Positions 1 to 64,000 of a DNA stretch of 64,000 nt are shown here, piece by piece. A model generated the notes under the pieces. The model did not search any database and was not told the origin of the DNA. It saw nothing but the letters and a program-made list of their open reading frames with translations. The DNA is taken from NCBI RefSeq assembly GCF_009914755.1, contig NC_060925.1, one strand, 5' to 3'. This DNA comes from the human T2T-CHM13v2.0 reference genome, Homo sapiens. The position numbers and the translations under genes were made by a program. Position 1 is the stretch's first letter. Every line of letters begins with the position of its first letter.

Positions 1-770
1 ATGTATTATCGAGGAAAATCACAGAGTCTCCTTCAGAAAGTGATGTTGGCCTGAAGGTTTGCACAGTGCCGTGTCTTCAGGCAGGGGTGAAGATGGCTAA
101 CCAGGTGAGATGTTTTCCAGCCCAGAAATTCTACAGTTCAAACCCTCGTTCACAGAGGTAAATAGCATCCCAGCAGGCTCACTTTCTATTGAGAGATCCA
201 AATCCCTGCAGGTAATAGGAGATGTGTGGGGACAAAGCAGGAGTCATGGGGAGGAAAGGCTGTGGGTCTGGGCAGCCCCTCAGCGGCCCCATTCTGTCCA
301 GAGAGGATAAGACAGAGAGAGACTCCTGATCTGCTGACCTGGTGCTGCTCTTTTCTGGCTTAGTGAGCTAGCTCCCTGCCCAACCACCCTGTAGCCCCAA
401 AGAAAGCTGAGAGCAGCAGGTGCAGAGCCTAAGGAGGGGAGTGGGCTTTCTCCTGTTACCCTCCAGGGATTGAGGTCCTGGGACAGTGCAGGGCAGCCAT
501 TCATCAGCCAGCACAAAGAGACAGTCTCTCAGCCACACAGAGACCAGGTCGGGTCACCTCAGACACTGGGGCATAACATCAGTGGGAACTTTAGAGGTGT
601 CTTAAAAAAAACCCTTTGGACTTTCACATCTAGTGGTATTGGCGGAAGGGTTGGGACAGGAAGGAAGCATTCTGTGGGAGATCCTGGGGAGGAAAAGGCA
701 AAGATAGGCCCCAGCTTCAGTGAAATGGAGGAGGGCAGGTGGAATCAAAAAGGCTAGAAAAATAGGAGTT

Positions 771-1259
<489 letters not shown>

Positions 1260-2243
1260 CTAAGAAGGAAAAGGAAGGGAAGGCAAAGGCCCAGGACTGG
1301 GTGGCCATATTTTCATCTAAAGAAAAAATGTGGCTGTGCCTTTTTCTGCTCTGAGCTTCCAGAGGAGGGAGGCTCTCTGTTTCCCTTCTGAGGCAGAGGG
1401 TGCAGTGTTTTAGTCTGGGGCAGGGATATCCTGCAGCTCCAATTTGGACAGGTCACCTTACTGACCCCTACCTTTGCCTCCTGTCCCCCTTCTCCTAATT
1501 AACACGAAACACACTGTAGCCCAGTCCCTGGTCAGTCTTGAAAACAGAGATAACTTTCATCAGAAAGGACAAAATGCAGATGCTTTCCTTGCTAAGCAAT
1601 CAGAAGTACTTAGAAATTGCCGTCACTCACAGCATCCTGAGTCTGTTGTGTGTAGCACAGTGGGCTAGAGCCTATTCCTGTTACAGTCACCAGAGCATCA
1701 GCTCTGTGATCCAGATAGAAAGCCACAGTTTTCATCAATGAATATGTCATGTGCCTAGCACAACACCGGACACTTCATGGATACAAGGATTCATTTCAGT
1801 CATCCTTTTCTTCAGGAGAGTCCTCATTGCCACCTAAGAGTCTGGACTGTGTGTAGCTTTAACTGACCGTCCACTTTCCTGGATGACAGTATCAGGCATG
1901 GCAATACCATCCCTCAACCCATACTTCACTGATATAATAAATACAAATGGATGCAAACAGGTGAGAATTACTTCATGGTCCCATCACAATCCACCAACCC
2001 ATCTACACAATCTCTACTCATATTCTCTGCCTTCCCTGCAGCTGTAATAGATGAAAAGTCTCCACTCCTACTTAGGGCCAACTCCTGCATTTTTGCACTG
2101 GATCCCATCCACCCTCACTTCTGTGTCTTTGCTCCTTGAAATTATACCCTGTCTTTCCTGAATCATCAGTTTCTCCTTCAACCCTAGATCATCCCCACAT
2201 ACAGAAAAACATGCCTTAATGTTGCCTACCTTAAAAAAAAAAC

Positions 2244-2600
<357 letters not shown>

Positions 2601-3325
2601 TTATCATTTTACAGCAAAACTCAAGATAGTTCTCTGTAATTACTCTACACTTTCTTACCTTTATTCACTCCTCAGCTCACTCCAGTTTGACTTCTGTCTT
2701 CACCACCCTGCTAACACTTCTCTTGTCAAAATCATCGACAGTCTCCATCTTGCAAAATCCAAAGGCTGAAGCCAGTTCAATTTCACCCATCATCATAAGT
2801 GTATGACATAATTGACTGCTCTCTCCTCCTTCCAGCTCTTCCCTTGAGACACTTCCTGGTACCCCTGCCTCACTGGCCATTCCTCTGTCTCTCCCTGGGC
2901 TCTTTTCTCCTCTCAATTCTCGCAAACCCACTCTCTAGGCAATTTTATTCCTTTGGCTTTAGAAACCAAGCTCTCTCCTAAGCTGCAGGCTTGCATATCC
3001 AAATGCTCATTTGACCTCTTCACTCAGCTGTTGTATTAGCTTCCTAGAGCTGCTTTAACAAAGTACTGCAAATTATGTGGCTTAAAATGGCAGAAATCTG
3101 TTGTCTTACAGTTCTGGAGGCTAGAAGTTCAAAATGAAGGTGTTGGCAGGGCCAGGCTGACCCCTCTAGGGGAGGATCCTTCCTTGCCTTTTCTAGCCCC
3201 AGGCGTTCCTAGGCTTGTAGCAGCATCACTCCAGTCTCTGCCGTCTTCATCACTGTGAGACCATCTTCTCTCTGTGTCTATGTCTTCATATGCTGTTCTT
3301 CTCTGTGTGTTTTTGCTGAACTTGA

Positions 3326-3817
<492 letters not shown>

Positions 3818-4818
3818 GATCTCTTTTTATAAAGATGATAGTTATATTGGATTAGAGCCACCCTCATGACCTTATCTTATTACATGTGCAAAGACCCTAT
3901 TTCCAAATAAGATCACATTGACAGGTATTGGGAATTAGGACTTTTTTGGGGGAGACACAAGTCAACCCATAACAGATGTCTACCAGGAACTTTGAATTTA
4001 ACATGTCCATGATGGAATTCTTGATTTCCATACCCTTTGCTCCCAATCGCTCCTCCTTCAGTAATAGGACCATCAGCGCTGTCCGAAAACGTAGAGAACA
4101 TCCTTGATTCCTCTCTTTTTCTCGCCCTCCCACAGCTAATCTATCAGCCAGACCCATTGCTCAAATCCAACCACTTCTGTCTGTCTCCCTGGCTGCCCCT
4201 TGAGTCTAGTGTTCTTGCCCCTCTCCTGGCTGACTGCGCCAGCTTCCTCCCTGGCCTCCTGCTTCCACTCATTCTTCCCACTACAGTCTACTTTCCATCT
4301 AAAAGCCAGAGTGAGTGTTTTAAAGCACAAATCAGATCACATCCCTCCCACTGCTTAAAACCTTCCAAAGACTTCTTACTGGAATTAGAATAAAATCCAA
4401 GCTTCTTAACTTGGCTTATGAGGTTTTACACGGTCTGACCCTTCTCTCGTTTACTACAACTCTCCCCAACACTCACCTCCTCTCCAGCTGCACAAGCCTT
4501 CCTTCTGGCTTCCCTGAACATTCCAAGATTGTTCTCGCTGAGGGCCTCACACTTGTTGTTTCTTCTGCCTGGAACACCCTTCCATCATCTTGGCATGAAT
4601 AACTTTGTCTCATCATTCCAGGTGTATCTCAAATGTTACCTCCTGAGAGAAGCTCCCTATTGCAATAGGCACTCTCTATCCCCTTACTCTATCTTACTTT
4701 ATTCATAGTTTTATTTCTAACTGAGAATGTTTTATTTATTGGCTTCTGTGTTACTATCCAACTCTCCTATTAGAATGTAAGGGGCCCCAATACCTACAGC
4801 AGATTCAGTACATAGTAG

Positions 4819-5546
<728 letters not shown>

Positions 5547-5859
5547 GGTAAAATATGTTTCTTCTTTATGAACAAGACAGTGACCCTTCCCCTGGGGAGC
5601 ATGTCCCAGAGAAAACCAGGTGCTGAACAACTTGTTAGCAACATTATCTCTGAGGATGGGTAAGTTCTCTGTCTTGGGGCCACAGAAGTTTCTCCAAACC
5701 TACACCACTCCTGACCCTTCCCTGCCTCCGCATCTCAGTAGATGATCTTGCTTTCTACTTCGCAGAGAAAACTGAGGTCTGGACCAGGAACTGTTGCCCC
5801 AACCTATTTCCTTCCCTTTCCTCCTTTCTGCCTGCCCTTCTGGAAAGAGTGTAGGCTTT

Positions 5860-6240
5860 GCATTCAAGCAAACACAGGTGCTAACTGTGGGTTTGTGAGT
5901 TACCTTGGGCAAATTACTTAACCTCTGAGTCTCAGTTTCCTCATCTGTAAAATGGTCGTGATAACACCTACCTCATTAGGTTGTCCTGAAGATTAAATGA
6001 AACATCCTATATCAACATGCCTGTCTTTTCATAGTTGCTCAGTAAATGGTCCATTCCTTTCTCTGACCCTCTCTCCCCAGCCACCTGATGAGATAAGTGC
6101 TATCCTTCCTGTTTTACAGATGAGGAAACTGAAGGCAAGTCTACTGATGTTCAAGTCTGTCAGTTAACTTACCCAAAGTCACATGTTGCTAAGTGGCAGG
6201 CCCTGAGTTAATTCCATATCTCAGACTCCAGCCCCAGGGG
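5860..6240. mobile_element. Two MIR fragments in opposite orientation
   Basis: MIR cores CTCAGTTTCCTCATCTGTAAAATGG and TTTTACAGATGAGGAAACTGA. Confidence 0.75.
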
Positions 6241-6411
6241 ATCGCGCTGCTACTGCAAAAAGCAAATGCGAAGACAATCAGTTGGCATTTTAATAATGCC
6301 GAATTAATTCAATTTAAAGATTGTTCCTTAGTCTGACATTTTGTCCATTCTCTCTCTCTCTCTCTCCCCACCACCCTTAGTGTTGTTAGAATGTCCTTTA
6401 TCTCTCTTTCT

Positions 6412-6707
6412 CTTTTTTTTTTTTTTTTTTTTGAGATAGGGTCTCACTCTGTCACTCAGGCTGGAGTGCAGTGGCACGATCTTGGCTCACTGCAGCCTTG
6501 GGCTCAGGTGATTCACCCACCTCAGCCTCCTGAATAGCTGGGTCTACAGGCATGTGCCACCGTGCCCAGCTAATTATTTGCATTTTTAGTAGAGATGGGG
6601 TTTTGCCATGTTGCCCAGGCTGGTCTTGAACCCCTGGCCTCAAGTGATCTGCCTGCCTTGGCCTCCCAAAGTGCTGGGATTACATGTGTGAGCCACTGTA
6701 CCCAGCC
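6412..6707 (-). mobile_element. AluJ
   Basis: GAGATAGGGTCTCACTCTGTC and CTGCAGCCTTG; TSD TAGAATGTCCTTTATCT. Confidence 0.9.
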
Positions 6708-7738
6708 TAGAATGTCCTTTATCTTAAGAAATGATTATTGTATTTTTTCCTTACTTGGAAAGAAAGCTAGCTATACAACATCCACCCCCTGCATTACAAA
6801 ACTGCCTTAAACAGCCTAGGTAGGCTGCCCCTCCTTATTTCTGGCAAAGGGCTGGCCCCAGAATGTGTGTATTAGAGGGGCTAAAGTTGGTGCTTTGGTT
6901 GGGAAGAGGAAGTCGAGGAATTGTCTAAAAGCTAGTTACATAACTATTAACCTTTTTTTGAAGGAATTAATGGAGAATTCAGAGAAATCAGAGCTTCTAC
7001 CCCACCACCCTCTGTCATTGCACTGCCCTGGCACATGGGCACAACGTCTTCTGAGAAGGGACACAAACTGCTCAGACATGCGGCATCCTCCCTGTAGTCC
7101 TCCTTTCCTGGCCAGTTGGAGAACGATCTCTGCCTTTCAGTTCTGAACAGCTTCCAGCATGCCCCATAGGGAACATTTTGGATTTGAATGAAGAGCATAA
7201 AAATGTGGTCAGCATATTGGCCTTGGTATTTGATTTTCTTTTTTCCATGCAACCGGCCCCAGGAGGTGACTGACAAGTTGGGCCAAGTGCACTGAAAGCC
7301 CTGTCTCGGCTGGCCCATAACTCCTGAGCTACACAGACCCCTAAGGACCCCGTGAGCCAGCAGAGAGCCATAAATCCAGCAAGCTGGAGGCTGGGAGCTC
7401 ACTGATTGCACTGGGGAAAAGCAGCCTGATCTGATTGCTATGTGAGCTGGAGAGAGAAAAGGTGGTAACTGGAGTGCTGGAAATACAACGACTTTGGAAC
7501 AAAATGAAGCAACAGAGGAATGGCAGGAGGGACTGTGGTTTTCTCATCTGTACAACAAAGGGGCTGGATTGGACTGCCTCTGAAGCCCTTTCATCACAGA
7601 AATTCTGTGTTTCTCTTTGTAACTAAGGTCAAACAGATGTGGGAGGGTGTCAGGATGGGAAAGCAAGATCGGGGGACCCAGAGAAGCCAGAAGAGGCAAC
7701 GAGGAGGCCAACATATTTACTGCCCAATTACTATCACA

Positions 7739-8035
7739 TTTTTTGGTGTGTGTGTGAGACAGGGTCTCACTCTGTCTCCCAGACTGGAGTGAAGTGGTGT
7801 GATCTCGGCTCACTGCAAACTCCGCCTCCCAGGTTCAAGCGATGCTCATACCTCAGCCTCCTGAGTAGCTGGGATTACAGGCACATGCCACCACACCTGG
7901 CTATTTTTTTATTTTTAGTAGAGATGGGGTTTCACCATGTTGGCCAGGCCGGTCTCGAACTCCTGGCCTTAAGCCACTCACCTGCTCAGCCTCCCAAAGT
8001 GCTGGGATTACAGGTGTGAGCCACTGCACCCGGCC
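7739..8035 (-). mobile_element. Alu (S/J)
   Basis: TSD ACTATCACATTT. Confidence 0.9.
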
Positions 8036-8363
8036 AACTATCACATTTAATTCTCAGAATAACAAGTGAGATAGATATAGTTATCGCTATTTTACAGAGA
8101 ACACTGAAGTACAGAGGCTACATTAATATCTCAAGGTCACAAGGCTCCGTGCTCAGGCTGGGATTCCAACCCAGGCAGTCTGACCCAGAGCCTGCACGCT
8201 TGGTCATGAAGCCCTCTCGCCTGAGTATGCAATGTGACCAGGAAAACCCTGGAGGAAACATGTACACAACTTGTGTTTCCTTACTTTTAAGGGTAAGAGT
8301 GGAAAACAGATAGTCCCCATGGAGTAGATTGTCCAAAATACACATCTGTCTTCTGGGAAAGAG

Positions 8364-8366
<3 letters not shown>

Positions 8367-8400
<34 letters not shown>
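8367..8400. repeat. (TG)n microsatellite
   Basis: About 17 TG units. Confidence 0.95.
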
Positions 8401-8403
<3 letters not shown>

Positions 8404-8429
8404 ATAGGGGATGTAACAGACAGAACCAA

Positions 8430-8650
8430 GAAGCATGTAGGTGAAAATATTTAATAGGGATGAATGTAAATTCCTGTACCTGGGCACAGAATCCCCATTA
8501 TATAAAAATAGAATAGAGAGTTAGGATCAGAAAGCATCAATTTAGGGGCTTCACCTGACAGTAAGCTCAGGTTGAACACCAGTGTGGTGAGGCTTCCAGA
8601 AAAGCCCACCACAGGGCTGCATCAACAGAAGGGAAGTGTCCCACACCAGG
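8430..8650 (+). mobile_element. L3/CR1 fragment
   Basis: AATGTAAATTCCTGTACCTGGG...AAGCTCAG...CAGTGTGGTGAGGCT...GGCTGCATCAACAGAAG resembles the CR1/L3 ORF2 region. Confidence 0.55.
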
Positions 8651-8662
8651 ACAGAACCCTTA

Positions 8663-9124
<462 letters not shown>

Positions 9125-9914
9125 TTACACCATACATCACAACGTCAGTTTTCCTATCTGCAAAAGGGGTTTATTAGTAGGGACGGCATAGAGATTAAAT
9201 GAGGTAATGCATGTAAAGTGCTTAGCTGGGGGCTGGACATAATAAACGTTAGCTGCACCAGCCGTTATTAAACCCTGAGCATGCTCACCTCAGACAAGGG
9301 GTGCATCAGGGACCTGGCTGGAGGATCAAGCACAGGGATCTCCATGGCATGGGTCCAGAGTCACAGCTCTGCATGTAGCTTAGTGAAGCCAAAGGCCCCA
9401 CAAGTTGTTCCTCATCCTCTGACATAAGTTCTATTAAACCTCAGCAGCTCATTCTTCTTGGTGGTAGTGAGTTCTCTTAGTGATCAAAGCACAAAGGTGT
9501 CTGGCTAGCACTGTTCCCTCCTTTTGGGCAGGCTAGTTGGGTGGGCAGGGAGTGCAGGGGCCATGGGACCAGCAGGGCCCCCAGTGACTGCCAAGGTCCA
9601 AGGCACCTCCTGCTGGCTCATTCAGCCCCCTCCTGTTCTGGTCCTTCCCCTTCCCCAGCCCACAGCCCCATCTTGTCCTCCTCCACCCTCCTTGCTCTCT
9701 TGCTGGGAGCAGGGACAGCAATGCTAGTCTCCCCTTTGACGCTTTTCCTGAACATTGGCTGAGCATCAGTTTCCTACACTGGCAGAAGCGAGACACACAG
9801 TAGGCTTTCAAGGACAGAGAGGAGGAGGACTGAATGCTTAGAAGACAGCAAAGTACATCACAGGCTGTTGGGTTGGAAAGCACCTGCAGGATCACCTAGT
9901 TTAATCCTTAGACT

Positions 9915-10098
9915 TGGTGGTTTTCTAACTGTACTGAGCATAGAATTATTTGCGGTAGATTGTTTAAATGCAGATTCCCGGGCCCTACGTACTGAAATAC
10001 AGTCTCTTGGGTGGATTCCCAGGAATTTCATTTGTAACCAGCTCCAGCAGGTGATAGCCCATGCAGGTGGTCTGGGTGGACATTTTGAGGAACACTGC
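9915..10098. mobile_element. MER5 (hAT-Charlie) DNA transposon
   Basis: AAATGCAGATTCCCGGGCCC...CCCAGGAATTTCATTTGTAACCAGCTCC...TTTGAGGAACACTG. Confidence 0.75.
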
Positions 10099-11111
10099 CC
10101 TTATTCCTGACTCCTCTCCATATTTCTACTACATTCCTGCCACATAGCCATGAGAAAACTCACAGAAAAGAGTTCACAGAACGCCTCTGCTCTCAACTCA
10201 TTCACAGTCTAGCTGGAGACAGAGGACAGCCACAGGAGCAGTTAGTGCTCAGGTCTTGACCGAGGGCCTGCCATGGGAGTTCAGAGGCAGGCTGGCCCAA
10301 CTCAAGGCTCCGGGAGGAGACAAGGTTTGAGCAGGGCCAGGACAACCGGATATGGTTTTCTTCCCTAGTCAGCTAAGATCTGTTCTTAGTGGAGGTGCTC
10401 AATTAGCCAAGCTCATGAATTCTGCATGTCTGACTGACTTTCATCCACCTCCCTCTCCTCCCTTCAGATGGAGCCCTCTGCTCTCTGGGATGTAATTACG
10501 ATATCTGGCCTGTTTTAATGAAGGCAAAAATATTCAGTATTTGTATGCGACTTCTCCCATGTTGGAGAGGGTGGGAGGGGGCAGGGCAGGGAGGCGGAGC
10601 CTTGGGAGAATGAGAGACTAATAACCGCACCTTTGCACTACCATCTAGCGTCTCAGTTCACAAAGTCCATTCGCAAGTATTTTCTCATGGAATCTATGGC
10701 CCTACCACGGTGGCCAAGTGTTTTAGAACCATTTGTGCCAGCAAGGTGTGTCTGCATGGTGTTTTAAATGATGTTGACATTATGTCAGCTCAAGTAAATC
10801 AATATTTCCATGTCAACCAACTCATTTAGCTGAGAGTTCACATACCAGGATATCAGTTAACTTACATCAAAAATGTTTCATTAGGAAGTCAGTTTTTATT
10901 TCTCTTATTGTTCATGGTGATGTTCACTGACCTATTCCTAGCATGTTACACTAACCTTGAACTGTTGATTGGAATAAGCACAATTATTTTACAAACCACT
11001 AGAAAAATAAAGAGTTTTATTAGTTACTATACAACCATTGGTTGTAAACTATGTGCCAATTTCAAAGATACTAAAATTTGAAAAATAATGCATGTTTAAA
11101 TCTGTAAAATG

Positions 11112-11426
<315 letters not shown>

Positions 11427-11465
11427 TCAGGAAAATGGTCTAGGTGACAATGGACACAACAATAA

Positions 11466-11784
<319 letters not shown>

Positions 11785-12064
11785 GGCACATGAATTTTTT
11801 TACTCAACATTGATCCCAAATTCAATAGCAAATGGGAGAGGTACAGAAGGAGAGAGGTGAGAGGCAGTTTCCAACTTATCAAGCTAGAAGATCATAGACC
11901 ATTCTTCTTATGCTCTAAAAGAGCATAGAGACTTAAAATTTTACAGTTCCATTTCATAGGTGAAATTATCAGTGCTCCAAGACATACATGGCTGCTCAAG
12001 GCCACACAGGTAGGAGTGGCATGGAACTCAACACTAGGGCTTCTGCTTCAAAATTCAGTGACCT

Positions 12065-12775
<711 letters not shown>

Positions 12776-12778
12776 TGA

Positions 12779-12941
12779 AAGAAAGGAAGGAAGGAAAGAG
12801 GGAGGGAGGGAAGGAAGGAGAAAGCAAGAAAGAGGAAGGAAGGCAGGAAGGAAGGAAGGAAAGAAGGAAGGAAGAAGGAAGGAAGGCAGGCAGGAAGGAA
12901 GGAAGGCAAGCAGGAAGGAAGGAAAGAAGGAAGGAAGGAAG
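12779..12941 (+). repeat. Interrupted (GGAA)n/(GGCA)n purine microsatellite
   Basis: About 160 bp of GGAA-type units. Confidence 0.92.
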
Positions 12942-13023
12942 TCAGGGAAAATCGAATATTCCATGTTCCCTCCTCCCTGGTACTGTGCAGCCCTGGTCTG
13001 CAGGCTGGCACAGCAAGTGCCTA

Positions 13024-13040
13024 CCATGCAGGGGGCGCTG
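13024..13040 (+). promoter_or_regulatory. CTCF-like motif
   Basis: CCATGCAGGGGGCGCTG compared with the consensus CCASYAGRKGGCRS. Confidence 0.45.
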
Positions 13041-14503
13041 AATAAATTGTTGATAGAATCGGGGGTCGCCGCTGTTTTAGAGAATTTAGGAAATCCCCAG
13101 AGAAAAGACAGCGCTTTGCTCTGGAGGTCACAGTCAGGAGGCTGGGGGTGGAGGTGGGCAGAGAGAAAAAGAAGTGAGAAAAGAGAGCTGTGGAGGGACA
13201 GGCAAATGGGAGAAACAGGGAAAAAGGAAAGAAAGAAGAGAGAAAAGTGGGGAAGGGGAAAGGGTCTTTTCTCCAGAGAAAGCAGGGCAGGAAGGAGAGA
13301 AGAGCGTGGGCTGAGGTGAGTGGAGGAAGGAGGGGCAGCGGGGAGAAGCTGGGGCAGCTGGAGAGCTAAGGTGCCAGAGGAGAGGGCACAGCGGGCACTT
13401 GGCAAGCCCACTCCCCACCCTCCACCTGGGTTGTGCCCCTCCTCCTCCCACAGGAAGATGAGCAGAGCTGGCCTGAGATCATCTGTCTTCATTACACCGT
13501 CCCCACCAGCCCTGTCACTTCTTGCCAGAAAACTCATCAATATTCCCCTGAGACTTGCCAGCCCCAGCCCCTTTCCTCCCCTGCCCCCACCCCAGCCCCC
13601 CACCATCCTCCAAGGCCATGTGCCTGGACCATCTGATGAGCACACCCGAGTCCTCCGCTCCAGGGTCCCTGCTCTTCTCTCTCTCCTCGGCAGATCCAAC
13701 CAGGGCCCTCCCTCCTGGCCGCAGGGTCCGTGCTAGGGAGGAAATGGACGCATTCCCTGGAGCTGGGGAGAAGCCTTCCTGGAAGCCAGCCGGGCTGAGA
13801 GGAGCTATCTCAGTGTGTCAGCCCCATGGGGAAGACATCCTTGACCCCTGTGTTTGAAATTTCAAAGCACCCCCCAGCACTTGGTATCCCTTGCATGTAC
13901 TTCATTTTTCTCTAGTCTAAACCCTTGACCGTTGTCTAGTATGGGCTCTGTATATATAACCTATAGTGCATATTTACGTTGTTTATTCATCTCCTCCTTG
14001 TAGAATACTCTGGGAGGGCAGGGCTTATGTCAGATGCGTTCACTGCTGCATACCCACGCCTAGGACTGTGCTGGGAACATAAGTGGAATGAATGAGTGTT
14101 GCAGTGTTGGGTTTGGACGCCCAGCAGCAAAGTGTTGGCACCTTCTGGGTGCCTAACAGCCTCACTAAAGATTGGGATAGGGAAGTTTCAGTACTGAAAT
14201 CCAATGGCTTCAATACCAAGAAACAAAAGCAGAAGCCAGATTTAAAAATTCCTCTGATTCTCACCCATCCAGTGGCCTCTGTTACCTTTAGAATAAAACT
14301 CAAACTGTTTCCCAACCTGGCCCAACTTGATGAGGCCCCTGGCTGCATTTTTCATCTCATTTCCTACTAAGCTCTGCCTCATTCACTCTGCAGAAGCCAC
14401 TGTGGACCTCTTGCAGCTGCTCCAACCCTTGTCCCAACCTACCAAGGTTATTCCCCACTCAGTGTTTTAGCACCACAGCCCAGACTTTAATACAGGCAGG
14501 TGA

Positions 14504-14576
14504 GCCCGGAGAGCTCAGTGGGTAGAGCATCAGACTTTTAATCTGAGGGTCCAGGGTTCAAGTCCTCGTTCGGGCA
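14504..14576 (+). tRNA. tRNA-Lys(TTT), degenerate copy (probably tRNA-Lys-TTT-8-1; likely a retrocopy with low activity)
   Basis: 73-nt cloverleaf GCCCGGAGAGCTCAGTGGGTAGAGCATCAGACTTTTAATCTGAGGGTCCAGGGTTCAAGTCCTCGTTCGGGCA. Anticodon TTT at 14537-14539; B box GGTTCAAGTCC. Differs from canonical tRNA-Lys3 at U8G, C17G, C63U, U64C and G73A. Confidence 0.95.
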
Positions 14577-14585
14577 TCCTATTTT
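14577..14585 (+). terminator. Pol III trailer and minimal T4 terminator after the tRNA
   Basis: TCCTATTTT lies immediately 3' of the discriminator base; there is no encoded CCA. Confidence 0.55.
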
Positions 14586-14881
14586 GGCTGGGCACGGTGG
14601 CTCATTCCTGTAATCCCAGCACTTTGGGAGGCTGAGACGGGAGGATCACAAGGTCAGGAGTTCGAGACCAGCCTGGTAAGTATGGTGCAAACCTGTCTCT
14701 ACTAAAAAGTGCAAAAATTAGCCGGGCATGGTGGCGTGTGCCTGTAATCCCAGCTACTTGGGAGGCTGAGGCAGGAGAATTGCTGGCAGGGTGAAGTTGC
14801 AGTGAGCCAACATCGTGCCACTGCACTCCAGCCTGGGTGACAGAGTGAGACTCTTGTCTCAAAAAAAAAAAAAAAAAAAAA
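14586..14881 (+). mobile_element. AluS (Sg-like) fused to the tRNA-Lys
   Basis: GGCTGGGCACGGTGGCTCA start, GATCACAAGGTCAGGAGTTCGAGACC (2-nt deletion type), small deletion in the right arm, A21+ tail. Confidence 0.93.
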
Positions 14882-15256
14882 AATACAGGCAGGCAACTGG
14901 CTTCAGACAGCCTGTCCCTCATTCTATTTAGGTCTCAGCTAGAATCTCACCTCCTCAGAGATGCCTGCCCTGACCACCTAAGCTAACACAGCATCCCCCA
15001 TCCCTCTCCAACCCCTGACCTGCTTTTTCCCTTCTGGTGCTACCTGACTGTATAGTACATATGTTTGTTTATGGCTCTTTCATTAGAGTGTAAGCTCCAT
15101 GAGGGCAGGAACTTTGGTTCACCCCAGGTAGTAGGTGCTGTTGGTACTCTGCTCACCTCCTTTGCTCTAACTACAGAGCAGTGCTTAACCATCCACCAGC
15201 ATCTGCCTTTCTTTGCCAGATGGCTTTCTCCTGCGGTACCTGCTTTGCTTGCCTTG

Positions 15257-15630
15257 TGATATGGCTTGGCTCTGCGTTCCTACTCAGATCTCACCTTGAC
15301 TTGTAATAATCCCCATGTGTCAAGGGCGGGACCAGGTGGAGATAATCGAATCATGGAGGTGGTTCCCCCATACTGTTTTCATGATAGTGTGTTCTCACCA
15401 GAGATCTGATGGTTTTATAAGGGGCAGAATTCCCCCTTTGGTCAGCTCTCATTCTTCTCCTTCCTGCTGCCATGTGAAGAAGGACATGTTTGTTTCCCCT
15501 TCTGCCATGATTGCAAGTTTCCTGAGGTCTCCCCAGCCCTGCAGAACTGTGAGTCAATTAAATCTCTTTCCTTTTTAAATTACCCAGTCTCAGGCAGTTC
15601 TTTATAGCGGTGTGAAAACGGACTAATACA
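15257..15630 (+). mobile_element. THE1 (THE1C-like) MaLR solo LTR
   Basis: TGATATGG...ACTAATACA termini; perfect 5-bp TSD CCTTG (15252-15256 and 15631-15635). Confidence 0.92.
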
Positions 15631-15899
15631 CCTTGCATCCAGCAAAAGGTAATTCTCAGAAAACTAACACACACCCCAGAAACCCTCAACCAATGGCAGT
15701 TAATAGCTCTCGGGTAGCAAGTATTATTACTAGCATATTTAGTGAACCTGAGGTATTTTGAGTATAAACAAGTGTTATAAGTAGAGGAAGGGATCCTACT
15801 AGTGTGTAAAATAAGAAGTATGAGCTTGGATTGAGGTGTTCTGGTTGGTTGCCTCAGTGGGTGATGATGATTAGGGTAGAAACTAATCGTTGTTGGGAG

Positions 15900-16842
15900 C
15901 TGGTGTATAACATACTTCTACCCCTTTGTTTCCCAGGTAAAATGATTCTGTGGTGCCCGTTCTAACCTGGCTCCCAGAGTTACTCAGTGGCCTTGAGCTT
16001 TGATGACTCCCAGGGGTAATTTTCCTGATAATGATCCTTTATGGGCTGCCTTCCCTTCCCAGTTTCCCTTCCCTATTCCACTCCTGGTATATCCTGGGAT
16101 CACTTCCTAAATAAAATTCTACAGTTAAAACTTTATTTCAAATTGGAATGCTTCATACGTTGCTGGTGGGAATGTAAAATGGCGTAGCTGCTTTGGAGGA
16201 TAGTTTGGCAGGTTCCCAAAATGTTAAATATGGAGCTACCATATGACCCAACATTTCCACTAGGTATCTATACCTGAAAGAATTGAAACATATGTCCGCA
16301 CAAAAACTTGTACATAAATATTTATAGCAGCATAATCCATAATAGCAAGAAAGTGGAAACCACCCAAATGTCCATGAAATGGTGAATGAATAAGCTAAAT
16401 GTGGTACATCCATACAATGGAATAGTATTCAGCCATAGAAAGGAATGAAGTACTAATACGTGCTACAACATGGATGAACTTTGAAAACATTATGCTAGAT
16501 GAATGAAGCTAGTCACAAAGGGCCACATATTGTATGATTCCATTGATATGAAAGTCCAGAATAGGGAAATCTATAGACACAACAACTATATTTGTGATTG
16601 CTAGGGGTCAGGGGAAGAGGAGAATGGGAATAACTGCTAATGTGTATGAGGTTTCTTTATAGGGTGATGAAAGTGTTCTAAAATTGTGATGGTTGCACAA
16701 CTCTTAATATACTAAAAATCACCACATTATACACTTTGAAGGGGTAAATTATATGGTATGTGAGTTATATCTCAATAAAGCTTTTTAATTTTTTTAAAGC
16801 CCTTGTCTCAAGGTTCACTTCTTGGGAAACCTCAACTAGGAT
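15900..16842 (+). mobile_element. ERVL LTR16-like LTR split by an L1MB 3' fragment (16150-16797)
   Basis: CCTGGGATCACTTCCTAAATAAA ... CCTTGTCTCAAGGTTCACTTCTTGGGAAACCTCAACTAGGA flank an L1 3' UTR (GTTGCTGGTGGGAATGTAAAATGG ... TATCTCAATAAAGCT). Confidence 0.7.
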
Positions 16843-17085
16843 TCCCTAGAACCTAGAATTGTGCCTAGCACATAGTAAGTGTTTAATCAGTGTGGAAATA
16901 CATGTTGAATGACTGAATATTGAACAACAGCAAACTCAGGTTTAATATGTCACATACACACAACTGCTAATAGAACCATACCTCCATTCCCACAAGCCAG
17001 GCCTTGACCACCACCTCATTCCCTACGGGAAACATTAAGTCCGGCAGGCATGTCTGTTGCAATTGTTAGCTTGTGAAAGGAGCAG

Positions 17086-17395
17086 AGTGGTGTGTATGTG
17101 TGTTAGTGAGATGGTGAGGGAGGGAAAGGGATGTGTGTGGTGTGTATGGGGTTGGGGGTGTGTGTGTGTGATGTGTGTGTAGTATGTGTGGTGTGAATGC
17201 TGTGTGTGTATATATGTGTAGTGTGTGTATATGTGTGCTGTGCGGTGTGTGTGTGTATGTGTACAGTGTGTGTATGTAGTATGTATGGTATATATATGGT
17301 GTGTGCTGTACATATGCATGTGTGTGTGTATATGTGTGTGGTGTATGTGTGGTGTGTGTGTGTATACGTGTAGTGTGTTTATATGTGTGTGGTAT
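17086..17395. repeat. Degenerate (TG/TA)n low-complexity tract
   Basis: About 300 bp of GT/AT dinucleotide repeat. Confidence 0.9.
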
Positions 17396-18796
17396 GGGGT
17401 TCCTGCAGCAGGTCACTGTCACTCTGCAGGGTGTCCCCACCCGCAGGGATTTGGCCGACATCTTCAGCTGTCCATTGGTTGGCCAGTCCCATCTTTTGGG
17501 GTTCAAAGGCTGAGAAGAGAAAATGGAGCCCGACCCTGAGCAGGTTTAGAGCAGAGGACACCCCTCACCCATGATCCAACATGCCAGACCCTTTCTCATC
17601 TGTTAGCAAGAAAGCCAGTCCTTGAGGGACTTAGATCACTCCCATCACCATTAGAATGGGCTTCCCAACATCTATGACTCAACATCCCCCTCAACTGAGT
17701 GAGACTGTCAGATCCCTGCCCCCATCCCCCACCCCTACCTGCTATGGCCTAGCTGAGCTCCAAGGATGAAGACCCCGCGGCCCCAGGTGTGCCTGCGAAG
17801 CTGTATGTGGGGTGAGGAGCACACTGGTGAGCAGGGTGTGAGCCCTGGGACTGTCACAGCCCCGTAAGGTTCAGAGCAGGCTCCTTCCCACCTTGGCCCC
17901 GGTCTCCTGGGAGTGTGGTGAGGCACAGGGCTGGCTGTCTGCTGACATTCTCAGTCCTTCCAGCAGGGTACATCCTCTGCCCTTCCCCCTGAGGGGTTAA
18001 CCATCAGGACTGCCCCTCCTTCCTCAAACCCTGGCAGTTCCAGGGGTGCCCTCTGTCCCAGGCCTGGCCTGGCCAGCTGCCCCCTCCATTCTGCAGGGCC
18101 ATGTGGATTCCCTCTAGCTGTCCCTGGTCCAGGCGCTCAGTGGCAGAACTGTAAATCCTCTAGGCTGGCTCCAGACTCTACCTGCCTGGGCACCTGCTTC
18201 GGAGGACGGGCCTGCCTTTCCCGCCCCCGGCAGATGGCCACTGCGCCTTGGGATCTGCAAGCAGGAAAAGCAGCACCAAGCATCCCCTGACTGGGCCTCC
18301 CTTGGCCCTGGCCCGCTTCCCTCGCACCCCTCCCCAGGCAGCGTGCCCCTGCCCACCTGTGGGCAGCACTGGCTGTTGGCTCCAGCCCATTCCAGTGCTC
18401 ATTCTGACGGTTAAGTCAGACGTCACTCCACAAATATTTTTGGCCTCCTTGCTCTGAGCCAGGCACTGTGCCAGGCCCTGGGGATACCAAGATGAATGAG
18501 GAAGCTAGAGGGTACTGCCCACAAGGACTCAGGAGAGCAGAGCAAGTAACACAGAACGCAATGTAGTAAAAGCAAGGGCATTGTTCATAAAACAGAGCTA
18601 ATCACACGCAGGCACTGCTGTAAGCACTTTATGTACATTAGGTCATGTAGTTGCACAGCTCCATGGTGGAGGTCTCATTACAAATACGGAAGCTGAGGCT
18701 CAGAGAGGTGAGGACATTTGTCCAGGGCCACCCAACTACTACAAGGTCGAGGTAGGATTCAAACCCAGGCTGTCCAGCTGTCCAGCTCGAGCCTAG

Positions 18797-19058
<262 letters not shown>

Positions 19059-19266
19059 AAGGCTAGCTTTTAAACAATGTTAGATTGCTTCCAGATGAAC
19101 CCAGGAGGAAGAAGCTCAGAGGGCATCTCTGAGCTGCCTGGAGAGGTAGTGAGGGATCACCGGGCAGCTGGCTTTCTCTTCCCAGAGGCATTGAACTGAT
19201 TTAAATATGGCTCTAAACACAGTGAGCTGGCAGGGGCCTTGGGGCCTCATGATATTAAGCCCTTAA

Positions 19267-19713
<447 letters not shown>

Positions 19714-20543
19714 TGAGCAGAGGGCAGTCCTGGGGGTCCCAATGAGGCCTCTCCACCATTTATTTTATTCATTCCATTATAGTCCATACTTGCTTGATCA
19801 CCACACTTATTTCATTGCCTGTCTATCTCCTAAGTCTCCAAGTTCCCCCATGAGCCATCACACCTGGGCAGGGCATGAATGTTAACATGTATCCCCAGGA
19901 CCATGGTGATGGGGAGGGGGGTGGGGTGGTGGGGGGTGGGGGGGCAGGGTGAAGCTTCATTCATAAGCACCCTCACTCCTCACTACAAACTCTCAGAGAG
20001 TTCTGAGAACTCTCCAGGAACAATGTTGCAACCATTCGTTCCACACATATTTATCAAGGGCCTCCTGTGTACCACGCAGGATTTAGGCACCAGGAACCCA
20101 GATCCGCCCTCAAGGACCTCTAGTGCAGCAGGGGAGACAGAGAAGAAAGCAGGCAGCCACGTGCTAGGGAGAGCCAAGCCACGGGGGAGACCAGTGGCTC
20201 TTGGGGGTGGACTGACGACTGCAGGGTGAAGTTATCCCTTTGAGGGGCCCAGACACTGAGCTGAGAAATGGCACAATTGCTAGAGAGAGAATTACAAGAA
20301 AAGCTGAGCTGTGGATGCAAACGTGTGAGACAGAGAGGGGCAGGAGAAGAAGCCAGGCTGGCAGGGGTAGGGGGGTAATAATTCCAGTTCTAACTGCTTC
20401 TACACAGAAAAACTCATTCAATCCTCGCAACAAGTTTATGAGGCAGGTACTCTTAAAATACCGATTTCATAGGTGAGAAAACCATTGGCACAGAGAGGTT
20501 CAGTGACTTGCCTCGGACACACAGCTAGAAAGTAACAGGTAGG

Positions 20544-20841
20544 TTTTTTTTTTTTTTTTGAGACAGAGTCTTGCTCTGTCACCCAGGCTGGAGTGCAGTG
20601 GTGTGATCTCAGCTCTTGCAACTTCCACTTCCCGGGTTCAAGCTATTCTCCTGTCTCAGCCTCCAGAGTAGCTAGGATTACAGGCGTGCACCACCACACT
20701 GGGCTAATTTTTTGTATTTTTAGTAGAGGTGGAGTTTTACCAAGTTGGCCAGGCTGATCTCGAACTCCTGACCTCAAGTGATCTGCCTGCCTCGGCCTCC
20801 CAAAATGCAGGGATTACAGGTGTGAGCCACCGCGCCCAGCC
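20544..20841 (-). mobile_element. AluS inside a MIR
   Basis: Full Alu; TSD ACAG(G/A)TAGG. Confidence 0.9.
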
Positions 20842-22986
20842 ACAGATAGGATTTGAACCCAGGAAATCCGGCTCCAGCATCTGTGCTTCTAACCACCATA
20901 CTGCACGGCTGTGGCAAGCAGGAGTCAAACCATAGACATCCTTTTGGTCATACTAAGGAGCCTAAAATGCTCTCCCAGGGGATGCGGAGACCCTGGAAGT
21001 TTGAACGGGAAAGAGGGATGAGGCTGGAGGCCGCATGGAGGATGGGTTTCAGGGGTGAGGCGCGAGGGCAGCCAGGAGGCTGTTGCTGCAGCCAGGTGAG
21101 AAGAGGTCCAAGGCAGCGGTGGGAGAGGGCAGGATGAATTTGAGAAAAACCAAGAAGGTAAACTTGGCAAAATGTGTGACTGGCAGGAAATGAAAGCTTG
21201 TGAAGAGGGAGGTGTGAAGAGGGGCTTTCCGATCTCTGGCTGGGTGCTTGGGGGAGGGTGCGCCACCGGCCAGGCCACCGAACACAGGAGAAAGGCTGTC
21301 GGAGTGACGCTGAGTTGAGGTTGGGGTGTGTTGTCTTGGAAGTATTTGCGGGACGCCCAGGTGGAGGTGCACAGCAGTCAGTAGAACCCCACAGCCCTGC
21401 TGCTACACCAAACCCATCTTCTCCCCACCCACCCTGCCCCCTCCCCCAGCCCCATCTTCCTCACCCCCCTCCTCCCTCCATTCTAGAGCCACCAGACTCC
21501 TGGAAAGCCCCAGTGCTTCCTCTGGGTTCCCAAGTCCTTGCACCTGTGTGGCACCAGGGCCTCCTCCCTGAAGCAACAGTTCGCCTCCCGTGGAGTGGGC
21601 ATCGCAGATCCGCTCCCATTTCCGGCCTGCCCTTAATGTCCTCAGATGCTGGGATGGGAGTTTTCTAGTCTGTTTTCCCCTGGCAGCAGTGGGGACTTGA
21701 TCTCCCTCCACGTCGTGTGGCCACAGCCTGTGACTCCATCCCCGTTAAGTGAACCAACACCGAATTGAGGAAGATCCCGTGCCGACCTGCACACTGATCT
21801 GTTGCAAGTCTGCTCATCAGGGTTCCTAGAGGGCAGCCACCTGGGCTGTGGCAGGGAAAGAACTGGGTGTGTAGGGGAATCAGGAAGGGGGATTTGTGGC
21901 AGACAGAGCTTGGGATGGGATGGGACCCAGGGTGCCTGGGAGAGACCTCTCACCAGAGGTTAGGAATCTAGATGCTAACCCTGGCCCTGCTACTGTGCTG
22001 CTGTGTGACCTTGGGCATGTTACCCAACTGCATGCATCTCCTCTGTCATACTCAGGCTCAACAGCATAGCCTGGCAGCCGGACACATGGGCTGTCGACCT
22101 CCCTGTGTCACCTTCCTGCAGGGCGGCCTCTCTGCCATCAGGAGAGGGGAAGCCCACAGAGCCACAGTGAGCAGTGCTGGAGGGGTGGGCGCTTGGCAGA
22201 AAGCCCAGCAAGGTGTTTTAGCAGCAACAGGACAATAGAGCGGCTTAGCACCGGGAGCTTATTCTGCTTATTTTCCCATCTGTGTGTCGGGACATGCCAG
22301 GGCTGGGTGTCTACATTTCGGTAAGCCTCTTGCTACAATAGCATTCTCAGCAGCTTCAGTCACTTAGACCACAGTGGTAATCCGCTCAGGAAGAGCCCAG
22401 CCCTCGCCGCAGCAGCCCGGGGGGCCGTATTTGGGGCAGGACGCCCGTCTGCCTCTGCAGCCACTCCTATTGCCTGCCTGCCTCTCTTTCCTTGTCCAGT
22501 GTGTCACCTTCAGATGCCCTACAGGCCCCCCAACAAGGGTGGGTCAGTGGGAGCACTGATGGGTCCCTCCCAGCTGAAGGGAATTAGGTTAGACATGAGG
22601 AAGAACTGTCCCAGTGTTGGGGTGGCAAGTAAAGAGGAAGGTGGTTTCTTTTTCCCTAAACAGTTTTAAAAATATTAGCTATTCTTCTATCTGAGGTACA
22701 GTCAGGTGAGTTTGGCCTGGGGGCAGGGAGATGGCCACTGAGCCCCTGGAAAGGAGTTGAGTGGGGCTGGGCTTGGGGGAGGGAGGGCTATAGCAAAGAC
22801 ATGGGTGAGGAGGAGCTCTGGAAATAGCTCCCCCAAGGGGAAACATCTCCCTTTCCTCCTTGAGGTAACTGATCAGACTGGGAGTTCTGAGTCCCGGCTG
22901 TAGGGGCTGCCAGATTCTAGAAGCCTCTCTGACCCCCAGGTTCCTTTTCTGTCACACAGTTTTTGAGTAACTATAAAACATCTCTG

Positions 22987-23301
<315 letters not shown>

Positions 23302-24146
23302 TCAGAAAAGTCTCTGATCTGACACTCTCAGCATTTGATACTATTCACCCCTTCTTCCATTTTGAAATGTTCTTCCTTAATTATTGAAAGCAATATTCTT
23401 CAGGCTCTCTTGCATCTTCCATAGGAATTAGGAATCTTCTATTTGCAGGAAACAGAAAACCTCTCTACCTAACAGGCTAAAAAATACAGGACATCTATTC
23501 ATTCACAAATGGTTCCAGCAAGGACTGATGGAGCAACTCAGGGATGTCACATAGGGCTAGTTCTTTCTTTCTGCCCCTCTGTCTTCCTCAGCCTCATGCT
23601 CCCTCCCAGGCTGCTGCTCTTGGTGCCACCTGCCTCTTCCTTCACACAGTGATAGAAAGAGCTTCTTGTCCCAGGGTGTCATTCAAAAGCCCTGTAAGTC
23701 TCTGGTTGGCAAGACTTAGGAGACATGTCCCCCTCGAATCAATCATGATACCATGTGCTCCACTCCACAGCCAGAGATCCCTTCTGTCCCCAGAGTTGCC
23801 AGGATCTTCCAAATGAAAATAGGAGCTGCTGAGGTGGAGAAGGGGACTGGCCACTGGGGAGACCTCAACACATACCCTTGCCCTGACCCCTCCCACCTCT
23901 AGTTCTCTTCCTGCTGGCCTCAGCCTCCCTCTCCACACTGGCTCCCCCTGCATCCAGAGTCCCTCCCCGGCTGCAAGACCATGCCCCTGTGGCTGATTCC
24001 CTCCTTATCCACACTGAAGCCCTGACTGTCTTCCAACATCCTGTCCTGTATCTTGATCTGTTCACGAAGCATTTCTACTTGATGTCCTCAAATTAACCCT
24101 CATATAAAAAGAACTAATGATCCTTTCCCTGACATCACACGCCCGT

Positions 24147-24152
<6 letters not shown>

Positions 24153-24201
<49 letters not shown>
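24153..24201. repeat. (CA)n microsatellite
   Basis: About 24 AC units. Confidence 0.95.
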
Positions 24202-24202
<1 letters not shown>

Positions 24203-25089
24203 TGCTTGACTCTCCAGTTATTCCCATGTTGGGCTGGTCCTTCTCCTTTACCCCCAACATCACATCCTGCAGGACATCCTGGCAGTTCTCCGTTGCGTCT
24301 ACAGTTAGTTACCTTAAGCCTGGGCCACAGAAACATACTCCCCTAGTCTACAAAAATTAAAAGAAAAATTAGTCTACTCTTCAGTCCCAGACATGCTCCC
24401 AGTCTCCTCCTCACTTGGATGTCAGCCTTCCTGAAATGCCACTGCTTCCTGTCCCCCCTCCCTCAAACACCTTCAATGACTCCCCGTCTCTCACATGACC
24501 AAATTGACCTCCCTTCGCCTGGCATTTGAAGCTCTCTGAGAACCAGCCTGCTCTAACTTGATGGGCTTCGCTCTGCCGTCTGGTACAGATGTCTGTCTGG
24601 TTCACCATATACCTAGAAAGACCCTGAGCGTTCCTGCCTCTTCACTCCCCTGTAGCTTCCCAAAGGTCCCCATGCTCCTGGCAGCCTTCCCTGACCACCA
24701 CAGCCCCACAATCTCTCTGTCACTGTCTGGGTCAGTTGCCTGGCCCTCAGAGTCACTGCCCAGCCTCCCATTTTTGTGTGTGTAGAACTGTCTGCCTTTG
24801 TATTCCCAACTGCATCCAAAGCCCCTTGAGATAAGAGTCGCTGTCCTCAAATGCCCTGGGGGAGCCTGTTCTTGGTAGAAATGAGCTCCTGTGCATGGAA
24901 GCACCTTGCACCATTCTGAGTTCTGAGAGGGCAGAAAGGGTGGTTTGGTGTTTTACCAGGGAGGAGGTCAGGAGCAGGACCATTGAAAGAAACTGCAGAC
25001 ATTAGAGCCTCCTCAGGGAGGGTGCGGTTGTTAAGGGCAGCCTGCTTACAGGAGAGAGCCACAACCTGGCATCAGAAGACACCAGCTAT

Positions 25090-25392
<303 letters not shown>

Positions 25393-25590
25393 GGAAGAAG
25401 AAGGAGAAGAAGAAGGAGGAAGAGGAGGAGAAGGAGAAGGAGCAGGAGAGGGAGGAGAAGAAGGAGAAGAAGAAGAAGGAGGAGGAGGAGAAGGAGAAGA
25501 AGAAGGAGGAGGAGGAGAAGGAGAGGGAGAAGAAGGAGAAGAAGGAGAAGGAGGAGGAGGAGGAGGAGGAGGAGGAGGAGGAGAAGAAGA
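25393..25590 (+). repeat. (GAA/GAG)n polypurine array
   Basis: About 195 nt of A/G with a single C. Confidence 0.95.
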
Positions 25591-26037
25591 CACCACCTAC
25601 GATCCCAGCCACCCTGCTCACCCGCCGTGGGATCTTGGAGAAGTCACTTAGCCTCTCTGAGCTTTGGTTTCCTCACCTCGATGAAGGGGTATCATGTTAC
25701 CTGCTCTGCCTGCATCCCTGGGCTGTTGGAGGAGCACATAAGGCAATGTGCATGGAAGGGCTTTGCAAAACTCTGCAAATAGACTGGCCAAGGAGTGTGT
25801 ATCCAGTGGCCTGGCCTCAGTCTGGCCTGCCAGTGGGAGAGGCGAAAGGGCAAGAAGGAAGCCTGGCCCGCCCCCAGCGGGAGGCTGTGCACCCGTCTGG
25901 CCCTCAGCAGGCCATGGGGAGAACAGAAGCTGATCAAAGGCCAGGGTTGTAAACAGCAGGGGAGGGCACCTCTCCCCAGGAAGGGGGACCTGCGGACCAG
26001 CTCCATCTGACACCCTCCTGGCCGCCAGCAGGGACTT

Positions 26038-26055
26038 CCTGCCCTCTAGTGGACA
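26038..26055 (-). promoter_or_regulatory. Strong CTCF motif
   Basis: Reverse complement TGTCCACTAGAGGGCAGG matches CCASYAGRKGGCRS. Confidence 0.6.
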
Positions 26056-26409
26056 TAGTTAGGAGGTGCACCCACTTCTGAAGCCTGCGGGCTTCAGAAG
26101 CTGGCTGCGGGCTGCCTGGCCTAACAGCAGCAAGATCTGCAGATTGCAGAACGCCATCTGGCACCAACAACTGTGGCATGAACTTTGTTATCTTTTGGAA
26201 TTCTCAACAACCTTTCAAGGTTTGCATTATTATTCTCATCTTACAGAGGTGGATCCTAAGGCTTAGAGGGTATGGAATCACTCAAAGCCATAATGTTGGG
26301 GCTGGGCTTCCTCTCCACACCAGAGTGTGTGTGGAGGGGGGGTCTGAGTCCCTCTAGGCCAGGTCTCATGGAGCCGGGGGTGTGGAGGATGTGGGCTCAT
26401 TGTCAAGAA

Positions 26410-26572
26410 AGCCAGGCACGGTGGCTGATGCCTATAATCCCAGCACTTTGAGAGGCGAGGCCGAGGCAGGAGGATCGCTTATGCCCAGGAGTTCGAGACC
26501 AGCCTGGGCAACATAGTGAGGCCCCATCTCAAAATAAAAAAAAAAGAGAAAAAAGAAAGAAAGAAAAGAAAA
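26410..26572 (+). mobile_element. FLAM-C (free left Alu monomer)
   Basis: Monomer with GGAGGATCGCTT...GGGCAACATAGTGAG followed by an A-rich tail. Confidence 0.85.
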
Positions 26573-26703
26573 TCAGGACAGCTGGTGTTCTGACAAAGGC
26601 CTTCTGAAAACCCACCCCCTTCCCCTCTGTCTCTGTCTGCAGCTTGAACTTCCCTTCCAACATGGGGGCCGAACCTGTGGCCCATGACCCTTATCCTCTG
26701 AGG

Positions 26704-27025
26704 TAGGGTTGGCAAGCTTTTCTGTAAAGGGTGGGATAATAAACATTTTAAGCTTTGTGGGCCCTGTGGTTTCTGTTGCAGCTACTCAACTCTGCCGTTG
26801 TAGCAGGAAGCAGTCACAGACAATGCATAAGTGAATGAGCACGGCAGCGTTCCAATAAAACTTTATTTATAGACACTAGAATTCCAGTTTTTATATAATT
26901 GTCATGTGTCATGAAAGATTGTTTTTCTTTTTGGATTTTTTTTTCAGCCGTGTAAGAAAGTAAAAACCATTCTTAGCTTTCAGGCGGTCCAAAAACAGAG
27001 GCAGGCAGTGATTTCCCGATCCCTG
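26704..27025 (+). mobile_element. MER58B (hAT-Charlie)
   Basis: AGGGTTGGCAAGCTTTTCTGTAAAGGG...CCAATAAAACTTTATTTA...GATCCCTG. Confidence 0.85.
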
Positions 27026-27297
27026 CCCTAAGATGCAGGAGTCCATCTCTGAAGTATTGATACTTCAGCTCCTCTCGTGTGACTGTTTCAAGTCCCTTTC
27101 CCTTGTTCCATTTCTTCTTCCAGTGCCCTCTGTGATGCCAGAACCCAAGGTCCTGCCCTCAACTCTCTGTCCTCCCTTCCAGGGGACTTTTCATTCCATT
27201 GTCACAGTCGGCCGCAGGAAGTGCCAGCACATGCCCCTTTGCCCTCACTCCTCAGCCACAAAGTCTTTTCCGACCACCGACGGTCACCCATCCTTCA

Positions 27298-27730
<433 letters not shown>

Positions 27731-28010
27731 CTAACTTGGATCTAAATCCTGACTCTCCCACCAGCCAGCATGTGATCTTTATCCTTTCCCTCTCTGGGCA
27801 CTCATTGTGTCCATGTTTCATGCTAGTGTTGGAGAAGCAGTGTGGTGCTGTGATGTGAGCACTGAGTAAGTATCCAGGTGCCCCGGGGTCTGGTTCCAGC
27901 TCTGCGTTTTGTAGCCCTGTGACTTGAGGGAAGTTACAGGTACTGGAGGGCTCGAGCCATTTGCATTTGCATCAGGATAGACCTGGATCTCTAAAGAGAT
28001 CAACATTTGG

Positions 28011-28536
<526 letters not shown>

Positions 28537-28862
28537 CTATAGGTGGTCACGTAGCTGTGGCGAGGATGTCATCATCCAGAGAGAAGTTGAGTACCAGGGA
28601 CAGAGTCCTGAAATACGCACACAGGGTCAGTCTTAACCTTTGGTGGCCAGGAGGTGGCAGTATATGCCACTAAGGGGTGTTCTGAGGGGCAGGAAAGGGG
28701 CACTCAGGAGAGAGAAGCAGATCTCCCAAACTTCAGATTTACTTCCTAGTTGGGCAGTGGTGCCTGGCACCTAGGTGGTGTGGGGAGTGAGGGATGAGGC
28801 AGATGGAGATGAATCAGACGGAAGTAGAACTATGTGTAGCTTTCAACTAAAAACTCACTGGA

Positions 28863-29178
28863 GGCTAGGCTCTGCGGCTCGCACCTGTAATCCCAGCAAT
28901 TTGGGAGGCTGAGATGGGCAGACCGCCTGAGTCCAGGTGTTCAAGACCTGCCTGAGCGACATGGTGAGACCATGTCTCTACAAAATTTTTTTTTTAAATT
29001 AGCCAGGTGTGGTGGTGTGCACCTGTGTTCCCAGCTACTTGGGACTTGGGAGGCTGAGGCAGGAGGATCACTTGAGCCCAGGAGGGTGAGGTTGCAGTGA
29101 GCCGTGTTCATACCACTGCACTCCAGCCTGGGCAACAGAACAAGATCTCCTGTCTCCAAACAAAAGCAAAAACAAAAA
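28863..29178 (+). mobile_element. AluJ
   Basis: TSD AAAAC(C)TCACTGGA. Confidence 0.88.
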
Positions 29179-29209
29179 CCTCACTGGATGGGGATCAAGA
29201 TGTTACATT

Positions 29210-29470
29210 GCGAGAAGCACTTAACTAGGAGCCCAAAGGGTAGGGTATCTAGGTTCAAATCCCAGTTCTACTGTTTACTAGCTGTGTAGGCTTGGGCAAT
29301 CTATCTAACCTGTCTGTGTTTCCATTTCTTTGACTATAAAATAGGGGTAATGATAGTATCTATCTCCAACGGTTGTGTGAATATTAGATTAGTTGATATA
29401 AGAAAAGTTTTTAGAACAGCACTTGGCACATATAATGTGCTTATAAATACTAGCTACTAATATTATTATC
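29210..29470 (+). mobile_element. MIR
   Basis: GGTTCAAATCCCAGTTCTAC...TTAGAACAGCACTTGGCACATA. Confidence 0.7.
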
Positions 29471-29764
29471 TTTTAAATCATCCCTGAATGGGAAACCATC
29501 CAAGTCCCTCTTTCCTATGAAGAGGCCCCAAGATCTAAGTCTGGGACTCAGAAAGGTACCAGTCACGTAAGATCAGCTGTTGGGAGAAGGGTCCTGGCAG
29601 ACACGTACCACACCATGCCATTCCAGGAACCTCAGACTTCAGAGGCCATGCCAATGGAAGGGTAGGGTCAGAGCCACATACCTCCTTACCTTGATGTTCT
29701 TTTTACCTGACTAGGGTTTAACACCTCAGTGTCCAGGAGGAACTGGATCTAGAATAAATCTAAA

Positions 29765-29767
29765 TGT

Positions 29768-29814
<47 letters not shown>
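29765..29814. repeat. (TG)n microsatellite
   Basis: About 24 TG units. Confidence 0.95.
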
Positions 29815-29815
<1 letters not shown>

Positions 29816-30904
29816 TGCAGGTGGACAGGGGTGAAGTCTCTCTTCTTCCCTCACCCCTCCAGTTTGTCCCTGATCCTGAAGTCAAATGGTGAAGTGGAAA
29901 GACCCCTGGGCTGGGCATTAGGTTACCCATGTTCCAGTCCTGGCTCTGTGACTTTGGGCAACTTACTTTCCCTCTCTGACCTCAATTTCTCAAAGGTCTC
30001 TTCTAGCTGAGATATTTCATAATCTTTGAGTCAGCCTATGATTCTCCTCCCCAAGTCCTGCAGCTGCACCTCAGCCTCCTCTTCCACTGTCCTCTCCCTC
30101 ATCACCACCCCCCAACTCCAGTGTCCTTGCAAAAGGCTGCTAGACCTAGAAATGGCTTAAATCGTCTTTTGAGAGACAGAGAGAGAAAGAAAGAGAAGAC
30201 AGACAGCCTCCCGATTTTCATTTCCCCTATAGCGATGCTTCTCAGGGGTCAGTGGATGGGTCAAAACTGCCAATTTAGCAAACGCCTGGGCCCCTGGGAA
30301 TAGGAGTCTGAGAACAGGTAAGGGGCAGGCACTGTGGAGGTCAGATGTTTCCACGCAGGCTGTAGTGGAGGGAGGTGGTGGGCTGAGCTCCAGCTCCTGG
30401 AACGCCTCCCAAGGTGATCATTTCCTGACATTGCTGCTCAGAGCTCTGTGTCTGCCCCGGCCTACAGCCCTCACCCTAGTGGGCGGGCAGGGGCCACAGC
30501 ACACTGCTGGGCCCCGGTGGAAGATGTGAGTCCCTGGGAGCTGGGGGCCTCCAACCTTGTGAGGCATTTAGTATCTTGCTGTTGGGCTGGTGGCATCAGG
30601 GAGACCACCCTTCATTGCCAGAAACCAGGGCTCAAGATTCTCCCTCAAAAGTCCCTCTCCTCAGAACAAGCAGGGGTATGATCTGCTTTCATCTCCCTGG
30701 AGGTGCTGGGGGCCGAAGGAGAGTTGTGGTTCTGTCTGGCTCACTCTGATTTCTCATAAGCAACAGCTAGATGCACGGAGGATAAGCAGAGAAGCATTTC
30801 CTGGGCAGACAAAATCACGAAATGATGAAATGGTGGCTTGTTTCATAGTGTGGGTCACAGGTAGTCCTTTCTGGATTCAAGGAACTAAACCCACACCAAT
30901 AACC

Positions 30905-31095
30905 CAGATGGGCTAGATAATTTGCAGGATCTGATGCAAAATGAAAATGCAAGGCTCCTTGTTGAAAAAGTATTAAGAATTTAAACAAGAGAACAATAAA
31001 GCATTAAAACAAGCAGGAGGCCCTCTGAGTGTGGGGCCCTTCTGAGAACAGGACCTGATAGACTGCATGATGCGTGCCCATGGAAGCCAGCCCTG
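30905..31095 (-). mobile_element. MER45A (hAT-Tip100)
   Basis: ATAATTTGCAGG...TGCAAAATGAAAATGC...GGGGCCCTTCTGAG...CCCATGGAAGCCAGCCCTG. Confidence 0.75.
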
Positions 31096-31134
31096 CAGAG
31101 AACTATCATTTCTTAAGCACCTACTATGTGCCCA

Positions 31135-31505
<371 letters not shown>

Positions 31506-34500
31506 TAGATGAAGGCGTGACGAGGTTCTCTTTGTGGATGGCTTGCCCAAGGTCACATCTGCTCATGAGTAGCATCGGAATCCAGAGTCTTCCGAGTTCA
31601 GAGCCTATGTCCTCTCTTGAGCGGCGCTGCCTCTGATTCAGAGTCTTTGGGGGCTGCCAGGAAGCAGGCATGCACCAGAGGATGGGCACACTGAGGTGTG
31701 GCAGAGACACCCTCCCGAGTTTGACTTGCCCCGTGCTGGGCTGCTGGCATCCCTCCCTGGGTCTGGAATCTCCCTGGGTCTGGAGCTGTTACAAAAGGCA
31801 CACATGCTTGGGACTCATACCTGGATGCTCTGCCTCACACTGAGTGACTAGGAAAGTCACATAACCTCTGTGAGCCTCAGTTTGCTCATCTGTAAAACTG
31901 GCTAACAACAGTGACTTCGTGTTGTCCTGAAGATTCACTGTAGTCTGGTATATAAGGTGCCTGACACACAGTAGGTGCATAGCAAAGCCCGTTCTCCTCA
32001 GGACAGCACACCACTGCCCCCTCCCTGCCCCCACCCTCTCTCCTCAGCAAGCCCCACCCCACCTGGGCCTGCTGCTTTTGAAGCACCCCAAATTCACTGT
32101 CCCTAGGGCTTCTCCCCGAGGCCGCACTGGTAAGGGAGAGCTCCTGGCTGCCTCTCCCTGAAATCACACTTTGAGTTCCAAGATTCATTGCTAATCACAC
32201 CAGGGAGAATTCCATTACAATGCCAAGGGTGGGGAAATCACCAACTTTCTGGATTCACCAGATTTCTGGAGTGGCCGTGGCCTGACTCCTTTCTGAGGCG
32301 GCAGCCCCAGCCCTGGTACTCATGGACCACCTGCTTCCATTCCTCACTGAGGGTCTCACTCCAGTCCCCAGTCTTTCCTCTTCCCCATCCCCTTTCAGGG
32401 AAACCTGCAGGCATCCTGCAGGCTGCCCCTTCCTGCAGGACAGCCTCCTTTCCCTGCAAGCCCCCCCCTGGGGAGGCTCCTTGTCCTCTCAAGCTGGTGG
32501 TCTGGGTTTCTCACCTCCCGGCTGAGGTTCCTCATCTACTTGGCTTCACCCCTCTCAGGGACAGTTCCCTGGGGACAAAGCTCCCTTCCAGTCCCCTCCC
32601 CAGCCCATGTCAGGAAGAGGAGGCAGATGGTTAGGTGGGGAATACCTAAGGTCTGAGAAAGCCTCTGGCACCAGAGAAAATAGCAAACCCTCCCCTCCCT
32701 TCCCCCAGACCCAGCCAACTGCGGTTCCAGGCTGCCTGGAGTGACACCTGCCCCTTTGCCCTCTTTCCAGGAGTAAATTTTGGATCAGGTTCAGTCACCA
32801 GCTGTTCGACTAAGAGCAAAGTCAGTTGTGGGATCATGAATGGCTGGGATCCTAGGGAAGACATGCTGAGAAATATCAGTGCCCCGGGGGACCCACGGGA
32901 GAGCTCCTGGAGCAAATAGTAGGCCTGGGGAAGTACAGATTCCAGCTGACAAATCCCTTTGTTTCCCTGGCTACACCAGGTACTGCCAGATACCAACCTG
33001 CAGAGCTAGGCTGGCCCCTGGAGGAGCTGGCCCCCTGGAGTATGTCTTTCTTGCCAGGACATTTGGCATAATGGTCTGATTTGGAGGCAGCTTGATATAT
33101 TCAGGTATTGTACCAGGTAAACTTGCCAGGTACCACTGCCTGGCCACTCAGATAGTGGCACCTGGTAGTAACTGACACACTCAGGTGCATTTTGGTTGGA
33201 TATACCTGTTCATGTGGGTGTGGGCCCCTGAGTCTCGCTGATCATTCAGGGGTGTCTGAGCTGAACAGGCCTGATAACTGCCCTATCACTCAGCTTGCAT
33301 TCCCGGGAGGTCCTGGTAACTGGAACCATTCTGGTCCCGGGGCTCAGCCGAGAGGAAAAGGAAGTGCGAGTCTAAACCCCAGGCTCTTCCTCACTGGTCC
33401 CGATGTGGTTCCCACTTTGCGCCTGTCCAGACTGTTCCCAGGTCCTGACCCCTCCCTGTTCTGCCAGGCCCCACTCCTATCCCTGGGGCCACACCTGGCT
33501 GCTCTGTGGGTCCCAGCCCCTCCCAGGCTTCAGGGAAAGGGGAAGCTGGTCTGGGAGGAAATTAGGGAAATTAGCTGCAACTCCAGGAAACAACATCCCC
33601 AGGACTGGGCTAAGGACTCCGTGCTGGTCCCGCAGGCAAGGGAACTTGGTGCCTCCAGGCTGAGGTTGGGGCATGACAGCTGTCTCTCCTCAGTCTTGGG
33701 CACAGGTCCCAAGCCTGGCCAAGGGCTGCTTCTCAAACTGAGCTTCTGAGTGAGGAGTGGGAGGAACACAGCCTGCCCGGGCATTTCTCTGGGCTGTGCT
33801 AACCTCAGAGGACAACACTCTGAGTCACCACCACAAGTCTGTCCTCACCCCTGCCCCTAGGATGGAGGGAGGCAAAGAGTGAGCGGTGGAGGCAAGATCT
33901 GGGGCCAAAAAATCACAGTGTTGGCCTGGGGCCAATTGGAGCCAGAAGAACCACCAGGGGAGAAGGGCAGGGGCTGGGGGAATTTCTATGCACTTTTCTG
34001 ATGCTGTCAGCAGAGTTAGTTCCCTGGGCTCTAGCTGAATGCTGGCACCAATGCAGTGGCTCAGTTTTAACATAAAATGCCATGCAAATGTCTGCCAAAT
34101 AGCATCCACATCTTCTACCCATGCCCTGGTTTCAGAGGCTCTGGCCTCTGGGTCCCCCGTCTCTGTCTCCAGTAAACTCGCCTGCTTGCACGATTTTCTC
34201 TCAGGCTCTGTCCTTCCCTATCAAGATCCAGCGGCTGGAGCTGGAGCCTGGTGTCATCCTGGCCCAAGCTGCCCAGGCGGGACGACCAGAGAACTCAGAG
34301 GTGGGGATGCAGGTGGGGATGCTCCCCTCCCCAGGCGCCAGGCAGCTGCCCTCTCTCCTCTGCTTCTGCTCCCATCCTGGCTGTCCCTGGACAGCAGCAG
34401 TTGGGTGGGATTCAGAAGCCTGGAGCATTTTCTCCATCCTCCCTGGTGGTCACAGTTGGCAGGAGACAAGTGGGCAAGCAGGGCAGGCTAATCATTTGTC

Positions 34501-34751
34501 ACTGCTTCATGGGGACATCTTTTAAATATTTGTTCAAAATAGGTTTAAAAGAGATGCCAAGGGCTTTGTGAGGTGGGCAGAGAAGAACTGCGGGGGCCAG
34601 CCTTGGTCCCTCTCCCCTCCCCAATCTGGTCTGTGTTCCTCACCCAGCAAGCAAGAGCCCTGCTGTGCAGCCAGTCCCACCAGCTTGTCATTAGAGAAGT
34701 CACCACTGTGAGGGGCTCACTTACAGCTTACACACTTGTCAAACAATTTCT

Positions 34752-35400
<649 letters not shown>

Positions 35401-36696
35401 CCAAACAATTTCTCCAACCACACATCTTGATACTTTCCAAGGGCATTCTGTGCACCTGCCAGCTGGCCACTCCTTAACCCAGTTCTGGCTACAAGGCCCT
35501 TTGGGGTCCACCTTGTCTAGCAACCTGACAGTGCCCCAGCATGCATCTCATCAGCCCTTGTCTGGCTCCAAACCAATGGAGTCTATGTGGGTGTGCTCAG
35601 ATGTGGGCAGTGGAGTGAGTAGATGTTCTCAGACAATCCCCCTCTTTCTAGGACCTCATTTCCTAAAGTTGAACCTCAGAATCTCCTGCAGAAGCCAACG
35701 TGGCCCATTTTCTCTCTTGGTCTCAGGCGTTCAGGTAGGAAGAAGGTGGGACTCCCTCCTCTCATTCCGTGCCCTTTCACTTCCTGTCCCAAATCCCCTC
35801 CCAAGGTCATGGGAGAGCCCTGGGCTGACTGCTCACAGCTCACTCCTAGAAGCAAGGCCTCACCTTGGCTCTGTCCCTCCCCCACTGCCTCTCTGTCCCC
35901 CACAGGAGGGGCGGCGGGTGCCTCCACGAGGTTGGGATTTTGTGTTTAATTATGGAGCAGGAACTTGGCAATGAGGCAGCTCCCAGCAGGGTGTGCAGTG
36001 TCTCTCGGCACCCTGGCTAATGAGATAGTGTGGAGCCAGCTGACAGAGGCAGGCTGTGTAATTTACGAGTGCCTAATTGCTGTGGAGGCTATTGCTTTTA
36101 ATGTGATCCAGAGCAAAGGCCTTCTTTTCTTTTCTTTTTCTTTTAAAATCCATTCCCCTGGGGGAAGCGGAGTTCTGGTTTCTCTCCTAACATGTGTTTT
36201 AACCTGGACATGCTATTCAGTGGCACTGGGGACAGTCCATTCAAATGGTCTTTCCTCCTGAGTGGCTGTTTAGAGCAGGGTCCTGAGCTACTTGGGGGTT
36301 GGGAGATGCAGAGGGGAAGTTCAAGGTGCCTCAAGTGCACCTCAGACTAACTCCCCTTAGCACTGTCCCAGTGGGACGCCACGTTCAGCACGCAGGTTGC
36401 TCACTCACTGGACCAGTGGCTCTTGGAACCTTTTGAGAATTTCACAAAAGTTCCTTTCTCTCAAAAAGAACAATAGCTAGTGTTAATTGTCCTCTTAGTA
36501 TGTTCCAAGATCTATGTTAAATTTATATACCTATCCCATCTAACCCTCATCATGGCCCTATGAGAAGGGTGCTATATTACCCCCATTTTACAGATGAGGA
36601 AATAGAGGTACAGAGTGCCAAATAATTTGCTCATATCACATATATAGGACTTGAATATGGCAGATTGATTCCACTTGAACATGTTAATTTGTAGAG

Positions 36697-37082
<386 letters not shown>

Positions 37083-37405
37083 TAGAAACATACAGTCTCT
37101 GCTTCTCTATCTCACATAACACACACATACACACTCACAATGTTAGCATATAATGTTATGGGTTTTCAGACTCACTAAAGCCCTGCAAGGACCCTCTTCT
37201 GCTGCTCAGGGATATAAAACTCCCCTATTTAGGAGGCTGGAATCCAGACTGTGAGGTGCCTGAGGGCAGGAAGTATGGCAGTCACCACAACTACTGAATT
37301 CAAACACCACTTAATTAGTGTTTACTGAAGGAAGGAAAGGGGAAAGAGAGGGAAAGAAGGGAGGCAGTGAGGATGGGCATGATCCCTGCCTTCAAGAAGT
37401 TCAGA

Positions 37406-37698
<293 letters not shown>

Positions 37699-38191
37699 TT
37701 AGTCAGACAATCTATTAATATGCAAAGACAAATGAGACTTGTAAATAAGTTCAAAAGAAGAGAAGAGCCATCCCCAGTCCAAGCAGGATCCATTGTGCCA
37801 ACTGGATAAAACCCCTGAATACTTACTGCAGGAAGTCAGACAACGGAGAACCGCTGGTCCAGTGGGGATTGGGGTGGTGCGGGACTAGTTGGGCAACCCA
37901 GGTGGTGGGCTTGGAGCCTTTCAAGAAGAATTCATTAAGGGTGTACACAGTGTTCCTGACGGCAGCTGTGTTTGCTTTCTCTCCAGGGAGGGGGTTGGCA
38001 GTGGGCAGGAGGGAAGGGCCAGGAGACCGGCACGGTCCTTAGCTCCTGCCTCCTTTCAGCTCAGCCAAACAGCTCAGCAGCCACCAATTCTCCCAGTCTC
38101 CCTCTCCCGCCTTCCATTCATCCCTCAGCCCACCATTCAGGCCTCTGCCCTACTCCCATCTCCAGAATTGCCCTTGTTAAAGTCACCAATC

Positions 38192-38278
38192 TAGGGCTAC
38201 CAACCATCTCTGTCTGCCCAGGACTTTCAATGCTAGAACTGGGAGAATCCCAGGCAAACTGGGCCTATGGCCACCCTA
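38192..38278. mobile_element. MER81/MER94-like hAT-Blackjack MITE
   Basis: Terminal inverted repeats TAGGGCTACCA / TGGCCACCCTA; internal TGCCCAGGACT...CCCAGGCAAAC. Confidence 0.6.
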
Positions 38279-38472
38279 CCAATGGCTTCCTAGTTGCCAA
38301 ATTCAATGATGTCTTTCAGTCTTGCTCTGTGGGCACCTCCTGACTCCCCTTTCCTTTCCAACACCTCTCTTCCCCTTGCTCCTGTCCTAACTTCTGGTCT
38401 GCTTGTTCTCTTCTTCCTTCATCAGCTTTGCTTCCTCTGCCAATTCAGTTCTGCTGTGTCGGTTCTGTAGAC

Positions 38473-38977
38473 CAGTGGCGCCTAACCTTTTTGGCGCCAG
38501 GGACCAGTTTCATGGAAAACGGTTTTTTTCACCGACCAGGCAGGGAGATGGTTTCAGGATGATTAAAGCGCATTACATTTAGTGTGCACTCTATTTCTAT
38601 TATTATTACCTTGTAATATACAATGAAATAATTATACAACTCACCATCATGTAGAATCAATGGGAGCCCTGAGCTTGTTTTCCCGTAACTAGATGGTCCC
38701 ATCTGGGGGTGATGGGAGACAGTGACAGATCATCAGGCATTAGATTCTCATAAGGAGCATGCAACGTAGATCCCTCACATGTGCAGTTCACAACAGGCTT
38801 CGTGCTCCTATGAGAATCTAATGCTGCCACTGATATGATAGAAGGCAGAGCTCAGGTGGGAATGTGAGTGACTGGGAGCGGCTGTAAATACAGATGAAGC
38901 TTTGCTTGCTTGCCTGCTGCTCACCTCCTGCTGTGTGGCCCAGTTCCTAACAGGCAGCCAGGAGTTGGGGACCCCTG
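38473..38977 (+). mobile_element. MER1A (hAT-Charlie)
   Basis: CAGTGGCGCCTAACCTTTTTGGCGCCAGGGACC...GGCATTAGATTCTCATAAGGAGC...GTTGGGGACCCCTG; TAGAC present in both TSD copies. Confidence 0.88.
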
Positions 38978-41900
38978 TCCTAGACCCCGGTGAGCACCTG
39001 ATATATACTAGTCCTGGGCATACAAAGGCTAAAGATGTAGTCTCTGGCCACAGGAAGCTCTCAGCCCAGTAAAGGAGGAAGACATGGAGCCCCCAAGCAC
39101 TGGGAAGCACACAGTGAGAGAAGTATGTCGAACAGACAGGCTTCCGACTGGGGAGTGATCAAGCCTGTGTAGACAACACTGAACCTGTGTGTGTCAAGGA
39201 GGCAGTGACTCTTGAGCTGGATTTTGAAGAATGAATAGGAGTTTACTAGGTAAGTGGTGAAGGAGGGAACCTCTCCCATAGGTGGGAACATGTGCCAAGG
39301 CATGAAGCAGTGAAACATAGTGGTGTGTACAAGAGAAGTACTCATAGTTTGATGTGGCTGGACACAACAAGAGAGGGAGAAAATCAGGATGAGCTGACGA
39401 GGGAGGCAGGGGATCCATATGCCATAAGGGAGTTTGTGAATGAGCACAAGGAGGCCCATAGCTCATGAAAATGAACAGAAAATGTTGTGCATATGTGTTT
39501 TGATTCCTCAGATTTCATCAGATTCTGAAAGAGGGGTTGGGGACTCAAAGGCCTCTTGTTGGGGAGCTACTGGAAGCAACTGGGCAGAGGAGGAGCCACT
39601 GGCAGATTGGCCAGTGGCTAAGGTTAAGGCCTCTCTGGCATCTGTCTGAAGGAGGGGTGTGGGGCCTGGAAGCTAAAGGCCAGTGGGCCAGTGGGGCCTG
39701 CGGGTTCAAACCATGGCCTTCTTCCTTGGCCCTGAGCAAGGTCTTTCCCGGTCAGCCACCTCCAGAGCACTTGTCTCCAGGCCCATCCAACAGGCCTCTG
39801 GAGCATTTCTAAAAGTCTTCACCAAGATGTTCAACTGGCTCCTCAAGGGCTACCTGGCTACAGCTGAAATCAGCACCTATGCTTGGCCCATGGCAGATAT
39901 TGAGTAACTACTTTCAAACTGAACTAAGATCCAACTGTCCAATGAACTCATGAGCTGGGTTTTAGGGTTTGGTTTTAGGTCTTCCTGGGGATCAATCAAC
40001 TCTCTTGGTCCAAAAGTCTCAAAATTCTTAAGGTTTCCTGAAAAGAAAATCTACGGTTCCTATCCCTATCTATTAGTTGAGAAATAATTTCATTACATTT
40101 CACTATAATCCAAGTAGGAGTCTTTGACCCCATTCTCTAGGTGAGCAAACAGAGACCCAGGGGTAAAGAATGGGCTTAGAAAGCCCAGGTAAACCAGCTG
40201 TCTCTCCTCTCCCACCCTGCATACGGGTCCTCTCAGTGGCCCACCCCAGCCAGTGTGGCCTGCAGCCTCACCCCAAAGACTCTTCTAGTCTTGTTCCTAA
40301 GGACCACTTTCCCATTTACACCAGCTTTGTGTGGTGATTCTGTTGTCATGGCAATGCATCAACCTGAAGGGGGTGGGGTGTGTGTGTGTGTGTGTGTGTG
40401 TGTAAGTTTGGAAGGCACCGCTGGATGTAGTGGTGGGGTTCTAATTGGTTTGATAGTTGCTAGGGTCAACTGGTCTGTGATTGGCTGACTCTATTTATGG
40501 GTCCACCCTGTCCTAGAACCCTCTGGGGATGCAGCTGTTGCCTCATCTGAAGTCTAGAATGGTGTGTGTGTGTGCGTGCATGTGCATGCACATGTGTAAA
40601 CACATGCATAAATGCACACATGCCTGTACTTTCACCACAAATAGCGAAGGGAGGATATGACACTTGGTGAAGTGATAAAGCAGAAAGTCCCAGGCTCTCT
40701 GCTGGAATCACACTGCTACAGGTAAATGATATTTTTCTCCTAATCATCCCCACTTCTCATAAATCACTGGAAAACAATGGCCTAGGTTTAGCCAGAGGAG
40801 GAGTAAGAATTGGCTCAGTCTAGCCAAGTCCTGCTGTCCCAATGACTCACAGACCTCTAACTAGCTAGGCCATAATGGGTCAGTCCATCTTCAGGTCTCT
40901 GCTGCCAATCTCCCTCCTGCCTGCCAAGGGCAGGCTGTTGAGGTGAGTTTCTCTGTTCTCACTTAGCTTCTCATTTCTCATGTCTTTACTTGATTCCTGG
41001 AACCCTAAAAAGGGCCCTCTGGACAAACACTAATGATCTCATACACATGCAGGTCGTTCTACAGTGTGCAAAGCACTTTCACAGTCACCTTTGCATTTAG
41101 TTCTCCCATCCTGAAAGATAGGTATTCACACTATTCCCCTTTTGCTATAGAGGAAAACAGAGGCCCAGAGAAACAAAGTGATTTCTGCACCTTAGGGGCG
41201 GAGTCAAGTCTCCGGCCTCCCAAATGTCCCTGCAGTGCTTTCAGAGACTGTGCCTGCTCGGATATAGGGCCAGAGGGGAAGGGAGCCCCTGACAATGTGC
41301 AGAAAAGAGATTCTCTGTTGGCTGAACTCTCCCTGTCTGGATGCTGTGCCTCCCAGGGGAAAGTGGGGCGGGCTTGAACTTTGGTTTTTCAGATGCTATT
41401 CAAATGCACTGCCCACACAGTCTGCGAGGGAGAGCTGTTTCCAGCTTCCCTGCTCAGCCCTCAGGCACCCAGGGACGCCTGTCCTATCTGCAGAGCAGTG
41501 GCATGTCACTGGCAGCGAGGAGGAGACAGGAGCAGAGTGGGCAGTGGGCTGAGCTGCTGCTGGGGCCACCATTGTCATGCTGCTCAGGCCTGCCAGCATT
41601 ACACTGCTACATGGCTAGGGTGACCAGGGCCTCCCGGGGATGCCACAGATCCATTAGACTAGCAGAGGGGAAGGGGGCTGCAGGACCCACAGGGGATGGG
41701 CCCCAGGGGCTGGGGTGCCAGGGAAACCCCCAGCTGAGGGTCTGTTGTCTGTCCCTCTGCAAGGAGGGAGTTAATGGGCTGCAGAAAAGAGAAACAGCAT
41801 TGATTGGGTGCCAAGTTTACATCCTATTGAAACCTCACAACAGCCCCATGAGAGAGGGACTATTACCATCTCCATGTTATGGACAGGAAAGGAAGTCAGA

Positions 41901-44900
41901 TATGTCAGTAACTGCCCAAGGTCACACAGTTTACATGGCTTTAAAGCTCAAAGTATTGCTTGGTAAGGCAGCAGGGAAGGAGCCCCTCCTTAGTGGAAGT
42001 CCTAGGTAGTGCTGCTTCTACTGTGTTTGGCTTATTGCAAGATGCACAGAAAGAAAGTTGGCATCGGAGGGCAGGGGACACCAAGGGGTTCAGAGGGAAT
42101 TTTTGAAATGGTACAGATGAGAAGCAGAAAAATTAGGCTGACCCAAAGAGCACACATACACAGGCCACTGATGTGTATGACTGGGTATCATGGACTCCCT
42201 ATCCAGCTAGTAAGCCCTGCCCAGGGTCACTCTTATCTGGTTCCCCCCTCCCACCTCCCATCTGCACTTGCCCTTTCCTGGGGTGGCCAAAGCTTGTTGT
42301 GCCATTCTCTGGGCTCCATATAGATGCCCACCTGCAGTTCATCCTCTTCCTTCAACCCTGAGAACCAAGACGATGCTTCAAAACTGAAGCTTTCAGAGAT
42401 TCTGAAGCAATCCCATGTGGTGGTGGTGGGGCAGGGGGTGATGTGACAGGCTCTGAGCAGGTGGCTGGCCCTACATCATTTCAGCTGTCATCTCTCCTCT
42501 GTGGAGCTGTCCCAAATTCTCTTGGGCAGAGTTAAGGGCTTCTTCCTCTGCTCAGCCCATATTGCCTTGGTAGGTGACTGCCTCTGCATATCTTTCTCCA
42601 CCTGAACAGTGAACTACATGAGAATAGGAACTGAGACTTAAAATCATCTATCCAATGCAAGGATCCAGTATAGTCCTTGTCACATAGCAGGTGTTCAATA
42701 AATGTTTGTTGAATGCATGAATGATGGTAATTATATTTACTATCTATTGAGTTCTCCATTATGAGCCAAGTCCTATGCCAGGCCCTTAGCATACATTACC
42801 CTAATATGTACAACAACCATACAAGATTGATTTTAGCAACTTTGTTCTACAGATGGCCTCAGAAAGCTTAGTTCGCTTGCCCAAGTTCACAGAGCAATCT
42901 AAGGAGGTGCTGGGAATCAAGGCTCACTTAAGAAGCTCCAAGGTCCCACTCAGCCTATCACATCAGTGCTTCTAATCTTGACACTGTTGGCTCCCTTATC
43001 TTCTAGAATCCAATAGTCACAAGGCTCCATGACCCTGTCTCCTACCTATCTCTCAAATCAGTTCCCTCCTCTCCTCCCTGCTGCCGCTGTGTGGTCTAAG
43101 CTCATTCTCATTTTCCACTAGGATCAGCCTCCACGTTGGGGGTCTTCAGGACCCAGCACCTGCCTGCCTCTACAGTGTCACCTCCACCCCAGACTTTAAG
43201 TTCTGACCTCATGGAACTGTGGGTCCATATTCTGTCACCCCTGCACTCTGCACAAGGGATTACCCCTCCTGGAAAAAACAGGGAAAATCCTTCCTCCTCT
43301 CTCTTGTCCCCTCATCCTGTAACCCTCACCTCAAGCAGAATAGCTCCTCCCAGGCATCCGTAACACTAAGCCTCCTCCTATAGCATCCTAACTGTTTGCT
43401 TCCCTGCCGCATTACACCAAGAGCTTCTTGAAGGCAGGGACTGGGTTATACTCATCTTATGTGCCCAGAGCCCTGGCTATCATTTGGCACATAAGAGATG
43501 TTGAGAAAGTGTTTGTGGAGACCTCTTGACTTCACCCCCCTAGTTCCTTGAAATTCTACCCTTTGGCCCCACTCTCTCTAATCCGCCAGTAAAGAGTTCC
43601 TTGGCCATAGTCCTTCTCCCTTTCCCTCCCTGCCCCTTCCAAACCTCTTTATGGCCTCCTGCTCCCCAGGCTTCTCACCATCCACTGGACTACAGAGCCA
43701 GGAGGTTGCTGCACACCTAAAGGCTCTGGATCCATGCACCCCGACAACACTTGGCAGTTTCATTTTTAGGAAGTGCTGTGCCCAGGAAATCTGCATGCCT
43801 TGGCAGAGAAAGCGAGGTAAAAAAAAAAAAAAGAGTTGGGAGGCCCTCTGTGAGATGTCAACTACCCACAGGTCACTTTCATGCATGGGCCCAGTGTCTT
43901 CCTTCATTCTCCTGTCTCCAGCTGACAGTGGGACCTCAGGCCCATGTCTTCCAGAAGGAAACTGTTCTATTCTCAACAACTCACAGTCCCCAGGGAAAGG
44001 GTTCAGGTAGAAGCACATGTACACTGTGGAGCACCCCCTCCTAAGGAGACTTTCCCTGTGGGAGACCCCAGACTGCAGCAGCCAAGCCCTCTGGTAGGGC
44101 AGGGGACACAGACTGCCTTGATGAGGTGCCATAGAGCCAAGGCACACCTCCTCTCCTCACAGCCCTCAGGAGGAAGCAGAGATGAGAGGGGCCTGGCGGT
44201 GGGGCACTGTGCCCTTCACCCCCATCCCCAGATTTTTGTTTTGTTTTTTTTTTTGATCCTTGAAGTCAGATGATGTGGGTGCAATGGCCATTGGCCTGAG
44301 TTCTAATCATGGCTCGCCATGAACTCTTGTGGCACTTTAGGCCAGTTCAATTGCTTTGCTGGGCCTCAGTTTCCCCTTCTGTAAAATGAGAGTGCCACTA
44401 GCTGAACTAGCCATTCTGTAACCCTTCTTGGATGATTCTCAAATATCCTGTGGAGTTTAATTCCAAAAGGACAAGTTGAATTATCCTTCGGGGAGGGAAA
44501 TGTGAATGATGGCTGGTAACAAGGGCTTCATTCAGGTCCTGGAGAGGTGGGAACTTTGTCCGGAAAGGTAAGTGACAAGTCCCACTGGATAGGGTAGAAG
44601 GGGAGCCCGAGGGCTACTATTGTCAAGAAAATGACCACCAAAATCTGTCCATGCACATTCGTTCCTAGGGCGCCAGGTACAGGGAGGTACCTAGGAGAGG
44701 TAGGAGCACCGCTTTTAGAGACAGGCAGGCACTCTCAGTGTACCCCTGGCGCCTTGGTGTCCTGGGGTGATCCAGTCCAGAAGGCCTCATCCCCTAGCCA
44801 AGGCTCTCAGGGCCGGTTTTAGAAACGAAACAGGAAGAGGCACTTGGACCCTGGTTCCCAGAGTGGGAGAAAGGGGTGGGCACCCGGGCAGAGGGAGCCC

Positions 44901-44996
44901 TGGGGATTGGTAGCGGCTGTGGGCAGGGCGGGAGGGCCGGGGGCGGAGTCAACTTGTACATGTGAAAAACTCTGGCGGGGGCCGGGCATTTTCCTT

Positions 44997-45023
44997 CCTC
45001 CTCCTCCTCCTCCTCCTCCTCCT
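44997..45023 (+). repeat. (CCT)9 at the CDK18 start region
   Basis: Nine perfect CCT units within a pyrimidine tract at ~44989-45082. Confidence 0.92.
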
Positions 45024-45024
45024 C

Positions 45025-45276
45025 CCTCCTCTTCCCCACCTTCCTCCACTCCCTCCCTTCCCCTCCCCTTCTACCTCCTCCTCGGCCAGCTCAGGTTGCA
45101 GCTTCTCTGGGGAACTGCTCACCTTTCCGGAGCAGGGGAAGCTGCCCCGTGCCCGGGAGGGAGCGGGCGCACCGCGGCCCCCAGGACACGCGCTGTGAGT
45201 CCCGCGGGCGGTGCGCCTGGGAGGAAGGGGGAGGTCGGAGGAGGGGGCACCGCGGCGCCGGGTATAAGGAGCAAAG
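45025..45276 (+). other. CDK18: CDK18 non-coding exon 1 (start approximate) with two candidate donors
   Basis: Donors GCT|GTGAGT (exon end 45194) and AAG|GTAAGC (exon end 45276) lie inside the CpG island. The next recognisable CDK18 exon acceptor is at 63543. Confidence 0.75.
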
Positions 45277-47747
45277 GTAAGCGGAACGGCTCTTAAAGGC
45301 GCAGTTTTGCTTTTGCCCTGAGGCGAGAGGTTGGAGGGAAATACCGGAGCGGCGAGGGGAGAGCAGAGATCACGAGGCGTGATCTGTGTGATACTGTGTT
45401 GTGTGTTGAGGGGTGGGGGGTGCCCTCGAAAGGCCACTCGTAAGTTCCAGGTGCTTGAGAGGGAGGGTTATTTTGCAATCTCAGACCCCGCGCCCCCTTA
45501 GGGAGTCTCCATCTGGGATCACTTTGGCCCCTGGGCTCCCGTCTGAACCCTACAAAGCAAAGTTTTCCACCCAGTCCGGAACCAGGCGCTTTCTAAGCTC
45601 CCTTCATTCTGGGAAGGGCAAGGGTCAGGAGTCTCCAGGGACCAAAGGACCCGAGAGTGTGGGGCCACATCGCTGCCTTGAAGGGCTTCCTGGGCTCTGG
45701 TGAACTTTCCAGAGCGGCAGGCAGGGGGTGGGAGGCCGGAGCCCTGGGAAGAACGTGGAAGGACACGTGAAGCCCTGCAGGTCCCAGTTCTGGGGGAGGC
45801 AGGGGTCTGGGGAATGCTGCTGCTTCTCTCTTTCCACCCCGGAAGACCAAAGGGGCAGTGCCCCCCTCCACCCCTCATCAACAGGCGACAGAGGGTTAAT
45901 GCAGCAGAGGGAAAGGAGGCTGGGTGGGGCCGGGGGGAGTGGGCGGTGACCTGTTGGGCTAAGGAGATGTGCCTTGAGGATTCTGCTGTAGTTGAGGGAC
46001 ACCATCAGGAATCTGAAATCCAAAATCGGGTCTGGACTGGAGGCCTCTGTTTTCGCCCTGTGGGGGGCGGGGATTCCCTGAAGGTGTCTGCAGACCTTGT
46101 GCTGGGTGGGAGTTGGGCTGCAGAAACAGTGAGGGGTTTTCTGTGCTGCAGGGTCAGCACCCTCCTAGGCACCAGCCCTGCCTCTCTTCATTCTCTCTGG
46201 GCACCTCCCGGCAGTCGGGGTGGGAGGATTGACACTGTGGGAGTGAGAGGCCCTGGAACCTCTTCCGCGCTATCTGCTACTGTCTCCCCTTCTTCCCCAC
46301 CCCTAGCCCAGCCCTCGGCAGTTCCCCAGCTGTAGCCTGGGCCCTGTGACTCACTAACACCACCGGCTTGCCCCTCCTGTGTCAGCACCCAGTGAGCTTC
46401 GGCATGTTCGCGTGGCATTCCCCACCCGGGCATGGGCATGCAGCACATTCCTGGACACGGGCCTGAGAGGATGCCTGGAGCGCCTGGTGGACTGGCACGT
46501 CCTCAGAGATCCCCTGCCTTTAGCCTGGCCTTGGGAGGGGCCTGGGAAAACGGTGCTGAGGGTGCTGAGGGTCGGTGGAGTACAGGGCGACACTGGCTCC
46601 AGGTCCGGGTTTGCATCCTGAAGGCGTTCCAGAGAGAGGGTCACCTTGCCACAGCAAAGCTGCTATCTCGGGTTACCCTTTCCCAGCCACCTCTTGTGCA
46701 GCTGAGGAGGCTGTGGGGCTGACCCCTCCCCCACCCTTAATCTGGGGTGTACCTGACCATTGGGTTCCCAGGACTCTCCCCACTGGGTCCCCAGGACTCT
46801 CCCCATACCCTGCCAGGAGAATGGAAGAAGCTCTCCACGCGTGCCAGAAGAAGTTCTTCCCAAACTTATCGGGGGTGCCAGAGGCAGAGTAGACAAGCCT
46901 TAGTGGCCACCATTTGTTGAATATCTACTGTGCGCCAAGCAGTGCGTCACAACTTTATGAAGTAGGTATTATTATCATCCCCATTTTACAGGTGAAGAAA
47001 CTGAGTCTCTGAGAGACCAACTTTTCCAAGGTCACACAGAGGTGGGATCCAGCCCACTTCCGTCTGACCCCAAGCCCCTGCTGTTAACCCCTGCCCCATT
47101 GTGGGGAGGTTCCGGCCCACTCTGGAGTTCTCTGGTCTGCGTCAGTCCTCAGGAGAAGAAAGAATGGGGGTGATGCTCCAAATATTGAGGCTCCCATCTG
47201 TCTGTCCTGCACTAGGCAGAGCCAGGCTTCTCCATGGGGCACAGGAGAGAGGGCACCAGATCTGAGGAGCAAATAGGTTCTTGGTCTGAGATCTCGTGGG
47301 ATCAGGTTGCCAGCCCTGCAAACCCCCGCTCAGGTCTAGAGGACATGGAGCTGCCTTTCAGGGTGCATTTGCTTCCTCTACAGACTCGGACTCTGTCCTC
47401 TGCCTACTTGGGCCGTCCCGCACTCGGGAATGCGTCCTACACTGTAGGGCAGAGCCCGGCTTGACTCTTCCCGGTTCCTACCCTAACCAAGCCTCTACTT
47501 TCTGGGATCACCCTGTTGGGACTTTTGTCCAGCATCTCCATCTACCTGTCCTCTGATTCCTTCTGTTCTTCTCTAACTGAGCTTGAGAACTAAAGGGGAG
47601 GGCAAACTTCTGGCCTTGGTGGAATCCAGCTCCAGCATATAGTAGCTATGTGACCTTCCCCTCACTAGCACACTCGTGAATTTCTCCCAGCATCCGTTCC
47701 CTCATCTGTAAAATGAGGATCATAATAGAGGGCTGTTATAAGATTTA

Positions 47748-48064
47748 GGCTGGGTGCGGTGGCTCACGCCTGTAATCCCAGCACTTTGGGAGGCCGAGGT
47801 GGACGGATCACGAGGTCAGGAGATCAAGACCATCCTGGCTAACATGGTGAAACCCCATCTCTACTGAAAAAAAAAAAAAAGCACAAAATTAGTCAGGCGT
47901 GGTGGCAGGTGCCTGTAGCTACTCGGGAGGCTGAGGCAGGAGAATGGCGTGAACCCGGGAGGCGGAGGTTGTAGTGAGCCGAGATTGCACCGCTGTACTC
48001 CAGCCTGGGCGACAGAGCGAGACTCCGTCTCAAAAAAAAAAAAAAAAAAAAAAAAAAATAATAA
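47748..48064 (+). mobile_element. AluY inside a MIR
   Basis: GAGATCAAGACCATCCTGGCTAAC and GAATGGCGTGAACCCGGG; long A tail. Confidence 0.92.
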
Positions 48065-49006
48065 TGCACAGTGCCTGGCATGTAGCAGAGACTAAATAAC
48101 TGGTAGCTATAGTGGTTGGTGGTGCTTGTTTGGAAAGGGAATTTCCTGGTGATTGCACCAGGGCTGGTCTAGAGACCAAGGTAGATTTTCCCAGCCCCAT
48201 CAGGCCAAGCCCTTAGTTAGACAGAATCTTTACTGCTCTTCCAGGTTAGGGAGGAGGGCTCTGTGTAAGAGAATGGTGGTGGTGGTAGGGGAATGGGTTG
48301 GATGGAAATCTTCCAGGAGGGGCCAGGAATCTGTGCTGTGGGGGCCCTACCTTCTGGCAGTTATGAATGAGGCAGGCACTGGGAGCTGGAGAGGCAGCAG
48401 TCTCTTGCTCTGAGGGCCCTCTGGCAGCGCCTTCTTTCCCTGAGGTAGGAGGACCCTCCCCTGGTACTTAATTAATTGCAGTCCCTGTTCTGCTCTGTTG
48501 TTCAGGGTGAGTGGCTGGCCTGGTTCCAGGCCCACCTGATTAGCCCACCTTTGGCAATAAGTCACATTTCTCTTCCTCGGCTCTGTGTCCCACCATAACC
48601 CCTTACGTCCCCTTCCCTGGACTTTTCACCTTTGCCCTCCAGGCATTCCCTGCTGAGTGGGCACTTTCCCACATCCAGGGGGTGGGAGCAGACCAAGGTT
48701 AATCTTGTCCTGGCTCCCACAGCTGCTTACACACACACAGCTGCATGCACATGCACACACAGGCTGGGCTCACAACAGCTCAGGCCAAGGGTCTGGGATC
48801 CAGGATCACTACAGAGCTGGTAGCTGGGCCTGGCTGGAGCTGGCCAGTGGTTCAGCAGCAAGTCTGGAAGAGGAAAAGCCGTGGGCGCATCTCCGCCAGA
48901 CCTCCTGTCTGAAAGAGAGCCCATCTGCTCCTAGAATCTCCACAGCTACATCTGCAGAGGAGGAGGGGTAGTGAGGCAAGTGTGAGGTTTGGTTTTAAAC
49001 TGAAAA

Positions 49007-49705
<699 letters not shown>

Positions 49706-50185
49706 CTACCCCCACCATTAAATAAAAGTCTTCCCTAGAAATGGTGGAGTCGGGATAGACAAGATGACCCAATAATGGCTGGCTGGTGCACTCATCATTA
49801 TTTATATGTTGAGTGTATGTCTCCTGTCCACCATGGGTGGAGGCAATTTATGGACTTTGGGGTCAGTTCAGATTCTGCCTCTTCCACTCAGTAACTGGTT
49901 GCCTTAGGTTAAGTAATTTGCTCACCCAGGTTTCAGTTTCCTCATTTATAAAATAGGAGGATAATACTATTATCTCATGTGATTGCGAGGACTCCAGTGA
50001 GATAATGTCCACCTAGTAGCTCTTTGCTTTACCTGATGTCATTATCAAGGGGTGGTGGCAGAGTTAATGGGCTACATTTGGTAGTTCTCAGTGCCTTTGG
50101 CCCCACTTGATATTTTTTTCTGAAATCAGGGTCCCTGCAAACATCAGGGATCAGCCCCCAAATTGGGAAGAGAACTCTATTCTTA

Positions 50186-50567
<382 letters not shown>

Positions 50568-51483
50568 TTACTGCCCTCACACCTTGCTTCCCTAAAGAAG
50601 CCTGCCCTTTTCTGCCTGGGGAGTCTCCTCAGGAACCAGACCTTCTTCTCTTCTCTGGCCCCAGCCACCCAGCACCCTGGGCTGCGGGGTGACCAGCCCA
50701 GGAGGTGACAGGGCTGTCCTTCCCACATCCTGGCAGGACCCACTGCCTGGAAGCAGGTGGGCGGTAGGTGTTATGCTAGAGGGCATCACTCTTGACAAAG
50801 CAGCACTGGCTCCCAAACTCTGCCTGCAACATGGGATGAGCCCAGGAAAGGGGTCACAGAGCCCCTCCCTGATCCTGCCGTGGAGCCCAGCTGGCAGCAT
50901 CCCCTGCCGTGGCTGGGCTGGGTGCCATGTTCTGTGTGGGTGCCAAACCTGGCATGGCTCCTTCCCAAGGAAGGTGGCCCTTGGGGATGCTGTGACTTTC
51001 TTGGCTGTGGTGACCAATAAAGGGAGTGCCATCTCTACGCAGGCCCATGCAGTCCCTTCCAACCCTGCACAAAGTCAGAAGCCCAAAGTGTGGTCCCAGC
51101 TCTGCCCTGTCACCCTCAGTGGCCTCGGGCAGATCGCTCACCTTTCTGAGTCTTGCCTTCTTTGCCTGAAACATGAGGGTGCAGACCAGGGGATTTCCAA
51201 AGGCCCCTCTGAGGCTGCTGGTCTGAGGCTCCGACTTTTGCCTGTCCTGCTAACAAGGTGAGCTGTGTGCTGGGGTCCCAAGAGGGGCTCAGCCTCCTGT
51301 TCCTCCAAACTGTAGAGCCAGGGGCTTGCCCCAGCTGATGGCTGGGTACCTGGTCCCTGCCATGCTGAGATGGGCAAGGAAATCCTGGAATGCCTCAGCC
51401 CTGTCAATTAGGAGGAGAACAACTACCTCGCAAAGAAATGGATGCTGGATTCAAACACTACACAGGCACTGGATGCTCAAGGC

Positions 51484-51814
51484 TAGGGGTTGGCAAACCA
51501 TGGCTCTTGGCCAAGTCCCGACAGTTTTTGTATGGCCCATGAGCTAAGAATGATTTTTACATTTTTAAGCAGTCGGTAAAAAGTCAAAAGAAGAAAATAA
51601 AGTTTTGTGACCCTTAAACATTTTATAAAATTCAAATGTTAGTGTTCATAGTAAAGTTTTACTGGTGTGAGGCCAAACTCATTCATTTACATCTTGCCTG
51701 TGGGTGCTTTTGTGCTGCAAAGGCAGAGTGGCAGAGTGGCGACAGAGACGATGGCCCGCAAAGCCTAAAATAGTGGCTGTCTGGCCTCTTACAGAAAAGG
51801 TTTGCTGACCCCTG
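51484..51814 (-). mobile_element. MER58B
   Basis: TAGGGGTTGGCAAAC ... TTACAGAAAAGGTTTGCTGACCCCTG terminal inverted repeats. Confidence 0.82.
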
Positions 51815-52153
51815 CTCAAGATAATCATAGTTCTCTCCAGGCCTTGCACTAAACTGCTCCAGGATCTCAATCTAAAAGTACTTTCTTTTCATTTAAAAAG
51901 AAGTGTTGCTATTTTCTTCTTATGTAAGCAATAAATGTTCATTATGGAAATATTAGAAGATGCAGATAAGCAAAAAGAAGACATTAAAATCACCCATAAT
52001 TCTATCACCCAGGAATAACTACTGCTGGTGTTTTGACTTACCACCTTCTGGGTTATCTAACAGTGTGCTGTGTTTATATGTGCATGCCTGTGACACATGT
52101 GTATATCCTGCATACGTACAGCTTTTACAAACTGTACACATCTGTCCTCTTCA

Positions 52154-52559
<406 letters not shown>

Positions 52560-55500
52560 CTACAGATCTGGAGTCATCAGCACGCGGGTGGTGGTTTCCA
52601 CTTCGGGAGGGGATGAGGTCACCCAGGAAGCATGCCCAGAGAGGAAGAGCAAAGGGCCAAAGAGAGAATTGTGGGAGTGTTGACATTCAAGGGACAGGTA
52701 GAGGAAGTAAGTCCACCAGACCCGGGAGGAAGGAAGAAGCAGGAGGAGACCCAGGCAGCCAAAGGGAGTGGAATCCGAGGCCCAGGGCCCAGGACAGTGC
52801 CTGGCGCTGAGCAGGTGCTTGTGAAATGAGTGAGTGACTTTGAGGAGGCTGAACCCTGGTGAGTGAGTGACACTGATAAAAGACATTTAGAGAACAGTTG
52901 AACAACTATGAGATGTTCAGAGGCCTGGGGGAGGCCATGCAGGCCAAGGAGGCCTCCTGGGCCCAGCCTGGTGGGAGGGAGGCCATGCGGAGTGTGAGGA
53001 GGGAGAGGCGGGGCAATCCAAGTGACCAGAAGCTGGGAGCTGGTCAGAGGAGCCCAGTGGAGTTCTTGGCGGTGACATGAAGCTGCTTTTTTTAAGCTAG
53101 TCTCTCAGATTGGAATGAGGAAAGTTGGAGACGACCAGCCAGGGGTTCTTGTCAGAATGTGGGCACTGGGCGGCGTGGGCCAGCTGGTGGGGGTGGAGTA
53201 TAAATAGGAATATGGTTTAGAGATGCTGGGAAATCCTCCCCATTCCCTCCCCCTCCTGAGACTGAGAGGTCCCCAGGGATGCCAGGCTCAAAGGCCCCTG
53301 CAGTTCTGTTGCCAAAGTTGGGCATGGAGAGAAACCCAGAGACAGGACTGAAGGTCCCATGACAGGCCAGCAGGAGAGCTGGACACGGGATATCTGGCTG
53401 AGAGAGGGCTATTGGGTGGGTGAACTCAACACTCTTCTTTTCTTCTCCAATTTATTGTGTAAAAGATGGTAGGCACCAGTTTCTGTGCCAGAGCAAGTGG
53501 AGAGGAAACAAGCTGTTTCCTCTGGTATTTAAGGAAGACCTAAGGAAAGGTTCCAGACTTTGGGATCTCAAAAACACAGGACAGTTGGGGAAGGACCTTC
53601 CTTGAGTGTCTTTAAAGAGGGCTGATAAAAGGAGCAGAGAGGGCTCCTCTGGCTGGGAGAGTAAGGCGGGCTTTCTCTGGAGGCAGGAGGATGGGGGAGA
53701 TGGAGGCCAGGCCTATCCTGGCCCTTGCCCCTTGCTCTGGTCTCTGATCTGGGATGTTCTGTACGCCCAGGACCAGAACTGACAGAAGGGCTCCTTGTCC
53801 CATCTTATCACTTGGACATCCTGAGCCTCCTCAGAGAGTGCAGACCAGCTTTAGCTGGGCCCCCAAAAAAGGTCAAAAGGAAAATACCAGAAGATGCAAT
53901 ATGCACCTCTATTCCTTAAGCCTCAGGAAGCCAGAGAGCAGCAGGGTGGACATCAGTAGGACTGAAGTGGAGCCACACAGAGGGGCTAGATAGGAGGTCG
54001 TGTGGGGTCAGAAAGGGTCATCTGTAGGGGTCAAGGCCAACATCTGAGCCTGAGTAGTGCACCTGCCCTACAAGGCTCTGAGAATCTTCCCTGAGTGATA
54101 GAGCCAGGAAGAGGGCCACAAGCCCCTCCGAACCCCTTCCCCACAGCCCTGGAGGCCCTAGCTCAATGCATGTTGCAGGAGGAACTTCTCATTCGGGTTC
54201 TTCTCATTCCAGTCCACCCCTCACTGTAGGATGGTGCCTCCAGCCCAAAAACCTCCACAGACCTCACTGGGGGAGTAATTGCTGGGCAGGACACTGCCCC
54301 CACTGCCTCAGCCCATCTCCCGCTGCTGTTGGGCCACATGCTGGCTAGAGGAAGAGGGTCAGGTTTCAGCTGAGGCCTCGAGTCCAGCTTTCATATTTCA
54401 TTTGCTGGTCATTTGAGGGCTCACTTTGTCTCAGGCTTTGGGTCAGGCTCTGGGGGTGCAATGACGAGTCACGCCACAGTGCTTGCCCTTAAAAAGCCCA
54501 CAGGCAAACTAGGGAAATGACAAGTAAACAGTTACAGGACAGGGAGCCAAGTGCCCTGCCTTGGGATGTCAGAAAGCTGTGGGAGCACAGAAGAGGGACC
54601 ATCACCTGGCTGGGGACAGTGGAGTTTCGGGCTAGAGGAGATGCAGAGGTCCCCATGGCAGGATGAGTAGCACGTTGTTGGTTTCTCCCTAGTCCCCCAT
54701 CCATCTGCTTGGGTACCAATCCCTGTATTCCTGTTCCCTCTGAAACCCAAGAAAACTGAGGAGGAAGCATGCCCCGGGGAGTCTGGGGCTGGGTGACTGG
54801 ACAGTCTAGGCTTACTCTAGTGTGCCCAGAAAGAGGACAGGGCCAGGCCCACCCCAATCATGCTCAAGTCTAACTAGGACAGGAGATGGCCTAATGAGAA
54901 GATACACCTAGAAACAGGTCCCTGGCCTGCCTGAAAGTGGAAGGAAAGGCACCAACATTTATTGCACGTGGCAGTGTGTCCTGGATCTTAAAGGTGACTA
55001 AGATACAGTCTTTGTCCTTGAGGGATCTAATGTTTCCATATCTGTAGAGGAAAGAGGTTTAAACAAGTCATCATGAAGCAGTGGCTCGATGGCCTCATTC
55101 AGTCACTTGTTCATTCGTTCCACAAATGCTGAGTACCTGGTGGGCTCCTTACTCTGTGTAAGGCATCAGGGAAACAAAAATGTTAAGGCCCCATTCTTGT
55201 CCTGAAGGATCTCACAGTCTAGTTATGAGTGTGTGCTGGCTGCTCTGGAAGGGACAAGGAGGAAGCATCTCATTCTACCTAGAGGAAGAAGGTGTGGTCA
55301 TGCACAGTCTCCCAGGGGAAGTGACCCATGAGTTGAGTTTGGGAGTGGTTTTACCGAGGGAAAAATTGAGGAAGGGCATCCCAGGCCAAATGATTGCAAA
55401 GCTGTGGGGTGTGAGTGGAGTTTGCTCTGGGAATGCCAGGTACATTTGATAAAACCAGACCTTCTGGGGAGGGGTGAGAGCTGAGGCTCAAGAAGACAGG

Positions 55501-55571
55501 GATCCAAAAGCCTGGTCTGCCAGGCCCTGGAATTTGAACTTTTTCCTGAAGGCAGTGTTAGCTTTGAAGGA

Positions 55572-55874
55572 TTTTTTTTTTTTTTTTTTTTTGAGATGGA
55601 GTCTCGCTGCAACACCCAGGCTGGAGTGCAGTGGCGCCATTTTGGCTCACCGCAAACTCTGCCTCCTGGGTTCAAGCGATACTCCTGCCTCAGCCTCCCA
55701 AGTAGCTGAGATTACAGGCGTGTGCCACCATGCCCAGCTGATTTTTGTATTTTTAGTAGAGACAGGGTTTCACCATATTGGCCAGTCTGGTCTTGAACTC
55801 CCGACCTCAGGTGGTCCACCCACCTTGACCTCCCACAGTGCTGGGATTACAGACATGAGCCACCGCGCCTAGCC
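55572..55874 (-). mobile_element. AluS
   Basis: T21 tail; TSD CTTTGAA..GATTTTT. Confidence 0.9.
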
Positions 55875-57919
55875 ACTTTGAAAGATTTTAAATGGGCAAG
55901 CGACATCATCAGAAAGCAGCTGAGAAAGTTAAGTCTAGGACGCTGATGGCAGTTGGATTGGAGGCCAAGTATTATTCTCAATTAGCAGCAAGGAAACTGA
56001 GGCATGGGGTGTTTTTTCAGGTCACAGCTACTAAGTGGGGTTTCTTCCATGACACCAAACTGCAGAGAATTTTGGAGAGCAAGGCTAGACACCGTGTGTT
56101 CCTCACTGCAGGACATTTCTGATTGGAGTGAGACTCTAGGAGACAATGGCGTATTTGTCTGGAGCAAGGGCGACCCTGATCCCCACTTTGCCTCCTGAGC
56201 AGACATCCAACAGGTTTGCCCAAATTGCTCCCGGAAGGCCTTCCCCGCCTACTTCCTGCATTCCAAACAGAGGCTGTGGGAATCCTCTTGGAGCTCTGGG
56301 ACTGTCCAGAGCATCTGTTTGTTGGCAGGGTGACTGCAGGCCTGGCTATCCTCATTTCTGGCCACTCTGAAGGTTTCAGGCCTGCAGCCTCTCTCATCCA
56401 GGCTGGGGCAGGGCAAGGTTGTGAGGAGGCCCCAAGGCTTCTGCTGCTGACGCCGCCACAGCTCCAGGCAGCTAAGGGGTGACTGGCTTCCCCTGAGGTT
56501 TGTCCCAGGCTCCTGGAAACTAAGGCCTCCAGCTGTGCAGAACAGGGTCAGCTGGAGGATGAAGGAAGAGATGGTATCTGCAGGCTCCCAGCAGGCACAG
56601 TTCTCCCTGGGAGGAGGGAGTGTCTCTGAGGTCCTAGCTCATGACGTCTGCAAACTTGGTCAGCCATGGCCTCTAGTTCTTTGAAATTCACCCAAGGGCC
56701 AAAGTGGCTGAGTGACCGAGGCAGGGGCAGGGACTGGGAGATAGGGTGTCATAGGGATCCTGGCTGGTGGTCAGCCTTCGTGACTGAAGGGAAGACCCTC
56801 TGGGCTTCAGAAAGTGGGCAGCCACAAGTTACGTCCCCCAACCCCTGCCCCTGGGCCCACAGAGACCAAGATTGAAAAGAAAAGCAAACAAAACAAAAAG
56901 AGGGACTTGGGGATGCATCTAACATGTGCCTGGAACACAGCAGGTGCTCCACATGTGCCTGTAAAGCAGACACATGCCTGCTGTATGCCACCAGCACCAG
57001 GCATAGAGACCAACGTGCTCCAGATGAGGGAGACAGGTGAAAAGTCACGCCCCATTGAAGGAGGGGCACCTGGTGGTCCTGGGGGTGGGGTGGAGTGAGT
57101 TCCAGGAAGCTCCTGAAGGCCCCAGAGACTTGTACAGCATGCAGGGGCAATGAAGAGGGGCAAAGCCAGAGACGAAGGGGCCCCAGATCTTGAAGGGCCT
57201 TTGGGTGCAGGCTGGGGAATCGGGGCTTTGTTCAAGAGGAAGGCAAAGAGGCTTCTTGAAGGGGTTTGCTGAGAGAAGACTCCAGTCCTGGCCCCAGGAG
57301 CTTGAGAAGTGAAGCTGACTTTCCCGCCCTCCAGTCTACAGCATCCCAGATTCCTGGGATGCTCTGTCAACCTCCTTCTCCACCTCCATGGTCTCCAGGT
57401 CAAGGTCTCTCAGGGGTCCAGCCCCAAGGCAGGTATTAGGTCTGTGGCCTGGCACAGGTTGTCCCAGCAGTCAGTGGGCTGGGAATCTGCCCTGTCTGGA
57501 CACTGGGGCCCTGGGGCTGGCCTGGCCTGCTCTGTGGAGCTTTCTTTCCTCCTAAGAGAGAAGATGGGGCTTGTCTGCCAGTAGCCGGGGTTCCCTGCCT
57601 TGCACGGGCCCCACCCTGCGTGGCCCTGCAGTTGTCTAAGTAGGGGGGACCCTGCCTCCCTGGCCCTTCTCCCCCTCACATCTGCCAAGAGATGATCCTG
57701 CTCCCTGTCTCCTGGCCCTCTTCCATCCTGGGATCCAAAAGCACCTTGCAATAAGGAAGTCTGCAGGGATGTTTGATGAAGTTTATATGAGGACTCTTTT
57801 TGTCTGGGCAGTAGCTTGAGAGAGGAGAGCCAAGCTTTGCTGGACATCTTCCCTGTGCCAGTGGTGTGTTGTGTTGGCTCACCCAGCATGTTTGCTCAGA
57901 TACCACTGTACGTTGAAAA

Positions 57920-58789
57920 TGTCACCTGCCCAACATCCAACTCCTGGTCTTCCCACTGAAACCACTACTCCCAGAATGCCTTGTCTCCTCCAGTGACTGT
58001 TCTATCTCTCCACTCCGGCTGCTTGGCGAAAACCCTGCTGCAGAGTCATGCTTGACTCTTTTCTCACCCACAACATACAATCCATCTGCAGAGCTCTTTG
58101 CCTCCACCTTCAAAATATAGCCCAAATCCAGCCACTTCTCACCATCTCCACTGCCCCCCGCTGGTCCCAGCCACCATCAAGCTCTCTCCCCTGGGCCTCA
58201 GCAGCAGCCTCCTGCCCGGGCTCCCTGCTCTCCCCTTGCTCCCCTTGTCTGTTCTCAACACAGCAGCGTGTTAAAGCCTCAGTGTGATCATGTCACTCAT
58301 CCGTTCAAACCCTCCTTACCCCTCGAGGCCCAACACAGCTGCTCCGCACTCCCATCCAGCATCTTCTCCAGCCACATCATTGTCCTGCAGTGAACCAGAC
58401 TTACTTCTGCCTCAGGACCTTTGCCCCTGCTGTTCCCTTGTTGACCTGCTTCTCCCAGACCCTGCATGACTGACCCCCTCACCTTACACCTACTCTGGAT
58501 TTCTCCTGAGATGTCACCTGCTTCTTGGGGAGGCCTTCTTGACCACCCTACTTAAACTTGCAACTGCACTTCCCACACCTTCCCTCTTCCCTGCATGAAT
58601 TCCCATCATTGCACTTGTCACCATCCATCATACTGTGTATTCATTCTGTCTATTGTCCGCACCCCCCTACCCCTGTTAGAAAGTATTAGGAAAGGAATTA
58701 ATGTCTGTTTCATTCATCTGTGGATTCTCAGGGTCTACAACAGTGCCTGGCATGCAGCAGGTGTTCAATAATTGTTGAATGAATGAATG
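57920..58789 (+). mobile_element. L2 3' end
   Basis: CAAATCCAGCCACTTCTCACCATCTCCACTGCC ... AACAGTGCCTGGCATGCAGCAGGTGTTCAATAATTGTTGAATGAATGAATG. Confidence 0.82.
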
Positions 58790-59824
58790 GAGCCAGGGGT
58801 GAGAGGGGTTTTATCACGTCATTGCGATTCCATAGCCTGCTAGTGGTAGCACCAAAGTTTGAAACTGAGTTTGTTTGGCACGCAGTTCAGAGTAGGAGAA
58901 AACAGTCAAGCCTGGGCCACAGGGAAGGGGCAAGGGCGGGGAGGGCTCCAGGTAGGAGAAGAAAGGAGCAATATGGTCACGTTTGTGCACTTGGCAACAA
59001 CCAGGAAATTGCTGCGTGATTCTGGGCAAGCCATTTCCCCTCTTGGATGTTCAGCATCTTCACTGGGCAAGGGATGGGGATGGAGGCTGTGTGAGCGTCT
59101 TCCCCTGTTAACATTCTGGGAGGCCAGCCCTGCTCACTGGGGGCACAGTGGCCTCTGGCAAGTGCTGGCTTTCTTCCCAGCCTGGCTCCTCCTTCCTCCT
59201 TCTGTGCCACCCATGGCTCTGGCACCAGCAGGAGGTTCTGGGCCGGCTGCTGTGTCCCTGGGAAGAAGCAACTGGAGCTGGCTGAGCTTTATGACTTACC
59301 TGGGCAGGGAGGTGGGAGGGGAGGTTGGCTGGGGTCTGCCTGCCCACCCTGCAGCTCCTCAGTGGGACTCTGCTCCTTCAACTTCCTCCACCCCCCACTG
59401 CCGGGCCAGTATCCCTGGACACTCATCGCCCTCTTCCCCTGGCACCAATTGCACGGGGACAGCCCCAGATGGCTCCTTGGTCTGGGGACAAAGGCTGTGC
59501 TGTGCCTGGCCCCGGGCTGGCCTCAGGCTGGTCATACTGAGCCCTTCTGTCCCCACTTGGGGGTGAGGGGTAGATAGCACTAAGGTGACAGGCCTTTTTC
59601 CTGTCTCCCTTCCCCCTCGACCCCCAAATCTGAGGAGCTGACTCTCCCAAGGGAAAAATGACAGAGGCATCTTGTGTCTTGACCTAGGGAACAACAGACT
59701 ATTCACTGCCCAGTCTGCCCTGTCACACCCAAGACCCTGCTGGGTTCAATGCCCTGATTGTCCCCAGCAGAGAGAGACATCCACTCTGCTGTGGTCACCA
59801 CCCCCACCGCCTGCTCCCCTGTCA

Positions 59825-59938
59825 CCATCAGGAAGTCCACCCTACATCTGACCTCCATCCTTCCATCAGGAAGTCCATCCTACATCTGACCTCCATCCTT
59901 CCATCAGGAAATCCATCCTACATCTGACCCCCATCCCT
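59825..59938. repeat. 38-bp minisatellite x3
   Basis: Unit CCATCAGGAAGTCCAYCCTACATCTGACCTCCATCCTT at 59825, 59863 and 59901. Confidence 0.92.
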
Positions 59939-60654
59939 TCTGCTGCTGTGACAGCCACTTCCTCTCAGGCTCCTGTCCTGCGGGTGGAGAACAGCTGGTC
60001 CCCATCGCCTGCACTGCTTGGCCCCACATTCCTGCTCCAGTCAGCTGCCTCTGGCCTCACCCTTCCTCCAGCTCCCAGCCCCACTGTCCTCCCCACCCCA
60101 GGCACAGGCTGGTGGCTCCTTGCTCCTCACTGAACCTTAGGGAGAGCAGGTGTGACTCAGGGCTGAATCTCTTTTGTCTTGCAGAAATGGGGGGCCTCCT
60201 TCCCGGAGGCTTTTAATGAGCTCCCCTCCCCTCACCCTACAAGCAAGAGCAAGGGTGTGAGATTTATGGTTGCTACTTGTAGATTCCTGAGCCGCAAATC
60301 CAACATGCCATCCCATAAATCCCAGACTGCAGGACGGTTTTATGGGGAAGCCCTGTTTTTAGAAAGGGGTGTGGCTGGTCTCCCTCCTGGCAGAGCTCAG
60401 ACCTCAGGGAGCCAAGTGCCTGCCTCTCCCCACCCCCAGAGAACAACCATGACAAAGCACGGGGACATTGGGGACATCAGTTGGTGTGGTGGAGATGCAC
60501 TGGCTTCCAGGACAGAGAGACTTCCTCTCCTGTGGGGGGCCTCCTGCTTCCCTTCCCTGCTCTGAGGATCCCCCGTCTCAGCACAGGAGGGTGGCCTGGA
60601 AGCCTGGGCAGATAATTGTCCCTGACCTGGACCTTAGATGTTTTCCTGGTCACC

Positions 60655-60812
60655 GCTCCAGGTGTACATCATTGGAGATGTTTTTTCAAATGCATTTTCC
60701 CAGGCACCATTCTCAGAACCTCAGTTCCAGAATCTCAGGGTGAGACCTAGGAATCTGAATTTTTTTACAATGCTCCCTGGTGATTCTGATGTTCAGCTAT
60801 CTTTGAAAATAA
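60655..60812. mobile_element. MER5A
   Basis: CAGAATCTCAGGGTGAGACCTAGGAATCTGAATTTTTTTACAATGCTCCCTGGTGATTCTGATG. Confidence 0.7.
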
Positions 60813-60814
60813 TT

Positions 60815-61244
<430 letters not shown>

Positions 61245-61417
61245 TCATGAAGCCTCCAGATTAGATCTCTGTGGCCTGAATGCTATACACAAGTGTGAGG
61301 CATGGTGGCTGCCCTCTGGAAGCTTCCTGTCTGCAAGAGTCCTGCAGACAGCAGGCCTGAGACATTGCACAGAGCCACGGAGGAGCGGCTGAAGATGACT
61401 GACAGGAAGGAGTTTAG

Positions 61418-61935
<518 letters not shown>

Positions 61936-63564
61936 TGAGACTTCAGGGCCCACTGACAGAGATGGGCCTGCCTAGCACTGCAGACCCGAGGCCTCCACTC
62001 TGAAAGGTGCCAGCCCGCTAAAGGAATGAAGGAGAGCTTGTTCATACCCAGCCATGAGGATCAGGGCAGCTGGAGGGCCACCACTGAGCTGTGTTTGGGG
62101 GCAGCCAGGAGCATGCGCTGCCAGACAGAGGACCCTTTCCAGGCTGGCTGAGGACAGAAGGATGTGATCATTAAGCAAAGCCAACATGTTACTGACCCAT
62201 AATCCCTTAAACCAGGAGGATTCGGGAAGGGCCTGGTCGCCTTGGCAACTAGGTGCTGGCCAGTCGCAGGGCTGAGAGCATCCTCCAGGAGTGGGCTGTG
62301 CCTGGTGCTGGTGCATGGGTAACAGCTGGGAGCGGGTGCAGGGCGGCCCATCATAGGGCTCACCCCCTGGTGCCTTCTTGCCAGCATGGGTGGAAGCCCT
62401 TGTGAGGCCTCAAGGGCAGTGTGTGCAGAGCAGGATGAGAGGGGGGCTGCACTGAGCGTGTAGGAAACCATGAAGGGAAGTGGAGGGGAGGTGAGACAGC
62501 GCTGCTCTGGGTTTTCAGGGCAGGAGGGAGAAGGGAGGGTCTGCAGGAAGAAGCAGTTGCATGGGTCTCATTGGGTGGCCAGCAGGGCATCCTCTAATTC
62601 AGAGGGCACGAGGAGCTGGGTAGCCTGAAGAAGAAAGCTTTCATGGTTGGGGACAGGACCGTGGGGGTGGGCAGAGCAGCTTACCCCGCTCCTCCATGGT
62701 GTTCTCGGTAGGGGATACCTGCCTGCTTGGAGGGCTCTGGCATGGGAAGAGGCCTGCAGGGATCAAGCCTCATCTTCCCTAGGGCTCGACTCTATTAATG
62801 GCAAGCTTCCGTGTTTCCCCTGAGACCTTCCACTGCTCCTGACCTCCTGTATTTCAGCTGGAGAGAAGGTGCAGCTGGCCAGCTCTGATGCACTCTTCCC
62901 TTCCTCCTCTTTTTCCCCTCTTGCCTCCTGGGGCATGCCAGAGCAGAGACCTTCAGGTGTCAGTATCAGAGGTGAAATGAGGTTTGGACCCAATCATGTC
63001 CCAAGGGTGTTGGCCAAGCTGACATTCAGTTTACGGGCCTTGGTCAGTAAGATTTATTGGCTGTTGACACATTCAGGCCCTTGGACACAAGTTGGTAAAT
63101 TTCTGCTGGTCCAAGGACTGCCTGGTTCTGGCACCCTCCCTGCCACCCCAGCCCTTCCCCCAGAACTCTCTAGACCTCCAGCAGCTAAAGGGCTTAGGTC
63201 TGGGGGGCCTTCAGGATCCTCTTTGCACATCATGCCTGCTATTATGACCAATACTTTGCTGGACTAGGTGGTCCATAGAGAACTGCACAGGGCGTGGCGG
63301 GGCGGGCGGTGGGCAGTGGAGGCAGTGCTGAGGGTCACTGGGAGGAAGAAGGTGACTGGGAAGAAGAGGGTGAACACCCACCCTCAGAGGGGTCAAACTT
63401 TGCAGAAGACACAACCCTGGCTCCCAGTGATGGTGGCATACAGGGCGACAGAGCTTGATGAGAGAGCTGAATTCCCAGTGGGTGGAGACCTGGACTGGTT
63501 GCCTTGTTCTTTTCAACTGCTCTTCTCACACTTCCCATCTCAGGACCCGGCTGCCCAGTCCCTC

Positions 63565-63694
63565 ATGATCATGAACAAGATGAAGAACTTTAAGCGCCGT
63601 TTCTCCCTGTCAGTGCCCCGCACTGAGACCATTGAAGAATCCTTGGCTGAATTCACGGAGCAATTCAACCAGCTCCACAACCGGCGGAATGAGA
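63565..63694 (+). CDS. CDK18: CDK18 (PCTAIRE3) first coding exon; exon begins at 63544 with a short 5'UTR portion
   Basis: Translates MIMNKMKNFKRRFSLSVPRTETIEESLAEFTEQFNQLHNRRNE, recognised as the CDK18 N-terminus. Polypyrimidine tract plus CAG acceptor at 63541-63543; GTGAGG donor at 63695 (phase 1). Confidence 0.97.
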
Positions 63695-63879
63695 GTGAGG
63701 GGTCTGGGCCCACCCAGCACCTCTCCCACCTACCAGACACTCCCCAGTCACCTTCCCCTCCCCGCCCACCCCCTCCCCACTGGCCTTAGGGGAGGAGCAC
63801 AGCGCTGGGGGAGGGGGGCTACCCTTCTCTCCCTCAGGACAGAGAGGCAGGGAGGGGAGCTGACGCCTGTCCCTCTTAG

Positions 63880-64000
63880 ACTTGCAGCTCGGTCCTCTTG
63901 GCAGAGACCCCCCGCAGGAGTGCAGCACCTTCTCCCCAACAGACAGCGGGGAGGAGCCGGGGCAGCTCTCCCCTGGCGTGCAGTTCCAGCGGCGGCAGAA
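63880..64000 (+). CDS. CDK18: CDK18 second coding exon (runs off the window end)
   Basis: After a 185-nt intron (CTGAC branch-like motif at 63860, TTAG acceptor ending 63879), the phase-1 join gives N-LQLGPLGRDPPQECSTFSPTDSGEEPGQLSPGVQFQRRQ, matching CDK18. Confidence 0.96.

What the first reader, a model, noticed from the sequence alone, without database searches (positions are those of the whole stretch)
14489..14893. Pre-tRNA-Lys(TTT)-Alu chimera retrotransposed as one unit (single TSD around both)
Seen: AATACAGGCAGG occurs at 14489-14500 and again at 14882-14893, right after the Alu poly-A. Between the two copies lie a 3-nt leader TGA, the 73-nt tRNA-Lys, a trailer TCCTATTTT (no CCA), and an Alu starting at its first nucleotide (14586). 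The left copy follows TTT/AA, an L1-endonuclease-like nick site, and the block interrupts an L2 remnant. No duplication flanks the Alu alone. Established: L1 target-primed reverse transcription makes 7-20 bp TSDs, and chimeric retrocopies of Pol III RNAs (U6-L1, U6-Alu) exist. Inference: this tRNA locus is a retrocopy of an unprocessed pre-tRNA joined to Alu RNA. Possible routes: (a) Pol III read-through of a weak T4 terminator into a downstream Alu at a source locus, giving a tRNA-promoter-driven Alu or nascent composite SINE; (b) RNA ligation of the oligo-U end to Alu RNA; (c) reverse-transcriptase template switching.
Basis: partly seen in the sequence, partly recalled or inferred. Interest (0 to 1): 0.85.

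Follow-up and report, generated by a model that had tools for sequence, protein, structure and literature searches.

The report
Pre-tRNA-Lys joined to Alu, one insertion
An annotated human lysine tRNA gene is really an old retrocopy of an unprocessed tRNA precursor that was pasted into the genome fused to an Alu element in one event, and a handful of similar tRNA-Alu fusions exist elsewhere in the genome.

Summary
A perfect 12-bp duplication, AATACAGGCAGG, follows a TTT/AA site. It encloses a 3-nt leader, tRNA-Lys(TTT), the trailer TCCTATTTT, a full-length old Alu starting at its first base, and a poly-A tail. No duplication flanks the Alu alone.

The tRNA has 5 private changes out of 73 against six identical canonical copies. 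It scores 61.7 Rfam bits against 74.1. The Alu is about 14% from consensus. So TRK-TTT8-1 looks like a neutrally decaying retrocopy.

No parent with this leader and trailer was found (0 of 19 other Lys-TTT copies). No source or sibling junction exists in this genome.

Limited pattern scans found six more loci where a pre-tRNA abuts a full-length sense Alu: four Asp, one Gln, one Leu. For 3 of 3 with an identifiable closest gene, that gene carries the same leader and trailer but no Alu downstream.

I therefore favour a reverse-transcriptase jump from the Alu RNA 5' end onto the oligo-U 3' end of a nascent pre-tRNA. Read-through or ligation are less likely.

This is a new member of the known L1 chimeric-retrocopy kind. 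I found no description of it in the searchable literature.

The parts
14486..14490 (+). Target nick site TTT/AA (L1 endonuclease-like, a TT/AAAA variant)
   Evidence: sequence...GACTTT|AATACAGG. That this matches the consensus is established knowledge (TT/AAAA, as quoted in PMC5322556 passages).
14489..14500 (+). Left target-site duplication AATACAGGCAGG
14501..14503 (+). 5' leader TGA of the pre-tRNA (could be longer if its start overlaps the duplication by microhomology)
   Evidence: Only 1 of 19 other Lys-TTT copies (L012) has TGA here.
14504..14576 (+). tRNA-Lys(TTT) body, annotated TRK-TTT8-1. It has 5 of 73 private differences from the canonical sequence (U8G, C17G, T-stem CCCTG to CCTCG, discriminator G to A).
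14577..14585 (+). 3' trailer TCCTATTTT ending in a T4 Pol III terminator, with no CCA
   Evidence: At best 6 of 9 positions match in any other Lys-TTT locus.
14586..14860 (+). Full-length dimeric Alu from its first base, 14.2% (8.4% outside CpG) from the majority consensus of 30 window Alus, with a short right-arm deletion
14861..14883 (+). Pure poly-A tail (23 A; the last two are shared with the right duplication copy)
14882..14893 (+). Right target-site duplication AATACAGGCAGG

Best explanation
The block 14489-14893 is one L1-mediated (target-primed reverse transcription) insertion of a two-part cDNA. ORF2p nicked at TTT/AA, primed on the poly-A of an Alu RNA and copied it to its very 5' end. 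It then jumped to the oligo-U 3' end of a nascent, unprocessed pre-tRNA-Lys(UUU), a Pol III primary transcript with leader and trailer still attached. It copied that RNA to its 5' end before the cDNA was joined to the target, which left a 12-bp duplication around both parts. Shown: the single-insertion anatomy and the pre-tRNA state of the 5' part. Inferred: the order of events and the template jump. After insertion, probably tens of millions of years ago in an anthropoid ancestor judging by Alu divergence, the tRNA copy decayed at about the neutral rate. The annotated gene TRK-TTT8-1 is therefore best read as a retro-pseudogene that still folds as a tRNA.
For: Single event: a perfect 12-bp duplication abuts the poly-A on the right and sits 3 nt before the tRNA on the left, with 0 of 500 shuffles matching it. 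No duplication flanks the Alu alone.

Pre-tRNA state: there is a leader, a trailer ending in T4 and no CCA.

Not a source-locus product found in this genome: a 152-nt junction query matched at full length only to itself. An 85-nt leader-tRNA-trailer query gave 20 of 20 candidates scored, and only the window itself covers 1-85 at 100%.

Sister loci: pattern scans and family scans found six more pre-tRNAs directly abutting base 1 of a sense Alu. They lie at C5:142.93M (Asp), C6:146.38M (Gln-TTG), C9:87.06M (Asp), C7:134.82M (Asp), C3:187.46M (Asp) and C9:132.55M (Leu-CAG). Enclosing duplications are 12 of 13 (chr5, inside a target Alu), 10 of 12 (chr6) and 10 of 12 (chr7).

Closest genes: for chr5 it is the chr1q23 Asp array, 81 of 89 identical including leader GTCG and trailer. 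For chr6 it is C6:28.46M, 87 of 92 including the whole 18-nt trailer. For chr9:87M it is C12:124.93M, 82 of 90. In 3 of 3 the gene's T-run is followed by non-Alu DNA. The copy's T-run is no longer than the gene's (T3 against T5, T4 against T4, T3 against T5), as expected for a Pol III RNA 3' end.

Full-length Alus: in the family scans, which did not require an Alu start, the 3' partner is usually a complete Alu. It begins at Alu base 1 in the window, chr5, chr9, chr7 and chr3, at the first base of an Alu monomer in L020, and is truncated only in L014. This suits run-off at the template's 5' end followed by an end-to-end jump.

Decay: the tRNA has 5 of 73 private changes against six identical canonical copies. 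It scores 61.7 Rfam bits against 74.1. The Alu is 8.4% diverged outside CpG. From the Alu's rates I expect about 8 changes and observe 5 (my arithmetic), which is compatible with neutrality.
Against: No parent gene with leader TGA and trailer TCCTATTTT exists among the 19 other Lys-TTT-like copies. The pre-tRNA origin of the 12 flanking bases is therefore inferred, not demonstrated, for this locus.

The template jump itself cannot be told from RNA ligation by sequence alone.

Pol III read-through of T4 does happen at Lys-TTT genes. L009, L018 and L022 are retrocopies that carry the downstream DNA of a gene like C6:28.8M past its T4, and L021 does the same for the C1:203.77M gene. Route (a) is therefore feasible in principle, and a source locus could have been lost since insertion.

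The three pattern scans required an Alu 5' start, so the 'full-length Alu' observation is partly an ascertainment effect.

Two sister loci give no clean duplication: chr9:87M lies in an A-rich target, and chr3 shows none and has upstream similarity to the C12 gene. The 3' end of the Leu locus was not examined.

No orthologous empty site could be inspected.
Confidence: 0.6

Rival explanations
1. Read-through, or 5' transduction. At a source locus an Alu lay directly after the weak T4 of a Lys-TTT gene. Pol III started at the tRNA promoter, read through T4 and the Alu, and the single composite RNA was retrotransposed.
For: T4 is the minimal terminator (established knowledge). Read-through retrocopies of Lys-TTT genes exist: L009, L018 and L022 share ggcttttagYacctRattctg with the DNA downstream of L013, and L021 shares the downstream DNA of the C1:203.77M gene. 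The structure of the copy would be identical under this route.
Against: No other locus in this genome has the junction. No Lys-TTT gene has this trailer. In 3 of 3 sister chimeras with an identifiable closest gene, that gene has no Alu downstream, and the copy stops inside the gene's T-run. By the TT/AAAA rule, L1 endonuclease targeting does not favour a sense Alu whose 5' end abuts a T-run (inference). There is no sign of progeny.
Confidence: 0.17
2. RNA ligation before reverse transcription. The 3' end of the pre-tRNA was ligated to the 5' end of an Alu RNA, as proposed for U6/LINE-1, and the ligated RNA was then retrotransposed.
For: The junction is precise, with no filler bases. Law and Burns list ligation or template switch as alternatives for sense chimeras (PMC13174262 passages). 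That ligation has been demonstrated for U6/L1 is my recall (Moldovan et al. 2019, not read here).
Against: From recalled biochemistry, not tested here: the U6 route needs a 2',3'-cyclic phosphate and a 5'-OH acceptor. A nascent pre-tRNA ends in U-OH. A complete Alu RNA starting at base 1 should carry a 5' triphosphate. Ligation to cleaved RNA would predict 5'-truncated partners.
Confidence: 0.13
3. Two unrelated events. A resident tRNA-Lys gene (or a separate tRNA retrocopy) was later joined by an independent Alu insertion next to it, and the 12-bp repeat is coincidence.
For: Alus are dense here: 34 matches in the 64-kb window.
Against: An exact 12-mer abuts the poly-A on one side and lies 3 nt before the tRNA on the other. 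It occurs nowhere else in 64 kb, and 0 of 500 shuffles match it. No duplication flanks the Alu alone. The same architecture recurs at six other loci.
Confidence: 0.02

Closest known systems
Bipartite chimeric retrogenes made by the L1 machinery (U6/L1, U6/Alu, U3, 5S, 7SL and others; Buzdin group, Garcia-Perez 2007, Doucet 2015)
   Same: A complete small Pol III-type RNA forms the 5' part and is directly joined in the same orientation to a retroelement with a poly-A. One duplication surrounds both, at an L1 endonuclease-like site. The features are listed in PMC2104539 passages and PMC4476161 passages.
   Different: The 5' partner is an unprocessed pre-tRNA. tRNA is not among the partner classes listed in PMC2104539, which names mRNA, rRNA, snRNA, transposable elements and 7SL. 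The 3' partner is a complete Alu rather than a 5'-truncated L1. Doucet et al. call U6/Alu chimeras very rare and not reproduced in culture. Buzdin 2003 itself was not held, so I cannot exclude a tRNA case in its tables.
tRNA/LINE-1 chimeric insertions (Law and Burns 2026, PMC13174262)
   Same: tRNA sequence co-inserted with a retroelement inside one duplication. Reported there as a newly found chimera type, n = 21 (passages).
   Different: Those are mostly half-length tRNAs in antisense orientation joined to LINE-1 and explained by twin priming. Here a whole pre-tRNA with leader and trailer lies in sense orientation, joined to an Alu. That study screened only sequences 5' of LINE-1 (section 12 read in full). 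I did not open its supplementary tables.
Tailless tRNA retropseudogenes, including pre-tRNA copies (Schmitz 2004; Noll 2015, PMC5322556)
   Same: L1-dependent retrocopies of tRNAs and pre-tRNAs with duplications. They show that nuclear pre-tRNAs reach the L1 machinery (passages).
   Different: Those lack any A-tail, are usually 3'-truncated, and are primed directly on the tRNA. Here priming was on the Alu poly-A and the tRNA is complete. The word stem 'chimer' occurs 0 times in PMC5322556.
Composite tRNA/7SL SINEs of galago and tree shrew
   Same: A tRNA-derived 5' module is joined to a 7SL/Alu-derived 3' module (PMC3575423 passage).
   Different: Those are amplified families. The window's junction is single-copy in this genome, and T4 still separates the two modules.

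Membership tests
L1 ORF2p target-primed insertion | Target-site duplication of about 7-20 bp directly flanking the insert | tested here: met
   12 of 12 at 14489-14500 and 14882-14893.
L1 ORF2p target-primed insertion | 3' poly-A tail and a TT/AAAA-like nick site | tested here: met
   A23 at 14861-14883 and TTT/AATA at 14486-14492.
Bipartite chimeric retrogene (template-switch type) | The 5' part is a full-length copy of a cellular RNA, joined directly in the same orientation | tested here: met
   Leader, 73-nt tRNA and trailer to T4, then Alu base 1, with no filler.
Bipartite chimeric retrogene (template-switch type) | The 3' part is a 5'-truncated copy, truncated at a random site (feature ii-iii in PMC2104539) | tested here: not met
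   The Alu aligns from consensus position 1. A short template lets the enzyme reach the end, so this weakens formal membership, not the mechanism.
Bipartite chimeric retrogene (template-switch type) | The parent of the 5' part exists separately, without the 3' part | tested here: inconclusive
   No parent found for the window (0 of 19). Met for 3 of 3 sister loci.
Functional tRNA-Lys(UUU) gene | Cloverleaf and isodecoder sequence kept under selection | tested here: inconclusive
   It folds (61.7 bits, against 74.1 for canonical). It carries 5 private changes, including U8G and a T-stem A:C mismatch. The rate is compatible with that of the neutral Alu. Expression is not testable here.
Tailless tRNA retropseudogene | No A-tail, usually 3'-truncated, primed on the tRNA itself | tested here: not met
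   The tRNA is complete and the tail belongs to the Alu.
Composite tRNA/7SL SINE family | Amplified to many copies sharing the same junction | tested here: not met
   The junction is unique in the genome. The sister loci have different tRNAs, leaders and trailers.
Read-through / 5'-transduced Alu | A source locus with the tRNA gene directly followed by the Alu | tested here: not met
   None in this genome. Other primates are not testable here.

The most novel reading that the evidence does not exclude
Pre-tRNA::Alu chimeras are a recurrent, uncatalogued output of Alu retrotransposition. ORF2p, on reaching the Alu 5' end in the nucleus, jumps onto oligo-U-ended nascent Pol III transcripts. This can (i) seed new tRNA genes: the Lys-TTT copy at C11:122.59M sits inside such a chimera within an L1, yet is still intact at 73.9 bits while its Alu fragment is about 18% diverged. 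It can also (ii) create tRNA-promoter-driven Alus where the junction keeps only T2-T3, as in five of the six sister loci. That would be the founding step of composite tRNA/7SL SINEs such as those of galago and tree shrew.
Probability: 0.3. Interest if true: 0.7.

Novelty: new member of a known kind. Interest (0 to 1): 0.55.

Why it matters
It shows that an entry in the human tRNA gene set (TRK-TTT8-1) is a retrocopy of a precursor RNA rather than an ancestral gene. That matters for tRNA gene counts and for reading tRNA-seq or Pol III ChIP signal at this locus.

It adds complete pre-tRNAs as 5' partners, and Alu as the primed 3' partner, to the catalogue of L1-made chimeras. Seven loci were found by narrow scans, so a systematic screen should find more.

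The precise U-run-to-Alu-base-1 junctions and the Alu-free parent genes give a natural data set on where the reverse transcriptase jumps.

The architecture is the one needed to found composite tRNA/7SL SINEs, so these loci are snapshots of how such families may begin.

Tried and rejected
1. Parent search. I compared the leader and trailer with all 19 other Lys-TTT-like copies. None fits. L012 shares only the 3-nt leader, and the 'hits' of up to 6 of 9 are T-rich coincidences. In one search the upstream GCAGG-GA of the C6:28.8M gene aligned to the end of the duplication plus the leader. I rejected this as chance because its trailer differs.

2. Alu-only duplication. The 11-of-13 match at 14575-14587 against 14920-14932 lies 37 nt past the tail, so I rejected it.

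3. Empty-site paralog for the window. The upstream flank is unique. Downstream-flank paralogs start at query position 29 or later and do not span the duplication. Local BLAST of both flanks against all held DNA gave nothing below E = 0.07. Searches printed nothing.

4. Earlier findings store: not open.

5. Buzdin 2003 (PMC169886): not held.

6. Literature searches. 'Lys-TTT-8-1' returned 0 papers. 'tRNA-Alu' plus 'chimera' returned 0 papers. Other searches turned up no description of a pre-tRNA::Alu chimera in the passages I read.

7. Most pattern hits are not tRNAs. 10 of 12 and 16 of 20 have no ARAGORN tRNA at the hit. By eye, several are MIR-like.

8. The chr3 Asp locus gave no duplication. 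Its upstream resembles that of the C12 gene, so it may have a different history.

9. Alu subfamily naming was not attempted with a tool, because none holds Alu subfamily consensus sequences. 'AluS-like age' rests on divergence rank (22nd of 30) and on recall.
Full report
**Observation**

- ...GACTTT, then AATACAGGCAGG (14489-14500)
- TGA (14501-14503)
- a 73-nt tRNA (14504-14576)
- TCCTATTTT (14577-14585)
- an Alu beginning GGCTGGGCACGG at 14586
- an uninterrupted A-run (14861-14883)
- AATACAGGCAGG again (14882-14893)

ARAGORN calls tRNA-Lys(TTT) at 14504-14576. Rfam's tRNA model gives 61.7 bits, and both Alu arms hit Metazoa_SRP below threshold.

The 12-mer occurs only at these two places in the 64-kb window, even with one mismatch allowed. 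A local alignment of the 35 nt before the tRNA against the tail plus 35 nt returns exactly this 12-mer, and 0 of 500 shuffles reach its score.

The repeat finder lists no duplication that flanks the Alu alone. The nearest candidate is an 11-of-13 match between 14575-14587 and 14920-14932. It lies 37 nt beyond the tail, so it cannot be a target-site duplication.

The downstream flank is an old dispersed repeat with 28 other matches at 75-94%. The upstream 201 nt is unique. I recognise the downstream flank as an L2 3' end from memory only.

**State of the tRNA copy**

The genome holding the window can be searched. An 85-nt query (leader, tRNA, trailer) returned 20 loci, all 20 scored. These hold 19 Lys-TTT-like copies besides the window's.

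Six copies are identical to one another and define the canonical sequence. The window copy differs from it at 5 of 73 positions, and apart from an A discriminator also seen in L009 and L023 these are private to it:
- U8 to G
- C17 to G
- two changes that turn the T-stem strand CCCTG into CCTCG, giving an A:C mismatch
- discriminator G to A

It scores 61.7 bits against 74.1 for the canonical gene.

The Alu is 14.2% diverged overall, and 8.4% outside CpG, from a majority consensus of 30 full-length Alus in the window. That ranks it 22nd of 30 by age. BLAST gives 85.3% identity from consensus position 1.

Scaling the Alu's CpG and non-CpG rates to the tRNA predicts about 8 changes. Five are seen (my arithmetic). 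The tRNA copy therefore shows no sign of purifying selection and is probably as old as the Alu.

A perfect 24 nt of duplication is not unlikely at that rate, at about 0.12 by my arithmetic.

**Parent and siblings**

None of the 19 other copies has the trailer. The best is 6 of 9 positions, in T-rich contexts. Only L012 (C11:59.51M) has the TGA leader, and its trailer is different (GTATCTTTTTTTT).

A 152-nt query across the duplication, tRNA and Alu junction matched at full length only to itself. So this genome holds no identifiable parent, no source locus with the same junction, and no sibling.

**Sister loci**

One search's second hit, together with three pattern scans and the family scans, uncovered the same architecture elsewhere. 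The patterns combined a B-box-like motif, a gap and an Alu 5' start.

- 12 hits, of which 2 are tRNAs by ARAGORN (the window and C5:142.93M).
- 20 hits, of which 4 are tRNAs (the window, C5, C6:146.38M, C9:87.06M).
- 13 hits, of which 6 are tRNA-type. These add C7:134.82M and C3:187.46M, first seen (Rfam 32.3 and 33.4 bits), and C9:132.55M (Leu-CAG).

In every case a leader, tRNA and trailer ending in T2-T4 run directly into base 1 of a sense Alu.

| Locus | tRNA | Enclosing duplication |
|---|---|---|
| C5:142.93M | Asp | 12 of 13, splitting a pre-existing Alu; 1 of 500 shuffles |
| C6:146.38M | Gln-TTG | 10 of 12 |
| C7:134.82M | Asp | 10 of 12, after TTTT/AA |
| C9:87.06M | Asp | lies in an older Alu's A-tail, so uninformative |
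| C3:187.46M | Asp | none found |
| C9:132.55M | Leu-CAG | 3' end not fetched |

Three of these have an identifiable closest gene.

| Chimera | Closest gene | Identity | Copy trailer | Gene trailer and what follows |
|---|---|---|---|---|
| C5 Asp | Asp genes of the chr1q23 7.4-kb array | 81 of 89, incl. leader GTCG | GCAGCAGTCCTTT | GCAGCCGTGCTTTTT, then GGGCCGCCGCC..., not an Alu |
| C6 Gln | C6:28.46M | 87 of 92 | whole 18-nt trailer to T4 | same trailer, then ACAGTTCC... |
| C9:87M Asp | C12:124.93M | 82 of 90 | ends in T3 | ends in T5, then ACCATT... |

In 3 of 3 cases the copy ends inside the gene's T-run and the gene has no Alu behind it. That is what two separate RNAs joined together would give, not read-through.

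Two further Lys-TTT loci carry Alu-derived 3' partners.
- L014 (C11:122.59M) has an intact tRNA (73.9 bits), the trailer ATGGCGTTTGTTTTT, a 5'-truncated Alu right-arm piece (later duplicated) and a poly-A. It sits inside an L1 3' end. A paralogous L1 on chr8 has the segment once, whereas L014 has it on both sides, about 16-17 nt with an exact 8-nt core.
- L020 (C12:27.56M) has a decayed tRNA, TTCCCTCTTA, an Alu monomer and an 18-of-23 duplication.

**Mechanism**

The anatomy shows a single L1-type insertion whose 5' part is an unprocessed Pol III primary transcript.

I favour a template jump. The enzyme primed on the Alu tail, ran off the Alu 5' end and continued on the oligo-U 3' end of a pre-tRNA. 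The reasons are:
- The junctions are exact: U-run, then Alu base 1, with no filler.
- The copy's T-runs are no longer than the gene's.
- The closest genes lack Alus.
- Complete Alus predominate even in the family scans, which did not select for them.

From recalled biochemistry, a complete Alu RNA should have a 5' triphosphate and a nascent pre-tRNA a 3' OH. Both are poor substrates for the ligation route proposed for U6/L1. I did not test this.

Read-through remains possible for the window because its own parent is unknown. Read-through retrocopies of Lys-TTT genes do exist (L009, L018, L022 and L021).

My estimates are about 0.6 for a jump, 0.17 for read-through, 0.13 for ligation and 0.02 for coincidence.

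**Comparison with what is known**

The Buzdin group's summary of L1-made chimeras lists mRNA, rRNA, snRNA, transposable elements and 7SL as partners, with 5'-truncated 3' parts (PMC2104539 passages). tRNA is not listed.

Doucet et al. describe U6/Alu chimeras as very rare and cite pre-tRNA retropseudogenes as evidence for nuclear recruitment (PMC4476161 passages).

Law and Burns report tRNA/LINE-1 chimeras as new (n = 21). Most are antisense half-tRNAs attributed to twin priming. They screened only sequences 5' of LINE-1 (PMC13174262: passages, section 12). I did not open their supplementary tables.

Noll et al. on tailless retropseudogenes never use the word stem 'chimer'. Wagstaff et al. recovered 226 new Alu inserts, and the word tRNA occurs nowhere in the main text.

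Searches for 'tRNA-Alu' with 'chimera' and for 'Lys-TTT-8-1' gave 0 papers. Buzdin 2003 was not available. My statement that this type is undescribed is therefore limited to these searches.

Composite tRNA/7SL SINEs exist in galago and tree shrew (PMC3575423 passage). The window's junction, by contrast, is single-copy.

**Verdict**

It is a new member of a known kind (L1-mediated chimeric retrocopies) rather than a new mechanism.

Its value lies in three things: re-reading an annotated tRNA gene as a retrocopy, the small class of sister loci, and the link to the birth of composite SINEs.

Noticed in passing
L014 (G000:C11:122587625-122587697 and flanks; locus coordinates 1480-1830): An intact tRNA-Lys(TTT) (73.9 Rfam bits, equal to canonical) lies inside a chimeric retrocopy. 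The retrocopy has a trailer ending in T5, a 5'-truncated Alu right-arm piece (later tandemly duplicated) and a poly-A. It was inserted in an L1 3' end with a duplication of about 16-17 nt, shown by a chr8 L1 paralog that has the segment once. The Alu piece is about 18% diverged while the tRNA is intact. This suggests selection or gene conversion, so a working tRNA gene may have been born by retroposition.
   Followed up: partly
L009 (C16:79.30M), L018 (C17:61.66M), L022 (C3:15.21M) versus L013 (C6:28.83M); L021 (C19:44.06M) versus L005/L008 (C1:203.77M): Lys-TTT retrocopies carry 30-50 nt of the parent-type gene's downstream DNA beyond its T4 (shared ggcttttagYacctRattctg...). L018 and L022 end in an A-rich tract (tttgaaaaag...) that is also present downstream of L013. 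These appear to be read-through Pol III transcripts retrotransposed from a genomic A-rich stretch.
   Followed up: partly
L002/L020 (G000:C12:27562109-27562380): A decayed tRNA-Lys(TTT) (53.9 bits) is followed by TTCCCTCTTA and an Alu monomer of about 155 nt with an A-rich tail, inside an 18-of-23 duplication. This looks like a much older chimera of the same kind. Its 3-nt leader (TGC) and its trailer loosely resemble the window's.
   Followed up: partly
G000:C1:160577884-160733107: There are 23 tRNA-Asp(GTC) matches spaced about 7.4 kb apart on one strand: the chr1q23 tRNA array as assembled here. It is the closest source of the chr5 Asp::Alu chimera. Four of the seven chimeras found involve tRNA-Asp.
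   Followed up: no
G000:C3:187463519-187463581 (L089, L094): An Asp::Alu junction with no detectable duplication. Its upstream roughly 25 nt shares GAAGGGCCTG, at a similar offset, with the upstream of the C12:124.93M Asp gene. This may mean a long leader or a DNA-level copy rather than a standard retrocopy.
   Followed up: no
window 14719-14770 and 14546-14624: Sub-threshold Rfam hits to mir-1268 (52.1 bits against an 83-bit cut-off) and mir-619 (19.1 against 80). They lie on Alu sequence and are Alu-derived family resemblance, not evidence of microRNA genes.
   Followed up: no
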